Assembly: GCA_964537075.1 (NCBI GenBank) | Contig: CAZIBB010000001.1 | Span: 19,072 to 83,071, forward strand | Reading direction: 5' to 3' | Length of the DNA stretch: 64,000 bases | From: an uncultured Bdellovibrionales bacterium | GTDB taxonomy: Bacteria; Patescibacteriota; Minisyncoccia; Moranbacterales; UBA1568 | Program-made: the position numbers and the translations under genes | Shown: piece by piece, positions 1 to 64,000 of the stretch | Numbering within the stretch: position 1 is the stretch's first letter | How the letters are laid out: every line of letters starts with the position of its first letter | The notes under the pieces: generated by a model | Seen by the model: only the letters and a program-made list of their open reading frames with translations | What the model was told of the DNA's origin: nothing | Database searches by the model: none

Positions 1-560
1 TGCCGAGGCCAACGGTCTTCCCAATATCGAAACCCAGTGCCGATGTATAATCACGAGCGAGAAAAAACGGTACGAGTGCCTCGGCTATCGACAGATGAAG
101 AGAATCGCCGAAGAAAAAACTGCTCGCATGAACGATGACCGCCACAATGACTGTGATCAGGAGAAAACGATACACATGAGGGATTGTCGCGGGAAGGAAA
201 AACTTGGCGATAAAACGGGAATTCATAAGGAGACCGAAGCAAACCACAATCGTAAGCATAATGAAAGCAAAAATACCGCTCGCCCGGCCGATATACCACA
301 TGAATTTCGTCGGATCACCGAGCAATCCCGGTTCCGACAGGGAAAGATTCGTCAGCTGGGAGCTGGCACTGTCAAGCGGATTTGTCCGAGCGAGCAGCTC
401 GGCACCATCAAAAATCCCGTCATTATCCGTATCCGCGACCGCGGGGTCGGTCATATACATAGTTTGCTCCGCCTCATCAGACAGGCCATCAAAATCAGAA
501 TCCCTGATCGCCCCCTGCGTCGGGAGAGCAGGAAAGACACCAAAAAAAACAATTGTCACG
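1..560 (-). CDS. Partial gene running off the window start: thrombospondin type-3 (DxDxDG) Ca-binding repeats followed by a polytopic membrane domain; start codon unresolved
   Basis: My minus-strand translation reads in frame with the upstream ORF after a TAG at 581-583: NIFFISVTIVFFGVFPALPTQGAIRDSDFDGLSDEAEQTMYMTDPAVADTDNDGIFDGAELL...FMWYIGRASGIFAFIMLTIVVCFGLL...LITVIVAVIVHASSFFFGD. It has two perfect DxDxDGxxDxxE motifs and several hydrophobic helices. There is no in-frame ATG before the first motif; candidate starts are GTG near 559 or ATG 460/454 (GGAG Shine-Dalgarno before 460). Confidence 0.45.
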
Positions 561-581
561 CTGATGAAAAAAAATATTCCT

Positions 582-1052
582 CTATTGTTCATATGAATCC
601 AGTATACCGTTGCCATTCAAATCCGTATCATCATGGTACGCGAAATCATCCTCATCATGATGTTTGTCGAAGATATTCGGCACGCCGTCCATATCGGTAT
701 CAGTGAAATATTCGCGTTGATCATGCGACGGATCCGGATCGATCGCATCGACGAGCAGATCCCCATCGCTATCGATGAGAAACTCCGGATCATTCACTCG
801 CCTGATTTCATAGGTAGTCACCTGTTGCGTGATGGTCTGCATGATGGTTTTCCCTGAAGAAGGATCCCTTTCATCCTCCTCATCTTCGTCATCTTCATCT
901 TCATCCTCTGCAAAAGCCACGAGCGAAAAAGAGAATGAGCCATTCGATGTCTTCTGTCCCTCAACCACCGCGACGATAAAGAGCGACGCTCCAAAAGCGA
1001 AGAGAACACTCAAGACAGAAATGTACGGGTGTTTCATACGATAAAAAATCAA
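582..1052 (-). CDS. Secreted acidic protein with thrombospondin type-3-like calcium-binding repeats
   Basis: 156 aa. N-terminal signal peptide (MKHPYISVLSVLFAFGASLFIVAV), an acidic run (EDEDEDDEDEEDERD), and DxDxDG motifs (DSDGDLLVDAID, DTDMDGVPN, DTDLNGNGILD). Confidence 0.55.
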   Translation of the reverse strand: MIFYRMKHPYISVLSVLFAFGASLFIVAVVEGQKTSNGSFSFSLVAFAEDEDEDDEDEEDERDPSSGKTIMQTITQQVTTYEIRRVNDPEFLIDSDGDLLVDAIDPDPSHDQREYFTDTDMDGVPNIFDKHHDEDDFAYHDDTDLNGNGILDSYEQ

Positions 1053-1438
1053 GATGTCTTCGTTGTCCTTGTCGATTTTGGCTTACTCGTCGCAACCGAA
1101 GTCTTCGGCAATTGCACCGTCACCGTCTTCGTAATCGGTACGCTCACACCTTTTTTATTCTCCTCGATCATGGCTGGCTGTTTCTGACGCAATGTATCGT
1201 ACTGAGACTTCGCCATATCCATAACATCCGAAAGCTCTGCCTTCTTCAATTCAACCGCCACGAAATATTCCTGGCGAAAACGTTCCAGGTCAGAGAGCGT
1301 CATCTGAACATCGGCCTGTGTCGCAGTCAAAACAGCGAGACGCTTCTTCTGCTCGGTCGCCAAAACTCCAAAATACGCCCCTCCGAGTATAAGGAGCTCA
1401 AGTAATACGAAAATAATCCTGTTTTTTAATTTCTCCAT
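1049..1438 (-). CDS. Hypothetical N-terminally membrane-anchored coiled-coil protein
   Basis: 129 aa, one N-terminal transmembrane helix then charged helical sequence. I recognise no family. Confidence 0.35.
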   Translation of the reverse strand: MEKLKNRIIFVLLELLILGGAYFGVLATEQKKRLAVLTATQADVQMTLSDLERFRQEYFVAVELKKAELSDVMDMAKSQYDTLRQKQPAMIEENKKGVSVPITKTVTVQLPKTSVATSKPKSTRTTKTS

Positions 1439-1499
1439 ACACGCATCCTCAGGTTTACAGATTCAATTATATCATTACGATACACATTTAAAAACAACG

Positions 1500-2762
1500 C
1501 TAATCTTTCCGCAAAGCCTCCATCGGGGAAAGTTTCGAGGCTGATACAGCCGGAGCGAGACCGAAGATGAGTCCGACAGCCATCGAGAATCCCGCGCCGA
1601 GAAAAAGCGATTGCGCCGTAAAGACGAGTTTGAGATCAAATCCAAATTTGGCAAAAATTAAAGTGAGTAAAAAAACTACCAATACTCCCAAGAGAATGCC
1701 AATAAGCCCGCCAATGCCAGTAATGATGATCGCCTCGGCAAGAAATTGCTGAAGAATCGATATCGACTTCGCACCGAGTGCCTTGCGCAAACCGATTTCA
1801 CTCGTTCGCTCTGACACCGATACATACATGACATTCATAATTCCCACTCCCCCGACCAAAAGCGATATCGAAGTCAGTGCCAATAAGAGAATCGTGATCG
1901 CCCCCAATACATCACCGAGAGTTTTCTGCGCCTCCTTCGTTGAGGTGACAGAAAAATCATCCTTATCCGGATCCTTGATATCATGTCGTTTCCGCATGAG
2001 GGCGACGATATCCGCTACCGTCTCCTGGTCACGCGTCCCATCCTTCATTTTCACGGAAATCATCTGCACATAATCGATGCCGAGAATTTTCGAGAGGAGT
2101 GTCTCGACGGGAATATAGGTCATCGCATCGAGATTGAAAAATGCCGCTGTTCCACGAGGGGCAATCACACCGATTACCCGATATTTCTCCCCTTTGATCG
2201 TGATCATTTCTCCGATGGCATCACTCTCGCCAAAGAAGGTTTCTTTCGTCTCCGATCCGAGCACGGCGACGCGCGCCAAACTCCGATCTTCTTCATCGGT
2301 GAAAAACCGACCAGATTCAAGCTTGATATTCTCATCCACGCTCTGCGCCGAGGCACTCGTTCCAAAGAGTAGAATACGCTTTCCAACCGATCCATAGGTC
2401 GCTCGCTCCTGTCCAATCGTTCCCGCATATACCGCTTCGACATTATTTATTTTTCGAATAGCATCGCTGTCCTTTACGGTAAGCGTCGTAATCTGCGTTC
2501 CCATCGATCTCCCCGAAGCATTTTCCGAAGACATTTTTCCGGTATTCGGAATTTTCACCTCCACCTGAATCAGTTCCGATCCAAAACTCTCCACCTGTCC
2601 GAGTACGAATCCCTTCACCCCTTCACCGAGCGATGTCACGACCACCACCGCGAACACACCTATCACTACTCCGAGCAACGCCAAAAATGTCCGCGCCCGA
2701 TGTGAACGAATCGTTCGAACCGCGAACATGATCGGCATAGAAAATTGTTTCATCTTATTCAT
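1500..2762 (-). CDS. ABC transporter permease, MacB/FtsX family
   Basis: 420 aa. N-terminal TM, periplasmic MacB_PCD-like domain, C-terminal FtsX-type 3-TM bundle. Operon with an ABC ATPase and an HlyD-type adaptor. Confidence 0.85.
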   Translation of the reverse strand: MNKMKQFSMPIMFAVRTIRSHRARTFLALLGVVIGVFAVVVVTSLGEGVKGFVLGQVESFGSELIQVEVKIPNTGKMSSENASGRSMGTQITTLTVKDSDAIRKINNVEAVYAGTIGQERATYGSVGKRILLFGTSASAQSVDENIKLESGRFFTDEEDRSLARVAVLGSETKETFFGESDAIGEMITIKGEKYRVIGVIAPRGTAAFFNLDAMTYIPVETLLSKILGIDYVQMISVKMKDGTRDQETVADIVALMRKRHDIKDPDKDDFSVTSTKEAQKTLGDVLGAITILLLALTSISLLVGGVGIMNVMYVSVSERTSEIGLRKALGAKSISILQQFLAEAIIITGIGGLIGILLGVLVVFLLTLIFAKFGFDLKLVFTAQSLFLGAGFSMAVGLIFGLAPAVSASKLSPMEALRKD

Positions 2763-3996
2763 ATCGCAGTGCTTCCATAGGGCTTACCTTCGACGCCTTA
2801 ATCGCAGGATAGAGACCGAATGCAAGGCCAATCACGAGTGACACGCCGAATCCGATCAGGACGGAGGAGAACGGTACGAGAAATTCCCAATCATAGCCGA
2901 GCTTTGGAATAATGATCGCCGCGATAAAAGAGAGAAAAATGCCAAAAAAAATACCGATAATTCCGCCGGTAACCGTGACGAAGGAAGACTCTATCAGAAA
3001 TTGAGTGATGATGTGGTGGGGTCTCGCGCCGACGGATTTCCGCAGACCAATTTCCCGCACGCGTTGCGATACCGAGATGAGCATAGAGTTCATAATGCCA
3101 ATTCCGCCGACGAGAAGCGAAATGGAGGCGATTGCGATCAGAAAATATTTCAATACATCTGTGATACTGGTCAACACACCGAGAGCGGCTGCGGTATTCC
3201 GTACTGAAAAATCCGCTTCCTCACCCTCTTCGATATCATGCCGATCCCGAAGGAGGCTCGTAATATCCTCCACGGTTCGATCCACATTATCCGGAGTATC
3301 GACCTTTCCTCGGGCAAAATTCAAATAATTGATTCCGAGTAAAAGCTTCTGCGCTGTCTCAAGCGGGACAAAAGCCAATACATCGGGATTTGAAAATGCA
3401 GTGGAACCCCGCTCTTCCAGCACGCCTACTACCCGAAAAGGCATATCCTTTACTTTCACCGTTTCCCCGATAGGGTTGCGATCAGGAAAAAGTTCTTTGG
3501 CACGGGTCGATCCAAGAACAATCACTCGAGAGAGATCACTCTCTTCTTCAGGAAAGAAAAAACGTCCGGAAGCGACATCGATCGATTCCACTTCGATCAT
3601 CTCCGGAGAGACCCCTTGAAAACTGACTTCGAATGATTCTCTCGGTGATTCTATCGTCGCTGATCCGGAAACATACCCTGATACCGCTACGAGATACGGG
3701 ACATTCTGCCTCTCACGTATGGCGTCGAGATCATCATTCATGAGTGTCGTCGTCACTACACCGAATGCGGCAGCCGGCGGACCATCCTCCTCCGAAGCAC
3801 CAGGAAGCACCCCCACGAGATTTGACCCCACCTTCTCAATCTGAGAAAGGATAAGTCTCTGCGCGCTCGCGCCGATGGCCATGACCATGATGACCGAAGC
3901 CACCCCGATCACGATCCCGAGCACCGTCAAGAGAAACCTTGTTTTCGAGGCGATGAGAGAACGATAAGATATTTTTATAGGATCACTGAGTTTCAT
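2755..3996 (-). CDS. ABC transporter permease, MacB/FtsX family (second copy)
   Basis: 413 aa with the same architecture as 1500..2762; the two genes overlap by 8 nt. Confidence 0.85.
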   Translation of the reverse strand: MKLSDPIKISYRSLIASKTRFLLTVLGIVIGVASVIMVMAIGASAQRLILSQIEKVGSNLVGVLPGASEEDGPPAAAFGVVTTTLMNDDLDAIRERQNVPYLVAVSGYVSGSATIESPRESFEVSFQGVSPEMIEVESIDVASGRFFFPEEESDLSRVIVLGSTRAKELFPDRNPIGETVKVKDMPFRVVGVLEERGSTAFSNPDVLAFVPLETAQKLLLGINYLNFARGKVDTPDNVDRTVEDITSLLRDRHDIEEGEEADFSVRNTAAALGVLTSITDVLKYFLIAIASISLLVGGIGIMNSMLISVSQRVREIGLRKSVGARPHHIITQFLIESSFVTVTGGIIGIFFGIFLSFIAAIIIPKLGYDWEFLVPFSSVLIGFGVSLVIGLAFGLYPAIKASKVSPMEALRYE

Positions 3997-4011
3997 AACA
4001 ACACATTACTC

Positions 4012-4051
4012 TTTTGGAGGCTAAACCTCCATGGAGGTTTAGCCTCCAAAA
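4012..4051. repeat. REP-like perfect palindrome TTTTGGAGGCTAAACCTCCATGGAGGTTTAGCCTCCAAAA flanking the transposase 3' end
   Basis: The 32-nt core GGAGGCTAAACCTCC-ATGG-AGGTTTAGCCTCC is its own reverse complement. It abuts the transposase stop codon at 4052-4054. Confidence 0.9.
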
Positions 4052-4711
4052 TTATTCCATCAACAAAGCTCTTTCAATCTGCTTTCTTTCTAAAATTCCA
4101 ATTAGGGAACTCTCTGAAAAATCTTTGTATTCCTCTTGACTGCGGAATTGTCCAAGTACAATATTTTTTTCACAATATTCGCGCTTTGTTTTTCCGATAT
4201 ATTCATTCCAACTTGAACGAGTAAGAATATCATCTTCATATCGATGCACACGAAAATTCAGATTTACATACGCACTCAAGTGCAATAAATATTCATTCGT
4301 TTCAATATGAATTGCCTTGAATGTTCCCTGGAACAGCGAGCCGCTTCGTGTATACTTTTTATTGAAATACATCGTGTATCCTGTACCAAATCGCTGCATA
4401 AACTTCTCCACCCCCTTATCTGAAACCTGCCTAAGAATAAAATGGAAATGATTCGGATTAATGCAGTATGCAATAACCTCAACCAACGGCTCTTCCTTTT
4501 CTTCATCCTTTATAACTACCTTTCCAAAACTTTTTTCATGAGATTTTTTTTCATAAATACTCCCTATAGGATTGAGTGTATTAAATTCAACCATGCTCTG
4601 CAGAAACCTCTCTGCATCAGTCACATCTTCTATAATCATTCTCTTTTCCACTCCACGATTATAAATATGATATACCTCCTCATTTGCAAATATCACTTTT
4701 CTCATAAGCAT
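4052..4711 (-). CDS. REP-associated tyrosine transposase (RAYT; Y1 HUH, IS200-like Y1_Tnp family)
   Basis: N-terminal YHIYNRG, HUH motif NPNHFHFIL, and a GSLFQGTFKAIHIE block comparable to the GxLWQxRYY region of Y1 transposases. The ORF track starts at 4756, inside the palindrome; the likely true start is M at 4711 or 4705 (MLMRKV...). Confidence 0.75.
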   Translation of the reverse strand: MLMRKVIFANEEVYHIYNRGVEKRMIIEDVTDAERFLQSMVEFNTLNPIGSIYEKKSHEKSFGKVVIKDEEKEEPLVEVIAYCINPNHFHFILRQVSDKGVEKFMQRFGTGYTMYFNKKYTRSGSLFQGTFKAIHIETNEYLLHLSAYVNLNFRVHRYEDDILTRSSWNEYIGKTKREYCEKNIVLGQFRSQEEYKDFSESSLIGILERKQIERALLME

Positions 4712-4719
4712 TGACGTTA

Positions 4720-4756
4720 TTTGGAGGCTAAACCTCCATGGAGGTTTAGCCTCCAC
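4720..4756. repeat. REP-like palindrome, second copy, flanking the transposase 5' end
   Basis: TTTGGAGGCTAAACCTCCATGGAGGTTTAGCCTCC, identical core to 4012..4051. Confidence 0.9.
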
Positions 4757-4764
4757 GATTTCAG

Positions 4765-5109
4765 CTACACCTTCGACAGGGAAAAAGCAGCTACGGACAA
4801 AATTCCGAGAATAATTCCTGCCAATTCAAGTAAAGAAAGTTTGTCTCCAAAAAAAGCATATCCGGCAATCGCCACGACGATCATATTAAAAAGAAGTATG
4901 GAATATGATGCCGCCGCAAAATCAACGAAGCGGAGTCGGTATCCATAAATCGAAAGTCCGACGACATAGAGAACGATTGCGAAATAATACCAAACAGCAT
5001 GCGTCTGAAAAAAATCTCCATTCTTTTCAGACCAATACTTCATCAAAAAATCACCAAGAGCAAGCAAAATACCAACAAACAAAAAAATCAATATATGCGA
5101 AAATGCCAT
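4765..5109 (-). CDS. Small 4-TM DMT-superfamily transporter (SMR/EamA/ArnE-like)
   Basis: 114 aa with four predicted TM helices, sitting between the ABC ATPase and the permeases. Confidence 0.5.
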
Positions 5110-5114
5110 AGTCT

Positions 5115-5837
5115 TTATTTCAAAAGTTCATTTTCATCACCTGCAAACCGTCGATTTATGACAAGTTCATCAGAAACGATTTTTCCATCAACCATACGGA
5201 GGATGCGCTTGGCATGCTCGGCGGTGAATGTCTCATGCGTCACGAGGATGATGGTTCGACCGGCGTCATTCAGTTGTTGGAGGATATGCATGACCTGGAG
5301 ACCTGATTTGGAATCGAGGTTGCCGGTCGGTTCGTCGGCAAAAATAATCTCAGGATTATTGACGAGCGCCCGAGCGATAGCAACTCGTTGCTTCTCGCCG
5401 CCCGAAAGCTGATTGGAAAAATACTGCGCGCGGTGAGACATATTGACCGCAACGAGCGCCGCATCCACCCGCGCCTTATTATTCTCCAGCATCTCATCAT
5501 CATACAGGAGCGGAAGCTCGACATTCTCGAATACCGTCGTTTTCGGGAGGAGATTGAATGCCTGAAACACAAAGCCGATTTTCTTATTTCGCAACACAGC
5601 TAATTCATCATCGTCAAATTCACTGATATTCTTCCCCTCGAGAAGATATTCCCCTCCCGTCGAACGATCAAGCAAACCCAAAATCTGCATCAGAGTAGAT
5701 TTCCCCGATCCCGATGGCCCCATGATCGAAATGAATTCCCCTCTCCCAACGGAAAAAGTCACCCCATCCAAGGCTCGCGTCTCAACGCCCTCATTGGCAT
5801 AGACTTTTTCCAAGTTTTTTATGGAGAGGAGAGACAT
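5115..5837 (-). CDS. ABC transporter ATP-binding protein (MacB-type ATPase)
   Basis: Walker [13 protein letters not shown] signature [15 protein letters not shown], Walker [13 protein letters not shown]. Likely start [12 protein letters not shown] at 5837; the ORF track extends to 5894. Confidence 0.9.
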
Positions 5838-5975
5838 ACGAGGAAAACACAAAAAATCAAACCACAAAAATCCAGACAAAGCACAGATATACAAAACACA
5901 AACTATACAAGGCTCTCGATTTTTTGTTTGGCATTTTGTGTTCTGAGCTTTGTGCTTTCAAAAAAATTTATCTTA
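5838..5975. repeat. CA-rich/TG-rich long inverted repeat, copy 1, with conserved core TTTGTTTGGCATTTTGTGTTCTGAGCTTTGTGCTTT
   Basis: ACAAAGCACAGATATACAAAACACAAA is followed by its approximate reverse complement. It lies 5' of the ABC ATPase gene; the core is shared with 6973..7135 and 62411..62563. Confidence 0.7.
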
Positions 5976-6971
5976 TTAATTTTTTTGTTTTGCTCCGATA
6001 GTCACTTCATCCCCATCCTTGAGTCCAGATACGATCTCGATCACGCCTTCATCCCCTTCAAGACCGGTCGCTACTTCCATCTTTTCAAAATTATTTTCTC
6101 CACGCCGCACCTCGGCATAGGTGATGCCATCCTCTTTGAAAAGCGCGCGGAACGGTACGATCAGAACATTTTCCCGCTTAGCCGTCTCGATATCGATATT
6201 CGCCGTCATGCCCTCCTTGAGTCGGGTATCAGCATCACTCAAACGGAACTTCACCACATATGAGACCACACCCTGCAGCACCGTGGCTGCCGTATCGATA
6301 TCCGTCGCTTCCGCGGCGAATTTCTCGGAAGTCGAAAAGGCATCGAAGGTCACAATCGCCTTCATGCCGACCTTCACTTTCGCGATATCGGATTCCGGAA
6401 CCCGAGCCTCGATAATGAATTCCTGCGGTTTCGAGATGCGTGCCACTATTTTCCCTGCGGTGACCACCTCGCCCACGCGCGCATCCATCGAGACAACCTG
6501 GCCATCGATCGGGGCGTGGAGTATACCGTTTCGTATCTGAGTGATGAGTCCCGAAACGGCCTCTCTCGATTGTTCCGAGACGAGCTTCTTCGCCAGAATC
6601 GCCTCCGATGTCGAGGAGTGGGACTTTCGTACCGAAAGCTCGTTCGCCTCCGCGATACGCACCGCGAGGCGAGCTTCATTCAGCTGCGATTGGAGTATTG
6701 TCCGGTCGACTGACGCGAGAGGAGCGCCCACCGTGACCGTATCCCCTTCCTTCACATACACCTTATCGATCACGCCGAGACCCTGGAAGGAAAGATCTGA
6801 GTATGACACCGGTACGAGTTCTCCAGTCACGCTCACGGTCTCGATAATCTCCCCTTTCTTCACGGTCTCCGTCGGCACGATGACGACGTTCGTCTTGCTC
6901 CGATAATAGAAATACCCGCCGATAAGGACGATAACGAGAAAGACGATGATAATTTTCTTTTTAGTAAACAT
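5976..6971 (-). CDS. Efflux periplasmic adaptor / membrane fusion protein (HlyD/MacA family)
   Basis: 331 aa. N-terminal TM, biotinyl/lipoyl-like half-motifs, coiled-coil, beta-barrel. First gene of the efflux operon. Confidence 0.85.
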   Translation of the reverse strand: MFTKKKIIIVFLVIVLIGGYFYYRSKTNVVIVPTETVKKGEIIETVSVTGELVPVSYSDLSFQGLGVIDKVYVKEGDTVTVGAPLASVDRTILQSQLNEARLAVRIAEANELSVRKSHSSTSEAILAKKLVSEQSREAVSGLITQIRNGILHAPIDGQVVSMDARVGEVVTAGKIVARISKPQEFIIEARVPESDIAKVKVGMKAIVTFDAFSTSEKFAAEATDIDTAATVLQGVVSYVVKFRLSDADTRLKEGMTANIDIETAKRENVLIVPFRALFKEDGITYAEVRRGENNFEKMEVATGLEGDEGVIEIVSGLKDGDEVTIGAKQKN

Positions 6972-6972
6972 A

Positions 6973-7135
6973 GATTCGTATTAAAACACAATAATCAAAG
7001 CACAAAGACCAAACAAATCACAAAACACAGGAGCCAAAAAGCATCTTACACAAAGAGATTTGTTTGTGTTTTGAATTTTGTGTTTTGTTTGACATTTTGT
7101 GTTCTGGGTTTTGTGTTTTTTAAAACAAGTTTGAT
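6973..7135. repeat. CA/TG inverted repeat, copy 2 (core TGTTTTGTTTGACATTTTGTGTTCTGGGTTTTGTGTTTTTT)
   Basis: Same architecture as copy 1, 5' of the HlyD gene. Confidence 0.7.
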
Positions 7136-7548
7136 TGTTTCGCGGCTTCATCCATGGCGCGATTCGCCTCGGCATCGGCTATCGTATTCAGCTCCCGCCG
7201 CACATGAACGAAAGTCACTTCCTTGAAATCAAGCGAGAGATTCCACACCTCGAAAAAGTATGGCTGGAGCTTCTCATTTTCAATCTTATAGATATGATTC
7301 AATTGCCTCATGGCGAGCTCGCTATCCATCCGACACTCGATATCTACTTTCTTCGCCTTTTCCTTCCCAAGCAAGGCTTTTATTTTCTTCAACCCAAACA
7401 CGATTGCGGCATATTCCGCCTCATTGTTCGTTTTCGTTCCGAGAAATTCTCCAAATCGCTTATCCAGCGTCTCGATATATACCCCTAACGCGGACGGTCC
7501 AGGATTCCCCCGTGATCCGCCATCGCTATACATCACTATCTTTTCCAT
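7120..7548 (-). CDS. rnhA: Ribonuclease HI
   Basis: MEKIVMYSDGGSRGNPGPSALGV...NNEAEYAAIV...NTIADAEANRA match RNase H catalytic motifs. Likely start at 7548. Confidence 0.8.
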   Translation of the reverse strand: MEKIVMYSDGGSRGNPGPSALGVYIETLDKRFGEFLGTKTNNEAEYAAIVFGLKKIKALLGKEKAKKVDIECRMDSELAMRQLNHIYKIENEKLQPYFFEVWNLSLDFKEVTFVHVRRELNTIADAEANRAMDEAAKQSNLF

Positions 7549-7612
7549 AGAGACAGTATAACGTATATTTATGGAAAAGAAAAAGCCACCAAACATGTCG
7601 TTCGATGACCCT

Positions 7613-8017
7613 TTAAGCATACCCTCGTCGCAAGGCGATGTCATTCTCCGCCTCCGCGATATTATTCGCAGATATGACATCAACTATTTTTAATCTTCTC
7701 GATTGAGGTTCCGTAACCCAAGAAATACTCTTACGGTTGCGCAAATGAACAAATATCAGATACTCCGGCGGAATCTCACCTAGGGCAAGCCATGAACTAT
7801 TCCATGGTTCTTTCTCGGGATCGGGTTTCCTCATCTCCCTCGGCGCCTCAGGGGCGCATAAAGCTACATCAACGAAGCCCTCACTCTCCAGGGCAGTAAC
7901 GCGACCGATCCGCCAAGCAAACTGATAGTTTTTTCCGCTGAATATCCTCTTGAGAGATTCTCGGAAAATAACCCAGTCTCCCGGCTGCAATAAAGATTTT
8001 TTTGCCATTTTTATCAA
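7613..8017 (-). CDS. Hypothetical protein
   Basis: 134 aa, no recognisable motif. Confidence 0.35.
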   Translation of the reverse strand: MIKMAKKSLLQPGDWVIFRESLKRIFSGKNYQFAWRIGRVTALESEGFVDVALCAPEAPREMRKPDPEKEPWNSSWLALGEIPPEYLIFVHLRNRKSISWVTEPQSRRLKIVDVISANNIAEAENDIALRRGYA

Positions 8018-8042
8018 ATCCTTCCATGCTGTTGGGAAATAA

Positions 8043-9734
8043 CTATTGCGATCGCATATCCAGTATTTTCAGCTGAAGCGAAGTAACGCCATTCCAGATA
8101 TTCTCCGACAGCTGACATACAGCGGATACTCTATCACCTTCTTTCAAATCCGCAAAGCGTTCCCCGAGAGAAAAAGCGATGGCATCAATACATTTCTCAC
8201 CAGAACGAAAAGCGATTTTCAAGTGTTTTTTTCCATTTCCAACGAAACGAATATTCTCGATAATGAGATTTTCAAGCAAAAATACCGGTTCTGGATTCCC
8301 CTGGCCAAAAGGTGCAAAACCCTGAATCTGAGAGAGGAAATCCATCGTCAAATGAACCGGATCGATACGGATATCGATTGATAATTCCGGCTCGGTCATC
8401 TGATTTGGCAACAGCTCCCGCACCATCATGTCGAACCGATCGCGAAACAACGAGAGATTCTCATTCCTCACGGTCAATCCTGCCGCCTGCGCATGTCCGC
8501 CGAATTTTTCCAGAAGATCCCCGCAGCGCTCGACGACCTCGATGATATTGAGTCCAGGAATGCTCCGAAGAGAGCCCGTGCTATGCTCATCATACTGTTG
8601 GAGCACCACGACCGGTTTCCCAATCTCACGCGCGATAGTACCGGCGACCAAACCAACCACGCCAATCGTGTATTCCGGATGCACGGCGATAATCGATTGA
8701 CGATCTTTTTGCAGACGAGCTTCGGCTCGCACGAGTCCGGAAATCCGCTCGGATAATTTTCGGCGATCATTGTTCAACTGCTCCAATTGATTCGCGAGCA
8801 GATTCGCTTCCGATTGATCAATCGACGAAAGCAAATCATGGGCGATTCTCCCGTGATCCATACGGCTTGCCGCATTGATGCGCGGCCCGATCTGAAATCC
8901 GATAGTCCTCGCATCAGGTTTGTTCCACTCGTCGATTTTCAGTTTCCCCACGGCATACATCTCCTGCAATCCGATATTGCGCGTCTTCGCGAGAACGATA
9001 AGTCCATAGGTCACGATAGCCCGATTCTCGCCGATAAGCGGCATTACATCCGCGACCGTTCCGACCGCCACGAGATCAAGAAGCCATTTCAATTCCCCGC
9101 TCCTCTCAGGCGCGAGCTCCTGATACAGCGCCTGGATCACCTTGAATGTCGTCCCTGCACCGCAGAGTTCCTGAAACGGATAGCCGCAGTCCTTCACCTT
9201 TGGGTTGATAATCGCGAACGCATCCGGAAATATTTTCGGCACATGATGATGATCGATGATGATGACATCCATACCGAGACGATTCGCTTCCGCCACTTCT
9301 TCGATATCCGTCATCCCGCAATCGACCGTAAACATCACGGTCACGCCCTCTTTTTGAAAAGCGATAAGTGCGTTTCGGTGTATCCCATGACCTTCTTTTT
9401 CCTTATGCGGAATATATACCGTCACCAGAAAACCAAGCCGCTCCAAAGCGGTTCGCAAAAGAACCGATGAGGTCACTCCGTCCGCATCATAATCACCGAA
9501 GATACCGATGCGTTCTCCGGAATCAAGAGCTTTCTTCATCCGATCCGTCACTTTCCGCATCGAGACGAATAAAAACGGATCATGGAAATCACGATCATAG
9601 TCCGGACGAAAAAACCGTTCAATTGACGACGCATCGGTATACCCACGATTCGAAAGGAGTGCTTCGGTTATAGGATGATACGGAGTCTTCGCTTCCCGTG
9701 TGGCTGAGTCAATTTTCACTTTCCATTTCGCCAC
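8043..9734 (-). CDS. recJ: Single-stranded-DNA-specific exonuclease RecJ (DHH family)
   Basis: DHH motifs IGIFGDYDADGVTSS, IIIDHHH, GGHAQAAG; 563 aa. Confidence 0.85.
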   Translation of the reverse strand: MAKWKVKIDSATREAKTPYHPITEALLSNRGYTDASSIERFFRPDYDRDFHDPFLFVSMRKVTDRMKKALDSGERIGIFGDYDADGVTSSVLLRTALERLGFLVTVYIPHKEKEGHGIHRNALIAFQKEGVTVMFTVDCGMTDIEEVAEANRLGMDVIIIDHHHVPKIFPDAFAIINPKVKDCGYPFQELCGAGTTFKVIQALYQELAPERSGELKWLLDLVAVGTVADVMPLIGENRAIVTYGLIVLAKTRNIGLQEMYAVGKLKIDEWNKPDARTIGFQIGPRINAASRMDHGRIAHDLLSSIDQSEANLLANQLEQLNNDRRKLSERISGLVRAEARLQKDRQSIIAVHPEYTIGVVGLVAGTIAREIGKPVVVLQQYDEHSTGSLRSIPGLNIIEVVERCGDLLEKFGGHAQAAGLTVRNENLSLFRDRFDMMVRELLPNQMTEPELSIDIRIDPVHLTMDFLSQIQGFAPFGQGNPEPVFLLENLIIENIRFVGNGKKHLKIAFRSGEKCIDAIAFSLGERFADLKEGDRVSAVCQLSENIWNGVTSLQLKILDMRSQ

Positions 9735-9756
9735 ACACGTTCATTAAAATGAGAGG

Positions 9757-10317
9757 CTACTGACACACTAATTCAGCCTCAAAAATTCGCTTCTCCTTAT
9801 CCCGCAAACGAAGTTTGATCACCGGATGTGTGCCTCCCATACACGGCAACGTTCCATCCATGCCAAGCGTTTCAAACATTCGTCCCGCTTCGGCAGAATG
9901 TATGTCAAATGGAAGAGAAAAATCAGATGAAGTGAGTAAGGATTTGATCCGGGTAACCACCTCGACCGGGGTCGTCATATCGCGAACGATAAAGTCCTTC
10001 ACGCCGAGAGCACGGGCCTTATCCTCATCTTCCTGGCGACCGAGATGAGAAATGAAAGCGACCGGTACGGCTGCCGTCGCCACATTTTTCTTCATGCCCT
10101 CCATGAATTGAAATCCGTCCATACGAGGCATGATAATACCCGTTATCACGACATTCGGCACAATCTGATTCGCCATTTCCAATCCTTCGAGACCATCATT
10201 TGCCTCTCTCACATCAAATCCCGCCATGCGAAACACCTCAGCATACATCATCCGGGTATCAGCATCATCATCGACGAGCAAAATTCGAATTGGATTCTCT
10301 GCCATAGTATTACACAT
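9757..10317 (-). CDS. Stand-alone response regulator: CheY-like receiver plus a C-terminal domain of unknown type
   Basis: IRILLVDDDADTRMMY...PNVVITGIIMPRMDGFQF is a receiver fold with the phospho-acceptor Asp. The roughly 70-aa C-terminal extension is unrecognised. No histidine kinase is adjacent. Confidence 0.7.
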   Translation of the reverse strand: MCNTMAENPIRILLVDDDADTRMMYAEVFRMAGFDVREANDGLEGLEMANQIVPNVVITGIIMPRMDGFQFMEGMKKNVATAAVPVAFISHLGRQEDEDKARALGVKDFIVRDMTTPVEVVTRIKSLLTSSDFSLPFDIHSAEAGRMFETLGMDGTLPCMGGTHPVIKLRLRDKEKRIFEAELVCQ

Positions 10318-10378
10318 TACAAGTTATCAGTTCCCCATCATTATACCGCGCATCGGGAAAAAAGAAAGGTTTCCTCCG

Positions 10379-11467
10379 TCATCTCCTGATTTTTTCCAAT
10401 TGTTCGAGCATTTTCCGTTCTTCGGAAGAGACTTTTTTCGGAATATCAATAGTCAATTCCACCAAATGGTCTCCTGCATCGAAATGACCCATACGAATAC
10501 CCTTCCCCCTGATACGAAATATTTCCCCTGGCTGCGTACCGGCAGGAACCTTGATGATTACCTCGCTATCAATGGTCGCTACGGAAATTTTTCCACCCAA
10601 AACTGCGAGAGGATAAGCGATAGCTTTTTTTGAAAGGATATTGCGACCATTCCGACGAAACTCCTTGTGTGGAAGGACATGAATATTCACATAGAGATCA
10701 CCAGGACGAGTGCCTCGTTCGCCTGCCTCACCATATCCCTCAACTGACATCGTCTGCCCATTTTCGATGCCCGCGGGGATAGAGAGGGAAAGCGATTCCG
10801 TTTCGATCACGCGACCCTCGCCATGACACCTTGAGCAGACTTCCGGATAATATTTTCCTGTGCCCTGACACCTTGCACACATCACCGCCTGATTGATGGT
10901 GCCAAAAATAGTCCGAACAGCCTGAGATATTCTCCCCGCTCCGTGACAATCTGGACAGGTTTTTTCCTGTATTCCCTTTTTCCCGCCAGTACCAAAACAC
11001 TCCGGACACATGACCCTCTTTCGCAAACTGATATCCTTTTTCACACCATGGACCATTTCCTCAAAAGTAATCTCAACATCAGTCTGTATATCTGATCCGC
11101 CGCGCCTGCCTGATCGCGACCCGCCACCAGAGAAAATATCGGAAAAAATATCTTCGAAACCGCCACCAGAGAAATTAAATCCGCCCTGAGAAAAATTACC
11201 GAAATCGAATCCCTCGAAGCCGCCGCCCGCTCCACCCGCACCGCTTGGTGCTCCATTGTCGTGAAATCCCTGCCCAAACTGATCATACTTTCGACGTTTT
11301 TCGGCATCCGAAAGCACCTGGTAAGCCTCATTTGCCTCCTTGAATTTTTTCTCATCTCCACCACCCTTGTCCGGATGATACTTGTGGGCTTGTTTTCGGA
11401 ATGCTTTTTTGATCTCATCAGCCGAAGCGCCTTTACTCACCCCGAGAATATCGTAATAATCTGCCAT
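10379..11467 (-). CDS. dnaJ: Molecular chaperone DnaJ
   Basis: J domain DYYDILGV...KYHPDK, a Gly/Phe-rich region, and four CxxCxGxG zinc-finger repeats. Confidence 0.9.
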
Positions 11468-11535
11468 ATATCTTAGAATCTGTTTAAAATCTCACTAAAA
11501 AAATCCTCACCTGATAATAGCAGAAAATAAAAAAG

Positions 11536-11562
11536 TTAGCAATCACATACGATGAGTGCTAA
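11536..11562. promoter_or_regulatory. CIRCE operator (HrcA binding site) upstream of dnaJ
   Basis: TTAGCAATC-N9-GAGTGCTAA against consensus TTAGCACTC-N9-GAGTGCTAA; 69 nt upstream of the dnaJ start. Confidence 0.75.
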
Positions 11563-11580
11563 TATCACAAGAAAAAACTC

Positions 11581-12588
11581 TTAATCAAGCAATACCACCT
11601 GCTCGGCCTCTACCGGTATGTGGCGTATCGTCAGGATATTTCCCCCCTGAAGGATCCAAAAAACGATCCAGGCACAGAAGGCCCAAAGAAAACCGAAAAC
11701 CGACCCGATGGAAAAGAGGGAGAGAAACAAGAGAAGTGCCATAACAGATCGAAGAATATTCATGGAATTTCCTTCCGCGTGAACACTGGCGAATGTACCG
11801 AACATCTTCGCATTGATGATTTCCGACAACACATCAGTCGCTCGCTCATTTCCCTTTATATCCCGGCCGAGCATATCAGTGATACGATTCCTTCCCTCTC
11901 TCAGAAAAAGTATTTTTTGAAATTCTTGGCTCATGTCTTGCTCACCCCCTATTAATCGATCATAATCTTCGCTCCTAGAATCGTCCTTCATTTCCCCTGG
12001 CACTTCCTTTGGCATCAATCCAAGCAGAAATTCGTCCACCGAGAGATCATCCTCTACCAAGGGAATGAGATTCTTATTTATCTTTCCAACTCCCTGAAGA
12101 AGCACCTTCCCCGTTCCGTCGGTAAAACTCAATCGTGGCAAAAGATTCTCGGCCGACACGTCCGAAATCATCGCTGCGTATGCGGCGACGATGACGAGAG
12201 AAAATCCGAGCGACAAAAGAAACGTCCCCATGCGGGCGCTAGAAAAGAATCGGACGGTCAGATGTTCCGAGAGTTCCCTATCGATGATACGCAGGCTTCG
12301 ATAAAAAAACAGCGAGGCAAGCACAGCCGCGATACAGGATGGCACAGACAGACCAAAGAAGAATACCGGGAGTACTGCAATCGATATGGCGAACACGCGA
12401 AAAACAGTGATCGAGAACAAAATGACACTCACGAGAAGGAACACAGCGAGAAGAGAAAAGAATACTCCCGGCAAGAGAAAATGACTCGAACCCGGGACAA
12501 GAACCGCCTGATACAGCGCCTGCCATGCCAAAAATGAACAGAGTCCCTCGAGGGAAAAAAAGAGTATTGTGATAATTTTTTGTTTCAT
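11581..12588 (-). CDS. Hypothetical polytopic membrane protein
   Basis: 335 aa with about six N-terminal TM helices and a charged central region. Confidence 0.4.
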   Translation of the reverse strand: MKQKIITILFFSLEGLCSFLAWQALYQAVLVPGSSHFLLPGVFFSLLAVFLLVSVILFSITVFRVFAISIAVLPVFFFGLSVPSCIAAVLASLFFYRSLRIIDRELSEHLTVRFFSSARMGTFLLSLGFSLVIVAAYAAMISDVSAENLLPRLSFTDGTGKVLLQGVGKINKNLIPLVEDDLSVDEFLLGLMPKEVPGEMKDDSRSEDYDRLIGGEQDMSQEFQKILFLREGRNRITDMLGRDIKGNERATDVLSEIINAKMFGTFASVHAEGNSMNILRSVMALLLFLSLFSIGSVFGFLWAFCAWIVFWILQGGNILTIRHIPVEAEQVVLLD

Positions 12589-12640
12589 AGTTTGAAGAAG
12601 AGTTTAGAGGAGAGAGATGAGAGTTTAGGAATTTTTATAA

Positions 12641-12664
12641 CGCCTGCCTGCCGGTAGGCAGGCG
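12641..12664. repeat. GC-rich palindrome CGCCTGCCTGCC-GGTA-GGCAGGCAGGCG
   Basis: Perfect 10-bp arms. Same family as 36323..36345 and 37421..37444. Confidence 0.85.
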
Positions 12665-12706
12665 CTTCTTGATCCGCCAGCCGGCGGAGTCCGCTGTAAA
12701 AAATTT

Positions 12707-13723
12707 CTACAATCCATGTAGAGATTTATTTCTCTTATGCTCTTCGAAATCGCGGGAGAAAACGGTTTCGCCCGTCTTCTGATCGGAAAGGAAATACCAA
12801 AAATCATTCGGGGTCGGAAAGAGGGCTGCCCGTAAGGCGACTATTCCGGGGTTATCGATCGGTCCCTTCGGCAATCCATTGTACACATAGGTATTATACG
12901 GGGAATCGGTCGCTATATCGACTCCCGAGTACTGAGCCTTATCGATTCCGAGCACATATCGTACCGTCGCATCGCTCTGAAGCGGCATAGCGACCGACAA
13001 CCGTCGATAGAACAGATCGGCCACGAGCTTCCGATCTGACTCGCTCCGCACTTCGACTTCAAGAAGACTCGCCATCGTAACCACCTCAAATACCGTTTTT
13101 TTCTGATTCTTTGCCTCCATCCGAAGCGTTTCATCAAAGCGCCGATCGAAATTTTTTAGAAAAATTCCCACGATGTCGTCTGCGGATGCCTGCAAGGAAA
13201 ATTCGTAGGTGTCAGGAAAGAGATATCCCTCAAGCGTACTCCCGAGAGGAAGATCATACAGCAAGGGACTGCTTTTTAAAAGGTCTTGGGTCGGCGAGCG
13301 CACCAGTTTCAAAAATTCTTCTCCAGGAAGATTACGCTCCGTAAGCCTGGATGCCATCTGTTTCGCCGTAAATCCCTCGGGAAAAGTGATTCTCTCCGAT
13401 TGCGGCACCACATCGCCTTTCGTAAGTTTCGAAGCGATGCTCTCGAAAGATGCTTCCCGAGAAAAGGCATATTGACCGGCGACGAATTTCCCCCACTGTC
13501 CCGATTCCAGGAGGTAATAGAGGAACGTCATCTCGGAAGAGATTACGCGAGCCGCCTTCAAATGCCTCGTGACATCCAATGTTCTCTCTCCGCGAAGGAT
13601 GGAAAAAGATATTGTCTTTTCAGGGAGAGCATTGACGCGAGTGCTTTCATGCTTCACATATATGTGAAATGAAAAAAACAAAACCAACGCCATGATAAAA
13701 GTACTGCCGATTATTCTAACCAT
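12707..13723 (-). CDS. mltG: Endolytic murein transglycosylase MltG (YceG family)
   Basis: N-terminal TM plus a YceG-like domain (...GYLFPDTYEF...YNTYVYNGLPKGPI). Confidence 0.8.
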   Translation of the reverse strand: MVRIIGSTFIMALVLFFSFHIYVKHESTRVNALPEKTISFSILRGERTLDVTRHLKAARVISSEMTFLYYLLESGQWGKFVAGQYAFSREASFESIASKLTKGDVVPQSERITFPEGFTAKQMASRLTERNLPGEEFLKLVRSPTQDLLKSSPLLYDLPLGSTLEGYLFPDTYEFSLQASADDIVGIFLKNFDRRFDETLRMEAKNQKKTVFEVVTMASLLEVEVRSESDRKLVADLFYRRLSVAMPLQSDATVRYVLGIDKAQYSGVDIATDSPYNTYVYNGLPKGPIDNPGIVALRAALFPTPNDFWYFLSDQKTGETVFSRDFEEHKRNKSLHGL

Positions 13724-13731
13724 ATATTTTT

Positions 13732-14358
13732 TCAGAAAGTGGAATGTCTCACGAAAGGCACAAAATTAAATCCCGAAAATTCTTCTTTATAGAATTCGCT
13801 TTCGCTCCGTTTTTCAAAGTAACAGATGCTGTTATGAAGCGGAATGACGAGCTTTCCGCCTACTTTCAGCTGATCCTTCAGCACATCAGGAACATCGCTC
13901 GCCGTCGCCGAAACGAGAATACGATCATACGGTGCCGCCTTCACATATCCTTCCGCGGCATTTCCGCTGATACATTCAACGCGACCATCCGAGAGATACC
14001 CATACTTCTCGATATTCACTTTCGCGATGGCGAAAAAATCGTCGATACGTTCTATCGTGATGACCTTCCCAGTCTTTCCAACAATACTGCCGAGGAGCGC
14101 GGCCGTCCATCCGGAACCCGTTCCGGCATCAAGCACAGAGTGGCCTTTCTTCACATCGAGAAGTTCCAGCATGATAGCCGTCGTCCGAGGCGGGGTTACC
14201 GTCTGTCCGTGCCCGATCGGAAGCGGTATCTCGGCCTCCGCCTGCTCCCGAAATTGCGGCGGCAAAAAATCCGCGCGGCTGACGGTATTCATCGCCTCAA
14301 TAGCCTCATCCGAATGAAGATATCCGTGATAGATGAGATCATTCACCAGTCGACTCAT
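13732..14358 (-). CDS. pcm: Protein-L-isoaspartate O-methyltransferase
   Basis: SAM-binding motif VLDAGTGSGWTAALL and overall PCMT layout; 208 aa. Confidence 0.85.
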   Translation of the reverse strand: MSRLVNDLIYHGYLHSDEAIEAMNTVSRADFLPPQFREQAEAEIPLPIGHGQTVTPPRTTAIMLELLDVKKGHSVLDAGTGSGWTAALLGSIVGKTGKVITIERIDDFFAIAKVNIEKYGYLSDGRVECISGNAAEGYVKAAPYDRILVSATASDVPDVLKDQLKVGGKLVIPLHNSICYFEKRSESEFYKEEFSGFNFVPFVRHSTF

Positions 14359-14394
14359 ATCATTTCTTTATAAGACGAATCGGGTACGGAAAAA

Positions 14395-14868
14395 TTACAA
14401 TCCCATCACCTGAACCAATAAATCTCTCTTTCGACTTCCATCAAACTCGACCGCGAAGATATTCTGCCGACTTCCGAGAAACAGCTTCCCCTTTTCAACG
14501 GGGATGGTTTCGCTCGATCCCAAGAGAAAGGCTTTGCAATGAGAGTGTCCGTTTGAACGTCCATCGGACACGGAATCGCGCCTGATTTCGAACAGATCAT
14601 GCGAATATTGCTCATCCACGGGAACCAGACGATAGAGAATCCTCATGAAATCCTGAAGGAGCATCGGCTCATTGTGATTGATGATCACGGAAAGTGTGCT
14701 GTGCTGGGAATATACCAGCACCTGACCCTCACGGATTCCCGAACGATCGATCACCTCCTGCACCCTATCCGTCACATCGACGAATTCGATCTGCGTTTTG
14801 GTTTCAAAGGCGACGAGCTCTTTATACATTTTCATACCCCTCCTCTTCAAAAAATTACAAAGCGGCAA
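14395..14868 (-). CDS. YjbQ/UPF0047 family protein (secondary thiamine-phosphate synthase-like)
   Basis: IEFVDVTDRV...VYSQHSTLSVIINHNE...SHCKAFLLGSSETIPVEKGKLFLGSRQNIF parallels E. coli YjbQ block for block. Confidence 0.7.
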   Translation of the reverse strand: MPLCNFLKRRGMKMYKELVAFETKTQIEFVDVTDRVQEVIDRSGIREGQVLVYSQHSTLSVIINHNEPMLLQDFMRILYRLVPVDEQYSHDLFEIRRDSVSDGRSNGHSHCKAFLLGSSETIPVEKGKLFLGSRQNIFAVEFDGSRKRDLLVQVMGL

Positions 14869-15166
14869 GATCCGCCTTCAATGTGTCTTTCGATTGGGCG
14901 CCGACGAACTCCTTCACGATCGTGCCACCCTTGAACACTTTCATTGTCGGAATGGACATGATTCCGTACTTCGACGCGGTATCGGGATTGTCATCCACAT
15001 TGAGCTTGCCTACCTTCATATTCGAGAGTTCGTCCGAAAGCTGATCCACGATCGGCCCCATCATCTGACAAGGACCACACCATGGCGCCCAAAAATCAAC
15101 CAAGACCGGCTGTTCGCTCTGTATCACTTCCGCTTCAAAATTTGCATCGGTAAATTCTAATGCCAT
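14855..15166 (-). CDS. trxA: Thioredoxin
   Basis: Active site WAPWCGPCQMMGP. Likely start MALEFTDANFE at 15166. Confidence 0.85.
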   Translation of the reverse strand: MALEFTDANFEAEVIQSEQPVLVDFWAPWCGPCQMMGPIVDQLSDELSNMKVGKLNVDDNPDTASKYGIMSIPTMKVFKGGTIVKEFVGAQSKDTLKADLAAL

Positions 15167-15496
15167 ATAAATACCCTTACATATTATAAATTCATTATAC
15201 TCCGTCTCGCAAAAAACCAAAAGGGACACAGAGAATAACGATTGTTCCCCTCCGAAGGTGGGCAGGCGCTGTCTCAGCAGCGCGTCCGATGTTTTTTGGC
15301 TTTTCTTTTTATTTTTTTCTCTTCCTCTTTTTTCTTACCTGATCCCTCTCGAACACGCCCGACTCGCTTGTTGAACAGGAAGCTGTCCAGAGAGGAACTC
15401 TGTCACGCTCGACCGTTACCGACACACTCATCGCGCATGTTACCAATTGGAATCAAAGGAATAAAAAAGAGGATGAGAAAACACTTTGTACATTTC

Positions 15497-15690
15497 TCCA
15501 GTATGATCCTTCGGGGCTCCGCGCGAAAAGAATCGCCAGAAATTCGTGACACCCAAAAGGATAGGTGCTCCAACTGGAGGAAGTGAAACGCCTTTGGAGC
15601 ATCCATACGGCGTGTCACTGAATTTCTCGATTCTTGTCGCAGGAGAGAGTTTCTTTGGCATACTTTTCTTTGCGGACAAAGAAAAGTATG
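15497..15690. repeat. Structured about 190-nt element, copy A (candidate ncRNA or palindromic MITE)
   Basis: Matches the reverse complement of 27371..27585. It folds into a long interrupted helix (AAGAATCG/CGATTCTT, AGAAATTC/GAATTTCT, GTGACAC/GTGTCAC) plus a perfect 10-bp terminal hairpin CTTTTCTTTG-CGGA-CAAAGAAAAG. Confidence 0.6.
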
Positions 15691-15743
15691 GAGAAATATT
15701 TTAAATAATTAGTTTTGAAAAGCTCATTGCCCCAACAGAAAAT

Positions 15744-17591
15744 TTAATTCTCTCCTCTCCGCAGAATGGCGAGGAATGCTTCGCTCGGGATAGAGACCTT
15801 ACCCACGTCCTTCATACGCTTCTTTCCCCGTTTCTGTTTTTCCAAGAGTTTTTTCTTCCGGGAAAAATCACCGCCGTAGAGACCGCCCGTCACATCCTTG
15901 CGAAAGGCCGATATCGTCTCCCGTGCAATCACCTTGCTTCCGATTGCCGCCTGAATGGCCACGGAAAAACTCTGACGCGGGATAACTTTTTTCAATTTTT
16001 CAACTGTTACCTTTCCCTCTTCATAGGCATTCCGCTTCGGCACCATCCGAGAGAATGCGTCTATCAGATCCCCAGCCACCATAATATCAAGCCTCACGAC
16101 ATCCGACTCCCGATATCCGATCGGCTCATAATTCATCGAACCATATCCCGACGTGGCACTTTTCAGATCATCATGGAAATCCACGATCACATCCATGAGC
16201 GGCGCATCAAAAGAGAGCAGCGCCCGACCCTGGTCGAGATATTCCGTATTCTTATATTCCGCCCGGATCTTCCCCATGAGATTCATCACATTCCCCATAT
16301 ATTCCGACGGAGCGATGATGGAAAGATCGACATACGGCTCGAATATCCTCTCAATTCCGGCCGGATCAGGCATCTCCGAAGGCGAATACATCAGAACTCT
16401 CTCCGACGAACCGCGCAATTCCAATTCATAGACGACTGATGGTGTCGTGATCGTCGGCTCCATGCCGAATTCCCGACGGAGACGCTCCTGGATGATCTCC
16501 AGATGGAGCAGTCCGAGAAAACCGCAGCGGAATCCGCGACCAAGGGCCTGATTCGATTCCGGCTCAAAGGTAAATGCTGCGTCATTGAGTTTCAATTTCC
16601 CCAAGGCATCACGCGTCGCACCGTATTCATCACCATCGAGCGGATAAAAACTCGCATAGACGACCGGCTTGATTTCCCGATACCCCGGAAGCGACTGCAC
16701 ATCGAATACCTCATGCTCCTTGGGCTCGATCGTGATGGTGTCGCCCACGCGGCATTCGGACACGTCCTTCAATCCCGTCGCGATATATCCGATATCCCCC
16801 GCGATGAGTTCTGGCATCGTCACGAGCTGCGGGGAAAAAATACCGACTTCGACGGCGCTGCTTACAATACCCGTACCGAGCATATAGAGTTTCGTGTCCC
16901 GCTTCACCATGCCATCCACGACGCGAACATACGCAACCACGCCTTTATACGAATCGTACACCGAGTCGAAAATGAGAGCGCGCAATCGTCCCTCCCGATT
17001 CCCTCGTGGCGATGGAGTTCGTTCGATCACGCGCTCTAAAACTTCCTTGACTCCGATACCCGTCTTGCCAGATGCCTCAAGAATGTCCTCTTCTTTGCAT
17101 CCGAGAATATGCACAATTTCTTTTTTTGTTTTTTCCACCTGCGCGTTCGGAAGATCAATCTTATTCACTACCGGAATAATTTCCAAACTCTGCTCGATTG
17201 CGAGGTAAAGATTCGCCAAAGTCTGCGCTTGCACTCCCTTGGTCGCATCCACGAGAAGAATCGCTCCCTCCACTGCTGCGAGCGACCGCGATACTTCATA
17301 ATGAAAATCCACATGCCCCGGAGTGTCGATTAGATTGAGCTCAAATTCTTTCTCTACCCTCTCACCTCTCTCCACTCCACTCTGTATCGCATAGCGATAC
17401 TTCATCTTCACCGGCTGAAGCTTGATGGTGATTCCTCGCTCCCGCTCCAGATCCATCTGATCAAGCAATTGCTCCTTCATTTTCCGATCCTCCACCGTAT
17501 GGGTAAGTTGAATTAACCGATCGGCCAAAGTGCTTTTACCATGATCAATATGGGCAATGATGCAGAAATTTCGAATGTTTTCTTGATTCAT
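15744..17591 (-). CDS. lepA: Translation elongation factor 4 (LepA)
   Basis: G1 motif AHIDHGKST, domain order, and the LepA C-terminal domain; 615 aa. Confidence 0.9.
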   Translation of the reverse strand: MNQENIRNFCIIAHIDHGKSTLADRLIQLTHTVEDRKMKEQLLDQMDLERERGITIKLQPVKMKYRYAIQSGVERGERVEKEFELNLIDTPGHVDFHYEVSRSLAAVEGAILLVDATKGVQAQTLANLYLAIEQSLEIIPVVNKIDLPNAQVEKTKKEIVHILGCKEEDILEASGKTGIGVKEVLERVIERTPSPRGNREGRLRALIFDSVYDSYKGVVAYVRVVDGMVKRDTKLYMLGTGIVSSAVEVGIFSPQLVTMPELIAGDIGYIATGLKDVSECRVGDTITIEPKEHEVFDVQSLPGYREIKPVVYASFYPLDGDEYGATRDALGKLKLNDAAFTFEPESNQALGRGFRCGFLGLLHLEIIQERLRREFGMEPTITTPSVVYELELRGSSERVLMYSPSEMPDPAGIERIFEPYVDLSIIAPSEYMGNVMNLMGKIRAEYKNTEYLDQGRALLSFDAPLMDVIVDFHDDLKSATSGYGSMNYEPIGYRESDVVRLDIMVAGDLIDAFSRMVPKRNAYEEGKVTVEKLKKVIPRQSFSVAIQAAIGSKVIARETISAFRKDVTGGLYGGDFSRKKKLLEKQKRGKKRMKDVGKVSIPSEAFLAILRRGEN

Positions 17592-17679
17592 ATAACCCCT
17601 AGACTACTGGAAAAATCGCTTTCAGGCAAGAAAATGCTGGGAGAAAATATTATTCACAAAAAAATATGAGAGGTGTGCC

Positions 17680-19350
17680 TTATGCCTCATTTCCTCCGTG
17701 TGTCACATTGGACTCGGCAGTGGCGATGGAACCCGGCTCCTGACGGAGCACCTTGTACCAGATAAACTCTTTTATTTCCCGAAGCTCTTCCACATGGAGC
17801 AGTGTGGCGACGATGACAAAGACCACCCCTCCCGTGCCGAGCCCGATGCTTAATTGCGTGAGCACCTCTACGAAAGTATCAAGATCATATTCCGTCGGAT
17901 TGACGAAACCAAACACATACTTCGAAAGCTGCGCCGCCACTCCGGCGACAAACGATGCCAAAACGATTTTCAGTGTCGGGAGAAAAAATGGGGCATCGCG
18001 CCACAGAGAAAAACGCCGACGCAAAAATACATACAGCAAAGCACCATTGATAATTGTCCCGATGGAGAACGCCATCGCCATACCCTGCACGCCATATATC
18101 GGAATAAGAAGCGGGAGCAGGACGATATGTATCACCTCGCTCACGAGGGCGATCAGAAGCGGAGTCCGTGTATCCTGCAGGGCAAAAAAGGCGCGCGCAA
18201 ACAGCGGTATCAAACTTTGCGCAAAGAGCGAGAAGGCAAGAAACTTCATCGTTTCGAAGGTGATGATAGTGTCATTCCAATCAAAGTGTCCCGAACCGAG
18301 AATAACGCGGACGAGTTGCGCTCGAAAAATAATGAAGAGTATGCTTGCTGGAACAACAAAAAAAAGAATTCTTCGCGTCGTCTTGGCAAGCATATCAAGA
18401 AATGCCTGATTATCACTCTTCGCCATGCATGCAGCGAGTGCGGGAAAAGCAGCAAGTGCGAAAGAAACCCCAAAGAGTCCGAGGAGGACACCCTGTATAT
18501 TATTTGCGAGCATCAATACGGCGATACTTCCTGAAGCAAGTGTCGAGGCGAACAGCGTCACCACGATCAAACTCACTTGATTCACTCCCATAGCGAGTGA
18601 CCGAGGAATCATCAGCCGCAAAACACGACGCATATCCTGGTTGTACCATAATTCCCGAAGAGAAAATGCGTACTGAAATCCTGAACGGCGAAATGCCGGG
18701 TACTGAACGAGAATATGGAGGAACGCTCCAAAAACGACGCCCCATGCCAAGCCCGATACGCCCAAAGTCGGAACGAGACAGACGATACCGAAAATAATTC
18801 CCAGATTATAGAAAATGGGAGCGAGAGAATACGCGATAAATTTTCGAAAAGACACCAAGACACCGCCTATGACCGCGGAGATCGATAAGAGTATCGGGGA
18901 AAGAAGCATGATACGCATAAGGAGCTCCGTTTCCGCCAATTTTTCCCCAGCGAATCCGGGAGCGAGAAATCCCACAATACCCTGTGAAAAAAGAAAAGCA
19001 GCTCCGGAAAGAATGCCGAGCGCGATGACAAACCACTGCAATACCGCCGAAGCGAGTTTCCATGCTTCAGTTTCTTTTTTCGACTCCACAAGCTCGGTGA
19101 ATACCGGAATGAACGCCGCCGACAAGGCTCCGAGTACAAGCAAACTATAAAGAAAATCAGGAATACGAAATGCGGCATAATACGCATCCAAAGTATCTCC
19201 CGCACCGAATTGCGAAGCGAGCAATCGATCCCGAAGCAGACCAAGCAGCCGGCTGGCGATACCGGAGATCGCAATAACAAGAGCCGCAATCGAGACGCTA
19301 TCAAGTGGCTTCTCTGACCACCAAAAAAATTTTCTGAAAAATATGTGCAT
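17680..19350 (-). CDS. murJ: Lipid II flippase MurJ (MviN)
   Basis: AYYAAFRIPDFLYSLLVLGALSAAFIPVF and about 14 TM helices; 556 aa. Confidence 0.8.
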   Translation of the reverse strand: MHIFFRKFFWWSEKPLDSVSIAALVIAISGIASRLLGLLRDRLLASQFGAGDTLDAYYAAFRIPDFLYSLLVLGALSAAFIPVFTELVESKKETEAWKLASAVLQWFVIALGILSGAAFLFSQGIVGFLAPGFAGEKLAETELLMRIMLLSPILLSISAVIGGVLVSFRKFIAYSLAPIFYNLGIIFGIVCLVPTLGVSGLAWGVVFGAFLHILVQYPAFRRSGFQYAFSLRELWYNQDMRRVLRLMIPRSLAMGVNQVSLIVVTLFASTLASGSIAVLMLANNIQGVLLGLFGVSFALAAFPALAACMAKSDNQAFLDMLAKTTRRILFFVVPASILFIIFRAQLVRVILGSGHFDWNDTIITFETMKFLAFSLFAQSLIPLFARAFFALQDTRTPLLIALVSEVIHIVLLPLLIPIYGVQGMAMAFSIGTIINGALLYVFLRRRFSLWRDAPFFLPTLKIVLASFVAGVAAQLSKYVFGFVNPTEYDLDTFVEVLTQLSIGLGTGGVVFVIVATLLHVEELREIKEFIWYKVLRQEPGSIATAESNVTHGGNEA

Positions 19351-19355
19351 AAAGT

Positions 19356-21665
19356 CTATTCATTTTCACTTGAGATTATATTCCATGCAGCCCCGAGAAA
19401 AATATTGTTCTGCAATGTCGATTCGAACGAAAGTGTCGTATTTTTTTTCTGGTATTCACCCGTTTGCCACTGAAGCTGAAAGAGAGATGGAAAATCAATC
19501 ACACTCTTTATATCGCTCAATACTCCTGGTTGTTTCTGAAACAGCACCGAATAGGAAGCATAGTCCGCCGCCGTCACACGAAACGGTAAGCGGTAACGAT
19601 ATTCTACCACTACAGACTCCCCCGGACTCACATACACCCAGTTTCCGAAAGACGTCTTTCCAAGCTCATCATTGATCCGCGTCCCGCTTTTTTCATCAAT
19701 TACTATCGATTGTTCTTCCTTCATGATATCCGGATCAGAAGTAAATCCGAGCGAGTGATAATCAACCGGAGGAAGCATGGTTTCCCGCGTCTGTCCTTTC
19801 ACGGAGAGAAGCTCCGACCCGCGAGGAACATATATTCGCATATAATCGGCATTCACCTTATTCCACCATTCATATGGCATCTGTCCACCATCATGACGGC
19901 GCGTAATCCGCACCGTGTCTATGACTGATCCGTCATCACGAATATCCGCAACATGACTGATGGATTCCCTCACCACCGCGTCCGTCTTATATCCGTTGAT
20001 ATTCGTATTAATGACAGCAAGGTAATCGAGCGGAGTCTCTTCCATCTGACCAGACCAACCCAGCGCAGTGATATTCTTCTCTACCTCCGGCTCTCTCGCA
20101 TACAGGAGGACATTCTTCTTATTGAGGTTCTCGGTCAACACTTCGAAAACCAAAAAGAGTTTTTTCGGATCCTTGGTGGCGAATACTTTCTCGAGCAGTA
20201 TCGGTGCCAAATCGGAGAGTATCTTCTTTGGCTGATTCTCCTCCCGATCATACTTTACCTCGACCTCTTCCTGGACGGCTTCGACGAAATTATCCCGATG
20301 GAGCGTCACGCCATATTCTCTCATCTCTATCGGCCCGAAAATTCCCACCAGATCCCGGATGATGTCGGGCGTGAGAGCGATAACTCCATCAACCGTCGGT
20401 CCGCCGGTCTTCTCATAAAAATACATCGCTTTCAGAGCGGAAGTAGGAAAGTCCGGCGACCAATTGGAATCATGGAGACTCCAAGAGACGCTCACCTTCT
20501 GAATCGGTGCCGGCGGGATAATCTTTTCTTTAAGCTGACCGTCCGGATTGAAGATACCGTCCACGAAAAATTTCCGCACCTTGCCATCCTTCATGTCGAT
20601 AATCCCGTAACTCCCGATAAACCCGCCCGTCGGCCGTATTTCATGATTATTCTGAAAGAGAAACAGATATTTTCTCGGGCCATTGCCACCAAGCACGTCT
20701 TCCAGAAGCGATCGCTTCTTCAGGAACGATCGTGCGGCGGCGATGGAAATCGGCAGGGTTCTTTTCGCCTTCTCGAATGCTTCCCTCTTGTCCAGGGGAA
20801 TATCATCGAGAGATACCTTTTCCAAGGATCTTTCCGCGGCCTCAAGTTCCGGCAACGCCTGTTCTATGGGTTGTCCACTTTTCTCGAGCAAATCGATGAA
20901 TGAAAAATCCTTCTGAAGCAGCGGGTTGCTGATATTCGAAACCGAGAGGAGAGTATTATTCAGGAGATACCCTGCGCGCGAGATATGTCGACCGGCTTCT
21001 ATGATATTTTTTCCCGATGCGGCTTGAGAAAGGAATGGTATGAAGCGGAACGTATCGACTGCGCCGAGTTGCCATATACCGAGATGCTCCCATGCAAAAG
21101 AAAATGACTGGTACGCGGATTCGAAATTCTGTCCTGATACGGATACATCTCCTTTCTCAAGCGATGCCACCGCCATCGAAAGATTTCGATATCCCGCTTC
21201 GCTCTCCCCGAGTACCAACCCTTTCATGGTAAATAACTCCTTTCCTGTCACCACCAAAGCAAGGAGAAACAATCCCCCTCCAAGCCACTTCATCGGAGAA
21301 GTGATACGAGAGATTTTTTTTCCGATATGCTCCTGCTCGCGTTCCAGTGGAGCATCGGTGGAAGAAAAGCCCGCATCAATCCTGGAAAAAGAATGATATG
21401 CTCCACCATCATGATTCAAGAAAGAACCCTCACCGTAGTTTTCCGTACCGAAAAACTTCTCCGCATCGCCTTCCTCCGCTGACAAGGGAGATGATCCTCC
21501 TTGTGATACGGTCTTCGCCGCCGTTCGGCCGGTCGATCGTCGCATTTTTTCCACGCGATCCCAATCAACAACACCCGACTGTTTCATCGGACGGATATCG
21601 AACATTTCTGGAAGAATATGTTTTGTCTCTTTCATTGTATCTTGTATAATATTCTCTTTTTTCAA
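19356..21665 (-). CDS. Large membrane-anchored extracytoplasmic protein, DUF4012-like (cell-envelope associated)
   Basis: 769 aa. A single TM at about residue 135 then a long extracellular domain. It sits next to a GT4 glycosyltransferase, as DUF4012 proteins typically do. The family call is from memory. Confidence 0.4.
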   Translation of the reverse strand: MKKENIIQDTMKETKHILPEMFDIRPMKQSGVVDWDRVEKMRRSTGRTAAKTVSQGGSSPLSAEEGDAEKFFGTENYGEGSFLNHDGGAYHSFSRIDAGFSSTDAPLEREQEHIGKKISRITSPMKWLGGGLFLLALVVTGKELFTMKGLVLGESEAGYRNLSMAVASLEKGDVSVSGQNFESAYQSFSFAWEHLGIWQLGAVDTFRFIPFLSQAASGKNIIEAGRHISRAGYLLNNTLLSVSNISNPLLQKDFSFIDLLEKSGQPIEQALPELEAAERSLEKVSLDDIPLDKREAFEKAKRTLPISIAAARSFLKKRSLLEDVLGGNGPRKYLFLFQNNHEIRPTGGFIGSYGIIDMKDGKVRKFFVDGIFNPDGQLKEKIIPPAPIQKVSVSWSLHDSNWSPDFPTSALKAMYFYEKTGGPTVDGVIALTPDIIRDLVGIFGPIEMREYGVTLHRDNFVEAVQEEVEVKYDREENQPKKILSDLAPILLEKVFATKDPKKLFLVFEVLTENLNKKNVLLYAREPEVEKNITALGWSGQMEETPLDYLAVINTNINGYKTDAVVRESISHVADIRDDGSVIDTVRITRRHDGGQMPYEWWNKVNADYMRIYVPRGSELLSVKGQTRETMLPPVDYHSLGFTSDPDIMKEEQSIVIDEKSGTRINDELGKTSFGNWVYVSPGESVVVEYRYRLPFRVTAADYASYSVLFQKQPGVLSDIKSVIDFPSLFQLQWQTGEYQKKNTTLSFESTLQNNIFLGAAWNIISSENE

Positions 21666-21678
21666 TAGACCTGCTGCT

Positions 21679-22827
21679 TCAGTGTCTGTCTGAAGCCGAT
21701 ACCTTTTGATAAATACTCAGAGTCGCGGTCGCCATATCATGCCAATGAAATCCTCCGGCCTGAACGAAACCCTTCTCCCGAAGCTGCATACGCTCCAAAT
21801 CAGAATATGCCAGGAAGCGACGAATGGCTCGCTCCATATCCCACCCCTTGTCCGGATCGAAAAAGATCGCGGCCTCACCATAAATTTCCGGAAGCGATCC
21901 GCGGTGTGAGGCGATCACTGGAAGCCCGTATTGCATCGCTTCCAAACCCGGCAAACCGAATCCCTCATATCGCGAGGGAAACAAATAAGCTGCTGCATTT
22001 CGATACAATACCGAAAGATCGCAATCCGTCACGAACCCGGCAAAAAAAACATTCTTCATGTCATTCGTCGCGCGCCGCAGTCGACGATAAAAGAAATCCT
22101 CTTTCCCGACGAGAACGAATTTCCACTCCGGAAATGCGAGTGCGACATCCGCGATCGATTCGAGATTCTTATGGGGATAGGCATTTCCCACATACAGAAA
22201 ATACTTCCCTATTCTACCATACGGAGAAGACTCCATTAAACCATGGCGACCGAGAACATCGAGACTCTCATTCTTCCCGACGAAAAAACATTCCTCGTCG
22301 GCAGCTTCTTTCGTCACGAATAGTTTTTCCTTCGCATGCGGATAGTGAACCGCGATATCATCCTTCGTAAAAAGAGAGACGGTGAGCACCGCTTCGGCGC
22401 GGCGCATGGCGATGGCGACGACCATCCGATAGAGAATGTATTTGAATGTATATACTCCCCATCCGAGCGTCGTGTTCTGAACGGTCGGAAATCGGAGAAG
22501 AATGAGATCGTGTACCGTCACGATGAACTTTTTTCGGTACAGTATTGGGATATTAAAATGAGGAAAGTGTACCAGATGAAGCCGGTGCCGAAGGAGAAGA
22601 AACGGAAAAAGGATCTGCTCCTGCCATCCATACCACAGATAATCTGCCAATACCTTGTGAAAATTTTCCCGCCGTGGAACATACTCGTCGAAGTTTTCCC
22701 GACGAAGGAAAATAACATATTGATTGACAGGATCGATTTCCTCCAGATGTGCGATAAGTTTTTCCGTGTATCGCCCCAATCCCTTGCCGATCGATCCGTA
22801 AAAACGAGCATCAATACCTATGCGCAT
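21679..22827 (-). CDS. Glycosyltransferase family 4 (GT-B, group 1)
   Basis: C-terminal [28 protein letters not shown] is the GT4 nucleotide-sugar binding motif. Confidence 0.8.
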
Positions 22828-22848
22828 AATGGTATATTCAACGTTTAG

Positions 22849-23036
22849 AATCTCTCTCAGATCTCACCGCAAAGATGAAAAAACAAAGACTTCTTCTGCT
22901 TGTCGCCTGAAATTCCATAATTTTGGCTGCAAATCCTGAAAAGCTCGTCGGGTTATCATGATAGCCCTCCTCACTTTTTCAGAATTTTCGCTCAAACTGA
23001 TGGAATTTCATGCCCGACATGAGATTTGAGAGAGAC
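22849..23036. mobile_element. MITE-like element, copy i (TIR flavour TCTCTCTCAGATCTCA / TGAGATTTGAGAGAGA)
   Basis: Terminal inverted repeats of 16 bp. The internal core CTGCTTGTCG..GGCTGCAAATCCTGAAAAGCTCGTCGGGTTATCATGATAGCCCTCCTCAC..TTTTCGCTC is shared with 41837..42018, 56352..56532 and 63832..64000. Confidence 0.8.
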
Positions 23037-23732
23037 TCTTTTAGAAATGCCTTTCCCGCGCCTCACGAGACAGAAAAGAAAGAGTGCCTCCGAAGCGAGG
23101 ATCTTGAATATCTCATAATCATCGAACTCATTCGATTTCTTCGGAAACACGATGAAGGCACGGAAATGATCCACGGCCTTCGGAGACGCCACCCGATAAT
23201 GATCATTTTCCAGCCAAAAATGACGTACTTTTTCATGAAGGAGAGATTCATGGGTAATATCTGAGAAAACACCTTTCTTCCCGCTCACGAAGGATCTCTC
23301 TATGCGGTGTTCCGTCGTATGTACGAAATATATGGCTACCGAATCAGCCTTGGAAAGAATCTTTACCGCATCGAGTATCGGCTGATACAGCTCATCGTCC
23401 TTGGCAGTCCGACCGAATGTGGCGAGCGTCCCCGGAAGCGCCCCAACTGACCGCTTGAGGATTTCGAATTTCCGGTTGAGTTCACCAATATATGAATACG
23501 AGCTCTCAAGATCCTTGAAAATGATATTTTTCTCTTGTCGTATTTTTTTTTGTTCCCCGCGTATTTTTCTGAGAGCGCGCTCTTTCGCGAGGTACAGAAG
23601 AAATCCTATCAAGGAAAGGAAAAAGATAAACAATGATTCCGCGTCATCCTCACTCAAAAAGAAATATCCCTGCCGAATATACTCCGGTGAGAATACCATG
23701 AGAACGAAAATAGTGAGGTATATCCAATACAC
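22992..23732 (-). CDS. Hypothetical membrane protein; its last 15 or so codons come from the MITE
   Basis: 246 aa. Two N-terminal TM helices. The C-terminus ...KRVSLKSHVGHEIPSV lies inside MITE copy i. Confidence 0.4.
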   Translation of the reverse strand: MYWIYLTIFVLMVFSPEYIRQGYFFLSEDDAESLFIFFLSLIGFLLYLAKERALRKIRGEQKKIRQEKNIIFKDLESSYSYIGELNRKFEILKRSVGALPGTLATFGRTAKDDELYQPILDAVKILSKADSVAIYFVHTTEHRIERSFVSGKKGVFSDITHESLLHEKVRHFWLENDHYRVASPKAVDHFRAFIVFPKKSNEFDDYEIFKILASEALFLFCLVRRGKGISKRVSLKSHVGHEIPSV

Positions 23733-23751
23733 TGTTATTTCTCTTAAAAAT

Positions 23752-24636
23752 CTACAAGGATATCTCTTTCAGGAATTTTCGGAGTTTCTCGCCGACCTCC
23801 GGATGCTTGAGCCCGAAGTGAATGGTCGTTTTTAAGAAATTGAATTTATCACCGGTATCCAGCCATGTTCCTTCAAGCATTCGTCCGTACATTGGGCGAT
23901 CATTCTGCAACATGATATCGAAGGCATCCGCAAGACGGATCTCACCGGATTTCCCGGAACTCATGGTCGCAAGCGTATCAAACACCTCCTTCGTGATGAC
24001 ATACTTCCCTACCGCAACTGCCGTTCCCGGGGCTTCTTCCGGTGTCGGTTTTTCCACTATTCCCCTCACTTTAATCGTTTGCTCATCAATTTTTTCTCCA
24101 TCAATCACACCGAACTTCGACACCTCGCTACGCTCCACCTCGGAGAGTCCGATGATTGGCGCCCGAAACTTCTCATAGGCATCGATCAGCTGCTTCGAAG
24201 CCGGTACGGCACTATCATAAATGCAGTCGCCGAAGATGATCAGTACCGATTCATCATCATCAACGAGATGTGCCGCCTGTAAAATGGCATGTCCATCACC
24301 GAGCGGCACTGGCTGCCGCACATAGGAAAATTTCGCGAGAGTGGATATTTTCCGCACCACCTCAAGGAGATCATGCTTGTTCTTCTCGACGAGTGTATCC
24401 TCAAGCTCATAAGATACATCAAAGTGGTCCTCTATCGCCCGCTTTCCGCGCCCGGTCACGAAAATAATCTCCTCGATTCCCGAAGCGACCGCCTCCTCTA
24501 CCAGATATTGCACCACCGGCTTATCCACTACCGGAAGCATTTCTTTCGGTTGCGCCTTGGTTGCCGGAAGAAATCGTGTTCCGAAACCTGCCACCGGAAT
24601 AATCGCCTTTTTGATCCTGGGAAAATGATCTTGCAT
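23752..24636 (-). CDS. galU: UTP--glucose-1-phosphate uridylyltransferase
   Basis: KAIIPVAGFGTRFLPATKAQPKEMLPVVDKP. GGAGG Shine-Dalgarno before the ATG at 24636. Confidence 0.85.
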   Translation of the reverse strand: MQDHFPRIKKAIIPVAGFGTRFLPATKAQPKEMLPVVDKPVVQYLVEEAVASGIEEIIFVTGRGKRAIEDHFDVSYELEDTLVEKNKHDLLEVVRKISTLAKFSYVRQPVPLGDGHAILQAAHLVDDDESVLIIFGDCIYDSAVPASKQLIDAYEKFRAPIIGLSEVERSEVSKFGVIDGEKIDEQTIKVRGIVEKPTPEEAPGTAVAVGKYVITKEVFDTLATMSSGKSGEIRLADAFDIMLQNDRPMYGRMLEGTWLDTGDKFNFLKTTIHFGLKHPEVGEKLRKFLKEISL

Positions 24637-24682
24637 ACTCTTTTTACCTCCGTTAACGGTTAATTTTCTCATGTCCGCCGAT

Positions 24683-25474
24683 CTATCGGAGCGCGACCAT
24701 CTTCTTGAATTCTACAGTAAATTCCGCGATCGCATCATTGACAATCGGATGAAATCTCTTTGTAATTCCCTTTTCCCGGACATAGAGCGACGAATCGAGC
24801 AGCGAATCCGGCGTTCCGGTATCGAACCATTCCCCCTTCATTTCCCGGACATCGAGCATTCCCCGTTCGAGATAATAATTATGTATTCCGGTGATCTCAA
24901 TTTCCCCGCGTTCCGACGGAGAGAGCTTCTTCGCCGCCTCCGACACCCGACCATCGAAAATATAGATACCAGGAATGGCGAAGTTGCTTTTCGGCACCAA
25001 TGGTTTTTCTTCGATGGAAACGACTTTCTTCTCCGCATCGAATTCCACGACGCCGAATCGCTTCGGATCCGAAACTTCTTTCGCGAATATCCGTCCGCCC
25101 TCTTCAAATGATCGGATGGCATCGGAGAAATCGTCTTCGAAAATATTATCCCCGAGCACCATGGTCGATGATCCGCCATCGAGAAAATCCTCCGCGAGGA
25201 TATAGGCGTCCGCCAAACCTCTCGGTTTCTTCTGCACGATAAATGATATGGATACGCCATGGTTCCGGAACATCGATCCGAGGAGATTCAGGAAATGTCC
25301 CGAATACTCCGGCGCGACGATGATGAGGATATCCTTGATCCCCGCCATGACAAGCGTATTCAACGGATAAAAAATCATCGGCCGATCATAGACTGGCAGG
25401 AGCTGCTTCGAAGTGACGGCGGTCGACGGCAGGAGCCGCGTCCCCGTTCCGCCCGCAAGTATTATTCCTTTCAT
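24683..25474 (-). CDS. rfbA: Glucose-1-phosphate thymidylyltransferase (RmlA-like sugar nucleotidyltransferase)
   Basis: MKGIILAGGTGTRLLPSTAVTSKQLLPVYDRPMIFYPL. Confidence 0.8.
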   Translation of the reverse strand: MKGIILAGGTGTRLLPSTAVTSKQLLPVYDRPMIFYPLNTLVMAGIKDILIIVAPEYSGHFLNLLGSMFRNHGVSISFIVQKKPRGLADAYILAEDFLDGGSSTMVLGDNIFEDDFSDAIRSFEEGGRIFAKEVSDPKRFGVVEFDAEKKVVSIEEKPLVPKSNFAIPGIYIFDGRVSEAAKKLSPSERGEIEITGIHNYYLERGMLDVREMKGEWFDTGTPDSLLDSSLYVREKGITKRFHPIVNDAIAEFTVEFKKMVALR

Positions 25475-25490
25475 AGTTTTTGATTATGCA

Positions 25491-25532
25491 TTTTTGGAGG
25501 TCGAACCTCCATGGAGGTTCGACCTCCAAAAA
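25491..25532. repeat. REP-like palindrome, third (orphan) copy, variant GGAGGTCGAACCTCC-ATGG-AGGTTCGACCTCC
   Basis: Same GGAGG...CCTCC-ATGG-GGAGG...CCTCC architecture as the copies flanking the transposase. The loop change CTAAA to TCGAA is mirrored symmetrically in the other half. Confidence 0.85.
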
Positions 25533-26774
25533 TTACTTATACAACGGAAACTGCTTGCATAACACTCGTATATCCTTACGCAACTTGTTACGTAACTTCG
25601 CATCGCCTTTATTCTTCCAGGCGGTATCGATGATACGGGCGATTTCCTTCACTTCACGCTCTTTCATCCCGCGTGTCGTGATCGCTGGAACGCCGATACG
25701 CACCCCACTCGGATCGAGCGGCCCGCGCGGATCATCCGGAATGACATTCTTATTGATGGTGATCCCCACTTCCTCCAATATATATTCCGCTTCCTTTCCA
25801 GTGAGGCCATAGCTCTTCACCGTATCGATCACGATCATATGATTCTCCGTTCCACCGAAGAGAATATACGCGCCGCCCTTATAGAGTTCCTTTTCGAGCA
25901 CCTTCGCATTTTTCAGTGTCTGTTTCGCGTACTTCCTGAACTCTGGTTTCAATGCCTCACCGAATGCCACCGCTTTGGCCGCCACGACGTGCATGTGTGG
26001 CCCTCCCTGCGTTCCCGGGAAAATAGCCTTGTCAATCGCCCTTGCAAATTCTTTCTTGCAGAGAATCATGCCTCCACGCGGTCCGCGCAGCGTCTTGTGC
26101 GTCGTCGCTGTCACGATATCGAAGTGCGGCACCGGACTCGGCAGCGCTTTCCCGGCGATGAGTCCCGCGATATGCGCCATGTCCATCATGGTCAATGCCT
26201 TCACCTTCTTTGCAATCGCGACGAACAACGCATAATCAATCTGCCGGGTATATGAAGAGAATCCCGCGAGCATGAGCTTCGGTTTTTCTTTTCTCGCAAG
26301 CGCTTCCAATTTTTTATAATCGATGCTGCCATCAGGTTCGGTTTTGTACCGAACGAAATTATACACCTTGGCCGGCAAGGTCACCGGATGACCATGCGTC
26401 AGATGTCCGCCATGAGAGAGATCCATGCCGAGCACCGTATCGCCCGGCTGAAGGAGTGCTGCATATACAGCGAGATTCGCCTGCGCCCCCGAATGCGCCT
26501 GCACATTCGCATGTTCCGCTCCGAACAATTTCTTCACGCGATCGAGCGCGAGCGTTTCCGCGACATCCGTCCATTCCTGTCCGCCATAGTACCTTTTCCC
26601 CGGATACCCTTCGGAATATTTGTTCGTGAAGACCGTCCCGAGCGTTTCCATCACCGCCTGCGAGACATAATTCTCCGACGCGATCATTTCCAATCCTTCT
26701 TCCTGCCGTTTTTCTTCGCCCATCACCGCGGCATACACCGCCTTGTCCGCCTTCTTCAGAATATCATGCTTCAT
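25533..26774 (-). CDS. glyA: Serine hydroxymethyltransferase
   Basis: PLP site [12 protein letters not shown] and the GHLTHGH block; 413 aa. Confidence 0.9.
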
Positions 26775-26842
26775 AGAGATATTTCATTAAATGTCTGTTC
26801 AAAACATCTCAATAGTATCAATAAACAGCCATTTCAACACTA

Positions 26843-26894
26843 TTGACAAAACACGTTGAAAATAATATAATATGTGGTTCAGAATGGTTCTGAA
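26843..26894 (+). promoter_or_regulatory. Consensus sigma70-type promoter (TTGACA-17-TATAAT) with a perfect palindromic operator TTCAGAA-TGG-TTCTGAA at the predicted transcription start
   Basis: TTGACA 26843-26848, 17-nt spacer, TATAAT 26866-26871; palindrome 26878-26894. Confidence 0.6.
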
Positions 26895-26932
26895 TTTTGT
26901 ACATGAACAACCCAACTCACAAAGGAATAACC

Positions 26933-27055
26933 ATGAACTCAGAAATGTTCTCGTTCAGCGTTATGTGTTTTATCCTCCTACTGCTAGGTGGTCTCACGGC
27001 CTCGACAGTGATCAAAATGCAAAGGATCGGAGCGCCTCTACGATATTCTGTATGA
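26933..27055 (+). CDS. Small hydrophobic peptide (40 aa, 1 TM)
   Basis: MNSEMFSFSVMCFILLLLGGLTASTVIKMQRIGAPLRYSV. Shine-Dalgarno AAAGGA 8 nt upstream. Its TGA stop overlaps the next ATG (ATGA coupling). Confidence 0.45.
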   Translation: MNSEMFSFSVMCFILLLLGGLTASTVIKMQRIGAPLRYSV

Positions 27056-27273
27056 CTATTGGAGCGACTCCGTTCCTCTTGTTCATGCTCTTCGCACAGG
27101 CACTCCCGCCAATAGAAGCAACACCAGACGTCATTCGACCCATATTCAGAGTCGCCGCCGTCGGGTTCGGAGTCGTTGCGTTCACAGGTGGAATAGTAGT
27201 AGGGGCGGTTGTTTCGCACATTCTGTATGTCCATTCCCAAGCCAAGCTAGGAAGGACATACATTCCCGACTAG
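27052..27273 (+). CDS. Small hydrophobic protein (73 aa, 2 TM), translationally coupled to the upstream peptide
   Basis: MTIGATPFLLFMLFAQALPP...AAVGFGVVAFTGGIVVGAVVSHIL. The start overlaps the previous stop (gtATGA). Confidence 0.45.
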   Translation: MTIGATPFLLFMLFAQALPPIEATPDVIRPIFRVAAVGFGVVAFTGGIVVGAVVSHILYVHSQAKLGRTYIPD

Positions 27274-27282
27274 ACGCATCAG

Positions 27283-27345
27283 TCACATATGAAGCCACCA
27301 GGATACCAAGCGTAACATCGCGAAGTATCCAGGGCTTTTTTTTAT
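27283..27345 (+). terminator. Rho-independent terminator of the small-peptide unit
   Basis: Hairpin CCAGGATAC...GTATCCAGG followed by GCTTTTTTTTATTT. Confidence 0.5.
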
Positions 27346-27370
27346 TTCAAAATTCTTTTTTCAAACAACT

Positions 27371-27585
27371 TCTTTCATACTTTTCTTTGTCCGCAAAGAA
27401 AAGTAGACAAAAGAAACTCTCTCCTGCGAACAAATCGATAAATTCTTCGACACCCTTATGGAAGCCTCCAAAGGCGCTTCACTTCCTCCAGTTGGAGCTT
27501 CTGTCCTTTTTGGGTGTCGAGAATTTCTAGCGATTCTTTTCGCGCGGAGCCCACGCAGGACCAAGTTTAGAGAAAATAATAAAGG
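27371..27585. repeat. Structured about 190-nt element, copy B (inverted orientation relative to copy A)
   Basis: Reverse complement aligns with 15497..15690. Helix positions carry compensatory changes: GTGACAC/GTGTCAC in A against TCGACAC/GTGTCGA in B. Confidence 0.6.
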
Positions 27586-27608
27586 TCTATTTTAAAATCA
27601 AAGATACG

Positions 27609-28553
27609 CTATTTTTCTTTCAAAAACTCTTCGAGTGCTTCCGTGTAAGGACGGAAGGGAATGAATTTCGTATTGCGGAGTGTCGAACAATGTGGCCTTT
27701 TGGCAGGCCTTGGGAAAGCATCAGATGAAACAGGCTTCACGATGATATCTTTTCTAGCAATCCGAAAGAGCTCCTTCGCTGCCTCATACCAGGTCGCCGG
27801 GTTCTCATTGACCAAGTGATAGATACCATACGGTACGCCATGCTGTATCATCACCTTGGTCGCCAGGGCGAGATCCGGTGCATAGGTGAAACAGGAGCGT
27901 TCATCATCGACTGCAGTTATTTCTTTTTTCCCCTCAGATACTTCAAGCATCTTCTCAAAAAAACTTTTCTTCCCTACAAGCGAAGCCGCTGGTTTTCCAA
28001 AGAGTTTGGAGAGTCGAATGATATAATATTTTTCAGCGCATTCCGCCACAGCTTTTTCTCCCGCAAGCTTACTTTCTCCATATTTCGAAATCGGATTCGG
28101 TTCGGCATCCTCGACATATCCTTCTTCATTCGTTCCATCGAACACATAGTCCGACGAATAATGAAACAATGTCGCATTTATTTCCTTCGAGAGCTCCGCG
28201 AGGAATTTCGGCACTTCCGCATTCAGCATCATCGCTTTTGCATATTCTTCAATATTCTCTTCGCATTGATCGACAGCATTGTATGCCACGGCATTGATGA
28301 TAATGTCCGGTACATACTCTCGAACCTTTTTCTCCGCCAAAGTGAAATCCGTGATATCAACCCGGCACCTATTGTCTTCTTCTGATTTTGTAACCAAATT
28401 TTTAGGAACACCATTTTCAGACCCACATACAATAGGCGCTGGGTAAATATCCTCCCGATCCCACCCCATCGTTTCATATCCGGGATCTTCGGAGTACACC
28501 CGGACCAATTCCTGCCCGAGCATCCCCTTCGCTCCTAATATCAAAACTTTCAT
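27609..28553 (-). CDS. rfbD: dTDP-4-dehydrorhamnose reductase (RmlD)
   Basis: Rossmann MKVLILGAKGMLGQ, ...INAVAYNAVDQCEE, YxxxK; 314 aa. Confidence 0.8.
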   Translation of the reverse strand: MKVLILGAKGMLGQELVRVYSEDPGYETMGWDREDIYPAPIVCGSENGVPKNLVTKSEEDNRCRVDITDFTLAEKKVREYVPDIIINAVAYNAVDQCEENIEEYAKAMMLNAEVPKFLAELSKEINATLFHYSSDYVFDGTNEEGYVEDAEPNPISKYGESKLAGEKAVAECAEKYYIIRLSKLFGKPAASLVGKKSFFEKMLEVSEGKKEITAVDDERSCFTYAPDLALATKVMIQHGVPYGIYHLVNENPATWYEAAKELFRIARKDIIVKPVSSDAFPRPAKRPHCSTLRNTKFIPFRPYTEALEEFLKEK

Positions 28554-28602
28554 AAAAAAATAGAATCAAAATATTTCGTACTCATTCTCCCTTATTTCAA
28601 TC

Positions 28603-28640
28603 ATTTTTGCAAAAAAAACGGCGTCAGGTAATTTTGACCT
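28603..28640 (-). terminator. Rho-independent terminator (minus strand) after the LysM-protein gene
   Basis: GGCGT-C-AGGT[AATTTTG]ACCT-A-ACGCC hairpin with an A-run on the plus strand, so a T-run follows on the minus strand. Confidence 0.5.
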
Positions 28641-28669
28641 AACGCCCTTGAAACTCATCTTCGCCCTCA

Positions 28670-29707
28670 TTACTCGATATTGAAACACAGTCCGCATTTC
28701 ATCGCATTAAAAAACCCTTGATCCGAATTTTCGATGCCAGGATCCCGTTCCATAAATGTACGGATCGAATCCCTTGCTGATCGCTCAAATTCTTCGATCG
28801 TTCCGACATACTTATATCCGCCGGATTCATCATTTCGAAAAGTACGATATCCGAGGCTCTCAGCATAGAGAGGGATAACCCGCCAAAACGAGATGGCTTG
28901 TACAGTCATCAGGTCTGTACGAAGCGTAAAAGGCACCTTCAGACAAAGCCATGTGTCATGCAAGGATCCAAGAAACTCGAATTCCGGATGAATGGGAGCA
29001 ACGGCATTGGCTGGTATCGGCCACAAGGACGGTCCTCCCGAAAGAGTTTCCAATGTCGGCGGTTCCCTGTGCTCCATGATGCCGCTTTCAGGCGACACGA
29101 CATTCACTATCTTCTTCTTCTTCAGCAAAACAACGCTCAAACATAGCAAGAGAAGCGCAATTCCAAGCGCAACGAGAAGAGCTGTTATTCGCCTTTCAAG
29201 CTTTTGATTCACCTCGACATCAGCAGTATACTGCGCGATCATCGAATAAACGCCGTGACGGATAGCCTCATCATTCTTCTGAAGCAATCCGAGCTTCGAG
29301 TGAAGCTCTTTCGCAGTCGCCTCTAACGAAGTAATCTGACTCGCTATTGCCTGCGCGTTTGCCGAATCAGTTTCCAAAGATACGGCGGGTACAGGAAATG
29401 GCACGTTTCTTTTCGAAAATGTAGCGCATCCCTGAGAAATATCAATGCTCGTTCCGGCGAAAATCAAATCCGGATTTTCGATGCCAGTTGCTTGAGCGAA
29501 AGCGCCAGCCTTCTTCATTGAAGGCGATACCCGGCATCCTTCCTTCAGGATTTTCCAGATCGTATCGCCTCGCTCTACGTTCCACTCCGCGCCGATGGCG
29601 AGATGTGAAAATACGAAGCTGAAGAAAACCGTCACCAAAATAGTGAGGTAGCGTTTCATAATATACTCCTCCAACACTGCGACATTAAAGAACTTTGATT
29701 TTTCCAC
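28670..29707 (-). CDS. Hypothetical LysM-domain membrane protein
   Basis: Signal peptide; LysM-like GDTIWKIL...NPDLIFAGTSIDI; coiled coil; a TM (LLVALGIALLLLCLSVVLL); C-terminal domain. Confidence 0.5.
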   Translation of the reverse strand: MEKSKFFNVAVLEEYIMKRYLTILVTVFFSFVFSHLAIGAEWNVERGDTIWKILKEGCRVSPSMKKAGAFAQATGIENPDLIFAGTSIDISQGCATFSKRNVPFPVPAVSLETDSANAQAIASQITSLEATAKELHSKLGLLQKNDEAIRHGVYSMIAQYTADVEVNQKLERRITALLVALGIALLLLCLSVVLLKKKKIVNVVSPESGIMEHREPPTLETLSGGPSLWPIPANAVAPIHPEFEFLGSLHDTWLCLKVPFTLRTDLMTVQAISFWRVIPLYAESLGYRTFRNDESGGYKYVGTIEEFERSARDSIRTFMERDPGIENSDQGFFNAMKCGLCFNIE

Positions 29708-29775
29708 TTATCACTCTCAAATATAAGTGAAGTAACATGATGCAACAGAATTCAAAAAATGTCAATATTAGGCAA

Positions 29776-30738
29776 TCAAGCCTTCAGATGCTTCCACCAA
29801 CTTTCATTTTCTTTGAACCACTCGACAGTTTTCTCGAGTCCTTCTTCGAGTGTCACTTCCGGCTGCCAGCCGAGCTTATTTTTTATCTTTGAAAAATCGA
29901 TGGCGTAGCGACGATCATGTCCAGGACGGTCATTTACGTACTCAATCATCGACTCATCTTTTCCGAGAATCTCAAGGATTTTCTTTATAATCCAGATATT
30001 TTCTTTCTCGCCGTTTCCCCCGATGCAGTATGTCTCGCCGATTATCCCCTTTCGGAGGATGAAGTCGATCGCGCGGACATGATCCGTTACGAAAAGCCAA
30101 TCGCGAACCTGCAGACCGTCTCCGTACACCGGGACCTTTTTCCCCTCGAGAAGATTGGTGATTGCGAGCGGGATCAATTTCTCCGGAAAATGGTATGGCC
30201 CGTAATTATTGGAACAGTTCGATATGGTGATCGGCAATCCATAGGTATGAAAATAAGCCCGCACCAGATGATCCGATGCCGCCTTCGAAGCACTGTATGG
30301 ACTCCTTGGATCGTACGGCGTCAGCTCATCGAAGGCGAGAGCATCCGGAGAGAGTGATCCGAATACCTCATCGGTCGAGATATGATGGAATCTTCTCCCA
30401 TGTTTCCGTGCGGCTTCAAGCAGAATGAAGGTACCCTCTACATTTGTTTTTATGAAAGCCTCCGGCTCCTGTATCGAACGATCCACATGCGACTCCGCCG
30501 CAAAATGCACCACGACATCGCACTCGGCCATAAGCAGGTCGACGACCGCCGCATCACGGATATCCCCCAGCACGAACCGATATCGCGGATCATCGCTCCA
30601 TCGTGACAAATTCTCTCTGTTCCCAGCATAGGTCAAGGCATCGAGATTCACCACGGTATCTTCTGGATATGTCCCGAGTATATGATGGATGAAATTCGAT
30701 CCGATAAACCCCGCCCCTCCGGTAACGAGTAGTTTCAT
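29776..30738 (-). CDS. rfbB: dTDP-glucose 4,6-dehydratase (RmlB)
   Basis: [27 protein letters not shown]. Confidence 0.9.
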
Positions 30739-30755
30739 AGTAATTTTGAATTTTC

Positions 30756-31295
30756 TTATAGTTCACTCAAAAAAGGGAGTATTCTGTCTTTCTCTGACAC
30801 TATCAGGGTTGTCGTTTCCATCGTCCACTCAATACCGATTTCTGGATCATCGTAGCGGATACCGCTCTCATGCTCTTTTGAATACGGTGCGGTTACCTTG
30901 TAAGAAAAAATAGTATCGTCTTCAAGCGTAAGAAATCCATGTGCGAAGCCCTCTGGAACCCACAGTTGATGGTGATTCTTTTCTGAGAGTTCCACTGCCA
31001 CATACTTCCCATAGGTCGGGGATTCCTTTCGAATATCGACGGCCACGTCAAGCACTTTCCCCCGAAGCACCTGTACGAGCTTCCCTTGTACCATCGGCTC
31101 ATTCTGAAAGTGCAAACCCCGAAGCACTCCTTTCTTGGATTTCGATACATTGTCTTGCACGAACTGCTCCACAGGAATCCCTGCTGCCTGATATTTCTCC
31201 TGACTGAATGATTCGAAAAAATATCCCCGCTCATCAGCGTAGACATCTGGCTCAACAATCAATACTCCGTCCAATATCGTTTTTTCAATTTTCAT
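30756..31295 (-). CDS. rfbC: dTDP-4-dehydrorhamnose 3,5-epimerase (RmlC)
   Basis: Cupin motifs ...[10 protein letters not shown]...RGLHFQ... Likely start [10 protein letters not shown] at 31295. Confidence 0.85.
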
Positions 31296-31380
31296 AAAAA
31301 TGGAATCACAAAAATAGCTCTTCCCTTCCATTGTAGCATACAAAAAGCCCACATCGCTGCGGGCTTTTTGTATGTTTGAA

Positions 31381-31749
31381 TTACGCTTTGAGCTCGTTCA
31401 TCATGTCATCAAGCGCCTTGGTCGGGTCTTCCGAGTCTGAAAGCGGTGAAACAGTCGGAGCAACCGGAGTCGCCTCCCGCACCGGACGAGTCGAACCCTC
31501 CGGCTCATTGATTTTCAGATTCACACGAGCACTGTTCCTCGCGCCAATCACGCGAAGCAAGGTGCGAAGCGCCTTGGCTGTCATGCCCTCGCGACCGATC
31601 ACCATACCCATGTCCTGGGCGTTCACATCAAGCGTGATGAGCACTCCCATTTCATCGATTTTCCGTTCCACCTTCACATCATCCGGATGATCGACGAGCA
31701 TCTTTACGACGTATTCGACGAACTCCTTGTCCTGTACATTCTCTGTCAT
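31381..31749 (-). CDS. KH-domain RNA-binding protein (YlqC/UPF0109-like)
   Basis: KH core VIGREGMTAKALRTLLRVIGA; 122 aa. Confidence 0.65.
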   Translation of the reverse strand: MTENVQDKEFVEYVVKMLVDHPDDVKVERKIDEMGVLITLDVNAQDMGMVIGREGMTAKALRTLLRVIGARNSARVNLKINEPEGSTRPVREATPVAPTVSPLSDSEDPTKALDDMMNELKA

Positions 31750-31835
31750 AACATTCTCCTACATGATTATCATGGATACCCCGCACACGCACGGATATCC
31801 TCCGCCCCTTCATTGTACAGCGACTGCAAATACTG

Positions 31836-32765
31836 TCAATTCTTTTTCGACCGATGAAAAAAATACGCGACGATACCGATAGTCGCCACAGGACTTACCC
31901 ATTCCGGAACATGAATCATAAATCCATGAGCGATCATCACCCCGCCGAGAACGAGTATGGAATACATCGCTCCGTTTTTCAAAAACGCATATTTCTTCAC
32001 TCTATCAATATTCGCCACCGTCAACTGTCGCACGACGACCGCTCCGATGCCGTTTCCGATCAGGATAAGCGGAATCGAAAGCGTAAAAGCAAAGGCGCCG
32101 AGCACGCCATCAATTGAAAATGAAAGATCAATCACCTCGAGAAAAAATACCTTGCTCCAATCCGACATCGTCGAACCTTTCATTTCCTCCTCAGCCTTCT
32201 CCGCCTGCAGCCGGAATCCATGAACAATGAAGAATGCCGTGGAGCCGACAACCGCACCGAATCCCACCATCGGATTTTCCTTCATCGCATACCACACGAC
32301 GACTGCCAGGAGAAGTGATGCCACCGCATAGAACCAGACACCATGCTGATTGACGATCCGCTCAAAACGAAATCCATACTTTTTTTCTTCGAGAAAAATC
32401 CAATGAAAGAAAAGCAGAAGGAGAAAAATTCCTCCACCCATGAGAAGCACCGGCGCGGAGGTCGCTATGGCATCATGTACTGCAGGATCATTGGAGAAAG
32501 TGGACGTGAATGATCCGATAAACCCAAGAGACGGAATCGTCACCCACACGATGAGCCATGGAAGAATGCCTCGGACGACGAACACAGCGAAAAAAATGCC
32601 CCAGGTAACAAAAAATCGCCGCGCGTTTGCCCCCATAGTCGAGAGCACATCGGCGTTGATGATGGCATTATCGATGCTTGATACCGTCTCAAACAGTACG
32701 AGGCCTATGACAATCAGCAGTATGGAGAAAAAATCCATATAGGGAGGAGGTGAGAATTTAGACAA
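31836..32765 (-). CDS. TerC/DUF475-family integral membrane protein
   Basis: SIDNAIINADV motif and about eight TM helices. Confidence 0.5.
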   Translation of the reverse strand: MSKFSPPPYMDFFSILLIVIGLVLFETVSSIDNAIINADVLSTMGANARRFFVTWGIFFAVFVVRGILPWLIVWVTIPSLGFIGSFTSTFSNDPAVHDAIATSAPVLLMGGGIFLLLLFFHWIFLEEKKYGFRFERIVNQHGVWFYAVASLLLAVVVWYAMKENPMVGFGAVVGSTAFFIVHGFRLQAEKAEEEMKGSTMSDWSKVFFLEVIDLSFSIDGVLGAFAFTLSIPLILIGNGIGAVVVRQLTVANIDRVKKYAFLKNGAMYSILVLGGVMIAHGFMIHVPEWVSPVATIGIVAYFFHRSKKN

Positions 32766-32840
32766 TAGTATATAGAATACAAAAAAAGAACGAGGTAAGG
32801 AATCAAAGAAAATTCTACTCCATATTCTCCATTCACTGTA

Positions 32841-34163
32841 TCATTTCTCCGGAATGAACGGTTTTGCGCGCCATTCGGGAGACTGGCAGCAGAGAAGCTT
32901 GAAAGCGTCTTCTGGGTGTTCCATCGATTGTTCAACGACTTTTTCCATGCGCATTCCGCGCGATCCCTTAATGAGCACCGCATCACCTTCATGAAGAAAC
33001 TCCGCAAGTGCGTCTCCCGCTTTCAGAGGATAATCGAAGGAAAACATTCGGTCTCGTGAAAATCCTCGGAGCGCGAGTGACTCGCCAAACAAGCATGCTT
33101 TCACTCCGACCAAAAATACCGCCGAGAAACCCATAGGGTAAACCTGCGTCGCCAATTCCTGATGAAATATATCCGCATTCGGACCAAGCTCCAACATATC
33201 GCCAAAAACAAATATTTTCCGCGAAGCCCGCATACGTGCAAGCGTCGTCAACGCCGCTTTAACCGAATCCGGCGAGGCATTATAGGTATCGTCGATAAGA
33301 AGCGCTCCATTCTTTCCTGCGATGAGTCTCATCCTTCCAGGAAGAGATTCGAATCGCTCTAAGGCGGTTACAATCGATACCGGATTCATCCGAAGCGAAA
33401 GCCCGACCGCTACCGCTGCCAAAGCAGATGAAACGAGATGCTCGCCTATCAGGTTCGGCAAACGCACTGGAATACTCACTCCTTCATATTTCAATTTGAA
33501 ATTAAAGCCAACGCCCGTCCGCTCATCGAAAGTATAGTGTTCACCGGAAACCGTCGCCGGTCCCGAAATCGAATACGTGTATGTCTTTGCTTTTATTTTT
33601 TCTTGAAGCGAGAGTACTCGCTCATCATCGGCGTTGAGAATGGCGATTCCCTCTTCAGGAAGACGAGTCACGAGTCGTCCCTTCTCCCTAGCAATCGCAC
33701 CAATGGTTTTAAAATTTTCGAGATGACTTTCACCGATCTTCGTCACCACTCCCACCGTAACCGGTACAAATCGCAGAAGATATTCCATATCCCCCGGATA
33801 ATCCACTCCCATTTCCAATACGAGAATTTCCGGATATCGGCAGGGAAAGATAAGAAGAAAGCAGGTTCGAAATACAAGCTGAAACCACCCGAGGAAAGAA
33901 TGTCCCTGACTTTTTTCACCGAGAATCGTGAGCGGAATACCGATCTCGTTATTATAGTTTCCCTCGCTCTTCCGGACCGAGTATTCCGATGCTAAAACAA
34001 GTGCAATCGCCTCTTTCGTCGAACTCTTTCCGACCGAACCGGTCACACCAACAATAATCGGATGATATTTTTTCAAAACAAGAACAGCAAAAAAACGCAA
34101 TGTACTTTCGAGGATCTTCCGCAAAAATGATTTTTTAGACTGTATTCCCATAATTTTTATCAT
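32841..34163 (-). CDS. murF: UDP-N-acetylmuramoyl-tripeptide--D-alanyl-D-alanine ligase (MurF)
   Basis: P-loop GVTGSVGKSSTKE, DDTYNASPDS. End of the mraZ-rsmH-ftsL-ftsI-murF division/cell-wall cluster. Confidence 0.8.
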   Translation of the reverse strand: MIKIMGIQSKKSFLRKILESTLRFFAVLVLKKYHPIIVGVTGSVGKSSTKEAIALVLASEYSVRKSEGNYNNEIGIPLTILGEKSQGHSFLGWFQLVFRTCFLLIFPCRYPEILVLEMGVDYPGDMEYLLRFVPVTVGVVTKIGESHLENFKTIGAIAREKGRLVTRLPEEGIAILNADDERVLSLQEKIKAKTYTYSISGPATVSGEHYTFDERTGVGFNFKLKYEGVSIPVRLPNLIGEHLVSSALAAVAVGLSLRMNPVSIVTALERFESLPGRMRLIAGKNGALLIDDTYNASPDSVKAALTTLARMRASRKIFVFGDMLELGPNADIFHQELATQVYPMGFSAVFLVGVKACLFGESLALRGFSRDRMFSFDYPLKAGDALAEFLHEGDAVLIKGSRGMRMEKVVEQSMEHPEDAFKLLCCQSPEWRAKPFIPEK

Positions 34164-35950
34164 TGTATCCTATGTAATCCGTCCTGTATCGCCTCTGTCG
34201 GTTGTACCTGATAATATTCCAGAAGAAATTTCATCATCTTTCCAAATACCGGAGCAGCCGATGATTCCGCCCATTCCACATTTTTTGGACGGTCAAACTT
34301 CACTGAAATTGCAAATTTCGGTTCATTCATCGGCGCATAACCGACGAAAGATCCTATCGACAAGTTCTCATCATACCCCTTTTGATCAGTCTTGGCTATC
34401 TGTGCCGTCCCCGTCTTACCGCCCACCAGATACCCTGGAACATCAGCTCTTTTCCCATGACCATTGACGACGACGCTTCGGAGCATGTCTCCCATTACTT
34501 TCGCCGTTTCCTCACTCACCACGCGACGCACCGGTTCCGGACGAACCATTTCCTCTCTTCCATTCCCATGGATAATTTTCTCCACCAAACGTGGCTTCAT
34601 CAGCACGCCATTATTACCAAGCGCCGCATATGCTTGCACGAGTTGAAGCGGCGTCGCGGTAATACCCTGTCCGAAAGAAGCTGTGAAAAAATTAATACTC
34701 TGACGAGTATCATTCATGTTTTTCAGACTCCCCGATACCTCGCCGGGAAATCCAAATCCTGATTTCTCTCCGAATCCGAAATTATTCACATATTCACGAA
34801 ACACCGAATTTCCCAATAATCGCTCGACAAAAATCACTCCCGTATTGATCGATTCATCCAACACTCGATACATGTCGCTTCGCCCATACACTTTTCCCTC
34901 AGCGTTTTTCAGATTATACCCCGCCTCCGTCACGACACCCGTATCAACATATTCCGTGCGTGGATTCACCTTTTTCTCCTCGATACCCATCGCCATAGTG
35001 AGCGGCTTCATGACGGATCCCGGTTCATACGCGATACTCGTCGCATCGTTCAAAAATATTTCATATTTCTCCACTTCACCGAACTTATTCGGGTCAAATT
35101 GTGGAAGAGTTGCCATCGCCAATATATTTCCCGTCTTCGGTTCCATGACCACGATCGTCCCGCCTTCAGCCGCATATTTCTCGATTGAGTCGCGCAGGAT
35201 CCGCTCCGCCTCAAACTGTACAGTTCGATCGATGGTCAGAATCAAGTCATCACCATCTTCTGCGGGACTCATCGTACGATCCGTCAACGATATCCATCTC
35301 CCAGCCGAGTCTCTTTGTTCTTTCAGGCTTCCATCACGCCCCTGAAGCGACGCATTGAATGCTGCTTCGAGACCATATTTCCCTTCCATACCAACCTGTC
35401 CATCCTTCCGATTGGCGACAAATCCAATAAGTGATGAGGCAAATTCCCCTCCCGGATAGTAACGGTTCGTTTCGAAACCGAGATAAATTCCCTTTATCTG
35501 AAGCGCCTTGATTCGTGATACCTCATCTTCCGAGAGTCGTTTTTTCACCAGTTCGAACGGATCATCTTTTCGTTCCATCTTCTTTTCGATATTTTCTCTC
35601 TCCATTCCCAATATCTCCGAGAGCATTTCGGCGACTTTTCCCTCATCGTCGATATCCCGCGGAACGATGAATGCATACGGCTCATCCCGATTCACCGCCA
35701 CTGAATACAGCTCGCCACGATCATGAAAAAATATCTGCCCGCGTTCGGCTTGTATCGCGTTTTTCATCGTATATTGCGATGAGGCAATCCCCTCCCATCG
35801 CTCATGATTCAGGACCTGAACAAAATACAAGCGAGTCAGTATCGCGAGGGCGCCTCCAACGACAAAAAAAACAAGGAGCCTCGCTCGCGCCGATCCCCCC
35901 TGATCATCTGTTTTCTTTCGCACATCGCTGCGACGAAATCCCGTTTTCAT
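34160..35950 (-). CDS. ftsI: Peptidoglycan D,D-transpeptidase (class B PBP, FtsI-like)
   Basis: N-terminal TM, dimerisation domain, and transpeptidase motifs SxxK (SVMK), SxN, KTGT (KTGTAQ). Confidence 0.85.
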   Translation of the reverse strand: MKTGFRRSDVRKKTDDQGGSARARLLVFFVVGGALAILTRLYFVQVLNHERWEGIASSQYTMKNAIQAERGQIFFHDRGELYSVAVNRDEPYAFIVPRDIDDEGKVAEMLSEILGMERENIEKKMERKDDPFELVKKRLSEDEVSRIKALQIKGIYLGFETNRYYPGGEFASSLIGFVANRKDGQVGMEGKYGLEAAFNASLQGRDGSLKEQRDSAGRWISLTDRTMSPAEDGDDLILTIDRTVQFEAERILRDSIEKYAAEGGTIVVMEPKTGNILAMATLPQFDPNKFGEVEKYEIFLNDATSIAYEPGSVMKPLTMAMGIEEKKVNPRTEYVDTGVVTEAGYNLKNAEGKVYGRSDMYRVLDESINTGVIFVERLLGNSVFREYVNNFGFGEKSGFGFPGEVSGSLKNMNDTRQSINFFTASFGQGITATPLQLVQAYAALGNNGVLMKPRLVEKIIHGNGREEMVRPEPVRRVVSEETAKVMGDMLRSVVVNGHGKRADVPGYLVGGKTGTAQIAKTDQKGYDENLSIGSFVGYAPMNEPKFAISVKFDRPKNVEWAESSAAPVFGKMMKFLLEYYQVQPTEAIQDGLHRIQ

Positions 35951-35958
35951 ATTCGTAA

Positions 35959-36300
35959 CTATTTCATAGCGACCACACCAGAACGCTCGACAAGAATGAC
36001 GTCCACCGCCCGCTCCATACCCATGCGAGCACCCGCCTCTTTCGTCTTCTCGAGAGAGCGTATCTCCGCCTCATATATCCGCAATTCGCCGTTCTCCTTA
36101 TCGAGCTTCGCGATCTCTTTCTCCAATGTACGGATACGGAATCCATGTACTGCATTCTGATTGATTGAAAACAGATAGTTCCCGGCCGAAAAAAGAAACA
36201 TGGCAATAATAACCAAAAAACCTTTTTGGATAAATCCGCCTTTTCTCTTGTTCGTCGCACCGCGCCTTTCGCGATACGCGATACATTCGGTATGGGTCAT
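35959..36300 (-). CDS. ftsL: Cell division protein FtsL-like (septum formation initiator)
   Basis: 113 aa, single TM plus coiled coil, positioned between rsmH and ftsI. Confidence 0.5.
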   Translation of the reverse strand: MTHTECIAYRERRGATNKRKGGFIQKGFLVIIAMFLFSAGNYLFSINQNAVHGFRIRTLEKEIAKLDKENGELRIYEAEIRSLEKTKEAGARMGMERAVDVILVERSGVVAMK

Positions 36301-36322
36301 ATTTTTTTGTTTTTATTTTTGC

Positions 36323-36345
36323 CTGCCTGCCATAGGCAGGTTCAT
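36323..36345. repeat. GC-rich palindrome GCCTGCCTGCC-ATA-GGCAGG (family of 12641)
   Basis: ftsL-rsmH spacer. Confidence 0.7.
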
Positions 36346-36363
36346 GCTCCTCCGAGAAACCTC

Positions 36364-37329
36364 CTATATTTTTTCCGCGACACGAAGTTTCGCGCTTCGC
36401 GAACGGGAGTTCTTCGCTTCCTCTTCCTCACTTGGTCCGATCGGTTTCCCGGTAATGATCTTGAGCCGGGGGGTTTTCCCGCACCGACATTCCGGAAAAT
36501 TCGCTGGACAGACACATCCCTTCGCCTCGGCTCGAAAAAATTCCTTCACGATTCGACCCTCGCCGGAATGAAACGTGATGACCACGAGCCGGCCACCCAC
36601 CGCCAATCGGCTCGCCGCGGCGGGAAGAAATACACTCAACCGTTCGAATTCCCGATTGACTTCGATGCGCAAGGCCTGAAAGACCTTGGTTGCGGGATGA
36701 ATACCAATCGCCCGACGCTCCGCACCCGAGAATACCCCTTCGATAATCGCCGCGAGTTCCGTCGTCGTCCGTATCGGCTTTCGTTTTCGCTCCATGGCGA
36801 TGCGTCGGGCAATCCGCTTCGCCTTCGATTCATCGCCATAGAGGGAAAATATTTCCGAAAGTCGCTCTTCCGAATATCGCCGCAGTATCTCTTCGGCCGT
36901 CAGGGCATCATCTTGATTCAGTCGCATATCGAGCGGTCCGTCATGCACGAATGAGAATCCGCGTCCGGATTCCTCGATCTGATCCGATGAGAACCCGAGA
37001 TCCGCCATGATACCCTGCACCTTCCCGATGCCCAGCCGATCAAGTTCGCTCTCGATATGGGAAAAGTTTTCACGGACGACCACAAGGCGCCCATCCCGAT
37101 ACGCCTGCTCCAATACGGGATCGTTTTCTATCCTCCCGAGAAAACGATCAACCGCCTGCGCATCCATATCAAATGAAATTACCTTCCCTGTCGGAAGCAC
37201 CCGCTCCAAGAGCGCAAGCGTGTGACTGCCACCGCCAAGCGTGGCATCCACGACGATATCGCCATCCTTCAGACAAAGTGCCTGTATTGTCTCTTCTAAA
37301 AGAACCGGGATATGTTTCGTCGCTTCCAT
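36364..37329 (-). CDS. rsmH: 16S rRNA (cytosine1402-N4)-methyltransferase RsmH (MraW)
   Basis: HIPVLLEE...VDATLGGGSHT. Confidence 0.9.
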   Translation of the reverse strand: MEATKHIPVLLEETIQALCLKDGDIVVDATLGGGSHTLALLERVLPTGKVISFDMDAQAVDRFLGRIENDPVLEQAYRDGRLVVVRENFSHIESELDRLGIGKVQGIMADLGFSSDQIEESGRGFSFVHDGPLDMRLNQDDALTAEEILRRYSEERLSEIFSLYGDESKAKRIARRIAMERKRKPIRTTTELAAIIEGVFSGAERRAIGIHPATKVFQALRIEVNREFERLSVFLPAAASRLAVGGRLVVITFHSGEGRIVKEFFRAEAKGCVCPANFPECRCGKTPRLKIITGKPIGPSEEEEAKNSRSRSAKLRVAEKI

Positions 37330-37344
37330 ACTCCATCATTTCTT

Positions 37345-37466
37345 AATTTCGAATTTCGAATTTTTAATTTCGAGTGAATTCTAAATGACTTCATATTTCA
37401 ATCATTCAAAAACTCATCATTCCTGCCTGCCGGCAGGCAGGGATTCAAAATTCGAAATTCGAAATT
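37345..37466. mobile_element. 122-bp mini-element with perfect 20-nt terminal inverted repeats (AATTTCGAATTTCGAATTTT) enclosing a CCTGCCTGCC-GGCAGGCAGG palindrome
   Basis: Left arm 37345-37364, right arm 37447-37466 (exact reverse complement). Internal palindrome 37421-37444. It fills the mraZ-rsmH spacer. Confidence 0.6.
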
Positions 37467-37469
37467 TCT

Positions 37470-37904
37470 TTAATAGACCCCAAGCTTCCCCAGCTGCTCC
37501 GCGATCTTCCCCGTCTGTTTCTCCGCGAGTCCCTTGTATTTCTTCCACCGATCCTCGCTCCAGATTTCCAATCGATTATAAAGACCGACCACCACGGTAT
37601 CTTTCTTCAATCCGGCGTACGCTTTCAAATAATCCGGTACGAGCACGCGCCCCTGACTGTCGAGATCGACATCCACCGCACCCGCGAGCATCATACGAGT
37701 GAAGCTTCGAGTCCCCGCTTCTCCGACTGGCATGCTTCCGAGTTTCGCCGCGATCTCCTCCCATACTTTCATCGGATACACAAAGAGACAGTCATCAAGT
37801 CCGCGAGTCACTACTACTTTCGATCCCAACTCACCACGAAATTTCGATGGCATAGCCAACCGCTTCTTCGGATCGATCGTATGATTGTATTCGCCGATAA
37901 ACAT
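37470..37904 (-). CDS. mraZ: Transcriptional regulator MraZ
   Basis: MFIGEYNHTIDPKKRLAMPSKFR..., duplicated MraZ fold; 144 aa. Confidence 0.85.
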   Translation of the reverse strand: MFIGEYNHTIDPKKRLAMPSKFRGELGSKVVVTRGLDDCLFVYPMKVWEEIAAKLGSMPVGEAGTRSFTRMMLAGAVDVDLDSQGRVLVPDYLKAYAGLKKDTVVVGLYNRLEIWSEDRWKKYKGLAEKQTGKIAEQLGKLGVY

Positions 37905-38111
37905 ATTCGTAACTTATAACAAACGACTGACAACCAACGACCAGAAAATACATAAACTAAAAACTGTCGCTGTATTGTTGTAAGTTGTATGTCGTATGTC
38001 GTCAGTTTTTATAGTTTCCCCACTTCTCACCACTTTTAGTGTGAGTAGCTCCATTTTACTCCACTTATAATACAAGCGTCAACATCTCGCCCCACCAAAG
38101 TTATCCACCGT

Positions 38112-38150
38112 CAGGAAAAACAAAAAACGGCTTATAATAACCGTTTTTAT
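38112..38150 (-). terminator. Rho-independent terminator (reads as hairpin plus T-run on the minus strand)
   Basis: AAAACGG-CTTATAATAA-CCGTTTT with an A-run before and a T-run after. Bidirectional in principle. Confidence 0.55.
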
Positions 38151-38302
38151 AAATATCCAGATTTTTCTCCTTCAAATAAATTCTTCAGCGTGACTTTACG
38201 ATCAAAAGCATGGTCTTTTTTGCTTTTAAAAAAAGTTTTGAGCGTAATGTCAGTTCAGTTTCGCTGGAAACCGAACGGCGATGGAAAATTTATTTGAAGG
38301 AT

Positions 38303-38535
38303 GATAAATGGTATTAACCCCAAAGCAAGCTCTTGACACTGAAATGAACAAAAGTTCATTTCATTTCCGCGTCCCGTCTCGCCGACGAGGTAGACAAGCC
38401 GCGGGGTATTTACCCTGTGTTACCCGCCTCGCGTCGATGAGTCCGTGAGTCGAGGCGGGCCGTCACTCTCCGTCAGCTGACGGACGAAAGTAAAAGTAAG
38501 AACTTTTAGCCTTACTCACTCACTCGGTAATAAAT
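38303..38535. ncRNA. Candidate structured RNA, family S2 copy 1 (orientation unresolved)
   Basis: Shares the 5' block ATAAATGGTATTAACCCC and GGTATTTACCC/GTTACC/CGTCACTC/ACTCACTC..GGTAATAA blocks with 43965..44126. Three hairpins carry compensatory substitutions between copies, and copy 1 has extra hairpin insertions (GCCTCG...CGAGGC, CCGTCAG-CTGACGG). TGGTATTAA resembles an extended -10. Confidence 0.5.
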
Positions 38536-38592
38536 TTTCCATCCTATATGGTAATCTCCCCCATGGGAAGCATCGCTCAAAATTCATGTCAT

Positions 38593-40314
38593 TCACAATT
38601 TCTTGCACTCTAAAAAGAACTTCGCCTGACAACGGGTGCAAGCGGACGTATCAAGAGAGGAAAAAGCATCCTTGATGGCATCTTGTTTGGAGGCGAAAAT
38701 ATTCTCTACGCCGATTGTCTTGAGAAATCCTCCTCGCTTGAGAATTTGCTTCACCGGCTCACGCAAACCGACCAGGATCATCCGTCGCCCGCTTCTCTCT
38801 AATCGAGCTTTCTCATGAACCAGGAATTCTGCTCCAGCCGTATCGATGAAATTCACATTGCGACAAAGTATAACACGCGCTTTTTCGCCGTTATCGAACG
38901 TCTCGAAATCTTTCTCAATATTCGATACGGACGCGAAGAAAAGAGACCCCTCAATCTTGAGTACCAAAATCTGTGGACAGCGCACAGCACCGTCCGATTC
39001 CACGAAACGACGATTCGCCATCGTCTTATCCGGAATACACTCGAAAACACGGGGACGGGAAATCCTTCCGAAAAAGAGGAGGATGGCAAGCACTCCGCCA
39101 AACAAGATACCATTATCGAGATGCGGGGCAAAAAATACGGTTGCAAAAAATGTAGCAAACGCAGCTAGGCCATCTGATCGATGCGTTTCCCAAAGATGCA
39201 TCATACTTTTTATATTAACGAGCCCGACAACCGCCATCATGATTACCGCGGCGAGCACTGCTTGTGGCAAGTGATAGAGAAAAGGGGTGAGAAAGAGAAG
39301 CGTCAAGAGAACAAATAATCCGGTAAAGATAGAAGACATGCTCGTTTTTGCGCCAGCGGAGAAATTCACAGCCGAACGGGAGAATGATCCACCAACCGGA
39401 AATGAGCCTATGAAACTGCCGGTAATATTCGCCAACCCCTGTCCGATGAGCTCCTGATTCGGATCGATTGACTCATGTGTTTTTGCACTGATTGCCTTAG
39501 CGATGGATATCGCTTCCATAAAACCGATGAGCGCGATGACAAGTGCCGCCGAAAACAGATTCATCACCATATGCCAATCAAAACGCGGAAATGCGATACC
39601 TGGCAGCCCCTGTGGGATAGTTCCGACAACATTCCCGCTGAAATGACTCGAGAAACCTATGAGGAAACTCGCCATGATGGATACGGCAACGACAATCAAT
39701 ACACCCGGTACCTTCGGCACGAATTTTTTCAAAAGAAACATGGCAATAAAAGCCGCTATGCCCATACACAGCGTCGGAAGATGTGCCTCAGGAATAAGAA
39801 GGAACACTTTCCAAATATCAGAAAGATACGAATCGCTTTGTTGCATCGGGACACCGAGTATCTTATTCAGCTGTGAAAATCCGATAATGAGCGCGGCGGC
39901 GTTCGTAAATCCGACGATGACCGGATGTGCAAGAAAATTCATCATGACGCCTATCCGGAGTATTCCGAGCAAGATCTGAATAACCCCGACGAGAAATGCG
40001 AGAAATATGGCGAGAATAACAAACTCTTCCGTTTTCGGAACGGCAAATACAGAAAGGGTTGATGCTGTGAGAAGAGCGACAATTGCCACCGGTCCAGTAG
40101 AAAGTTGCGATGATGATCCAAAAAGCGCCGCAGTGATAACCGGCAAAAGCGCTGCATACAGACCATAATAAGCCGGAACACCGGCAAGCTGCGCATACGC
40201 CATCGATTGTGGTACCAATACGAGAGCGACCGTCATGCCGGCGATAAAATCAGCCCGGAGCACGCCAACCCTCAAGGGAAACCACCGCAGGAATGGGAAT
40301 ATTTTCTGAATCAT
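38593..40314 (-). CDS. SulP-family anion transporter with C-terminal STAS domain
   Basis: FIAGMTVALVLVPQSMAYAQLAGVP and a C-terminal STAS domain. Likely start MIQKIFPFLRW at 40314. Confidence 0.85.
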   Translation of the reverse strand: MIQKIFPFLRWFPLRVGVLRADFIAGMTVALVLVPQSMAYAQLAGVPAYYGLYAALLPVITAALFGSSSQLSTGPVAIVALLTASTLSVFAVPKTEEFVILAIFLAFLVGVIQILLGILRIGVMMNFLAHPVIVGFTNAAALIIGFSQLNKILGVPMQQSDSYLSDIWKVFLLIPEAHLPTLCMGIAAFIAMFLLKKFVPKVPGVLIVVAVSIMASFLIGFSSHFSGNVVGTIPQGLPGIAFPRFDWHMVMNLFSAALVIALIGFMEAISIAKAISAKTHESIDPNQELIGQGLANITGSFIGSFPVGGSFSRSAVNFSAGAKTSMSSIFTGLFVLLTLLFLTPFLYHLPQAVLAAVIMMAVVGLVNIKSMMHLWETHRSDGLAAFATFFATVFFAPHLDNGILFGGVLAILLFFGRISRPRVFECIPDKTMANRRFVESDGAVRCPQILVLKIEGSLFFASVSNIEKDFETFDNGEKARVILCRNVNFIDTAGAEFLVHEKARLERSGRRMILVGLREPVKQILKRGGFLKTIGVENIFASKQDAIKDAFSSLDTSACTRCQAKFFLECKKL

Positions 40315-40414
40315 AAAAACGATACCTGACTTTTTATCAAACGGACAAAAAAAACCCTCCTCAACTTCATCCATGAATCAGCGAGGAGGAAAATGAAACA
40401 ATTTCCCTATTTTA

Positions 40415-41797
40415 TTATTTTTGGAGCATTTTGACAAGTAATCGCACAGGTGCACCAGCGGCACCTTTCGCGAGAAATTCCCCGTCGATACTCGTCATGC
40501 GCGGGGCAATATCGAGATGCACCCACGGGTATCCTACGGCGAATTGTTTGAGAAAGGCGGCGGCGGTAATCGCTCCACCATAACGCGTCTTGCCGAGATT
40601 GCTAAAGTCGCCGATAGTGCCTTTGATTTCTTCATCATATTCCTCCCAGAGTGGGAGCGGCCACACATAATCACCGGAAAGCTCGCCAAGTTCACGGAAC
40701 CTCTTTTCTAATGTCTCATCCGTCGTAAACAATGCCGAAGCCCGTTCGCCAAGTGCCGCCATCGATGCGCCCGTAAGCGTCGCCACATCCACCACGAGCG
40801 ACGGCTTATACTTCGCCGCATACGTCAATGCATCGGCGAGGATGATGCGTCCTTCCGCATCGGTATTATTGACTTCAATCGTTTTTCCTGACATTGAACG
40901 AAGCACATCGCCCGGACGATAGCTCGATCCGGACGGCATGTTTTCCACCGCCGGTACTAATGCAACTAAGTTGCACTTCAACTTCAAACGGGCAGCCGCC
41001 GCAACTGTATGCATCACCGCCGCACCGCCAGACATATCCATATTCATCCCAAGCATGCTGTTCTCGGGCTTCAAATTTATTCCTCCCGTATCAAAGGTCA
41101 CGCCCTTGCCAACCAACACGATTGGAGCGATGTTCTTCTTTCCGCCAAAATACTCAAGAATGATAAACTTCGGAGGAAGCTCCGATCCCTTCCCTACCCC
41201 GAGTACGCCACCCATACCAAGTTTCTTCATTTCCGAAACACCGAGAATCTTTACCATGAGGCCATGTTGTTTCGCGATTTTCTTCGCCTCAATGGCAAGC
41301 GTCTCCGGTGTCACATCACCCCCTGGGAGATTCGCCAGACGCCTGCAGGCATTGACCTCTTCACCGACAATCATTCCTCGTTTCACACCATCGGCGAATT
41401 CCTTGCTCGCATTTTCAAAAAGAATTTCTTTCACACTTGGAAACCCCTCCTCCGGCTTCGTCAAAAATTCCGTAAAAGAATAATTTGCCATGAGAAAGTT
41501 CGTCGCGATGAGTTCGCCAAGCTCCTGGTCAAACATGTTTACATTTTCAAAAGAAAAAATACTTGCATCTATCACGAGTGCAGGCATCTTCTTTCCTTTG
41601 GCAATCGACACGATCTTTCGTATAAAAAGAATAAGTTTTCGGTGAGTCATCTTTTCCGGATCCGATATTCCGAGTATTATTTTTTGGGATCCATCCTCAA
41701 GCCGGAATACCTCATCCTGTTTTCCGTTTCCCCGTTCCACACGCACCATCTTCGTCCTTCCATTTTTCACTGCACCCGTCATGGTTCTGATATTCAT
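40415..41797 (-). CDS. pepA: Leucyl aminopeptidase (M17)
   Basis: NTDAEGRIILADALTYA signature. The ORF-track N-terminus (to 41857) overlaps MITE copy ii; likely start MNIRTMTGAV at 41797. Confidence 0.85.
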   Translation of the reverse strand: MNIRTMTGAVKNGRTKMVRVERGNGKQDEVFRLEDGSQKIILGISDPEKMTHRKLILFIRKIVSIAKGKKMPALVIDASIFSFENVNMFDQELGELIATNFLMANYSFTEFLTKPEEGFPSVKEILFENASKEFADGVKRGMIVGEEVNACRRLANLPGGDVTPETLAIEAKKIAKQHGLMVKILGVSEMKKLGMGGVLGVGKGSELPPKFIILEYFGGKKNIAPIVLVGKGVTFDTGGINLKPENSMLGMNMDMSGGAAVMHTVAAAARLKLKCNLVALVPAVENMPSGSSYRPGDVLRSMSGKTIEVNNTDAEGRIILADALTYAAKYKPSLVVDVATLTGASMAALGERASALFTTDETLEKRFRELGELSGDYVWPLPLWEEYDEEIKGTIGDFSNLGKTRYGGAITAAAFLKQFAVGYPWVHLDIAPRMTSIDGEFLAKGAAGAPVRLLVKMLQK

Positions 41798-41836
41798 AGC
41801 GATCGAGTATATAAAAATCCTATTATTCCCTCCATA

Positions 41837-42018
41837 AGAGCCTGTTGAAAAATCCACCGCCTGTGATATAGAGATCTGCTTGTCGGCTATAATCTCAGAA
41901 TTTCGGCTGCAAATCCTGAAAAGCTCGTCGGGGTATCATGATAGCCCTCCTCACCTGTTCAGAATTTTCGCTCGAAATTCTGAAATTATAACTCGACATG
42001 ACTTTTTCAACAGGCTCT
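41837..42018. mobile_element. MITE-like element, copy ii (TIR flavour AGAGCCTGTTGAAAAA / TTTTTCAACAGGCTCT)
   Basis: 182 bp with perfect 16-17-bp terminal inverted repeats and the same core as copy i. Confidence 0.8.
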
Positions 42019-42044
42019 GAGACATTCTATTCTAACAACTTTTC

Positions 42045-42091
42045 CGAAAAAAAACAAAAAAAACGGCACCCAGGAATGTTTCCCTGATTGC
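42045..42091 (-). terminator. Rho-independent terminator on the minus strand
   Basis: GGCAATCAGG-GAAACATT-CCTGGGTGCC hairpin followed, on the minus strand, by TTTTTTTTGTTTTTTTT. Confidence 0.55.
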
Positions 42092-42116
42092 CGAGTCTAC
42101 CGAGACTATCGAATCC

Positions 42117-42599
42117 CTACGGATTGGCGAGCGCCTCCATAGGTACCGGACGGAAATCCAAACTGGCGGCACGAAGAGTTACCCTCCGCATCGATCCGAC
42201 CGTCCATGATTCCATGGGTTGTCCTTTCACTGCCGTATTTCGGAATAACCCGCGAAGGATCAGTCGAAGCGTAACGATGCCATGCCGCCCATGCCGCAAT
42301 TGTTCCTCGAGGTCATCAAAGAAATAAGAGATCGATCCCCTTCCGTTATGGTCCAAGGAAAACTTCATGAATCGGAGCGTAGCGTGCGCAGTCTCCAGCC
42401 GAGGTTCATGATATTGTGCTCCCGGCTTTCTCCGCGGTGGCCTGATGGAAACGGCCACCCTTCTGAGGCACAACCTGATTTTCTCATTGTCCGAGTCACT
42501 CATATTCCCGAGAATATACCGACCGTGAGCGACCGTGGCCGTCCAAAGTGGAATCTCATCCGGATTCTCCGGCCCATTATCATGACTGATTTCTGTCAT
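42117..42599 (-). CDS. Hypothetical 160-aa protein (GC-rich); the region could alternatively be noncoding
   Basis: Perfect Shine-Dalgarno AAGGATGA 6 nt before the ATG at 42599. Its own terminator lies 26 nt after the stop. No recognisable motif, and both plus-strand frames across it are also open. Confidence 0.35.
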   Translation of the reverse strand: MTEISHDNGPENPDEIPLWTATVAHGRYILGNMSDSDNEKIRLCLRRVAVSIRPPRRKPGAQYHEPRLETAHATLRFMKFSLDHNGRGSISYFFDDLEEQLRHGRHGIVTLRLILRGLFRNTAVKGQPMESWTVGSMRRVTLRAASLDFRPVPMEALANP

Positions 42600-42722
42600 T
42601 TTTCATCCTTTTTTTTAAAAAACCAAATAATAAAACGGCCAAGCAAAATTCTGTGGTCGTTTTTCTCCCGTGAAATCTTCTCAAACTCCACCGGACGAGT
42701 TTAGCATAAAAAGCATATACCG

Positions 42723-43958
42723 TCAAGGCTTTGCAGGCAAATCCGATTGAAAATCGATATACTTCCTCCCTATGAGTTTTTCCGGAAGATACGCCTGCCT
42801 CGCCTCCTCCTTGTTTTTGAAATCCGGAGTGTATTTGTAGTCCTTTCCGTAGCCCAATCCCTTCATCAATTTAGTCGGAGCATTCCGGAGATGCAGTGGC
42901 ACCGGCTCATTCGGAAATTTCGCAATATCTTCTTTCACCCTCGCATATCCCGCATAGAGCGCATTTGATTTCTTCGACTTCGCGAGATACACAACCGCCT
43001 GTGCAAGATTCATTTCGCATTCAGGCATACCGATATTCCTGCATGCCTCGAAAGCGGCAACCGCCTGCGGCAACGCGAATGAATTGGCGATACCGATATC
43101 TTCCGAAGCGAACCGTATGAGGCGCCTCGCGACATATAGAGGATCCTCCCCAGCCTCGAGCATCCGTCCGAGCCAATAGAGCGAAGCGTTTGCATCATCC
43201 CCGCGCATGGATTTATGCAACGCCGAAATGATATCATAATGCCATTCGCCATCCTTATCATAAAGCAGATGGGAACGCGCCATCACCTCCTCGATCAGTT
43301 TCACCGAGATCTTCGCCGCGCGCATCGCGCATGCCTCAAGCGCCGAGAGTGCCTGACGTGCATCGCCCCCCGATGCCTCCGCGAGAAACAAAAGTCCTCC
43401 CTTCTCCACTGAAATTTTTCCTGAGAGAAGCACTTCATCGGAAGCGAGCGCCCGCTCCAATAACTTCTCGATGACTGCGGCGGAAAGTTTTTCCAATACC
43501 AAAACGCGCGTCCGGGAGAGCAGTGCAGCATTCACGGAAAAACTCGGGTTCTCGGTCGTCGCCCCGATAAGGATGATTATCCCATTCTCGACATATGGAA
43601 GCAGAGCATCCTGCTGCGCCTTGTTCCATCGATGTATCTCATCAAGAAAAAGAATCGTTCGTCTCTTCGCTTCGTAGTTTTCTTTCGCGCGCGCTATCAC
43701 CATCTGCAAATCCTTCTTCCCGCTGCTGACCGCCGAAAGCTGAATGAATTCCGCGGAAAGTTCCGTCGTGAGGAGCCTTGCGAGCGTCGTCTTGCCACTT
43801 CCTGGTGGCCCCCAAAAGAGAAGCGACGGAACACTCCCTTGCCGGACCGCCTCGCGGAGAAACGACCCCTCTCCAAAAATTTTCTCCTGTCCAAAAAACT
43901 CCGAAATCGTTTTCGGTCGCAATCGTTCCGCAAGCGGGATGTTTTTTTGCTCACTCAT
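42723..43958 (-). CDS. rarA: Replication-associated recombination protein A (RarA/MgsA AAA+ ATPase)
   Basis: Walker [12 protein letters not shown], ...[16 protein letters not shown]..., MgsA C-terminal helical domains. Likely start [15 protein letters not shown] at 43958. Confidence 0.85.
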
Positions 43959-43964
43959 AATAAA

Positions 43965-44126
43965 TGGTATTAACCCCGGAGCAAGCTCCGGACATTGAAA
44001 CGAGCAAGAGCTCGTTTCAATTTCGCGGTCCCGCCATGGCGGGACGAGGTATTTACCCATATGTTACCGTCACTCGCTCGAAAGTGAAAGTAAGAACTTT
44101 CACTTTACTCACTCGCTAGGTAATAA
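43965..44126. ncRNA. Candidate structured RNA, family S2 copy 2
   Basis: See copy 1. Hairpins CCGGAG-CAAG-CTCCGG, TTGAAACGAGC-AAGA-GCTCGTTTCAA, AGTGAAAG-TAAGAA-CTTTCACT. It fills the tsaC-rarA spacer, ending 7 nt before the rarA ATG. Confidence 0.5.
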
Positions 44127-44726
44127 TTGTTCTCCGATTTCGACCGCACCAGACCGAATAAGTGTCACACGGCCATTTTCCAATTTCACGATTGTGGATG
44201 GTTTACTCTGAAGTATCCCTCCATCAACATAAAAATTAATTTTGTCTCCAAAATATTTTTTCGCTTCTTCAATCGTTTCTGCTGGACGCATTCCTTGGAT
44301 ATTCGCACTCGGTGCGATGAGCGGTCCCGTTTCACGCAGAAGGGTTCGGAGCGATTCATCGTCTGGAATACGAAAGACTAAATGTGCTGTACCACGAGAC
44401 AAATATTGTAAATCTTCATTCGCACAAGAAAGCATCACACTTACCTTTCCCGGCCATACTGTCTCAAGCCAAGTTTTCTCTTTCAATGACAATTTGATAG
44501 AAAATTTCTCAAGCTCGGAAAAATCAGCAATGAGAATGATGCAGGGTTTATCGACATCTCGCTTCCGAAGAGCATATACTTTCTCGATAGCATCTTCTTT
44601 CCAAACGCTCGCCACCATGCCGTAGAGCGTGTCGGTCGGGATGATTCCCACGCCGCCTGACTTCAGCGATTGGATGATATCTTTCCCGAACATACTCATA
44701 TCTTCATCGTGATCCCGATCGGGCAA
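44109..44726 (-). CDS. tsaC: L-threonylcarbamoyladenylate synthase (TsaC/YrdC/Sua5 family)
   Basis: GGVGIIPTDTLYGMVASVW...KPCIIL.... Confidence 0.75.
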   Translation of the reverse strand: MPDRDHDEDMSMFGKDIIQSLKSGGVGIIPTDTLYGMVASVWKEDAIEKVYALRKRDVDKPCIILIADFSELEKFSIKLSLKEKTWLETVWPGKVSVMLSCANEDLQYLSRGTAHLVFRIPDDESLRTLLRETGPLIAPSANIQGMRPAETIEEAKKYFGDKINFYVDGGILQSKPSTIVKLENGRVTLIRSGAVEIGEQLLPSE

Positions 44727-45484
44727 TGATCCGATCCCTCGACATCATTCAGGATAAAGGCATCACCAATCCTATCGATTATATTTTCACTCACGAAAAA
44801 ATAATCGATGCGCCAGCCGACATTCCGCTCGCGCGCGCGCGTCTTCATGTCCCACCAGGAATATTTCGCTTCGGTCGGATGAAGTCTCCGAAAAGTATCA
44901 TGAAATCCGACCGGCGCGAGCGTATCCATCCAGGCACGCTCAATCGGGAGAAATCCTGAAATCTTCGCATTCTCCTTCGGACGAGAAAGATCAATCTCAT
45001 TGTGAGCCGTATTCACATCACCACAAAAAATCACTTTCTTCCCCTGATCTTTAAGTGACAGAATGTATTCATAGAACTCGTCATAGAATTGCAATTTGTA
45101 TTTCAATCGCTCGTCACCGGAACCTCCGTTCGGAAAATAGATATTGAACAAAGTGAATTCTTTGAATTCCAGTTCGATCATCCTCCCCTCACGCGAAAGC
45201 AGATTCTTTCCGAAATCCGTCTTCACATTGATTGGCTGAACCTTCGTATACACCGCGACCCCGCTGTATCCCTTACGCTCCTTACAACAATTCCAGTATG
45301 CCGTATACCCATCCGGTTTCAACAGTTTTTCAGAAAGCACACCCTCGTCAAACACTTTCGTCTCCTGGACGCAGACGATATCATAACCGCTCTTTTCCAG
45401 CCATTCGACAAAACCTTTCCGCTCACCGGCGCGGATTCCATTGACGTTCCAAGAAATGATTGAGATCGTTTTTGATTCTTTCAT
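44696..45484 (-). CDS. xthA: Exodeoxyribonuclease III
   Basis: ISWNVNGIRA, CGDVNTAHNEIDL, SDHCPI. Confidence 0.9.
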   Translation of the reverse strand: MKESKTISIISWNVNGIRAGERKGFVEWLEKSGYDIVCVQETKVFDEGVLSEKLLKPDGYTAYWNCCKERKGYSGVAVYTKVQPINVKTDFGKNLLSREGRMIELEFKEFTLFNIYFPNGGSGDERLKYKLQFYDEFYEYILSLKDQGKKVIFCGDVNTAHNEIDLSRPKENAKISGFLPIERAWMDTLAPVGFHDTFRRLHPTEAKYSWWDMKTRARERNVGWRIDYFFVSENIIDRIGDAFILNDVEGSDHCPIGITMKI

Positions 45485-45644
45485 ACCGGTATCCTATCAT
45501 ATTTCCCTGCAAGAAAATAACCCTATCCCCATCAAACAACCCATTGAGCATATAAAAATGGCCATTCATAAACACTTAACCCCTGCGTATCTCTCTCATT
45601 TTTCTTTCCTAAACTCTCTCTTCCAAACTCTCATCTCTGATAGT

Positions 45645-46811
45645 TTATTTCTTCAAATATGCCCTGTCCGATAAGTCGAGCACGAGATCATCGAGCTCCT
45701 TGAAACGGCGCTTTTTTTCCTCGATTGGGATGATGTCTTCCATCTTTTCTTTGGCTACCGTTCCGGGACGCGGCGAAAACCACGCGATATAGACTTTTTC
45801 AAATCCAACTTCCTTGACGAGGTTTTTCGAATCCTCGAAATCTTCCAAAGTCTCACCTGGAAATGCCACAATGATGTCGGTGGTGAATCTGATTTCGGGA
45901 ATTTTCGTCCGGATACGCGAGATGAGATTAAGATATTCCTCCCTCGTATACCAGCGATTCATATTTTTCAGCACGGCGCTCGATCCGGATTGCACCGGGA
46001 GATGCAGGAGTCGATCGATATTCGCATGACGCGCCATGACATCGATCAGTTCGTCCGAAAAATCCCAAGGATTGGAGGCGATGAAAGAGACTTTTTTTAT
46101 ACTGGAAATCTGCGCTACGCAATCCAAAAGCTGCGGAAAGAGTGTCGGGATCCGGTGTCTATTAAGATGCTTGACCATGGTCGGCAACACCTTCGTGCCA
46201 TCAGGCAATACATATGATTCCCCTTCCTGTATTTTCTCCATCAAAAAATCCGAACCGTAGGAATTCACGTTCTGACCAAGCAAGAGAATCTCTTCGAATC
46301 CGTCCCGCGCCAACATCTCCGCTTCATTGATAATTTCCTCGAACGGCCGCGAAACTTCCTTGCCGCGTGAAAAAGGTACGATGCAGAAAGCGCAATAATT
46401 ATTGCAACCATTGGAAATCGGAAGCGAGGCGAATTTCACAGCCGTCCGTTTCGGCGCATGCCCGAATCCAACTTCTTCTATCGGCAGAAACTCCACATCA
46501 GGGAGACGGCGCTGTAATTTCTTCAGCATCTTGCCGCTTGGTTCACGCGTCGCCGCTCCGATGAGACAGCCAGTAATCACGATATGAGCATCGGTCTTTC
46601 CGTAATTTCCTTCCCGGATACTCCGAATCAAGCCAAATACTTTTTCCTCCGCCCGTTCACGAATGACACAGGTATTGAGAATGATGATATCTGCATCATT
46701 CATTTTTTCAGCGGGTAAAACTCCACGAGACTCATAGAGGCTCGCCACTCGCTCGGAATCCGCCACATTCTGCTGGCATCCGAAAGTATGGATGAAATAT
46801 TTTTGAGACAT
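45645..46811 (-). CDS. miaB: Radical-SAM methylthiotransferase, MiaB/RimO family
   Basis: MTTase N-domain FGCQQNVADSE plus radical-SAM CxxxCxxC (NGCNNYCAFC). 388 aa, apparently without a TRAM domain. Confidence 0.75.
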   Translation of the reverse strand: MSQKYFIHTFGCQQNVADSERVASLYESRGVLPAEKMNDADIIILNTCVIRERAEEKVFGLIRSIREGNYGKTDAHIVITGCLIGAATREPSGKMLKKLQRRLPDVEFLPIEEVGFGHAPKRTAVKFASLPISNGCNNYCAFCIVPFSRGKEVSRPFEEIINEAEMLARDGFEEILLLGQNVNSYGSDFLMEKIQEGESYVLPDGTKVLPTMVKHLNRHRIPTLFPQLLDCVAQISSIKKVSFIASNPWDFSDELIDVMARHANIDRLLHLPVQSGSSAVLKNMNRWYTREEYLNLISRIRTKIPEIRFTTDIIVAFPGETLEDFEDSKNLVKEVGFEKVYIAWFSPRPGTVAKEKMEDIIPIEEKKRRFKELDDLVLDLSDRAYLKK

Positions 46812-46942
46812 ATAACCGACAAATCATACCCTGAAAGCCCCAAAAAATCAACAAAAAAAGAAGGGCGTCTTTGCCTTTCTTTTTTCTTTTTCCCAGTATC
46901 TAATATCTATTATCTGGTATCCAATATCTAATATCCTCTCCC

Positions 46943-48694
46943 CTACTCTTTCGTCGCGCGGAGGATTTCTTCGATGGAGGTCATGCCGATCACGCATTTC
47001 GCGAAACCGTCCTCCACCATGGTCGCCATATGATTCTCATATCGGGCGGCCTTCTCGATGTCTTCGGTCGTGGCCGCTTGAGAGATAAGTTTGCGGATAT
47101 TACTTTCCATTTCGAGCACCTCATAGACGCCGCCGCGGCCGCGATACCCTTCGCCGCCGCACTGATCACAGCTTCCCGGCTGATAAAAGTCAATATCATC
47201 CCAATTCTTCACCTTCGCCATATATTTCACCGTCTCCTTGTGTTTCTTGAGAAAAGTCATCAGTGCATCAATATCATAATTTCTCCCCAGGGCCTCGATC
47301 TGTTTCGCGTCCAATCGATAGGGTTTGCGACACTCCGGACACAAACGCCTCACGAGACGCTGTGCGATGATCACGTTCACGGTCGAAGCGATGAGGAATG
47401 GTTCCGCACCCATATCAAGCATGCGAGGAAGCGTAGCGGCCGCGCTATTGGTATGAAGGGTCGAAAGTACAAGGTGTCCGGTCATCGCGGCATGCATCGC
47501 GATTTCAAGCGTTTCATTATCGCGGATTTCACCGACCATGATGATATCCGGATCCTGACGAAGAAGCGCCCGGAGCCCAGCCGCGAAGGTCATCCCTACT
47601 TTCGAATTGATCTGCGTCTGATTCACCCGTGGCATGCGATATTCCACCGGATCCTCGACGGTGCTCACATTCACTTCGGGAGTATTGAGGATATCCATCG
47701 CGGTGTAGAGCGTCGTCGTTTTTCCGGAACCGGTCGGTCCGGTCACAAGAATCATCCCGTTCGGCTTATTCATCTGGCGCTGTACCGCCTCAAGCGCATC
47801 TTCCGAAATACCCATTTTTTCCAAAGTAAGTCCGCTTGACGTTTCATCGAGCAAACGCATCACCACTTTTTCCCCATCGAAAATTGGGAGAATACTGACA
47901 CGAAAAGAAATCTTGTACTCGTCCTTCGCGATCTTGAATCGTCCATCCTGTGGCACGCGATGTTCGTCGAGCTTGAGATTGGAGAGCACCTTGATACGAG
48001 CCACGATTCCCGCAGCGGTATCTTTCGGAAGTGACATCGCATCATGAAGCACTCCGTCGATACGGTATCTGACATGCACTTCCTTCTCATCCGGTTCGAT
48101 ATGGATGTCCGATGCCTTCTGGAGAATAGCGTGCTTGAGGAGGGTATCCACCACACGGATGATCGGGAGATCAGCCGCGACTTTTTCCAGATTATCCCCG
48201 GGAGAGACATCCTCATCCTTCTTCACGCCATCCGTCAGAATATCTCCGAATTCCGCCTCCAAACTCCGACCATATTGACGGAGAATGACCTGAATACTCT
48301 CTTTCGTGGTAAGACATGGGATGATCTTCAGCCCCGTTTTTTTCTTGATGAAATCGATGGTCTGCAGGTCGTCCGGACTGAGCATCGCCACCTTCAGGTT
48401 CATTCCCACCTTTTCAAAGGAAACGATATTTGATTTCTTCGCAATAAGCTCAGGAATGATCTGCAGAATCTCCTCCGGTACCGCCTGCTTGGAAAGATCC
48501 ACAAACGGGATGCCGAGCACATAGGCATAGACTTTCTGCAAATCCGCCTCCGATATGAGCTCCTTTTCAAACAGTGCCTTTCCGAAGTCTTTTTGACTCT
48601 TGGTCACCTCGTCGAACACCACTTCCAAATCCTCCTTCTTCACCAGATTGGAATCAAGAAGAAATTCCTTCAATTGAGCATTACTAACATGCAT
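46943..48694 (-). CDS. pilB: Type IV pilus assembly ATPase PilB (GspE family)
   Basis: GSPII_E N-domain, Walker A GPTGSGKTTTLY, Asp/His boxes, tetracysteine CPECRKP...CDQCGG. Confidence 0.9.
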   Translation of the reverse strand: MHVSNAQLKEFLLDSNLVKKEDLEVVFDEVTKSQKDFGKALFEKELISEADLQKVYAYVLGIPFVDLSKQAVPEEILQIIPELIAKKSNIVSFEKVGMNLKVAMLSPDDLQTIDFIKKKTGLKIIPCLTTKESIQVILRQYGRSLEAEFGDILTDGVKKDEDVSPGDNLEKVAADLPIIRVVDTLLKHAILQKASDIHIEPDEKEVHVRYRIDGVLHDAMSLPKDTAAGIVARIKVLSNLKLDEHRVPQDGRFKIAKDEYKISFRVSILPIFDGEKVVMRLLDETSSGLTLEKMGISEDALEAVQRQMNKPNGMILVTGPTGSGKTTTLYTAMDILNTPEVNVSTVEDPVEYRMPRVNQTQINSKVGMTFAAGLRALLRQDPDIIMVGEIRDNETLEIAMHAAMTGHLVLSTLHTNSAAATLPRMLDMGAEPFLIASTVNVIIAQRLVRRLCPECRKPYRLDAKQIEALGRNYDIDALMTFLKKHKETVKYMAKVKNWDDIDFYQPGSCDQCGGEGYRGRGGVYEVLEMESNIRKLISQAATTEDIEKAARYENHMATMVEDGFAKCVIGMTSIEEILRATKE

Positions 48695-48864
48695 AGTATT
48701 TTTCTTTGTATTCTTTGTATTGTTTCTATTATACAACAAAAGCGTAAAAATAGAGAAAAAACAACGCAGGAAGCAAATCCTGCGTTGATTGATCATATTC
48801 ACCGCTTCTCTTTTCTCTACTCTGCCTTCTATTTCCTCACCTCTATCCTCTTCTCTCTTCTCCT

Positions 48865-50547
<1,683 letters not shown>

Positions 50548-50597
50548 TCAAAATGATTTCCCGTTTATTGTTTCCTGTTAATGGTTATCTGATTTGT

Positions 50598-50624
50598 TTA
50601 GCACTCTCTATTATAGACTGCTAA
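50598..50624. promoter_or_regulatory. CIRCE operator upstream of groEL
   Basis: TTAGCACTC-TCTATTATA-GACTGCTAA. Confidence 0.75.
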
Positions 50625-50690
50625 ACAAAGATGTCAACTTCCGGCGATTCCGACAAAAGCAGCTCATCCGTCCTGAAAAAATACTCCTGT

Positions 50691-51137
50691 TTACTTTTTG
50701 ACCCCCGTGTTCGCGGTCGATTTCGAATCGCAGGTGAAGGTATACCAGTTCGCCTTCTGTACGCCGATACCCATAGTATCGCTTGCGAGCACATTGATAA
50801 TCGTATTCACGATGAGCCAGCCGGTGAGAATGAGTGCCAGTCCCGTGATTACCCTCCAGATCATCCCTTTGGCCGTACTCATCATACCGGTGTTTCCGGC
50901 TGAAACGATATAGGTAATGCCGGCGATCATGATGAGCGCGAGTCCGATGATGACCATGACGCTCATCCCCCAGTCGATAATACCTTTGCCGCCGATGATA
51001 ATATGGCACAACGTGCATACCTCAGGATGTTCTGTCGTTCCGCAAGGAACGAGTCCGGCATCCACCGGAAGCGGCACGAACAGGAGCGGCATAAGGATAA
51101 GAGCGAAGGCAAATACGAGTCGTGCGGATGATTTCAT
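50691..51137 (-). CDS. Small secreted 2-TM protein, VirB2/TrbC-like (T4SS-pilin-like) candidate
   Basis: Signal peptide (cleavage near VDA), conserved cysteines (PCGTTEHPEVCTLCH), then two hydrophobic helices; 148 aa. Confidence 0.35.
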   Translation of the reverse strand: MKSSARLVFAFALILMPLLFVPLPVDAGLVPCGTTEHPEVCTLCHIIIGGKGIIDWGMSVMVIIGLALIMIAGITYIVSAGNTGMMSTAKGMIWRVITGLALILTGWLIVNTIINVLASDTMGIGVQKANWYTFTCDSKSTANTGVKK

Positions 51138-51234
51138 AATTTTTTCTTTAGAGCCTTTTCATATCCATTATACACCCTTTCCCTGAAAAAAATCATATCC
51201 GTATTCCCTCTTTCGATATCCTTCGTGTCTCTCG

Positions 51235-52296
51235 TCATATCTTGAAAATCATCACATCGCCATCCTGTACCCTATATTCCTTCCCTTCCAGGCGAAGCAC
51301 GCCCTGCTCCTTGGCGGCGGCCCAGGATCCGGTCGCGATAAGTTTTTCCCAAAAGATAACCTCCGCGCGTATGAACTTCTCCTGGAAATCAGAATGGATG
51401 GCTGCACCCGCCTGCGGAGCGGTGGATCCCCGAAGTATGGTCCAAGCACGGGTCTCTTGTACACCCGTCGTAAAAAAAGTCATCAAACCGAGAAGAGAAT
51501 ACGCCTCACGAATGAGTTCCGGTAAATGCGTCGAGAGACCGAATTCAGCCTGTTCTTCTTTCGTCATCTCATTTAATTCTTCCTCGATCTTGATATCAAG
51601 ACGCACGTGCGGACGAGATGCCAATGCCGGTGGAAGCGCCGCCTCGATATCCGACATATTATAGACATACAGGAATGGTTTCGCCGTCAACAGCGAAAGT
51701 TCTTTGAGAAATCTCCCGCTTTCGTTTGGATCCCCAGGGAGAATGACGGTGTTTCCGAGCAACCCCTGTTCCAATCCGGTCGTAAGCGCTTCGAGAATCG
51801 CCACTTCTTCGACGGCCCCCTTGCGATTGGCGCGGACCTCCTTCATTGTTTTATCCCTCCGCTTCGTCACCGTCTCGAGATCCGACAAGATCAGTTCCGT
51901 ATTGATCACCTCGATATCATTTTCCGGGTCAATCGTATTATGAACATGAATGATATCCGGATTTTCGAACACGCGCACTATCTGGATGATCGCATCCACC
52001 TCACGGATATTGGCGAGAAATTTATTTCCCAATCCTTCGCCGTCGCTCGCGCCTTTGACCAAGCCGGCGATATCGACGAATTCCACCACGGCCGGAACAA
52101 TTTTTTCCGTCTGGGAAAATTCCGAAAGTGCCTGCAGCCGATGATCCGGAACGGTCACGATACCGATATTCGGCTCGATAGTACAGAAAGGATAATTATT
52201 GATATCGACTTGCTTATGCGTCAACGCCTTGAACAGAGTGGACTTCCCGACATTCGGCAAGCCAACAATGCCGACCGAAAGTTTTGTATGCGACAT
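51235..52296 (-). CDS. ychF: Ribosome-binding ATPase YchF
   Basis: GIVGLPNVGKSTLF, a TGS domain, and a conserved C-terminus. Confidence 0.9.
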   Translation of the reverse strand: MSHTKLSVGIVGLPNVGKSTLFKALTHKQVDINNYPFCTIEPNIGIVTVPDHRLQALSEFSQTEKIVPAVVEFVDIAGLVKGASDGEGLGNKFLANIREVDAIIQIVRVFENPDIIHVHNTIDPENDIEVINTELILSDLETVTKRRDKTMKEVRANRKGAVEEVAILEALTTGLEQGLLGNTVILPGDPNESGRFLKELSLLTAKPFLYVYNMSDIEAALPPALASRPHVRLDIKIEEELNEMTKEEQAEFGLSTHLPELIREAYSLLGLMTFFTTGVQETRAWTILRGSTAPQAGAAIHSDFQEKFIRAEVIFWEKLIATGSWAAAKEQGVLRLEGKEYRVQDGDVMIFKI

Positions 52297-52492
52297 AATC
52301 TTGCGTTATGAGTATATGATCGATGTTTCCTTCTTCTTCCTTCGTCCCGATGCTTTTTCTGCCATACCCATTATTATCGCTCGTTTCCCGCTATAATTCA
52401 AGCCATACGGATATCGTGTTCATAGCCGGAAAATCCCCGCCGAATCGGAACACTGCGAGAATGAGAAACCCACATTCATGGATTGACTTCCG

Positions 52493-52521
52493 ATTGACGC
52501 GCCTGATACGCCGCTGTATAT
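52493..52521 (+). promoter_or_regulatory. Putative sigma70-type promoter (TTGACG-17-TATATT) at the strand-switch region
   Basis: TTGACG 52493-52498, TATATT 52516-52521, about 50 nt upstream of the first plus-strand gene. Confidence 0.4.
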
Positions 52522-52572
52522 TCAAAGTGGACGCAATCGTGGAAATATATCCATCTTCTGAAAATATCGTTT

Positions 52573-53112
52573 ATGTCAACATCCGAATCATCACCGCGAC
52601 CCGTACCAAAGGAAGAGCCACAGCCAAGCGCACTGAAAAACACGGCGCGAGCATGGGGTGGTCGTTTGGCGGCAGCTGGAGCGCTCGCAATGCCACTCGC
52701 GGGACAGGCGGCGGAAATCCCAGAAGAGCGTGTGAGTCCGCAGAAAACGGAAAAAATCATTTCTCAAAAAGAAAATCCGGATCACATTGCCAAAAGCCTC
52801 ATGGAAGCGCGACAGAGCATGCGGGAAAAAATCGACCGATTGGGAATCTTCACTGGCGGACCGGAATTCATCGAAAATGTGAAACAGAATGCGAATACCG
52901 TCCGCGCCTTTCTGGATAATCCCTCCGTCATACCGAAGCTTCCGGGAGTATTGGGTGAAATAGTAGAGCTCTATGCTTCGACACTCGTCGATGCGAAGAA
53001 ATATGCTCCTTCTCTGTATGTGGAAAACGTGAAGTTTTTTCAGCATGCTTTGGAAATCGTGGAAAAGAAACCACTCACGCAAGTCAAACAGGAATTGATA
53101 GCGCTTTTCTGA
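52573..53112 (+). CDS. Hypothetical protein (Pro/Ala-rich N-terminus)
   Basis: 179 aa; the C-terminal half looks like a folded domain. Ends 4 nt before the phosphomannomutase gene. Confidence 0.4.
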   Translation: MSTSESSPRPVPKEEPQPSALKNTARAWGGRLAAAGALAMPLAGQAAEIPEERVSPQKTEKIISQKENPDHIAKSLMEARQSMREKIDRLGIFTGGPEFIENVKQNANTVRAFLDNPSVIPKLPGVLGEIVELYASTLVDAKKYAPSLYVENVKFFQHALEIVEKKPLTQVKQELIALF

Positions 53113-53163
53113 GCGATGCGAGTTTTTTTCTTTCCTCTCTCTATCCTCTCAACAAACAATTCT

Positions 53164-54498
53164 ATGAATCCGGGAATTTTCAAAGCCTATGACATGCGCG
53201 GTATTTATCCGACCGACCTCGACGAACATGACGCGTACGATATCGGACGCGCCTTCGTCCTCCATTTTCGTCCGAAAAAAATAGCCGTGGGACAGGATAT
53301 CCGCCGTTCGAGTCAAAGTCTCTTCGAGGCTTTCATCCGCGGTGTCACGGAAAGCGGTGTGGATGTCCTCGATCTCGGTCTCACCTCGACACCGATGGTC
53401 TATTTCGCGGCCGGGACGCTCGATGTCGATGCCGTCGTCGCGATCACTGCATCGCATAATCCCCCGCAATGGAATGGTATGAAGTTCGCCCTGCGCGGCG
53501 CTATTCCGGTCGGGGAAACAACCGGGCTCTCCGATATTCGCGACCTCGCTCTCGAAGGAAAATATCTCGCGTCCGAAATGGTCGGCATGGTCGCCTCGCA
53601 TAATATCAAAAACGACTATATTAATTATTTCACTTCCTTCGCCGATTTCCAAGGGAAAAAATTCACGATCGCCGTCGATACCGCTAATGCGATGGGAGTG
53701 CTTGAACTCGACATGTATCGGAAATTTCCAGAAGAACTGAACATGGTAAATATCTACGATGATCTTTCACATCCCTTCGAATGCCATGAAGCGAATCCAC
53801 TCAAACTCGAAACCCTTGCGGAAATCCAAGCAAAGGTTCGTGAAGTGAATGCTGATCTCGGCATCTGTTACGATGGCGATGCGGATCGTGTCGGCTTTAT
53901 CGATGAAACAGGAGTGATCATCCCGATGGATCTCATTACCGGGCTTCTCGGAAAAAGCGTTCTCGAACGGAATCCAGGTGCCACCATACTCTACGATCTC
54001 CGCTCCTCCCGTGCAGTAAAAGAGGTAATCGAAGAGAACGGCGGCGTCGCGCTCGAGTGCCAAGTCGGACATGCCAATATCAAAAAACAAATGCGCGAAA
54101 CGGGTGCCATCTTTGCTGGCGAACTCTCCGGACACTATTATTTCAAAGAAAATTCCTTCGCGGAATCAAGCACCCTCGCTGCGATCTATCTCCTTAATCT
54201 CATGGCCAAGACCGGAAAGAAGATATCCGAACTCGCGCTCGATCTCCGTCGCTACGCCCACTCAGGAGAAATCAATAGCGTTGTGGCGAATAAAGACGCT
54301 GTCATCGCGACACTCAAAGAAAAATACGCCGATGGCATCATCACCGAACTCGACGGCGTGAAAATAGATTACCCCGACTGGTGGTTCAATGTCCGCCCTT
54401 CCAATACCGAGCCGGTACTGCGGCTCAATCTCGAAGCGAAGACGAAAGAGCAGATGAAAATGAAACAGACTGAATTACTCGCTCTTATCCGGGGGTGA
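53164..54498 (+). CDS. Phosphomannomutase/phosphoglucomutase (alpha-D-phosphohexomutase)
   Basis: Active-site loop ITASHNPPQWNGMKF and metal site DGDADR. Likely start MNPGIFKAYDMRGIY at 53164. Confidence 0.85.
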   Translation: MNPGIFKAYDMRGIYPTDLDEHDAYDIGRAFVLHFRPKKIAVGQDIRRSSQSLFEAFIRGVTESGVDVLDLGLTSTPMVYFAAGTLDVDAVVAITASHNPPQWNGMKFALRGAIPVGETTGLSDIRDLALEGKYLASEMVGMVASHNIKNDYINYFTSFADFQGKKFTIAVDTANAMGVLELDMYRKFPEELNMVNIYDDLSHPFECHEANPLKLETLAEIQAKVREVNADLGICYDGDADRVGFIDETGVIIPMDLITGLLGKSVLERNPGATILYDLRSSRAVKEVIEENGGVALECQVGHANIKKQMRETGAIFAGELSGHYYFKENSFAESSTLAAIYLLNLMAKTGKKISELALDLRRYAHSGEINSVVANKDAVIATLKEKYADGIITELDGVKIDYPDWWFNVRPSNTEPVLRLNLEAKTKEQMKMKQTELLALIRG

Positions 54499-54588
54499 TT
54501 GACGAGTATTCAAAGGAGCGATATACTGATTTCAATGAATACTCATGATTTGAAGAAAAAAGCAGCAGAAGCGAAACGAAACGGTTGA

Positions 54589-54614
54589 AACCGCCCTCTG
54601 GGGTGGTTTTTTTC
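54589..54614 (+). terminator. Rho-independent terminator after the phosphomannomutase gene
   Basis: CCGCCC-TCTG-GGGTGG followed by TTTTTTT. Confidence 0.55.
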
Positions 54615-54650
54615 TAGTCCTTTAAACTTCAAGGAAGAGGAGTAATCATC

Positions 54651-54863
54651 ATGGGAAACATTCATCCCTCAGACACAGTATCTCTGAACAATATCCCTTG
54701 TCCGATCATGCCGAGCGAACACCCAAACAGGTACTGCGATTGCCCGCGCGCTCTTCTCGGGTTTTCAGGAAACTGTCATGCCTCCGGCGAATGCAAGGTC
54801 ATCACACTCGTTCCCGGAGCCAGAGAAGAAGCGATCCGATTCACGGATCGGCACAGTTACTGA
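54651..54863 (+). CDS. Cysteine-rich small protein (70 aa, 6 Cys), stand-alone unit
   Basis: Strong Shine-Dalgarno AAGGAAGAGGAG 6-8 nt before the ATG. CPIMP...CDCP...CHASGEC. Terminators flank both sides. Confidence 0.4.
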   Translation: MGNIHPSDTVSLNNIPCPIMPSEHPNRYCDCPRALLGFSGNCHASGECKVITLVPGAREEAIRFTDRHSY

Positions 54864-54880
54864 TTCAGATTCAGACACCT

Positions 54881-54910
54881 GACCAAGGAACTCCTTGGTC
54901 TGTTTTTTTC
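54881..54910 (+). terminator. Rho-independent terminator
   Basis: GACCAAGG-AACT-CCTTGGTC followed by TGTTTTTTTC. Confidence 0.6.
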
Positions 54911-55966
54911 TTATATGTTCTTTGCTCCTTGTTCCTTGTTCATTGTGATGAGTTGTCCGCAGGCGGCGGCAATATCGTTTCCCATGGCGCGCCGTCGCGT
55001 CACATCGACACCCCGCTCTTGCAATATTTCCTGAAATTTCGTTACGTGCTCCTCATCGCTTTTATGATACGTGCTCGCGGTCGTGTTATACGGGATGAGA
55101 TTTACCTTCACTTTTCCGATACCGTTCGCGAAACGGGCAAGCTCCAGAGCGCTCGCCTCGGTATCATTTACTCCTTCGAGAAGAATATATTCGAGCGTCA
55201 GGTGCCGCCTCGCCTCAGGGAATTTCTCGAAATAATTCTTCGTCCAAGCAGAAAGTTTTTGCAAAAATTCTGGGTATGATGTCGGCATCATCTCCTGACG
55301 CAACAACGCATTGGCCGAATGGAGCGATATCGCGAGCCGTACCGGCGGCCATGTCGTATCATTGAGGAGCATCTGAAGCATCGGAATAAGCCCGACTGTC
55401 GACACGGTGATCTTCGTCGGTCCGATATCGGTATGTGTGAGAATAGTCTCTATGGCAGCTTTCACATTTTCGTAATTGGCAAGCGGTTCCCCCATACCCA
55501 TAAAAACGATATTACTCACTCGATCATGTTCATTCTTCAAGGCAGCCAGACGATATGCCCAAAATCGGTACTGATCAATAATCTCGTCTTCGCTTAAATT
55601 TCGACTCAATCCCATTTTTCCGGTTGCGCAAAACGTGCACGCCATGGCACATCCTACCTGAGAGGAAACACAGATAGTCCGGTATCCACGGGCATTTCGC
55701 ATCAGTACCGTCTCGATACGCGCCCCATCGGACAAGCTGAGTACCGCTTTTTCAGTATCACCATTATAACTTTTCAATACCATCACTTCCTGCGTCGAAA
55801 GAAACGGCAGAGCCGCCATCAATGATTCCCTCATATCTTTCGAGAGTGAGGTCATCACTTCGAAGGAACCGAGATTCGGGTCAAACAGCCCCTGCTTAAA
55901 CTGACGCCATCGGAAAGCTGGGGCATCGGGAAATAACTCCGAAAAGATTTTTTTTCTCATTTCCAT
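54911..55966 (-). CDS. rlmN: 23S rRNA/tRNA (adenine-C2)-methyltransferase RlmN (radical SAM)
   Basis: GCAMACTFCATG, MGMGEPLANY, and the C-terminal Cys (AAACGQL). Confidence 0.9.
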   Translation of the reverse strand: MEMRKKIFSELFPDAPAFRWRQFKQGLFDPNLGSFEVMTSLSKDMRESLMAALPFLSTQEVMVLKSYNGDTEKAVLSLSDGARIETVLMRNARGYRTICVSSQVGCAMACTFCATGKMGLSRNLSEDEIIDQYRFWAYRLAALKNEHDRVSNIVFMGMGEPLANYENVKAAIETILTHTDIGPTKITVSTVGLIPMLQMLLNDTTWPPVRLAISLHSANALLRQEMMPTSYPEFLQKLSAWTKNYFEKFPEARRHLTLEYILLEGVNDTEASALELARFANGIGKVKVNLIPYNTTASTYHKSDEEHVTKFQEILQERGVDVTRRRAMGNDIAAACGQLITMNKEQGAKNI

Positions 55967-56017
55967 AGCCCCTGATACTACACGACTAATCAGGAGCGGT
56001 CAACCGTTACGAGCAGA

Positions 56018-56338
56018 CTACTGCGCATAGAAAATATCCCGATATTCCCTCTTTTCTTCAAAAGCCTTTTCCTTCGCTGATATTTCTTTCAAGGTATTCA
56101 TAAATTTCTCTTCCTTGAAATTCGTTTCTTTCGCATGTTCGTCCAGATAGGAGCGCTTCTCTTCGTCCGTCCAATGAAACTGGTATACCGCCTGTTTCCA
56201 AAACAAAATGCCGAAAGATGCCGTCACGATCATCAGGAAGAAAAAGAGATACCGATGAGAAAAATACCACATCAAAATCAGCCGATGCAGCATGTCCCGC
56301 ACGGTCACCTTCCTTATTTTTTTACCGAATATATTCAT
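56018..56338 (-). CDS. Hypothetical small membrane protein
   Basis: 106 aa; one or two TM helices then a charged tail. Confidence 0.35.
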   Translation of the reverse strand: MNIFGKKIRKVTVRDMLHRLILMWYFSHRYLFFFLMIVTASFGILFWKQAVYQFHWTDEEKRSYLDEHAKETNFKEEKFMNTLKEISAKEKAFEEKREYRDIFYAQ

Positions 56339-56351
56339 AGTCTTTCCTCTT

Positions 56352-56532
56352 AGAGCCTGTTGAAAAATCCACCGCCTGTCAAAAAAGATATGCTTGTCGG
56401 CTTACATTCCAGAATTTCGGCTGCAAACCCCTCAAAGCTCGTCGGAATATCCCGATATTCCTCCTCACTTTTCACGGTTTTCGCTCGAAATTCTGGAATG
56501 TAACGCTCGACATGGCTTTTTCAACAGGCTCT
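56352..56532. mobile_element. MITE-like element, copy iii (AGAGCCTGTTGAAAAA flavour)
   Basis: 181 bp with perfect terminal inverted repeats. Its end abuts the pilO stop codon. Confidence 0.8.
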
Positions 56533-57248
56533 TAATCCTTGGTATAGACGACGATACTGAAAAAAGCTTGTACTAATTTTTTCGCGACCGGTTGCTCCGA
56601 AACGGAAGCAGTACCATCTGAAAATATCGGGTTATTGGTTACAAACGCACTGCCGCGCGACACGCCAGAATCACTTGGTTCCCATTGCCGTATATCAAGC
56701 GACACCACATCGATCGAATAAGACAATGACTCCAACTGATGCAAGAATTGAGCTACCTTCGCATACTCTCCCCGAACATCGAGGCGAAGCGACATATACT
56801 GATCAAACGGCAGATTCTTGAGAATACTTTCGTCTTTCTTCTTTTCCGTATTACTACTGCTTTCATCACTTAATTTGTCGGCATTTTTTGGGGCGGTGAC
56901 CTTGTTCTTCAGCGCCTGATCCTGATTCGTGATACTAATCTCCACATCATTACCATGAGCCAATAATTCGATACTTTCGATAAACGGTACCACCTGATCA
57001 TGACTGACCAAGGTATCGAATTTCCCCTCGTCCTGAAGGATAAGGTCATACTGTTCCCTCAATTGCGGCAGTTCTTTCACTCGGTTCTCTTTGCTTTCTT
57101 GCAAGGCATGATTCGCTTCGATGGTATTCGCCTTCTCAACGATCAGTCTCTGAAAAGGGAAAATACCCCACTGGAAAAGAGCCGCAAAGAGAAGGAATGC
57201 CGTGGCAATGATTCCCAAGGGGATCCACTTGTGTATGGATGAGTTCAT
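56532..57248 (-). CDS. pilO: Type IV pilus assembly protein PilO
   Basis: N-terminal TM plus coiled coil, positioned after pilN. Confidence 0.55.
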   Translation of the reverse strand: MNSSIHKWIPLGIIATAFLLFAALFQWGIFPFQRLIVEKANTIEANHALQESKENRVKELPQLREQYDLILQDEGKFDTLVSHDQVVPFIESIELLAHGNDVEISITNQDQALKNKVTAPKNADKLSDESSSNTEKKKDESILKNLPFDQYMSLRLDVRGEYAKVAQFLHQLESLSYSIDVVSLDIRQWEPSDSGVSRGSAFVTNNPIFSDGTASVSEQPVAKKLVQAFFSIVVYTKD

Positions 57249-57252
57249 AGGT

Positions 57253-57801
57253 TTACTGAATACATTCTTTTTTCACTGAAAAACCGATCTGGAAAACGAT
57301 ATCCTTCGGCGACAGCCAAGTGGAAGGAGGGATATCGATGGCGGTAAAACACGATTCCTTATTCAGATTCTTTTCGAGTAAAACAATATCGTTCCGATCG
57401 CCCGCCTTTCCGGAAAAATCAACCTCATAATCCTTGGTCGCCACACTGGAAAGAATCACTCCGGGAGGGAGCGCCTGCTCCAACTTGATCAATAATTCCG
57501 TAAAATGAAAATGTTCCTGATTCAGACGGGCGACTATATCCACCTTTCTGTTCACCTCCTGAAACTTCGCTTCGCTTTCAGCAAGCATTTTCCGATTCGC
57601 GTCCAACTCCATCTGTCTTGTCGTGTCCTGAAAAGATGTTTCACTATACTGCAGGGAGAAAAACGCCCCCGTAAGGATCACTATATACAGACCCAAGAAG
57701 AACAAAAGCATCAGCATCTGAGAGAATACGAACCGGGACCGTACCCTCTCTTTCAGGTACAGCTTTTTGTTTTCCGGCAACAAATTAAGCAAGATATTCA
57801 T
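57253..57801 (-). CDS. pilN: Type IV pilus assembly protein PilN
   Basis: N-terminal NILLNLLPENKK (the INLLP motif), a TM, and a periplasmic domain. Confidence 0.65.
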   Translation of the reverse strand: MNILLNLLPENKKLYLKERVRSRFVFSQMLMLLFFLGLYIVILTGAFFSLQYSETSFQDTTRQMELDANRKMLAESEAKFQEVNRKVDIVARLNQEHFHFTELLIKLEQALPPGVILSSVATKDYEVDFSGKAGDRNDIVLLEKNLNKESCFTAIDIPPSTWLSPKDIVFQIGFSVKKECIQ

Positions 57802-58888
57802 ATTCTTCTATATTGGGGATGGCGAGGCCGATAGCGGTCGAGTATTGTACGGAATGGTTTCGATCGATCGGGGGGATATTGTCACCCATCCTGACATTCA
57901 CCCAGGGATCGCCGAGCGTCACCGTCTTTCCGAGTTTCCAGGTCAGATACGGGATGAGCCCTTTCATATTCGCTCCGCCACCGCAGAGCATGATGGAATC
58001 GACCCGTGATGAATACTGCAGATTCTCCAGATAAAATTCGATGGATCGCTCCATCTCGCTCGCCAGATTATCCAGAATAGGATGAGCCGCGCAAAAGACG
58101 GGATTCTCATCGGTAAAAGAGCCGATGCCTTGTGAAAGCTTTATCTTTTCGGCCTCTTCGAAAGAAATGTGCATTTCTTTCGAAATCGCATCGGTGATCG
58201 CTTGGGACGACAACGGAATACTCGACGTGAAGCAGGGAATATTTCCGAGACAGACGAAAAAGCTCGTCCGTCGATCCCCAATATCGACGATGATGGTTGT
58301 TTTCTGCAGGTCCTCCGTATTGGAAAGAAGGCTTCGCGCCTGCGCGACGGCCTCGGTCTCCATCCCCACCACCTCGAGTCCGGCACGCTCTACGACATCA
58401 TAAAACGTATCGACGACATTCCGCGCGACGGCCACCACCAGCACAAATGTCTTCTCTTTCGATCGATCATGAAACACCTCATCGGAAAGCACCTGCCAAT
58501 CATAATATACCTGTTCAAGAGCAAGCGGAATATTCGCTTCTATTTCCCATTTGATCGCCTCCTCGACTTCCGATTCGGGCATATGCGGCAACGCGATGAT
58601 ACGCAAAAACGCTTTCGTCTCAGGAAGAGAGCAGACAACTTTCTTCGTCTTGATTTTTCCCGGCTTCCCCTGCTCGGAAAGTTTCCGGATAGCCGCGATC
58701 ACCACCGCCTCATCCCGGATCTCGCCATCCATCACCGCGCCATTCGGAAATGATACCGAAGCATAAGACCGGAAGACATGCTTCCCACCTTCCTCTTCGA
58801 TCCATACCCCCTTCACCGACAAGTCGCTCAAATCGAGCCCGAACGGTCGTGGGAAGAAATTGATGATTTTTTTCTGGAATAACCCCAT
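57785..58888 (-). CDS. pilM: Type IV pilus assembly protein PilM (actin-like ATPase fold)
   Basis: GLDLSDLSVKGV...VVDIGDRRTSF...MLCGGGANMKGL. Confidence 0.8.
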   Translation of the reverse strand: MGLFQKKIINFFPRPFGLDLSDLSVKGVWIEEEGGKHVFRSYASVSFPNGAVMDGEIRDEAVVIAAIRKLSEQGKPGKIKTKKVVCSLPETKAFLRIIALPHMPESEVEEAIKWEIEANIPLALEQVYYDWQVLSDEVFHDRSKEKTFVLVVAVARNVVDTFYDVVERAGLEVVGMETEAVAQARSLLSNTEDLQKTTIIVDIGDRRTSFFVCLGNIPCFTSSIPLSSQAITDAISKEMHISFEEAEKIKLSQGIGSFTDENPVFCAAHPILDNLASEMERSIEFYLENLQYSSRVDSIMLCGGGANMKGLIPYLTWKLGKTVTLGDPWVNVRMGDNIPPIDRNHSVQYSTAIGLAIPNIEEYEYLA

Positions 58889-58935
58889 GTTTTTTATTTT
58901 CTTTTTCCTCTGACTATTTTACCACACATCATCAA

Positions 58936-60414
58936 TTATAACTCTTCCCAAAGATCGATCTTATACTGCGACCCTGTCGGAAAATATGGCGGTGGACAAT
59001 ACAAAAGATTGTTGTCATAATTTATCACGCGGTTTATATAGCCGGAAACATGATTCCCGGTGGCGATATCACTCCATGCAAATCCGTATCGCTGATTACT
59101 CGAAAGCGCTCCGAAGAGCGTGATAGTCGTTTTGATATTCGTACCGGATCCGCCCACATACTGCAGCCGACCGACTCGACCCCTCTGCGCTATGAGCGCC
59201 CCATCGATGTACAAATTATCATTGCTATTCTTATATATCTCTATGTCTTGCTGTCCGACAATCCCGATCATCTCATCGCAATTATAATTCGTATATCGGA
59301 TATCCCTCCCGATATACACGCTCTTATACGCGCTCGATTGGAGATTCGCCGCGACGACCGTAATTCGTTTATTATTGACCGTTCCTTCCAACCATACGTT
59401 GTTCTCGACGAAAATCGCCCCGTTGTTCACGATGGGATAATTCTGCACGCATGCTCCTGCACAAGTGGTGCATGATCCGTTACCGGAAACCCTGTCATAT
59501 TTGTCTATTTGATTGATGGAACCCGTGACACTTTGTACTCTGCAGACATCATATGTCCCATTTGTCTTGAGGATGATATGCCTCCCCTGTCCGGTTGCAT
59601 CGAAATATTTCCCTCTTCCCGCTTGCGCCTCGCTTTTCATGAGACTGAGATCTCCGAGTATGCCATTGAAATCCACCGGTGATACTGGAAAGGATCTCCC
59701 TGCCTCAAAGACATCCGTACGTTCGGGAACTGCGCTCGGTGGCGTCTCAGCAGGACGCACGGAAACCGTAATACCAGTCGCCGGCGGTACGTTCTTGTGC
59801 GTATGCACGCCGAACTCATTGACACCATTATGATCCGAATCATCATACACATCGACCGAACTTGTCACGAGATTATGCGCCAAACCATCAACCCGAATAC
59901 CATTATTGGAGTGCATCGGTCCGAAAATCTCCGTTCCTACTCCGATTCGCACCTTCTCATTGCTCATTATGGCGTTTTCACTCCATGACGGCTTCCGCAA
60001 ACGCACCTTGATCTTCCGTTTCAATTCCGAATTTGCAGTCGTCCATCCAGTTGATTCAACGGAAATAATCGTTTGACTCGGATCTGGCGGAATGACGACA
60101 ACCGAATATACTCCATTCGAAAAAGCCCCCTCATACGCATCATGTACACCGAGCGGATACGGGCTGGTGTTTGCCCAAAATGCCTGCACCTGACTCGCCG
60201 TCCGACCGTCAAGCTGATGTGCGAGATACCATTTATAAAAATGAACACCAGCTTCCGCTATCTGCAGCGCCTGTTCCTTGTCATCCTGCTTGAGACTGTA
60301 CTGCAACTGAGAGACGATAAAACCGACGATGGATGACAAAAGAATCATCACGATTGTCATGATAGTAAGCGCATACGCGATAGCAGAACCTCTCAATCGT
60401 TTCATAGAATTCAA
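58936..60414 (-). CDS. PilX-like large pilus-associated protein (PilX_N hydrophobic N-terminus plus beta-helix-like C-terminal domain)
   Basis: N-terminal RGSAIAYALTIMTIVMILL matches the PilX_N pattern; C-terminal repetitive N/G/V-rich strands; 492 aa. Confidence 0.5.
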   Translation of the reverse strand: MNSMKRLRGSAIAYALTIMTIVMILLSSIVGFIVSQLQYSLKQDDKEQALQIAEAGVHFYKWYLAHQLDGRTASQVQAFWANTSPYPLGVHDAYEGAFSNGVYSVVVIPPDPSQTIISVESTGWTTANSELKRKIKVRLRKPSWSENAIMSNEKVRIGVGTEIFGPMHSNNGIRVDGLAHNLVTSSVDVYDDSDHNGVNEFGVHTHKNVPPATGITVSVRPAETPPSAVPERTDVFEAGRSFPVSPVDFNGILGDLSLMKSEAQAGRGKYFDATGQGRHIILKTNGTYDVCRVQSVTGSINQIDKYDRVSGNGSCTTCAGACVQNYPIVNNGAIFVENNVWLEGTVNNKRITVVAANLQSSAYKSVYIGRDIRYTNYNCDEMIGIVGQQDIEIYKNSNDNLYIDGALIAQRGRVGRLQYVGGSGTNIKTTITLFGALSSNQRYGFAWSDIATGNHVSGYINRVINYDNNLLYCPPPYFPTGSQYKIDLWEEL

Positions 60415-61031
60415 TTATCATTCAAATTCCGAAGCTCAGCAAAAGACTCGATATTGATGAAGTCCGGAGCGTGGTTCGGATCGATATTTATCATCAAATG
60501 CACCTTAACCAATCGAACATTCGATATCGCTACCGGTGTGACGAGCGGGGTATCCGCAGGGTAATCAGCATTATAATAATAAAATATCGGATCACTCTCG
60601 GTATTGACGACTGAAGTGGAAATGATATCCGTCGTCTCGTCTCCGCTTGGATAGGTGACGGGCGTTCCCGACGTCGGATTCGTGATTCCACGATACAAGG
60701 TACTCCCCGAAAGATAATAGTGTACCCGCTCGGTTATATTGTCCCTATCGATATCCAGATATACCTTCAGATCAAAATCATCACCCGACTCCACCGGATA
60801 ATCACCATTGTCCGCCTGTCGCGTCCTGCGAATTTCCTTCACAACCTGATTGACACCGCGAGAGGCTATAAGCGAGGCATTCCCCATCTCGATGATAAAC
60901 TTATTGCTCTCCCAACTGCGAAGAAAAAGTATGGTCATCGCCTCCATACCGATAGTCACTATGGCGATGGCCATAATCATCTCTATGAGGGACATCCCTT
61001 TTTTTGTCTGTGTTCTCTTCATATCTTTCAA
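60411..61031 (-). CDS. Type IV pilin-like protein (prepilin-type N-terminal cleavage/methylation domain)
   Basis: KKGMSLIEMIMAIAIVTIG: class III signal with the G/xxLIE cleavage motif. Confidence 0.7.
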   Translation of the reverse strand: MKDMKRTQTKKGMSLIEMIMAIAIVTIGMEAMTILFLRSWESNKFIIEMGNASLIASRGVNQVVKEIRRTRQADNGDYPVESGDDFDLKVYLDIDRDNITERVHYYLSGSTLYRGITNPTSGTPVTYPSGDETTDIISTSVVNTESDPIFYYYNADYPADTPLVTPVAISNVRLVKVHLMINIDPNHAPDFINIESFAELRNLNDN

Positions 61032-62410
61032 CTTGCCGTCAACGCAAACGATTTTTCCCCAAGCGCGTTCCCCGGAAGAGCGATCGTCCCGGTTCCGGTT
61101 TCAAATCCCGTTGCGGTAATATTCACGTCATACGTTCCCGCCGCAAGCGGCGTGTTCAATACCGGAAAATACGCTTGACCATATGTGTCAGTGACTACCG
61201 TTTCATCATATCCGAGAGCGATGCTCTTCAATTGGACCGACGCACTGGCTATCGCCGGTCCACTCGCTCCATTCGTTACCTTAATCAAAGCGGAAGAGAC
61301 ATTTCTATTCGCGAGAATCATGGTTATTTCCGGCGTAGTATTCGGCAAAAGATGTATCGTTCCAAATGAAGGCTCTTCAGGTGTCAGTCGAAGAAATGAA
61401 TATCCCGTCTCACCCGTCCCGAGTGCGACCGTATATACTCCCGAACTTCGATTGTTCAAGGATCTTTCACCATCGCCATCGGTAGTAGTATCCTCCGCAT
61501 AGTCGTACTTTGTCGAGGTATCAGCGTTCGTTCCGATTATCAATCCGCCGGAAATCGTAAAATTTCTATTCGGTACACTCACAGCATACGGATCTTCCGT
61601 CCGAAAATTGATCGTCGACTTCCGATCTGATACCAATGTCGTCGTCGTCAGGCTTCCTGCGACTATCGATGTATGCGTATTCGCCGGATAGAATGTTGAG
61701 GTCGGATAAGGGTCATATGTCTGATTGCTATAATACCCGTTCTTATCGACTGAGATATGATATCCCTGCACCGATGCCACGGCCCCAGGAAATGTCCCAT
61801 TGCCATTCGCATCCGTATCAAATGTCATATCGACTGACGGAGAAACGGAAATGTTCGTCACGTGCACGGTGGCACCGGACACACCAATGCCCGCATCATT
61901 CAACACATTAACCGAAAGAATACCCGTTCCGGCGGCTACCGATTCGACACCGTCAAGGGAAAACAATGATACGGCAGACACCTTCTCTGAGTCGGTAGCA
62001 CCGCCCCAAAAAACCGTAATGGTCACTTTTTTATAATCATTCGGAGCAGCATCGGTTCCAAGCGCTGCGGATCCATCCGTTGAATCATCAACGTATTGAA
62101 CTACTGTTTTGACGGTATATGTCGTCGTATTCGCTGCTATTGTCTGATTCGGAATAATAATACCCGGAGGAATACCGGCTATCGTTCCGACTTCATCGAA
62201 TGCAAGTCCTCGAATGATTTCTATCTGCTGATTGGCGACAGCCGTCGCGCCGAGTCGGTTTTTCGCATTGATGATATGTTTCGTCCCGAGCGACCATGTC
62301 TGATAAAATGAAAGGGTAATAACGGAAAAAATAAACAGGAAGGCCAGTGCCTCAATCAATGTGAAGCCTTTCTTCGTCTTTCGTCTTTCGTCTTTCGTCT
62401 TTTGTATCAT
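61028..62410 (-). CDS. Large type IV pilin-like protein (460 aa) with C-terminal beta-sandwich repeats
   Basis: KKGFTLIEALAFLFIF: canonical prepilin N-terminus. The long T/S/G-rich extracellular part suggests Ig/CarD-like repeats. Confidence 0.65.
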   Translation of the reverse strand: MIQKTKDERRKTKKGFTLIEALAFLFIFSVITLSFYQTWSLGTKHIINAKNRLGATAVANQQIEIIRGLAFDEVGTIAGIPPGIIIPNQTIAANTTTYTVKTVVQYVDDSTDGSAALGTDAAPNDYKKVTITVFWGGATDSEKVSAVSLFSLDGVESVAAGTGILSVNVLNDAGIGVSGATVHVTNISVSPSVDMTFDTDANGNGTFPGAVASVQGYHISVDKNGYYSNQTYDPYPTSTFYPANTHTSIVAGSLTTTTLVSDRKSTINFRTEDPYAVSVPNRNFTISGGLIIGTNADTSTKYDYAEDTTTDGDGERSLNNRSSGVYTVALGTGETGYSFLRLTPEEPSFGTIHLLPNTTPEITMILANRNVSSALIKVTNGASGPAIASASVQLKSIALGYDETVVTDTYGQAYFPVLNTPLAAGTYDVNITATGFETGTGTIALPGNALGEKSFALTAS

Positions 62411-62563
62411 ATTTCTTCAAAAAACACAGTCTCCAAAGCACAGAAATCAAACAAAACACAGTATTTAAAAACACAAAACTCAAACCAAGAAAGAGAGAGT
62501 TTGTGCTTTTATTATTCTGCATTGTGTTTTGTTTGGCATTTTGTGTTTTCTATTTTGTGCTTT
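62411..62563. repeat. CA/TG inverted repeat, copy 3 (core TGTGTTTTGTTTGGCATTTTGTGTTTTCTATTTTGTGCTTTTT)
   Basis: Between the pilC stop and the pilin gene start; same conserved core as copies 1 and 2. Confidence 0.7.
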
Positions 62564-63784
62564 TTACTTGATATTCTCCAATACGGAGTACATCGGAGTG
62601 AGCATCGCCACTGCGAAAAATCCCACGCCGCTTCCGATGAACAGCATGAGAATCGGTTCCAGGATGGAAGACATGTTCTTCGTGATCTGATCCACCTCTC
62701 CCTCATAAAAATCCGCCAGCCGGGCAAGGACGGTCTCGGTTTTCCCTGTCTCTTCTCCTACTTCAATGATCTGTGGTACGAGAATCGGGAAAATTTTCGG
62801 ATAGCGCCGGATAACCACGCTCATTTCCACACCTTTCTGAATCTCATTGAGCGCCTCGGTCAACGCGTCACGGTAGTATACGTTCGAGAGCGTTTTCATC
62901 ACGATAGAAAGACCGTCCACCACCGATACGCCGGATCGGAGCAAAGAACTGTAAATGCGGGCGAAACGCGCGCAGTTCACCTTGATGATGATATTTCCAA
63001 TGATTGGCAGGGAGAGAAAAAGCCAATCGAACCAGCGCTTGCCGAACGGCTGGCTATAAAGAAATTTGATGCCTACGACGAGTCCGATACACAGGCCGAT
63101 GACGATGAAATAGTGTGCGATCAAAAAATCGGAGATTCCCATGATGAACAGGGTTGATTTCGGAAGCGCCACATCCATATCTTTGAACACGCCGGTAATC
63201 TTCGGCAAAATATAGGTAAGCATCAGAACGGCGATACCGATCATCGCTATAAAAATCACCGCCGGATATATCAGGGCGCCACGAACCTTGGATGTCAAAT
63301 CATTTTCCTTCTCCAGCTGGATAGCGAGGATTTCAAGCACTTCCTCGAGATTGCCGCTCACCTCACCCACATTGATCATGTTGACGAAGAGCTCGTTAAA
63401 CACCGTCGGAAACTTCGCCAACCCCTCCGAGAGGGTGAGACCCGCCTGCAGATCATCATGTACCGACACGAGAATCTTCCGGAAGGATTTATTATTCGTC
63501 TGTTCGCTCAAGTTCGATACCGCGCGGGAAATAGTGAGTCCCGAAGAGACCATCACCGCGAGGTTTCTCGTGAAAATCATTTTTTCCTTCAACGGGATGG
63601 AGACGAAGCGATCGAAAAATTTCACGCTTGCCTTTTTTTCATCCGGCTGAAGCGATTTCAACGAAGTGACCAGCCACCCTTCCGCCCGCAGATTTTTCGC
63701 CACGTCCTGGTCGCTTTTGGCCTCGATCTCACCACCGCGCGTCTCGCCGGTCGCAATATTTCTCGCCGTATAGATAAACTTCAT
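62564..63784 (-). CDS. pilC: Type IV pilus inner-membrane platform protein PilC (GspF family)
   Basis: Two T2SSF repeats (...LSEGLAKFPTVFNELFVNMINVGEVSGNL...); 406 aa. Confidence 0.9.
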   Translation of the reverse strand: MKFIYTARNIATGETRGGEIEAKSDQDVAKNLRAEGWLVTSLKSLQPDEKKASVKFFDRFVSIPLKEKMIFTRNLAVMVSSGLTISRAVSNLSEQTNNKSFRKILVSVHDDLQAGLTLSEGLAKFPTVFNELFVNMINVGEVSGNLEEVLEILAIQLEKENDLTSKVRGALIYPAVIFIAMIGIAVLMLTYILPKITGVFKDMDVALPKSTLFIMGISDFLIAHYFIVIGLCIGLVVGIKFLYSQPFGKRWFDWLFLSLPIIGNIIIKVNCARFARIYSSLLRSGVSVVDGLSIVMKTLSNVYYRDALTEALNEIQKGVEMSVVIRRYPKIFPILVPQIIEVGEETGKTETVLARLADFYEGEVDQITKNMSSILEPILMLFIGSGVGFFAVAMLTPMYSVLENIK

Positions 63785-63831
63785 ACACGTTCTTTATTTT
63801 TCTTTTTTTGGTACACGAAATTCCATAAGTA

Positions 63832-64000
63832 TCTCTCTCAAATCTCACCGCATGAGATAAAAAAACAAAGATTTCTCCTGCTTGTCGGCTAAAATTTCAT
63901 CATTTCGGCTGCAAATCTCGAAAATCTCGTCGGAATATCCAGATATTCCTCCCTGCCCGAAATGCTACGCATGCCGTTGCAGGCGGGCTCACTTTTCAAA
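63832..64000. mobile_element. MITE-like element, copy iv (TCTCTCTCAAATCTCA flavour), truncated by the window end
   Basis: Begins TCTCTCTCAAATCTCACCGCATGAGAT...CTGCTTGTCGGCT...GGCTGCAAATCTCGAAAATCTCGTCGG. Same core as copies i to iii. Confidence 0.7.

What the first reader, a model, noticed from the sequence alone, without database searches (positions are those of the whole stretch)
22849..23036. Family of about 182-bp MITE-like elements: four copies in 64 kb, two terminal-inverted-repeat flavours around one conserved core
Copies at 22849-23036, 41837-42018, 56352-56532 and 63832-end share an internal core: CTGCTTGTCGGCT...TTTCGGCTGCAAATCCTGAAAAGCTCGTCGG..TATCATGATAGCCCTCCTCAC...TTTTCGCTC. Copies i and iv end in TCTCTCTCA(A/G)ATCTCA / TGAGATTTGAGAGAGA. 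Copies ii and iii end in AGAGCCTGTTGAAAAA / TTTTTCAACAGGCTCT. All are intergenic and encode no protein. Two termini sets on one core suggest either two mobilising transposases or a conserved functional core such as a small RNA or protein-binding site that has picked up different ends. The core contains a plausible RNA hairpin (GCTGCAAATCC...).
Basis: seen in the sequence. Interest (0 to 1): 0.75.

Follow-up and report, generated by a model that had tools for sequence, protein, structure and literature searches.

The report
Hairpin MITE family in Moranbacteria genomes
The four repeats are copies of a small non-coding jumping element (a MITE with insertion-sequence-like ends) that is widespread in the tiny genomes of Moranbacteria-type bacteria, often lands exactly on stop codons, and keeps a conserved rod-like hairpin fold on one strand for reasons not yet known.

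Summary
Four copies of a ~180–191-nt element lie at 22848–23038, 41838–42017, 56353–56531 and 63829–end. All are in one orientation and their flanks are unrelated.

It is a MITE. Copy 3 is flanked by a perfect TTA/TTA duplication. Four orthologous loci carry only "TAA + 10 nt + ATG" at that site, which is a clean empty site. Across 86 distinct copies from 18 species genomes and 80 metagenome contigs, 19 have perfect 3-bp duplications, and all are TTA or TAA. The ends (GAGCCTGTCTAAAATCT) match the published IS5-family/IS1031-group inverted repeat (GAACCTGTCTAGTATCT, 3-bp TNA duplication) at up to 14/17 positions. No transposase gene was found.

The "two terminal-repeat flavours" are two of dozens of variants of a 20-bp terminal stem that co-varies. 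The whole element is one hairpin: 93.7% of pair cells are paired and 49 of 56 pairs show compensatory changes. The fold is strand-specific (G·U 266 versus A·C 61; tandem G·A loops), yet orientation to host genes is random. That polarity is unexplained.

Copies often abut stop codons, and some sit inside 23S rRNA genes.

Verdict: a new member of a known kind, of moderate interest.

The parts
22848..23038 (-). MITE copy 1, long form, 191 nt. Ends are GAATCTCTCTCAGATCTCA / TGAGATTTGAGAGAGACTC. Flanks are TTA (22845–22847) and TTT (23039–23041), a degraded duplication. The last 16 codons and the stop of minus-strand ORF 22992..23732 lie inside it.
   Evidence: 164.5 bits, E 1.7e-32; ORF.
41838..42017 (-). 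MITE copy 2, 180 nt. Ends are GAGCCTGTTGAAAAA / TTTTTCAACAGGCTC. Flanks are TAA (41835–41837) and TGA (42018–42020), a 2/3 match. It lies 40 nt upstream of the M17 aminopeptidase start (41797).
   Evidence: 171.8 bits. Orthologous M17 loci L114–L116 lack it.
56353..56531 (-). MITE copy 3, 179 nt, with a perfect 3-bp target-site duplication: TTA at 56350–56352 and 56532–56534 (TAA on the gene strand). The 56532–56534 copy is the stop codon of the upstream 238-aa gene. The other copy is followed by GAGGAAAGACT and then the ATG of the 106-aa gene.
   Evidence: 178.6 bits; −91.4 kcal/mol, z −11.7. Empty sites in L121/L122/L124/L125.
63829..64000 (-). MITE copy 4, truncated by the window end. Its left end GTATCTCTCTCAAATCTCA is preceded by TAA (63826–63828). 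It lies 44 nt upstream of the T2SSF/PilC-like gene start (63784). A 35-nt nested insertion (63953–63987) interrupts the GGAGG/CCTCC box.
   Evidence: 48.6 bits, cut at the 5' end of the model.
56419..56445 (+). Example of the invariant core box (GGCTGCAAA-N6-AAA-N-CTCGTCGG) used to recover the family. The same box lies at 22925–22951, 41905–41931 and 63907–63933.

Best explanation
The four repeats are copies of a non-autonomous DNA transposon (MITE) family that is widespread in Candidatus Moraniibacteriota and neighbouring Parcubacteria.

Shown:
- The element has no ORF and is bounded by G...C.
- It duplicates a 3-bp TWA target (TTA/TAA, usually followed by G).
- It is present or absent at orthologous sites.
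- Its ends resemble the inverted repeats of IS5-family/IS1031-group insertion sequences, which also make 3-bp TNA duplications.

Inferred:
- It is mobilised in trans by an IS1031-like DDE transposase. None was found.

Shown:
- Because the target is TAA/TTA and the element starts with G (recreating TAA or TAG), many copies sit exactly on the stop codon of the neighbouring gene. The stop, and the next gene's ribosome-binding site, stay intact.

Inferred:
- This placement is why the element is tolerated in very compact genomes.

Shown:
- The whole element folds into one ~180-nt rod: a 20-bp terminal stem, inner stems, and conserved internal loops that include two tandem G·A boxes.
- The pairing is maintained by abundant compensatory change, so the 'two terminal-repeat flavours' are just two stem variants.
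- The window copies are recombinant mosaics.
- The fold is favoured on one strand (the gene strand in this window).

Inferred, weakly:
- When co-transcribed, the element acts as a stable RNA hairpin, that is, a double-strand-specific RNase or stability element, as shown for Correia and ERIC elements.
- Something in the element's own propagation reads the folded single strand.
For: - Copies: 31 true hits in 18 species-representative genomes. There are 90 distinct high-scoring copies.
- Duplications: 19 of 86 copies have a perfect 3-bp direct repeat. All are TTA (11) or TAA (8). Permutation gives a mean of 3.1 and a maximum of 9 in 1000. Concordant versus discordant is 19:3.
- Empty sites: window copy 3 against L121/L122/L124/L125 (GGAT-TAA-10 nt-ATG). 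L063 against L048, L097 against window ~48700, and L066 against L062. The M17 locus also lacks the element in relatives.
- Ends: ISLrh (IS1031 group) has the inverted repeat GAACCTGTCTAGTATCT and a 3-bp TNA duplication (PMC12016507). IS1237 has a TTA/TAA duplication (PMC2516522). Element ends match at up to 14/17. 46 of 174 ends match at 11/17 or better, against none in 20,000 interior controls.
- Stop codons: 14 of 36 long ORFs that approach an end stop at offset −3 or −2.
- Fold: 93.7% of cells are paired against 71% when shuffled. 49 of 56 pairs carry double-sided changes. The covariation score is 0.594 against 0.175 shuffled and at most 0.11 for slid partners.
- Polarity.
- Mosaic structure of the window copies.
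Against: - No transposase gene with matching ends was found in 0.9 Mb of loci or among the window ORFs tested.
- Terminal repeats differ greatly between copies that all carry fresh duplications, even on one 5-kb contig (L040). One sequence-specific transposase would not be expected to accept all of them.
- The strand-specific fold is not a normal MITE requirement. It is also not explained by host transcription: orientation is 18 sense to 20 antisense, with equal pairing quality in both classes.
- Short-form copies rarely show TWA duplications (3 of 50). They are merely bracketed by TA...TA.
- G·U counts are not corrected for shared ancestry.
Confidence: 0.85

Rival explanations
1. The repeats are a family of stand-alone structured non-coding RNA genes, or a cis-regulatory leader, kept by the host and not mobile.
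For: There is very strong covariation. The fold is strand-specific, with G·U pairs and tandem G·A loops. The core is conserved across distant lineages. All five copies in rRNA operons are in the sense orientation.
Against: The copies carry TWA target-site duplications and have clean empty sites. Orientation to flanking genes is random. No portable promoter or terminator was seen, and no fixed neighbouring gene. Nothing matches in Rfam even at E ≤ 10. Density reaches 3 copies in 2.4 kb (L041).
Confidence: 0.05
2. The element moves as a folded single strand and is recognised by shape rather than sequence. This would resemble integron attC sites, IS200/IS605 ends or REP/RAYT, using a tyrosine or HUH enzyme rather than a DDE transposase.
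For: Stem sequence is free while pairing is kept. The internal loops are conserved. One strand is favoured in 89–90 of 90 copies, also with DNA energy parameters. The polarity is independent of host transcription. Very different ends are all recently mobile.
Against: A 3-bp duplication of TWA and IS1031-like terminal sequence are the signature of IS5-family DDE transposition. attC and IS200/IS605 mechanisms make no such duplication. There are no attC R'/R'' boxes, no cassette array, and no integrase or HUH gene nearby.
Confidence: 0.07
3. The repeats are host-generated palindromic spacers (terminator- or REP-like), or the pairing is maintained only by mutational palindrome correction (template switching), with no selection on structure.
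For: The copies are long palindromes in AT-rich intergenic DNA. The window copies are mosaic, which shows exchange between copies.
Against: Asymmetric internal loops and bulges are conserved in nearly all 90 copies, whereas correction would erase them. The G·U over A·C bias is not expected from symmetric correction. Duplications and empty sites show insertion.
Confidence: 0.03

Closest known systems
IS5 family, IS1031 group insertion sequences (e.g. ISLrh, IS1031; also IS1237)
   Same: Ends begin with GA(A/G)CCTGT...ATCT. They make a 3-bp duplication of TNA (here TTA/TAA). Source: PMC12016507 and PMC2516522, compared.
   Different: The element has no transposase ORFs and is 160–200 nt rather than ~850–950 bp. 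The interior is a conserved hairpin. Many copies have ends that share only the first G and a few other positions with the IS1031 repeat.
Correia elements (CREE/NEMIS) of Neisseria
   Same: Short (100–160 bp). Several terminal-repeat subtypes surround a common core. Dispersed in intergenic DNA and co-transcribed as hairpins. RNase III cleavage at the terminal repeats is reported (review PMC10969869). My recollection is that no cognate transposase is known for them.
   Different: The sequence is unrelated. The duplication is TA rather than TWA (from my own knowledge). The host is Proteobacteria rather than CPR. No comparable conserved loop set or strand polarity is reported, to my knowledge.
ERIC/IRU, YPAL, BOX/RUP and bcr1 intergenic repeats
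   Same: Imperfect palindromes of 100–170 nt lying between genes in either orientation. They give stable RNA folds, and ERIC has orientation-dependent effects on mRNA (PMC10969869). Compensatory changes are reported for ERIC and bcr (my own knowledge).
   Different: The sequences and hosts are different. Here the duplication, the stop-codon placement and the insertion-sequence-family affinity are all explicit.
Tourist-type MITEs / PIF-Harbinger superfamily (eukaryotes)
   Same: A TWA 3-bp duplication and transposases related to IS5 (from my own knowledge).
   Different: These are eukaryotic and have no sequence relation to this family.
Intervening sequences of bacterial 23S rRNA
   Same: Some short-form copies lie inside 23S rRNA genes in the sense orientation as extended stem-loops, and are absent in a close relative.
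   Different: Classical intervening sequences sit in helices 25 and 45 and are defined by RNase III excision (my own knowledge). Excision was not tested here.

Membership tests
Prokaryotic MITE | Short (under about 500 bp) with no transposase or conserved ORF | tested here: met
   Copies are 159–206 nt. A small ORF behind the GGAGG box exists only in copies 1 and 2 and a few others and is not conserved (read from the sequences).
Prokaryotic MITE | Terminal inverted repeats | tested here: met
   Near-perfect terminal stems of 16–22 bp occur in 87 of 96 distinct copies.
Prokaryotic MITE | Target-site duplication of fixed length | tested here: met
   3-bp TTA/TAA in 19 of 86 copies (16 of 36 long forms). 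Permutation maximum is 9 in 1000. Concordant versus discordant is 19:3. For short forms the result is unclear.
Prokaryotic MITE | Many dispersed copies with unrelated flanks | tested here: met
   4 copies in 64 kb here and up to 3 in 2.4 kb elsewhere. Found in 18 species genomes and 80 or more metagenome contigs.
Prokaryotic MITE | Presence/absence at orthologous sites | tested here: met
   Clean empty site for window copy 3. Further empty sites.
Prokaryotic MITE | Cognate autonomous insertion sequence with the same ends in the same genomes | tested here: inconclusive
   None was found in 0.9 Mb of fetched loci or in the window. Whole genomes could not be scanned.
IS5 family / IS1031 group derivative | 3-bp duplication at TNA | tested here: met
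   compared with PMC12016507.
IS5 family / IS1031 group derivative | Inverted repeat of GAG/GAA...CCTGT type | tested here: met
   Up to 14/17 identity to the ISLrh repeat. 46 of 174 ends match at 11/17 or better, against 0 of 20,000 controls. The GTATCTC and GTAACTG flavours match less well (12/17 or below).
IS5 family / IS1031 group derivative | Mobilised by a DDE transposase of that group | not testable with these tools
   No transposase was recovered, and mobilisation needs an experiment.
Described structured RNA family (Rfam 15) | Match to a curated covariance model | tested here: not met
   No hit at gathering score in the window. Nothing overlaps the element at E ≤ 10 except a chance miRNA hit of 11 bits.
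Integron attC site | R''/R' core sites, arrays of short cassettes in one orientation next to intI | tested here: not met
   Copies are 7–19 kb apart between housekeeping genes. Orientation is random across loci. Duplications are present.
IS200/IS605-type or REP/RAYT single-strand elements | Subterminal hairpins, no terminal inverted repeats, no target duplication | tested here: not met
   Terminal inverted repeats and TWA duplications are present.

The most novel reading that the evidence does not exclude
The conserved, strand-specific rod is the functional unit, not a by-product of being a palindromic MITE. It comprises tandem G·A loops, an excess of G·U pairs, and stems that are free in sequence but must pair. 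There are two versions of this reading.

(a) The element is mobilised through a folded single-stranded intermediate that is recognised by shape. This would explain why very different ends are all mobile.

(b) The element is a mobile structured-RNA module that transposition spreads through compact CPR genomes. It could be a protein-binding or processing cassette. This version includes copies in 23S rRNA genes, where it would behave as an intervening sequence.
Probability: 0.2. Interest if true: 0.75.

Novelty: new member of a known kind. Interest (0 to 1): 0.45.

Why it matters
CPR/Patescibacteria genomes are tiny and are usually described as poor in mobile DNA. I found no paper on MITEs in this group in the held library. 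This family reaches one copy per few kilobases.

It shows how such an element can survive in a gene-dense genome. It lands on TAA/TTA and rebuilds the stop codon. It also breaks metagenome assemblies, since several copies lie at contig ends. It contributes to the unusual insertions in CPR rRNA genes.

The family also gives a large, clean covariation data set for an uncharacterised strand-specific fold. That fold could mark a new RNA-level or single-strand-level step in MITE biology.

Tried and rejected
- **Rfam.** Searching at gathering and at permissive thresholds found no family.
- **Leader or riboswitch upstream of genes.** Rejected. The 4/4 co-orientation in the window reflects a one-strand gene region. 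Across loci orientation is 18 sense to 20 antisense.
- **Own promoter.** Sigma-70-like boxes sit next to some copies. The clear case (L012, L018, L019, L022, L033) is a 40-nt add-on module found only there, and it reads into the less stable strand. No conserved internal promoter was seen by eye.
- **Conserved small ORF behind the GGAGG box.** Not conserved.
- **Autonomous partner.** Three searches found nothing convincing: inverted-repeat pairs 0.4–4 kb apart with TWA flanks, relaxed GRRYCYR end pairs, and an IS5-type YREK motif in all six frames of 0.9 Mb. Pfam on the window ORFs tested showed no transposase.
- **Viral contigs.** No copy.
- **Source contig.** Look-up failed for the 100%-identical M17 protein. 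The M17 locus gave only a messy empty site. The PilO-like gene gave the clean one.
- **Host-transcript selection as the cause of strand polarity.** Rejected. Sense and antisense copies are equally paired and equally poor in A·C.

Full report
**1. Observation**

Repeat detection recovers them as the two largest direct-repeat families of the window. The 27-nt core pattern occurs four times, all on the + strand, with none expected in shuffles. Neither nhmmer nor a covariance model finds a fifth copy in the window.

Refined ends are 22848–23038, 41838–42017, 56353–56531 and 63829 to the window end. Flanks are unrelated. The window is a CPR-type bacterial chromosome. Its markers include DUF4012, GT4, a type IV pilus operon and an MraZ/division cluster, and nearly all genes lie on the minus strand. 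Close homologues of its proteins are labelled Candidatus Moraniibacteriota.

**2. Distribution**

One exact-pattern scan of species-representative genomes gave 33 loci. Of these, 31 are true copies in 18 assemblies, mostly Candidatus Moraniibacteriota plus a Staskawiczbacteria genome. Several genomes hold multiple copies and several copies lie at contig ends. No copy was found in viral contigs.

A covariance model finds 90 distinct high-scoring copies in the fetched DNA. Density reaches three copies in a 2.4-kb contig. There is a long form of ~180–200 nt, as in the window, and a short form of ~160 nt that lacks an AU-rich asymmetric bulge.

**3. The element is mobile**

Once each copy is bounded by its terminal G...C, 19 of 86 distinct copies are flanked by a perfect 3-bp direct repeat. 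All 19 are TTA (11) or TAA (8). Permuting the right flanks among copies gives a mean of 3.1 and a maximum of 9 in 1000 trials. Where both flanks are TWA, they agree 19 times and disagree 3 times. A palindrome extension would predict TTA paired with TAA, so these are duplications. The base after the right-hand repeat was G in 12 of 16 copies that I read by eye from the listings (target about TWAG).

Window copy 3 has a perfect TTA/TTA duplication. Its orthologous locus has the gene order PilM, PilN, a 240-aa gene, a 105-aa gene and a radical-SAM gene. In four contigs from two relatives that locus reads ...GGAT-TAA-GCTCTCTCCT-ATG.... The window reads ...GGAT-TAA-[179 nt]-TAA-GAGGAAAGACT-ATG....

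Further empty sites:
- L063 against L048, at two sites with 87–88% identity.
- L097 against the window near 48700.
- L066 against L062.

The M17 aminopeptidase locus of three relatives also lacks copy 2, but other indels make that comparison less clean.

**4. Which transposon type**

A published IS1031-group element of the IS5 family (ISLrh) has 17-bp inverted repeats GAACCTGTCTAGTATCT and makes 3-bp duplications at TNA (PMC12016507). IS1237 duplicates TTA/TAA (PMC2516522).

Element ends such as GAGCCTGTCTAAAATCT and GAACCTGTCTAATAAGT match the ISLrh repeat at 14/17. In total 46 of 174 ends match at 11/17 or better. No interior control reached 11 in 20,000 trials.

I therefore file the family as an IS5/IS1031-type MITE. 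This is an inference from the ends and the duplication. No transposase with matching ends was found in 0.9 Mb of loci or among the window ORFs tested.

**5. Placement**

Thirty-six long ORFs approach an element end within 40 nt. Fourteen of them stop exactly at the flanking TAA, or at the TAG formed by the duplication plus the element's first G.

The target is itself a stop codon or its reverse complement, and it is duplicated. Insertion between tightly packed genes therefore preserves the upstream stop and the downstream start region, as at copy 3. The idea that this explains tolerance in compact genomes is my inference.

Copy 1 is an exception. Its duplication is degraded and the upstream ORF now runs 16 codons into the element (and the sequence itself).

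**6. The two flavours and the fold**

Nearly every copy has a different ~20-bp terminal stem, and the two arms always match.

On the 90-copy alignment:
- 93.7% of 4947 pair cells are standard pairs, against 71% after shuffling.
- 49 of 56 pairs have changes on both sides.
- The covariation score is 0.594, against 0.175 when shuffled and at most 0.11 when partners are slid.

The alignment was fitted to the model, which favours the structure somewhat. An independent MAFFT/RNAalifold run gave the same picture.

Conserved sequence is concentrated in the internal loops: GAGCGAAAA opposite UUUGCAGCC, and UGAGGAG opposite CGACGAG. The second set forms two tandem G·A boxes. In the window, the ends group copies 1+4 and 2+3. 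The apex and core group copies 1+2 and 3+4. The copies are therefore mosaics.

**7. Strand polarity (unexplained)**

The strand that is the minus (gene) strand in the window folds better.
- The consensus energy is −68.6 against −41.9 kcal/mol.
- G·U cells number 266 against 61 A·C cells. G·U exceeds A·C in 35 columns, and the reverse holds in 7.
- In the terminal stem alone the count is 55 against 21.
- This strand is the more stable one in 89 of 90 copies with RNA parameters and in 90 of 90 with DNA parameters.

Yet orientation relative to co-directional flanking genes is 18 sense to 20 antisense. Sense and antisense copies are equally well paired and equally poor in A·C. The polarity therefore belongs to the element lineage. 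It does not come from selection on host transcripts after insertion.

These counts are not corrected for shared ancestry. I found no portable promoter. All copies seen inside or next to 23S rRNA genes (L063, L048) are in the sense orientation. That is five cases, one of which is a weak 42-bit match, and the sample is small.

**8. Mechanism**

Most likely (0.85) this is a cut-and-paste MITE of IS5/IS1031 type that targets TWA.

What the conserved rod does is not shown. By analogy with Correia and ERIC elements (PMC10969869), a co-transcribed hairpin that is processed by, or stabilises against, RNases is the conservative guess. The polarity leaves room for recognition of a single-stranded form during propagation.

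**9. Novelty**

MITEs with stable transcript folds are well known, so this is a new member of a known kind. I found no description of MITEs in CPR bacteria in the held literature, and Rfam has no model for the fold.

Noticed in passing
window 15514-15701 (+) and 27376-27552 (-); also L081 5893-6100: A second, unrelated ~180-nt repeat (78–94% identical). It starts GGGCTCCGCGCGAAAAGAATCG and ends in a terminator-like hairpin ATACTTTTCTTTGCGGACAAAGAAAAGTAT. There is no Rfam hit. It is a candidate structured RNA or leader.
   Followed up: partly
window 4013-4053, 4720-4760, 25493-25533; L022 flank: Near-perfect 36–41-nt palindromes TTTGGAGGCTAAACCTCCATGGAGGTTTAGCCTCCAAA recur in intergenic DNA. 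A related GGAGGTTTAGCCTCC...GGAGGCTCAACCTCC lies in another Moranbacteria genome.
   Followed up: no
window 12634-12662 and 37422-37450: Short palindromes of the CCTGCCTGCCGGCAGGCAGG type occur in two places. The nested insertion in copy 4 (63953–63987) also contains GCCTGC/GCAGGC-like arms.
   Followed up: no
L063 5544-5710 and 8956-9118; L048 2223-2386, 8409-8576: Short-form copies lie inside or directly next to 23S rRNA genes that also carry group I introns. All are in the rRNA sense orientation. The two L063 copies are absent at the same sites in L048. They may act as intervening sequences or expansion segments.
   Followed up: partly
window 63953-63987; L097 7390-7597; L005/L015: Some copies carry an extra 25–45-nt hairpin inserted inside the conserved core. 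In window copy 4 it splits the GGAGG/CCTCC box. These look like nested insertions of yet another small element.
   Followed up: no
L012 6749-6790, L018, L019, L022, L033: One sub-lineage carries a 40-nt add-on at one end with a near-consensus promoter (TTGACx-17 nt-TAAAAT). It reads through the element toward the next gene (DUF1016-like or RhuM-like). The add-on is found only attached to the element.
   Followed up: partly
window 22992-23038: The minus-strand ORF 22992..23732 (no Pfam hit) continues 16 codons into copy 1 before a stop. The element therefore supplies its C-terminus if the gene is real.
   Followed up: no
window 56339-56349 versus L121/L124: At the filled site the spacer before the 106-aa gene is GAGGAAAGACT, a good ribosome-binding site. 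The empty sites have GCTCTCTCCT, with no such site, and their genes are only 10 nt apart. This may be a compensating change after insertion, or simply divergence.
   Followed up: no
window about 48640-48790: This intergenic site is orthologous to the insertion site of the L097 copy and is empty in the window (78% identity across the junction).
   Followed up: partly
window 5917-5961, 7064-7122, 62508-62566: T/G-rich repeats (TTGTGTTTTGTTTGGCATTTTGTGTT...) recur in three intergenic places.
   Followed up: no

What the first reader, a model, noticed from the sequence alone, without database searches (positions are those of the whole stretch)
25491..25532. Orphan third copy of the REP-like palindrome with mirrored loop substitutions
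This copy reads GGAGGTCGAACCTCC-ATGG-AGGTTCGACCTCC. The inner sequence CTAAA became TCGAA, and the partner half changed in exact mirror image. The element is therefore kept as a perfect palindrome, pointing to selection on hairpin or cruciform structure or to templated repair. It sits at the glyA 3' end, between glyA and rmlA, as REPs typically sit between convergent or co-directional genes.
Basis: seen in the sequence. Interest (0 to 1): 0.5.

Follow-up and report, generated by a model that had tools for sequence, protein, structure and literature searches.

The report
Mirror-image REP doublet in a Patescibacterium
The palindrome between glyA and rmlA is a real inverted pair of two tiny hairpin repeats from a family tied to a hairpin-cutting transposase (RAYT) in Patescibacteria. 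Its two halves mirror each other because such pairs are copied or overwritten as a unit, not because one copy mutated and was then compensated.

Summary
Window 25490-25533 is a perfect 44-nt palindrome whose core is TGGAGG-TCGAA-CCTCCA | TGGAGG-TTCGA-CCTCCA. It sits between the glyA stop codon and the start of an rmlA-like gene. Two sister copies with loops CTAAA/TTTAG flank a RAYT-type (HUH/Y1) transposase gene at 4052-4705.

The repeat unit is a 17-23 nt mini-hairpin. The element is an inverted doublet of that unit, like a REPIN. RAYT homologues across Patescibacteria are flanked by the same hairpins.

In a metagenome sample, 72 of 78 tightly spaced doublets have exactly mirrored loops, spread over 15 loop variants. 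Random pairing would give 7%. The pairing is almost purely Watson-Crick, with about 1% wobble pairs.

TCGAA is an independent and widespread loop variant. It is also the variant at the syntenic RAYT of the closest relative found. So "CTAAA became TCGAA" is not supported.

Close relatives lack the element at this site, so it was gained in this lineage. It has no U-tract, so it is not a canonical terminator.

Unexpected extras: most doublets in relatives lie in frame inside essential genes, and one lies inside the RAYT ORF itself.

Verdict: a new variant of a known kind.

The parts
25490..25533 (.). Copy 3: a perfect 44-nt palindrome, ATTTTT-[doublet]-AAAAAT, filling most of the 58-nt glyA-rmlA spacer
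   Evidence: 22-nt arms, 100% complementary, no spacer. As RNA it folds at -37.2 kcal/mol (z = -7.0). As ssDNA it folds at -22.5 kcal/mol (z = -11.5).
25495..25511 (.). Left REP unit TGGAGG-TCGAA-CCTCCA (mini-hairpin with a 7-bp stem and 3-nt loop)
   Evidence: On its own as ssDNA it folds at -6.0 kcal/mol. The same unit with the same loop lies just downstream of the syntenic RAYT in L022.
25512..25528 (.). Right REP unit TGGAGG-TTCGA-CCTCCA, the exact reverse complement of the left unit
   Evidence: -5.9 kcal/mol.
4012..4051 (.). Copy 1: a 40-nt perfect palindrome (loops CTAAA/TTTAG) starting immediately after the RAYT stop codon
4722..4755 (.). Copy 2: a 34-nt perfect palindrome (loops CTAAA/TTTAG), 17 nt upstream of the RAYT start codon
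4052..4705 (-). RAYT-like HUH/Y1 transposase gene (217 aa), flanked by copies 1 and 2
   Evidence: Pfam Y1_Tnp at 31.2 bits (cut-off 23). Invariant H86-x-H88 and Y146 in 30 homologues. AlphaFold model with pLDDT 84.9; the top PDB fold match is 4ER8 (the E. coli RAYT bound to a REP hairpin; E 6e-5). A 66%-identical orthologue occupies the syntenic position.
25533..26774 (-). glyA (context). Its TAA stop abuts and overlaps the palindrome by 1 nt.
24683..25474 (-). rmlA-like sugar-phosphate nucleotidyltransferase (context). Its start codon lies 15 nt beyond the palindrome.

Best explanation
Copy 3 is a REPIN-like element. It consists of two 17-nt REP units (TGGAGG-N5-CCTCCA, each a small ssDNA hairpin) joined back to back in inverted orientation. 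The family is associated with a Patescibacteria-specific lineage of RAYT (HUH/Y1) hairpin-recognising transposases. One such gene lies 21 kb away, flanked by two doublets of a different loop type.

The element was gained in the glyA-rmlA spacer in this lineage. Its mirrored inner pentamers are not compensated point mutations of the CTAAA copy. Copy 3 belongs to a different, widespread loop subfamily (TCGAA). The two halves mirror each other because doublets of this family are generated, propagated and overwritten as inverted copies of one unit by a templated DNA-level process. Candidate processes are RAYT-mediated mobilisation or strand exchange of ssDNA hairpins, and/or intrastrand template switching that homogenises the arms.

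At this site the likely consequence is passive: a very stable hairpin in the glyA-rmlA transcript that starts at the stop codon.

Shown here: the sequence symmetry, the RAYT association, the covariation, presence/absence at orthologous sites, and within-contig homogeneity.

Inferred only: RAYT catalysis on these hairpins, the exact copying mechanism, and any effect on expression.
For: 1. Unit and doublet anatomy. RAYT homologues (2627 hits, named Patescibacteria, Moranbacteria or Giovannonibacteria where a source names them) are flanked by (A)CTTGGAGG-N5-CCTCCAAG(T) hairpins in L022, L023, L026, L027/L029 and L032. They are flanked by doublets in L027/L029, L055, L057, L090 and L115. The stems co-vary between genomes: TTAGAGG/CCTCTAA in L026 and GGAGAC/GTCTCC in L027.

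2. The window RAYT. It matches Pfam Y1_Tnp above the cut-off, has the HUH motif and the catalytic Tyr, and its best fold match is 4ER8. It is syntenic with a 66%-identical orthologue lying between the ABC ATPase and MacB permease genes.

3. Covariation. 72 of 78 short-gap doublets are mirrored across 15 loop variants, against 7.2% expected. The loop-loop helix is 97.3% paired. All 5 pairs show double changes. Only 2 G-U cells occur. 0 of 500 shuffles reach the observed score.

4. TCGAA is an independent variant. It occurs downstream of and inside the syntenic RAYT in L022, and in 10 metagenome doublets.

5. Gain at this site. Relatives with about 91% identical GlyA have a 12-nt spacer (L035/L036) or an unrelated one (L037), with no palindrome.

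6. Cassette turnover. At orthologous in-ORF sites in topA and pepN, the loops and the centre differ as mirrored sets while the flanks are 79-88% identical. L027 and L029 encode the same RAYT protein but have swapped loops.

7. Within-contig homogeneity. 18 of 25 pairs of separate elements share a loop, against 7% expected. A minority of contigs carry a second variant, as this window does.

8. Literature. REPINs are inverted REP doublets in which compensatory changes are common, and which have alternative hairpin and 'clover' folds (PMC3116915). Template switching homogenises inverted-repeat arms and inverts their spacers (PMC8604942 and PMC7202029).
Against: - Only three copies were found in about 70 kb of this genome. 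High copy number is therefore not shown for this organism.
- The window's RAYT is flanked by CTAAA doublets, not TCGAA. It has also lost the internal REP that most homologues carry. It may not be the enzyme that placed copy 3, or it may be inactive.
- There is no GTAG or CGTC tag.
- The spacer has diverged too far to define insertion boundaries or a target site.
- The exact zero-spacer CCATGG centre was found nowhere else, neither in GTDB species representatives nor in JGI metagenomes.
- The stems in the metagenome set were fixed by the search pattern. Only the loops, centre and flanks are free evidence.
- Many copies within a loop variant may share ancestry. The number of independent events is nearer 15 than 72.
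Confidence: 0.78

Rival explanations
1. The element arose from the CTAAA doublet by point substitutions. Each was then compensated under selection for a stable RNA or DNA hairpin.
For: The three copies share identical stems and centre. The long hairpin is very stable. Compensatory change in REPIN hairpins is reported (PMC3116915).
Against: TCGAA is a pre-existing, widespread variant, also found at the syntenic RAYT of L022. Only 2 G-U cells and 3 one-mismatch doublets occur among 78, so intermediates are almost absent. At orthologous sites, 6 of 10 loop positions and the centre change while the flanks are 88% identical. That points to replacement, not gradual drift.
Confidence: 0.1
2. It is a locally evolved transcription terminator or mRNA-stabilising hairpin between glyA and rmlA, unrelated to transposition.
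For: The position is directly after a stop codon in a co-directional gene pair. The RNA hairpin is -37 kcal/mol. REPs in E. coli are known to stabilise upstream mRNA (my own knowledge). Some related doublets carry A-tract/T-tract flanks like bidirectional terminators.
Against: On both strands the T-run precedes the hairpin and the A-run follows it, so there is no U-tract. The terminator scan does not call it. Identical stems flank a RAYT gene 21 kb away. Family members lie mostly inside ORFs. Close relatives manage with a 12-nt spacer.
Confidence: 0.08
3. It is a palindromic operator bound by a dimeric DNA-binding protein.
For: There is perfect two-fold symmetry, including the flanks.
Against: The half-sites vary freely in the inner 5 nt between copies while staying mirrored. 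Copies occur in frame inside topA, pepN, priA and the RAYT gene. No regulator gene is associated.
Confidence: 0.03
4. It is an assembly artefact, a fold-back chimera.
For: A Logan unitig ends inside the palindrome.
Against: The same full sequence appears in an independent MEGAHIT contig from another data set and in the window record. Two sister copies exist, and about 100 relatives occur in unrelated metagenomes.
Confidence: 0.01

Closest known systems
REPIN-RAYT systems of Pseudomonas and Enterobacteria (Bertels & Rainey 2011, PMC3116915; Bertels et al. 2017, PMC5581495)
   Same: Two REP hairpins in inverted orientation form one long hairpin. Compensatory or mirrored changes occur. Alternative hairpin and 'clover' folds exist. 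There is a RAYT gene flanked by the repeats, found at the same chromosomal position in a relative with a 66%-identical copy. Each genome has its own sequence variants.
   Different: The units here are only 17-23 nt and abut with a 0-3 nt spacer (tens of nt in Pseudomonas). There is no GTAG. The host is Patescibacteria. Family members are not excluded from coding regions. A copy sits inside the RAYT ORF. The protein falls far below the NCBIfam RAYT cut-off (24.7 vs 80 bits).
GTAG-/CGTC-tagged REPs with head-to-head/tail-to-tail dimers and intragenic copies, including Rickettsia RPE-4/6 (Di Nocera et al. 2013, PMC3733652)
   Same: Short stem-loops occur predominantly as inverted dimers. Some copies are in frame inside genes, notably replication and repair genes. 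The termini touch stop codons.
   Different: There is no GTAG or CGTC tag. In that survey intragenic copies were a minority. Here 85% of sampled doublets are intragenic, equal to the random expectation, and almost all use one reading frame (LE-x-x-PP-x-GG-x-x-SK). Stem pairing here is almost strictly Watson-Crick, whereas that paper reports frequent G-T pairing.
IS200/IS605 TnpA and E. coli TnpA-REP acting on ssDNA hairpins (4ER8, 2VJV; Corneloup et al. 2021, PMC8266576)
   Same: The window protein has the same fold, the HUH motif and a C-terminal catalytic Tyr. Group 3 REPs are likewise short perfect palindromes in which the loop sequence defines orientation and recognition.
   Different: Sequence identity is about 11-13%. 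The protein has an extra C-terminal helical region. Guide and cleavage sequences are unknown. No biochemical data exist.
Quasipalindrome-associated template-switch mutagenesis (PMC7202029, PMC8604942)
   Same: It explains how arms of close inverted repeats become exactly complementary, and how spacers or loops invert, without selection. It fits the strict Watson-Crick mirroring and the swapped loop isomers in L027/L029.
   Different: It is a general replication error process, not a family-specific one. On its own it does not explain the RAYT association or the sharing of loop variants within a genome.
Intrinsic (bidirectional) terminators
   Same: A GC-containing hairpin lies directly downstream of a gene.
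   Different: The run order is T-run, hairpin, A-run on both strands. That is the opposite of what termination needs.

Membership tests
REP / REPIN | Short (about 20-40 nt) palindromic unit able to form a stem-loop | tested here: met
   The 17-nt unit TGGAGG-N5-CCTCCA folds at -6 kcal/mol as ssDNA. Relatives have 23-nt units with 9-10 bp stems.
REP / REPIN | Two units in inverted orientation that together form a longer hairpin (the REPIN definition) | tested here: met
   All three window copies are perfect inverted doublets. 72 of 78 short-gap doublets in metagenomes are inverted and mirrored.
REP / REPIN | Many dispersed copies per genome | tested here: inconclusive
   There are 3 doublets in about 70 kb of this genome, and the complete genome was not available. 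A relative has 7 units in 9.4 kb (L023). The sampled metagenome contigs hold 267 units in 756 kb.
REP / REPIN | Extragenic location | tested here: inconclusive
   All three window copies are intergenic. Family-wide the feature is not met: 61 of 72 doublets lie inside long ORFs, against 83% for random positions. Hosts include topA, pepN, priA, argS and purL.
REP / REPIN | Conserved GTAG (or CGTC) tetranucleotide at the foot of the hairpin | tested here: not met
   The 5' flanks are TTTT, ATTT or ATTTTT in the window and mostly ACTT in relatives. The definition comes from PMC8266576 and PMC3733652.
REP / REPIN | A RAYT gene flanked by the repeats | tested here: met
   Copies 1 and 2 flank the Y1/HUH gene at 4052-4705. 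The same holds in L022, L023, L026, L027/L029, L032, L055, L057, L090 and L115.
REP / REPIN | Mobility: presence/absence at orthologous sites | tested here: met
   The glyA-rmlA spacer of three relatives with about 91% identical GlyA lacks the element. Insertion boundaries could not be resolved.
REP / REPIN | Cleavage or strand transfer of the hairpin by the cognate RAYT | not testable with these tools
   This needs biochemistry, such as the CST assay of PMC8266576.
RAYT (REP-associated tyrosine transposase), for the gene at 4052-4705 | Y1/HUH fold with the HUH motif and a catalytic tyrosine | tested here: met
   Pfam PF01797 at 31.2 bits, above the cut-off of 23. H86, H88 and Y146 are invariant in 30 homologues. 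The top Foldseek hit is 4ER8_A, followed by the IS608, ISDra2 and IS200 TnpA structures.
RAYT (REP-associated tyrosine transposase), for the gene at 4052-4705 | Meets the curated NCBIfam equivalog NF047646 | tested here: not met
   It scores 24.7 bits against a cut-off of 80. PDB sequence and profile searches find nothing. It is a divergent lineage.
RAYT (REP-associated tyrosine transposase), for the gene at 4052-4705 | Single-copy, vertically inherited gene rather than a multi-copy IS | tested here: inconclusive
   There is one copy in the window. A 66%-identical orthologue sits at the same position between the ABC ATPase and MacB permease genes in L022. The whole genome was not seen.
Intrinsic terminator | Stable hairpin immediately followed by a U-tract on the transcribed strand | tested here: not met
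   The hairpin is present. On the glyA strand it is followed by AAAAAUGC, and the scan does not call it.

The most novel reading that the evidence does not exclude
Patescibacteria carry a distinct RAYT lineage whose own ORF holds an in-frame 'master' copy of its REP hairpin. The enzyme's hairpin doublets are written in frame into essential genes (topA, pepN, priA, argS, purL) at conserved sites and are periodically overwritten in concert. On this reading, the mirrored loops seen in the window are the visible trace of a RAYT-driven, templated cassette-replacement process, not of structural selection.
Probability: 0.3. Interest if true: 0.8.

Novelty: new variant of a known kind. Interest (0 to 1): 0.6.

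Why it matters
REP/REPIN-RAYT systems have been characterised almost entirely in Proteobacteria and a few other classes. I found no paper linking them to Patescibacteria (CPR).

This family offers a very compact, sequence-simple version: 17-nt units with a 0-3 nt spacer. The only asymmetric information is a 5-nt loop. That makes the question 'what keeps the two halves of a REPIN identical?' directly testable.

Orthologous in-gene copies let one count replacement events against a protein-coding clock. The copy inside the RAYT ORF suggests either a source-template relationship or self-regulation.

Practically, these perfect palindromes break short-read assemblies of CPR genomes. They also add 12-14 residue inserts to annotated essential proteins.

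Tried and rejected
- **GTDB species representatives.** I scanned for the doublet with a free 2-nt centre. It returned 18 loci. Thirteen are unrelated high-GC tandem coding repeats. Five are single palindromes (L001, L003, L009, L011, L014) with no RAYT within 8 kb. None matches the window's type.
- **JGI metagenomes.** A scan for the exact CCATGG-centred doublet gave zero hits. The window's zero-spacer form appears private to its lineage.
- **First RAYT look-up.** An exact-protein look-up with the wrong start codon found nothing.
- **PDB sequence searches.** A phmmer search and a profile search of the RAYT found no significant match. Only the fold search connected it to 4ER8.
- **Rfam.** Only far-sub-threshold generic miRNA-precursor hairpin matches came back.
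- **Terminator scan.** The palindrome was not called.
- **IMG/VR.** A scan for the single unit gave 5 loci, which I did not examine.
- **Shine-Dalgarno idea.** I considered whether GGAGG/CCTCC reflects Shine-Dalgarno/anti-Shine-Dalgarno mimicry and rejected it. Relatives use AGAGG/CCTCT and GGAGAC/GTCTCC stems.
- **Leader peptide idea.** I considered a 13-codon leader ORF (MEVRPPKMHNQKL, with its stop overlapping the rmlA ATG). I treat it as incidental, because the ATG is simply the palindrome centre.

Full report
**1. Observation**

The stretch 25490-25533 reads ATTTTT GGAGGTCGAACCTCC AT GGAGGTTCGACCTCC AAAAAT. It is a perfect palindrome with 22-nt arms and no spacer.

The frame GGAGG-N5-CCTCC-N4-AGG-N5-CCTCC occurs three times in the window: 4016-4047, 4723-4754 and 25496-25527. 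None of 100 shuffles produced a match. No isolated half-units occur elsewhere, even with 2 mismatches allowed.

Copies 1 and 2 have inner pentamers CTAAA/TTTAG. Copy 3 has TCGAA/TTCGA. That is three differences per half, in exact mirror positions.

The same spacer is present in an independent MEGAHIT contig and, truncated inside the palindrome, in a Logan unitig. The sequence is therefore real.

On the minus strand the element starts at the last base of the glyA TAA stop. It ends 15 nt before the ATG of an rmlA-like nucleotidyltransferase.

**2. What the other two copies flank**

Between copies 1 and 2 lies a 217-aa minus-strand gene (4052-4705). The evidence that it is a RAYT:

- It matches Pfam Y1_Tnp above the gathering score. 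It matches the NCBIfam RAYT model only weakly, far below that model's cut-off.
- In an alignment of 30 homologues, H86-x-H88 (the HUH motif) and Y146 are invariant.
- An AlphaFold model (pLDDT 84.9) has as its best PDB match 4ER8, the E. coli REP-associated tyrosine transposase bound to a REP hairpin. The IS608, ISDra2 and IS200 transposases follow.
- The protein has 2627 homologues. Where a source names them, they come from Patescibacteria, Moranbacteria or Giovannonibacteria, and JGI labels several 'RayT'.
- GlyA's 90%-identity cluster also contains a protein named as Patescibacteria.
- The closest homologue with context (L022, 66% identical) sits at the same position, between the ABC ATPase and the MacB-type permease genes. 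The gene therefore behaves as a vertically inherited resident. That is typical of RAYTs (PMC5581495).

**3. The repeat unit is a mini-hairpin; the window elements are inverted doublets**

Around RAYT homologues the recurring element is a single hairpin, (A)CTTGGAGG-N5-CCTCCAAG(T).

- L022 has loops TTTAA (upstream) and TCGAA (downstream).
- L023 has seven units in 9.4 kb, with loops CGAAA, CGAGA and CTAAA in both orientations.
- L026 has the compensated stem TTAGAGG/CCTCTAA.
- L027/L029 have the stem TTGGAGACT/AGTCTCCAA and a doublet downstream of the gene.
- L032, L055, L057, L090 and L115 show the same association.

The window's palindromes are exactly two 17-nt units, TGGAGG-N5-CCTCCA, abutted in inverted orientation. 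Because the stem of a unit is itself palindromic, only the 5-nt loop carries orientation. An inverted pair of one unit therefore necessarily shows 'mirrored loops'.

As ssDNA the doublet can form one long hairpin (-22.5 kcal/mol) or two mini-hairpins (about -6 kcal/mol each). These correspond to the hairpin and 'clover' alternatives discussed for REPINs (PMC3116915).

**4.

I scanned JGI metagenomes for two units 0-30 nt apart. The scan fixed the stems and left the loops free.

- 98 are mirrored, 21 are direct and 8 are other. The direct ones are mostly long-gap, high-GC coding repeats.
- With gaps of 3 nt or less, 72 of 78 are exactly mirrored, across 15 different loop variants. Random pairing of the same pool would give 7.2%.
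- On an 81-sequence alignment the loop-loop helix is 97.3% paired. All five pairs show changes on both sides in 29-49 sequences. Only two G-U cells occur. No shuffle of 500 reaches the observed covariation score. Sliding the 3' partner by one column drops pairing across the whole structure from 87.7% to 49-50%.
- The exceptions are informative: three doublets with a single mismatch, and two chimeras of two known variants (L075, L135).

Caveat: copies of one variant may share descent. Independent support is nearer 15 events than 72.

**5. Not a substitution derivative of the CTAAA copy**

TCGAA/TTCGA is one of the commonest loop variants, found in 10 of 72 mirrored doublets. It is also the loop both downstream of and inside the syntenic RAYT of L022. 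CTAAA also exists elsewhere (L023, L081).

Within contigs, separate elements usually share a loop (18 of 25 pairs, against 7% expected). A minority of contigs carry a second variant (L091, L096, L134, L149), just as the window does.

Copy 3 is therefore a member of a different, probably older, subfamily.

**6. How mirroring is kept**

I compared orthologous sites.

- In topA, L049, L148 and L085 (64-84% protein identity) carry a doublet at the identical position. Their loops are TTCTT/AAGAA, TCTTG/CAAGA and TTGAA/TTCAA.
- In pepN, L142 and L114 have 88%-identical flanks. Yet 6 of 10 loop positions differ, all mirrored, and the 2-nt centre is inverted (CT versus AG).
- L027 and L029 encode the same RAYT protein, but the two loops of their doublet are swapped (a..t versus t..a).

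Three features argue for templated, whole-cassette processes rather than stepwise mutation plus selection on an RNA fold:

- The cassette changes far faster than its surroundings.
- The mirroring is almost strictly Watson-Crick.
- Intermediates are scarce.

Candidate processes are RAYT-catalysed strand exchange or mobilisation of ssDNA hairpins, and/or intrastrand template switching. Template switching is known to homogenise inverted-repeat arms and invert spacers (PMC8604942 and PMC7202029). Which process operates is inference.

**7. Gain at this site, and likely effect**

Relatives whose GlyA is about 91% identical have only a 12-nt glyA-rmlA spacer (TTCGTAGATCTT; L035/L036). Another has an unrelated AT-rich spacer (L037). 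None has a palindrome. So the element was gained in the window's lineage. The spacer is too diverged to define a target site.

On both strands the order is T-run, hairpin, A-run. There is no U-tract, and the terminator scan does not call it. Rfam gives only sub-threshold generic hairpin matches.

The expected consequence is a very stable mRNA hairpin (-37 kcal/mol, z = -7) beginning at the stop codon. From my own knowledge of E. coli REPs, this could protect the upstream mRNA from 3' exonucleases. So close to the stop codon, it could also impede termination. This was not tested here.

**8. Comparison with known families**

It works like a REPIN-RAYT system and meets most of the defining features:

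- hairpin unit;
- inverted doublet;
- RAYT flanked by the repeats;
- presence/absence polymorphism;
- genome-specific variants.

It fails two features. There is no GTAG or CGTC tag (PMC8266576, PMC3733652). And, across the family, it is not extragenic. Copy number in this genome is unknown. The protein is a divergent RAYT lineage, below the NCBIfam cut-off and with no PDB sequence hit.

Intragenic REP dimers have been reported before, in Opitutus terrae and in Rickettsia RPE-4/6, often in replication and repair genes (PMC3733652). That trait is therefore not new in kind.

I found no paper connecting RAYT or REP elements with Patescibacteria.

Verdict: a new variant of a known kind.

**9. Side findings**

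- 61 of 72 mirrored doublets in the metagenome sample lie inside long ORFs (85%; random positions give 83%). Almost all use one reading frame..LE[VA]xPPxGGx[TA]SK.. or ..GGSTSIMEVEPP... Hosts include TopA (four loci), M1 aminopeptidase, PriA, ArgRS and PurL.
- Most RAYT homologues carry a REP unit in frame inside their own ORF, at residues about 56-66. This gives the peptide LGGxxSK, in a loop that AlphaFold predicts as disordered. In L055 and L057 the ORF carries a full doublet.
- This internal copy co-varies with each genome's flanking REP: LRGSTSK with AGAGG stems, LGDLVSK with GGAGAC stems.
- The window's RAYT has lost this internal copy (SFGKVVIK).

Noticed in passing
L022:7826-7848; L023:5066-5086; L026 about 520-560; L027:10170-10188; L032 (inside the RAYT gene at 10001-10678, residues about 58-66); L055:5579-5615; L057:7909-7945. 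Window equivalent about 4500-4530 (degenerate).: Most RAYT homologues carry a REP hairpin in frame inside their own ORF at residues about 56-66, giving the consensus peptide LGGxxSK. L055 and L057 carry a full doublet there. The internal copy co-varies with that genome's flanking REP stem and loop: LRGSTSK with AGAGG stems, LGDLVSK with GGAGAC stems. It lies in a loop that AlphaFold predicts as disordered (pLDDT below 50 at residues 52-67). The window's RAYT has lost it. It may be a master copy or a self-regulatory site.
   Followed up: partly
L049:8996-9031, L148:7331-7366, L085:2628-2663 (topA); L129:720-755 (topA, a different site); L142:5787-5822, L114:2391-2426 (pepN); L119:7805-7840, L070:2465-2501 (priA); L096:1448-1483 (argS); L099:3634-3669 (purL): Doublets are inserted in frame into essential genes, at identical positions in orthologues from different genomes. 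Their loops differ between genomes but are always mirrored. 85% of sampled doublets are intragenic, the same as random positions (83%), and nearly all use one reading frame (LE-x-x-PP-x-GG-x-x-SK).
   Followed up: partly
L027:10644-10688 versus L029:3649-3693: Two strains encode the identical RAYT protein, yet the two single-base loops of their doublet are swapped (a..t versus t..a) while the central t is unchanged. This is an isomer switch that a simple inversion of the whole palindrome cannot produce.
   Followed up: no
window 15659-15690 and 27378-27405; also L037:2615-2638: A second, unrelated hairpin family: (CA)TACTTTTCTTTG-NNNN-CAAAGAAAAGTA(TG). The two window copies have reverse-complementary loops (CGGA and TCCG), meaning the same element in opposite orientations. 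A similar hairpin occurs in a relative.
   Followed up: no
L020:1347-1377 (Logan ERR3094292 unitig): The unitig ends inside the palindrome. Perfect palindromes of this size break de Bruijn graph assemblies. This may explain why many RAYT homologues sit on contigs of about 1 kb.
   Followed up: no
window 4706-4756 (minus strand): The RAYT reading frame stays open upstream through copy 2 to a GTG at 4756 (MEAKPPWRFSLQITSMLMRKV...). The upstream doublet is therefore in frame with the gene. Gene callers start the gene at MRKV (4705).
   Followed up: no
window 25473-25514 (minus strand): The palindrome centre CCATGG supplies an ATG that opens a 13-codon ORF (MEVRPPKMHNQKL). Its TGA stop overlaps the rmlA start codon (ATGA). 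This is probably incidental.
   Followed up: no
window 6988-7091: A long imperfect inverted repeat (arms of 27-32 nt, 72-74% complementary). One arm is A/C-rich (ACAAAGACCAAACAAATCACAAAACACA) and the other is its G/T-rich complement. It overlaps the 5' end of the minus-strand ORF 5976-6971 and the region just upstream of it.
   Followed up: no
L158-L162 (IMG/VR): Five viral-collection contigs contain the single unit CTTGGAGG-N5-CCTCCAAG. I did not examine them. They could be chance matches or misclassified Patescibacteria DNA.
   Followed up: no

What the first reader, a model, noticed from the sequence alone, without database searches (positions are those of the whole stretch)
26843..27345. 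Self-contained plus-strand mini-operon: consensus promoter, palindromic operator, two translationally coupled small hydrophobic ORFs, terminator
It is the only plus-strand transcription unit in the first 52 kb. It has a textbook TTGACA-17-TATAAT promoter. A perfect 7-3-7 palindrome TTCAGAATGGTTCTGAA sits at the predicted transcription start, consistent with an operator. ORF1 is 40 aa with one TM helix and an AAAGGA Shine-Dalgarno. Its TGA stop overlaps the ATG of ORF2 (73 aa, two TM helices; the GTATGACT overlap means coupling). A hairpin plus T-run terminator follows. No regulator is encoded nearby. The layout fits a membrane-active two-peptide system: toxin/immunity, a holin-like pair, or a small membrane regulator complex. 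It sits between glyA and rmlD, splitting the dTDP-rhamnose genes, and is followed by structured repeat B, suggesting acquisition by insertion.
Basis: partly seen in the sequence, partly recalled or inferred. Interest (0 to 1): 0.7.

Follow-up and report, generated by a model that had tools for sequence, protein, structure and literature searches.

The report
Frameshift-split orphan membrane gene in conserved cassette
The "two coupled small ORFs" are the two halves of one 113-residue, three-helix membrane-protein gene broken by a single-base deletion. It sits in a strongly promoted expression cassette that relatives of this Moranbacteria-type bacterium keep between glyA and rmlD but fill with different small membrane-protein genes.

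Summary
These are a 12/12 TTGACA-17-TATAAT promoter, a 7-3-7 palindrome just after it, ORF1 (40 aa) and ORF2 (73 aa) overlapping in ATGA, and a hairpin plus T8 terminator.

The reading changes in three ways.
1. A related metagenome contig (L083) carries the same unit as one intact 115-aa ORF. The window differs by a 1-nt deletion near 27017-27020, found in three other assemblies. ORF1 and ORF2 are therefore a frameshift-split three-TM gene. The ATG and TGA of the overlap are specific to this lineage. The protein is an orphan: two members among 1.84 billion representatives, and no Pfam, NCBIfam, PHROGs or PADLOC hit.
2. The promoter, palindrome, leader and terminator are conserved in other Moraniibacteriota, mostly between glyA and rmlD. 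There they drive unrelated cargo: a single-pass "family X" protein, other small TM proteins, or nothing (L033).
3. The palindrome keeps pairing in 7 lineages through G·U and double changes, with a 4-5 nt spacer. That favours a 5'-terminal mRNA stem-loop over a repressor operator.

Whether the split gene still works by ATGA reinitiation or is decaying is open. Function is unknown. Interest is modest.

The parts
26843..26871 (+). Sigma-70-type promoter: TTGACA (26843-26848), 17-nt spacer, TATAAT (26866-26871). The transcription start is predicted at about 26876-26878.
   Evidence: Scores 12/12 and is one of two perfect sites in the window. Both hexamers and the spacing are conserved in L083, L004, L024, L033, L088, L090 and L161. 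L003 and L092 have CATAAT; L005 has TTGACT and TAAAAT.
26878..26894 (+). Inverted repeat TTCAGAA-TGG-TTCTGAA. The conserved core is 6-bp arms TTCAGA/TCTGAA with a 4-5 nt spacer. It is most likely a stem-loop at the extreme 5' end of the mRNA; an operator is the alternative.
   Evidence: Located (-4.5 kcal/mol on its own). Present in 7 lineages with 42/42 cells paired under RNA rules, 3 G·U cells and 2 doubly compensated pairs. L161 has TTCAGA-GAAA-TCTGAA. L033 has an unrelated 6-bp hairpin at the same place. The repeat is absent in L024/L086 and L088.
26895..26932 (+). Leader: a TTTT run, the conserved AACAACC motif (26906-26912) and the Shine-Dalgarno AAAGGA (26921-26926).
   Evidence: Alignment A3. 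The leader is not significantly structured (z +0.2).
26933..27273 (+). Ancestral single CDS for a 113-aa three-TM protein. In this genome it is interrupted by a 1-nt deletion.
   Evidence: The repaired translation is 69% identical over its full length to the intact 115-aa ORF P0002 of L083. The other indels are multiples of 3. Substitutions by codon position are 29/12/27, and dN/dS is 0.55. AF2 and hydropathy both give three helices.
26933..27055 (+). ORF1 (40 aa): the genuine start, TM1, and then 12 out-of-frame residues (MQRIGAPLRYSV) before a TGA stop.
   Evidence: The SD and ATG are conserved with L083. dN/dS of this part is 0.23.
27017..27020 (+). Frameshift site: one base is missing relative to L083 (ATC AAA AT- GCA AAG against ATT CAA ATA TCG AAA). 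The downstream frame is -1.
   Evidence: It is the only gap in alignment A1 that is not a multiple of 3. The sequence is identical in L001, L084 and L085. There is no X XXY YYZ slippery heptamer (read).
27052..27273 (+). ORF2 (73 aa): a truncated TM2, the conserved loop and TM3. Its ATG overlaps the ORF1 stop as ATGA (27052-27055), and it has no SD of its own.
   Evidence: ATG ACT in the window corresponds to ATC GTT in L083. The nearest GGAG (27029-27032) ends 19 nt upstream of the ATG (read).
26872..27273 (+). The 133-aa (or 129-aa) ORF that gene callers report here. It is an annotation artefact: an out-of-frame N-terminus joined to ORF2.
   Evidence: Its ATG (26872) lies upstream of the predicted transcription start. 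Its first 56-60 residues have no counterpart in P0002.
27291..27343 (+). Intrinsic terminator: a two-tier hairpin (outer stem GGATAC/GTATCC, inner stem GCG/CGC) followed by T8.
   Evidence: -22.9 kcal/mol, z -4.6. The region is 92% identical to the terminator behind the unrelated 139-aa gene of L003. It is conserved in L083, L004, L005 and L161, with compensated inner and outer stem pairs.
27346..27566 (.). Adjacent multicopy structured repeat ('repeat B'). It is not part of the unit; it is inserted between the cassette terminator and the 3' end of rmlD.
   Evidence: A second copy lies at 15504-15720 (84% identical, inverted). A copy in L003 is 85% identical and inverted relative to its flanks. 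z is -5.1. It is absent in L161. Contigs from three assemblies break inside it.

Best explanation
This is one monocistronic, strongly expressed transcription unit, and its single gene has been broken.

How the unit is built (shown):
- A consensus sigma-70 promoter at 26843-26871.
- A conserved 6-7 bp inverted repeat at 26878-26894.
- A conserved leader with a Shine-Dalgarno sequence.
- A gene for a three-pass membrane protein of about 113 aa, which has no detectable relatives outside two sister lineages.
- A conserved two-tier intrinsic terminator at 27291-27343.

Inferred: transcription starts at about 26876-26878, so the inverted repeat folds into a stem-loop at the very 5' end of the mRNA. 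Its most likely role is mRNA stability or expression, not repressor binding.

What happened in this genome (shown): a 1-nt deletion at about 27017-27020 shifts the frame. Translation from the genuine start now yields a 40-aa product, TM1 plus 12 foreign residues, ending at TGA 27053-27055. The rest of the gene (part of TM2, the conserved loop and TM3) can be translated only by reinitiation at a lineage-specific ATG that overlaps that stop (ATGA).

The wider setting (shown): the unit is the local version of a cassette that many Moraniibacteriota carry between glyA and rmlD, on the opposite strand. The cassette keeps its promoter, 5' hairpin and terminator. Its cargo varies: a small polytopic membrane protein and/or a single-pass, two-cysteine 'family X' protein, or nothing at all.

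My lean (inferred): the cargo is dispensable and eroding. I put the window's gene at about 50% decaying, with only the ORF1 stub reliably made, and about 35% a still-working two-piece membrane protein. The biochemical role of the protein is unknown. The strong promoter, the membrane topology and the position among the dTDP-rhamnose and cell-envelope genes point to an abundant envelope component.
For: Single gene split by a frameshift:
- P0002 (115 aa, L083) equals the ORF1 homologue fused in frame to the ORF2 homologue.
- The DNA alignment shows exactly one 1-nt gap in the window. The other two indels within the gene are 3 nt each.
- The repaired protein is 69% identical to P0002 over its full length.
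- The frameshift is identical in L001, L084 and L085.
- The ATG and TGA of the overlap are substitutions relative to L083.

The sequence is coding:
- Substitutions by codon position are 29/12/27 (chi-square about 7.6, p about 0.02, computed).
- dN/dS is 0.55 overall and 0.23 in the ORF1 part.
- The SD and ATG are conserved.
- Hydropathy and AF2 both predict three helices.

The protein is an orphan:
- An exhaustive HMMER search of 1.84 billion representatives returns only P0002 and P0001.
- Word-index searches find the same two.
- There are no hits above the curated cut-offs in Pfam, and none at all in NCBIfam, PHROGs or PADLOC.

The cassette is conserved:
- The same promoter, palindrome, leader and terminator flank a 139-aa gene in L003 and a 129-aa gene in L004.
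- The layout glyA | cassette | rmlD recurs in L005, L024, L086-L092 and L161.
- L033 has an empty cassette.
- No trace of family X appears in any reading frame of the window's unit.

The hairpin acts as RNA: all cells pair under RNA rules, with 3 G·U cells, 2 double compensations and a variable spacer.

The terminator is real.
Against: - Only one intact homologue (L083) exists. The direction of change, intact to broken, rests on parsimony.
- The four assemblies that carry the frameshift may come from related samples.
- No transcript, transcription-start or protein data exist.
- dN/dS of the ORF2 part is 0.85 on small counts. This is compatible with relaxed constraint, but it cannot be assigned to either lineage.
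- The hairpin covariation is modest: 52 of 500 shuffles reach it. It comes mainly from L005 and L090. The hairpin is missing in L024/L086 and L088.
- A half-site centre-to-centre distance of 10-11 bp would also suit a dimeric DNA-binding protein.
- The window's protein cannot be shown to be homologous to the small TM proteins found in other cassettes.
Confidence: 0.75

Rival explanations
1. Functional two-piece protein. After the frameshift, selection fixed an ATGA stop-start overlap. ORF1 (TM1) and ORF2 (TM2'-TM3) are both made by termination-reinitiation and reassemble in the membrane. This would make a working two-peptide system, but of recent origin.
For: - The ATG and the TGA are both lineage-specific and coincide with the frameshift.
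- The ORF2 frame is still open to the native stop, 84 codons after the shift.
- The frameshift is the same in four assemblies.
- TM3 changes relative to L083 are conservative, with few second-position changes (7 of 37).
- From general knowledge: polytopic membrane proteins split within loops often reassemble.
Against: - There is no SD before ORF2.
- Ile to Met is a common conservative change and could be coincidence.
- dN/dS of the ORF2 part is 0.85.
- Cargo genes in this cassette are repeatedly lost in relatives, and L033 is empty.
- There are no expression data.
Confidence: 0.35
2. Plain pseudogene. The frameshift inactivated a dispensable gene, only the 40-aa stub is made, and the ATGA overlap is fortuitous.
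For: - Erosion of the cassette cargo is common in the clade. Family X is lost in the window, L083 and L161. The TM gene is absent in L003, L004, L088, L090 and L092. Both are lost in L033.
- dN/dS is elevated in the ORF2 part against the ORF1 part, 0.85 against 0.23.
- ORF2 has no SD.
Against: - There is no second lesion in 84 downstream codons.
- The start codon sits exactly at the new stop.
- The promoter, SD and terminator are intact.
Confidence: 0.5
3. The palindrome is a DNA operator for a dimeric repressor encoded elsewhere. It controls the cassette promoter, as CIRCE/HrcA does at groEL in this same window.
For: - It lies at +1 to +17 of a consensus promoter.
- The half-site sequences are conserved in most lineages, with a centre-to-centre distance of 10-11 bp.
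- The groEL promoter at 50637 carries a CIRCE repeat in a comparable position.
Against: - The spacer length varies between 4 and 5 nt.
- L083 and L090 carry one-arm changes that break DNA symmetry but keep G·U pairing.
- L005 changes both arms in a compensatory way.
- L033 has an unrelated hairpin at the same place.
- There is no second site in the 64-kb window, and no regulator gene nearby.
Confidence: 0.25
4. Programmed -1 ribosomal frameshift or transcriptional slippage restores a full-length 113-aa protein from the shifted gene.
For: - The shift is fixed in all assemblies of this lineage.
- The required shift is -1.
- The site lies next to an A4 run.
Against: - There is no X XXY YYZ heptamer in the zero frame: the sequence reads ATC AAA ATG CAA AGG.
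- No stimulatory structure lies within 5-9 nt. The nearest hairpin is about 40 nt downstream.
- An A4 run is too short for efficient polymerase slippage (general knowledge).
- The intact relative has no such site.
Confidence: 0.04
5. Membrane-active toxin system: a type I toxin, a holin-like pair or a toxin/immunity pair.
For: The products are small and hydrophobic, the unit is compact, and the locus is variable.
Against: - No PHROGs, PADLOC, Pfam or NCBIfam match.
- No phage DNA similarity.
- The ancestral product is a single three-TM protein.
- The consensus promoter shows no sign of antisense control.
- The cassette is chromosomal and syntenic across a clade, next to housekeeping genes.
Confidence: 0.05

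Closest known systems
5'-terminal stabilising stem-loops of bacterial mRNAs (the ompA 5' UTR in E. coli, the aprE and ermC leaders in B. subtilis); recalled from general knowledge, not tested here
   Same: A short hairpin begins within 0-2 nt of the predicted 5' end of a transcript made from a very strong promoter. The stem is kept by wobble and compensatory changes while the loop varies.
   Different: The transcription start is only predicted. The stem is short and weak (6-7 bp, -4.5 kcal/mol). The RNase complement of this candidate-phyla-radiation (CPR) bacterium is unknown. The hairpin is missing in some lineages. An operator role is not excluded.
Frameshift-split genes with stop-start overlap (ATGA termination-reinitiation coupling, as at many operon junctions such as trpB-trpA); general knowledge
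   Same: The ORF1 stop and the ORF2 start share ATGA. The downstream cistron has no SD of its own, so it would depend on ribosomes terminating ORF1.
   Different: The two cistrons are halves of one ancestral gene, not two genes of a designed operon. The coupling is untested, and the split may simply be a pseudogene.
Small hydrophobic toxins and holins (Hok, TisB and Fst type I toxins; phage holins)
   Same: Size and hydrophobicity of the ORF1 and ORF2 products.
   Different: No sequence-family match. The ancestral protein has three TM helices and is 113-115 aa long. There is no antisense RNA signal and no lysis or phage context. The chromosomal position is syntenic next to glyA and rmlD.
CIRCE/HrcA operator at the groEL promoter of the same window (50637, minus strand)
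   Same: An inverted repeat at the start of a 12/12 promoter.
   Different: CIRCE has 9-bp arms with a fixed 9-nt spacer and a known repressor. The cassette repeat has 6-7 bp arms and a variable 4-5 nt spacer, and it tolerates G·U-type asymmetry.
Cassette cargo of related Moraniibacteriota: 'family X' (129-151 aa, N-terminal anchor and two conserved Cys) and small TM proteins (L005 91 aa, L161 95 aa)
   Same: Same promoter, hairpin, leader and terminator, and the same glyA-rmlD position. L161 and the window each carry only one small three-TM gene.
   Different: No detectable sequence similarity between the window's protein and any of them. Only the L005 and L161 proteins are related to each other (E 5e-5).

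Membership tests
Sigma-70-type promoter | -35 TTGACA and -10 TATAAT hexamers separated by 16-18 nt | tested here: met
   12/12 with a 17-nt spacer. Shuffles give about 0.5 sites of 11/12 or better per strand. Conserved in 10 related loci.
Sigma-70-type promoter | Transcription actually initiates there | not testable with these tools
   No RNA data are available.
Intrinsic (Rho-independent) terminator | A stable GC-containing hairpin immediately followed by a U tract | tested here: met
   -22.9 kcal/mol, z -4.6, followed by T8. 16 consensus pairs, 6 of them with compensatory changes across 6 loci.
   ATGA at 27052-27055.
   The only homologue outside this lineage is a single 115-aa ORF covering both. 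Neither ORF1 nor ORF2 is on record as a separate gene.
Programmed -1 ribosomal frameshift | Slippery heptamer X XXY YYZ at the shift site, with a downstream stimulatory structure at 5-9 nt | tested here: not met
   The zero frame reads ATC AAA ATG CAA AGG, which contains no such heptamer. The nearest hairpin, at 27060-27076, is about 40 nt away.
Palindromic repressor operator | Symmetric half-sites at fixed spacing, conserved as DNA, and recurring at other regulated promoters | tested here: inconclusive
   Half-sites are conserved in most lineages, but the spacer is 4 or 5 nt. Three cells are G·U, which is asymmetric in DNA. L005 changes both arms. There is no second good site in the 64 kb. 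The rest of the genome is not available.
5'-terminal mRNA stem-loop | Base pairing is maintained by covariation, and the hairpin lies at the first nucleotides of the transcript | tested here: inconclusive
   42/42 cells pair, with 2 pairs changed on both sides. The shuffle control is only 52/500. The position relative to the transcription start is predicted, not measured.
Holins, type I toxins, known defence proteins | Match to a curated family model | tested here: not met
   No hits in PHROGs, PADLOC or NCBIfam, and only sub-threshold noise in Pfam. Foldseek against PDB gives nothing below E = 1, on a low-confidence model.
Protein-coding gene (as opposed to a non-coding RNA) | Codon-position bias in substitutions, indels in multiples of three, conserved SD and ATG | tested here: met
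   Substitutions by codon position are 29/12/27. There are two 3-nt indels plus the single frameshift. SD and ATG are conserved. dN/dS is 0.55.

The most novel reading that the evidence does not exclude
The glyA-rmlD cassette of Moraniibacteriota is a conserved high-expression 'slot': a fixed consensus promoter, 5' hairpin and terminator. Within it, unrelated small membrane or exported protein genes are born, exchanged and lost. Three unrelated small-TM types, family X and an empty form were seen. On this reading the window shows a lineage-restricted orphan three-TM gene that has recently been converted into a working two-subunit protein by a frameshift plus a newly evolved ATGA restart.
Probability: 0.2. 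Interest if true: 0.55.

Novelty: new member of a known kind. Interest (0 to 1): 0.33.

Why it matters
- **Annotation.** The finding corrects public annotation. The 129-aa and 133-aa ORFs called here are frame hybrids. The real gene starts at 26933 and is frameshifted.
- **Method.** A tidy "coupled two-ORF operon" seen in a single genome can be a broken gene. One related contig was enough to show it.
- **The cassette.** In an uncultured CPR clade, a fixed promoter, 5' hairpin and terminator carry interchangeable or eroding small envelope-protein genes among the rhamnose and cell-wall genes. This may be a handle on fast-evolving surface or membrane components of episymbiotic bacteria, and a small natural test case for gene splitting and reinitiation.
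- **Limit.** The function is unknown, and orphan small membrane proteins are common in such genomes, so the general significance is limited.

Tried and rejected
- **Family searches** on ORF1, ORF2, the 133-aa ORF, P0002 and the repaired protein found nothing usable in Pfam, NCBIfam, PHROGs or PADLOC.
- **Exact look-ups** of ORF1 and ORF2 as called genes returned nothing.
- **Homologue searches.** Two word-index protein searches and one exhaustive HMMER search found only P0001 and P0002. A JGI metagenome scan with the protein alignment found nothing.
- **Promoter-leader DNA pattern scan** of metagenomes. The pattern was too unspecific: 120 mostly unrelated hits. One genuine cassette, L161, was recovered by filtering for a hairpin.
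- **Rfam.** Nothing at gathering thresholds over the whole window. At E of 1 or less over 26700-27700 there was only a chance IRES hit.
- **Leader fold.** The leader is not structured beyond the hairpin.
- **Homology to other cassette proteins.** Tests against the L005, L024, L086 and L161 small TM proteins by BLASTP and hhalign were negative.
- **Overprinting.** A family X profile was searched against all six frames of the window's unit and of the whole window. The result was negative.
- **Structure.** An AlphaFold2 model of P0002 shows three helices but has pLDDT 66.6. Foldseek against PDB gave no match below E = 1. The afdb50 library was unavailable.
- **Phage DNA similarity:** none.
- **Literature:** one full-text search returned nothing relevant.
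- **L033 hairpin.** It could not be aligned by sequence with the others, so it is reported by eye only.
Full report
**1. Observation**

- TTGACA (26843-26848), a 17-nt spacer and TATAAT (26866-26871) score 12/12.
- Only one other 12/12 site exists in the 64 kb, the groEL promoter at 50637 on the minus strand. Markov shuffles give about 0.5 sites of 11/12 or better per strand.
- The palindrome TTCAGAA-TGG-TTCTGAA lies at 26878-26894 and is unique in the window.
- As a bare pattern the palindrome is not exceptional: there are 7 perfect 7-3-7 palindromes against 5.4 expected.
- ORF1 runs 26933-27055 (40 aa), preceded by AAAGGA at 26921-26926.
- ORF2 runs 27052-27273 (73 aa). The two share ATGA.
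- Hydropathy gives one hydrophobic segment in ORF1 and two in ORF2.
- The terminator hairpin (27291-27338, -22.9 kcal/mol, z -4.6) runs into a T8 tract.
- Pfam confirms glyA (25533-26774, minus strand) and rmlD (27609-28553, minus strand), with rmlA, rmlB and rmlC nearby.
- The gaps between long minus-strand ORFs from about 1.5 to 52 kb all hold further minus-strand ORFs. The unit is therefore the only evident plus-strand gene in that stretch.

**2. The two ORFs are one gene**

The ORF2 frame is open from ATG 26872. Gene callers have annotated that 133-aa or 129-aa ORF in other assemblies of the same organism: L001, L084, L085 and P0001.

The only other homologue in 5.8 billion clustered proteins is P0002. 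It is a 115-aa ORF on a 1.2-kb contig, L083, that also carries the start of glyA.

P0002 begins like ORF1 (MSSSEMFQFTVMCF...) and continues without interruption into ORF2 (...VIGTTPFLLFALFAQALPPIEATPDVIRPIFR...).

The DNA alignment shows three indels inside the gene. Two are 3 nt long. The third is a single base missing from the window at about 27017-27020 (ATC AAA AT- GCA AAG against ATT CAA ATA TCG AAA).

With one base restored, the window encodes a 113-aa protein that is 69% identical to P0002 over its full length.

The same deletion is present in L001 (ERR3094302), L084 (ERZ27247837) and L085 (ERZ27247828). It is therefore not an error of one assembly.

The ATG of ORF2 and the TGA of ORF1 both arise from ATC GTT changing to ATG ACT relative to L083.

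The nearest GGAG (27029-27032) ends 19 nt upstream of the ORF2 start, so ORF2 has no Shine-Dalgarno sequence of its own.

No X XXY YYZ heptamer occurs at the shift site, and the nearest hairpin is about 40 nt downstream. Programmed frameshifting is therefore unlikely.

**3. It is coding, and it is an orphan**

Between the window and L083, substitutions fall 29/12/27 on codon positions 1/2/3. Overall dN/dS is 0.55. It is 0.23 in the ORF1 part and 0.85 in the ORF2 part, on small counts.

glyA DNA is 86% identical between the two lineages. The small gene is 71-89% identical depending on the segment, and the promoter is 90% identical.

An exhaustive HMMER search of 1.84 billion representatives returns only P0002 and P0001.

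There are no Pfam hits above cut-off, and no NCBIfam, PHROGs or PADLOC hits at all.

AlphaFold2 without an alignment gives three long helices at low confidence (pLDDT 66.6). Foldseek against PDB finds nothing below E = 1.

**4. The unit belongs to a clade-wide cassette**

glyA relatives identify the organism as Moranbacteria/Moraniibacteriota, within Patescibacteria.

In the more distant relatives, rmlD runs straight into glyA on the same strand: L006, L007, L009, L010, L015 and L016.

In closer ones, an opposite-strand insert lies between the two genes.

Reading these inserts shows the same module as in the window: CAC-c/t-ATTGACAAAA, a 17-nt spacer, t/c-ATAAT, 4-6 nt, TTCAGA-N4-5-TCTGAA, a TTTT run, AACAACC, then SD and ATG. 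It is present in L083, L003, L092, L004, L005 (with altered arms), L090/L091 and L161.

The same two-tier terminator, GGATACC...GGTATCC followed by a T-run, closes the unit.

The cargo differs between loci:

| Locus | Cargo in the cassette |
|---|---|
| L003, L004, L088, L090, L092 | single-pass "family X" protein, 129-150 aa, with two conserved Cys |
| L005 | 91-aa three-TM protein plus family X |
| L024, L086, L087 | 81-aa TM protein plus family X |
| L161 | 95-aa three-TM protein only |
| Window, L083 | orphan three-TM protein only |
| L033 | nothing: promoter, a 6-bp hairpin, then the rmlD terminator |

Family X has 20 detectable members, all hypothetical proteins of Moraniibacteriota.

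The L005 and L161 TM proteins are homologous to each other (E 5e-5).

The window's protein is not detectably related to any of the other TM proteins or to family X in any frame.

The adjacent repeat B is a separate multicopy element.
- It has a second, inverted copy at 15504-15720.
- Its copy in L003 is inverted relative to the flanking genes.
- It is absent from L161.

**5. The palindrome**

Across seven lineages, all 42 stem cells pair under RNA rules.
- Three cells are G·U: one in L083 and two in L090. These would break DNA symmetry.
- L005 changes two pairs on both sides (TTCAGA/TCTGAA to TCTAGA/TCTAGA).
- The spacer is 4 or 5 nt and varies in sequence.

L033 has an unrelated 6-bp hairpin at the same position. 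L024/L086 and L088 lack the repeat.

With a start 5-7 nt after the -10 hexamer, the hairpin would begin 0-2 nt from the 5' end of the RNA.

I therefore favour a 5'-terminal mRNA stem-loop of the kind known to protect transcripts from 5'-end-dependent decay. That comparison comes from general knowledge and was not tested here.

The statistical support is modest (52 of 500 shuffles), so an operator remains possible at about 0.25.

The rest of the leader shows no significant structure, and Rfam has no match.

**6. What it does now**

Shown:
- The unit has intact expression signals.
- The genuine start codon now leads to a 40-aa product: TM1 plus 12 foreign residues.

Inferred: ORF2 can be made only by reinitiation at the ATGA overlap.

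Two readings remain.
- **Decay (about 0.5).** It fits the repeated loss of cargo in relatives and the higher dN/dS of the ORF2 part.
- **A working split protein (about 0.35).** It fits the coincidence of a new start codon exactly at the new stop, and the absence of further lesions over 84 codons.

The ancestral protein's role is unknown. Three observations suggest an abundant envelope component:
- the topology inferred from charge distribution (N-terminus out, C-terminus in, basic first loop and tail);
- the consensus promoter;
- the setting among dTDP-rhamnose, glycosyltransferase and MurJ-like genes.

This is inference only.

**7. Verdict**

The feature is a real but ordinary kind of thing: an orphan small membrane-protein gene, frameshift-split, inside a conserved expression cassette.

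The cassette with variable cargo and the possible restart rescue are mildly interesting. The overall interest is about 0.33.

Noticed in passing
L033:5870-6010 (minus strand of the locus): An 'empty cassette' lies between glyA and rmlD. It has a 12/12 promoter (ATTGACAAAA...TATAAT), a 6-bp hairpin CGATTG-TGTTT-CAATCG, and then a terminator that straddles the rmlD stop codon. There is no ORF, so a strong promoter would make only a transcript of about 45 nt.
   Followed up: partly
window 27346-27566; window 15504-15720; L003:2827-3026: A multicopy structured repeat of about 180-220 nt ('repeat B'). Copies are 84-85% identical. MFE is -67.9 kcal/mol with z -5.1. A long stem shows compensatory changes (TTCGACACCC/GGGTGTCGAG against AGTGACACCC/GGGTGTCACG). 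The copies sit in either orientation relative to flanking genes. Contigs from three assemblies end inside it. A 14-nt direct repeat (27339-27352 and 27612-27625) flanks the copy next to rmlD. There is no Rfam match.
   Followed up: partly
window 50590-50640 (minus strand): The only other 12/12 promoter in the window drives groEL (48865-50511). It carries a CIRCE-type inverted repeat, TTAGCAGTC-N9-GAGTGCTAA, around its -10 and start region. This implies HrcA-type heat-shock control in this CPR genome.
   Followed up: no
window 26813-26821 (minus strand): glyA appears to have its own extended -10 promoter (TG-A-TACTAT), back to back with the cassette promoter. The equivalent TGG-TA(G/C)(G/T)AT is conserved upstream of glyA in L003, L024 and L033. 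This was read by eye only.
   Followed up: no
L003:3290-3709, L004:2537-2926, L005:5051-5506, L024:5065-5502, P0003-P0022: A small clade-restricted protein family ('family X', 129-171 aa). It has an N-terminal membrane anchor, a conserved ...Y(Q/R)EQNL(E/K)xL...DL(V/I)ICV... block and two invariant cysteines. All members are annotated as hypothetical. It is the commonest cargo of the glyA-rmlD cassette.
   Followed up: partly
window 37905-38592: About 690 nt upstream of mraZ contain no ORF longer than 53 aa on either strand and have no Rfam match. This is an unusually long non-coding gap for a compact genome.
   Followed up: no
window 25495-25528: Two adjacent perfect 7-3-7 palindromes, TGGAGGTCGAACCTCCA and TGGAGGTTCGACCTCCA, lie between rmlA and glyA. 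They could be tandem hairpins or a terminator-like element.
   Followed up: no
window 27057-27150: The stretch of the gene encoding TM2 and the following loop is 89-97% identical at the DNA level to L083. This is higher than glyA (86%) and leaves very few synonymous changes (dS 0.22 against 0.98 in the ORF1 part). It suggests either an extra nucleotide-level constraint or recent recombination.
   Followed up: partly
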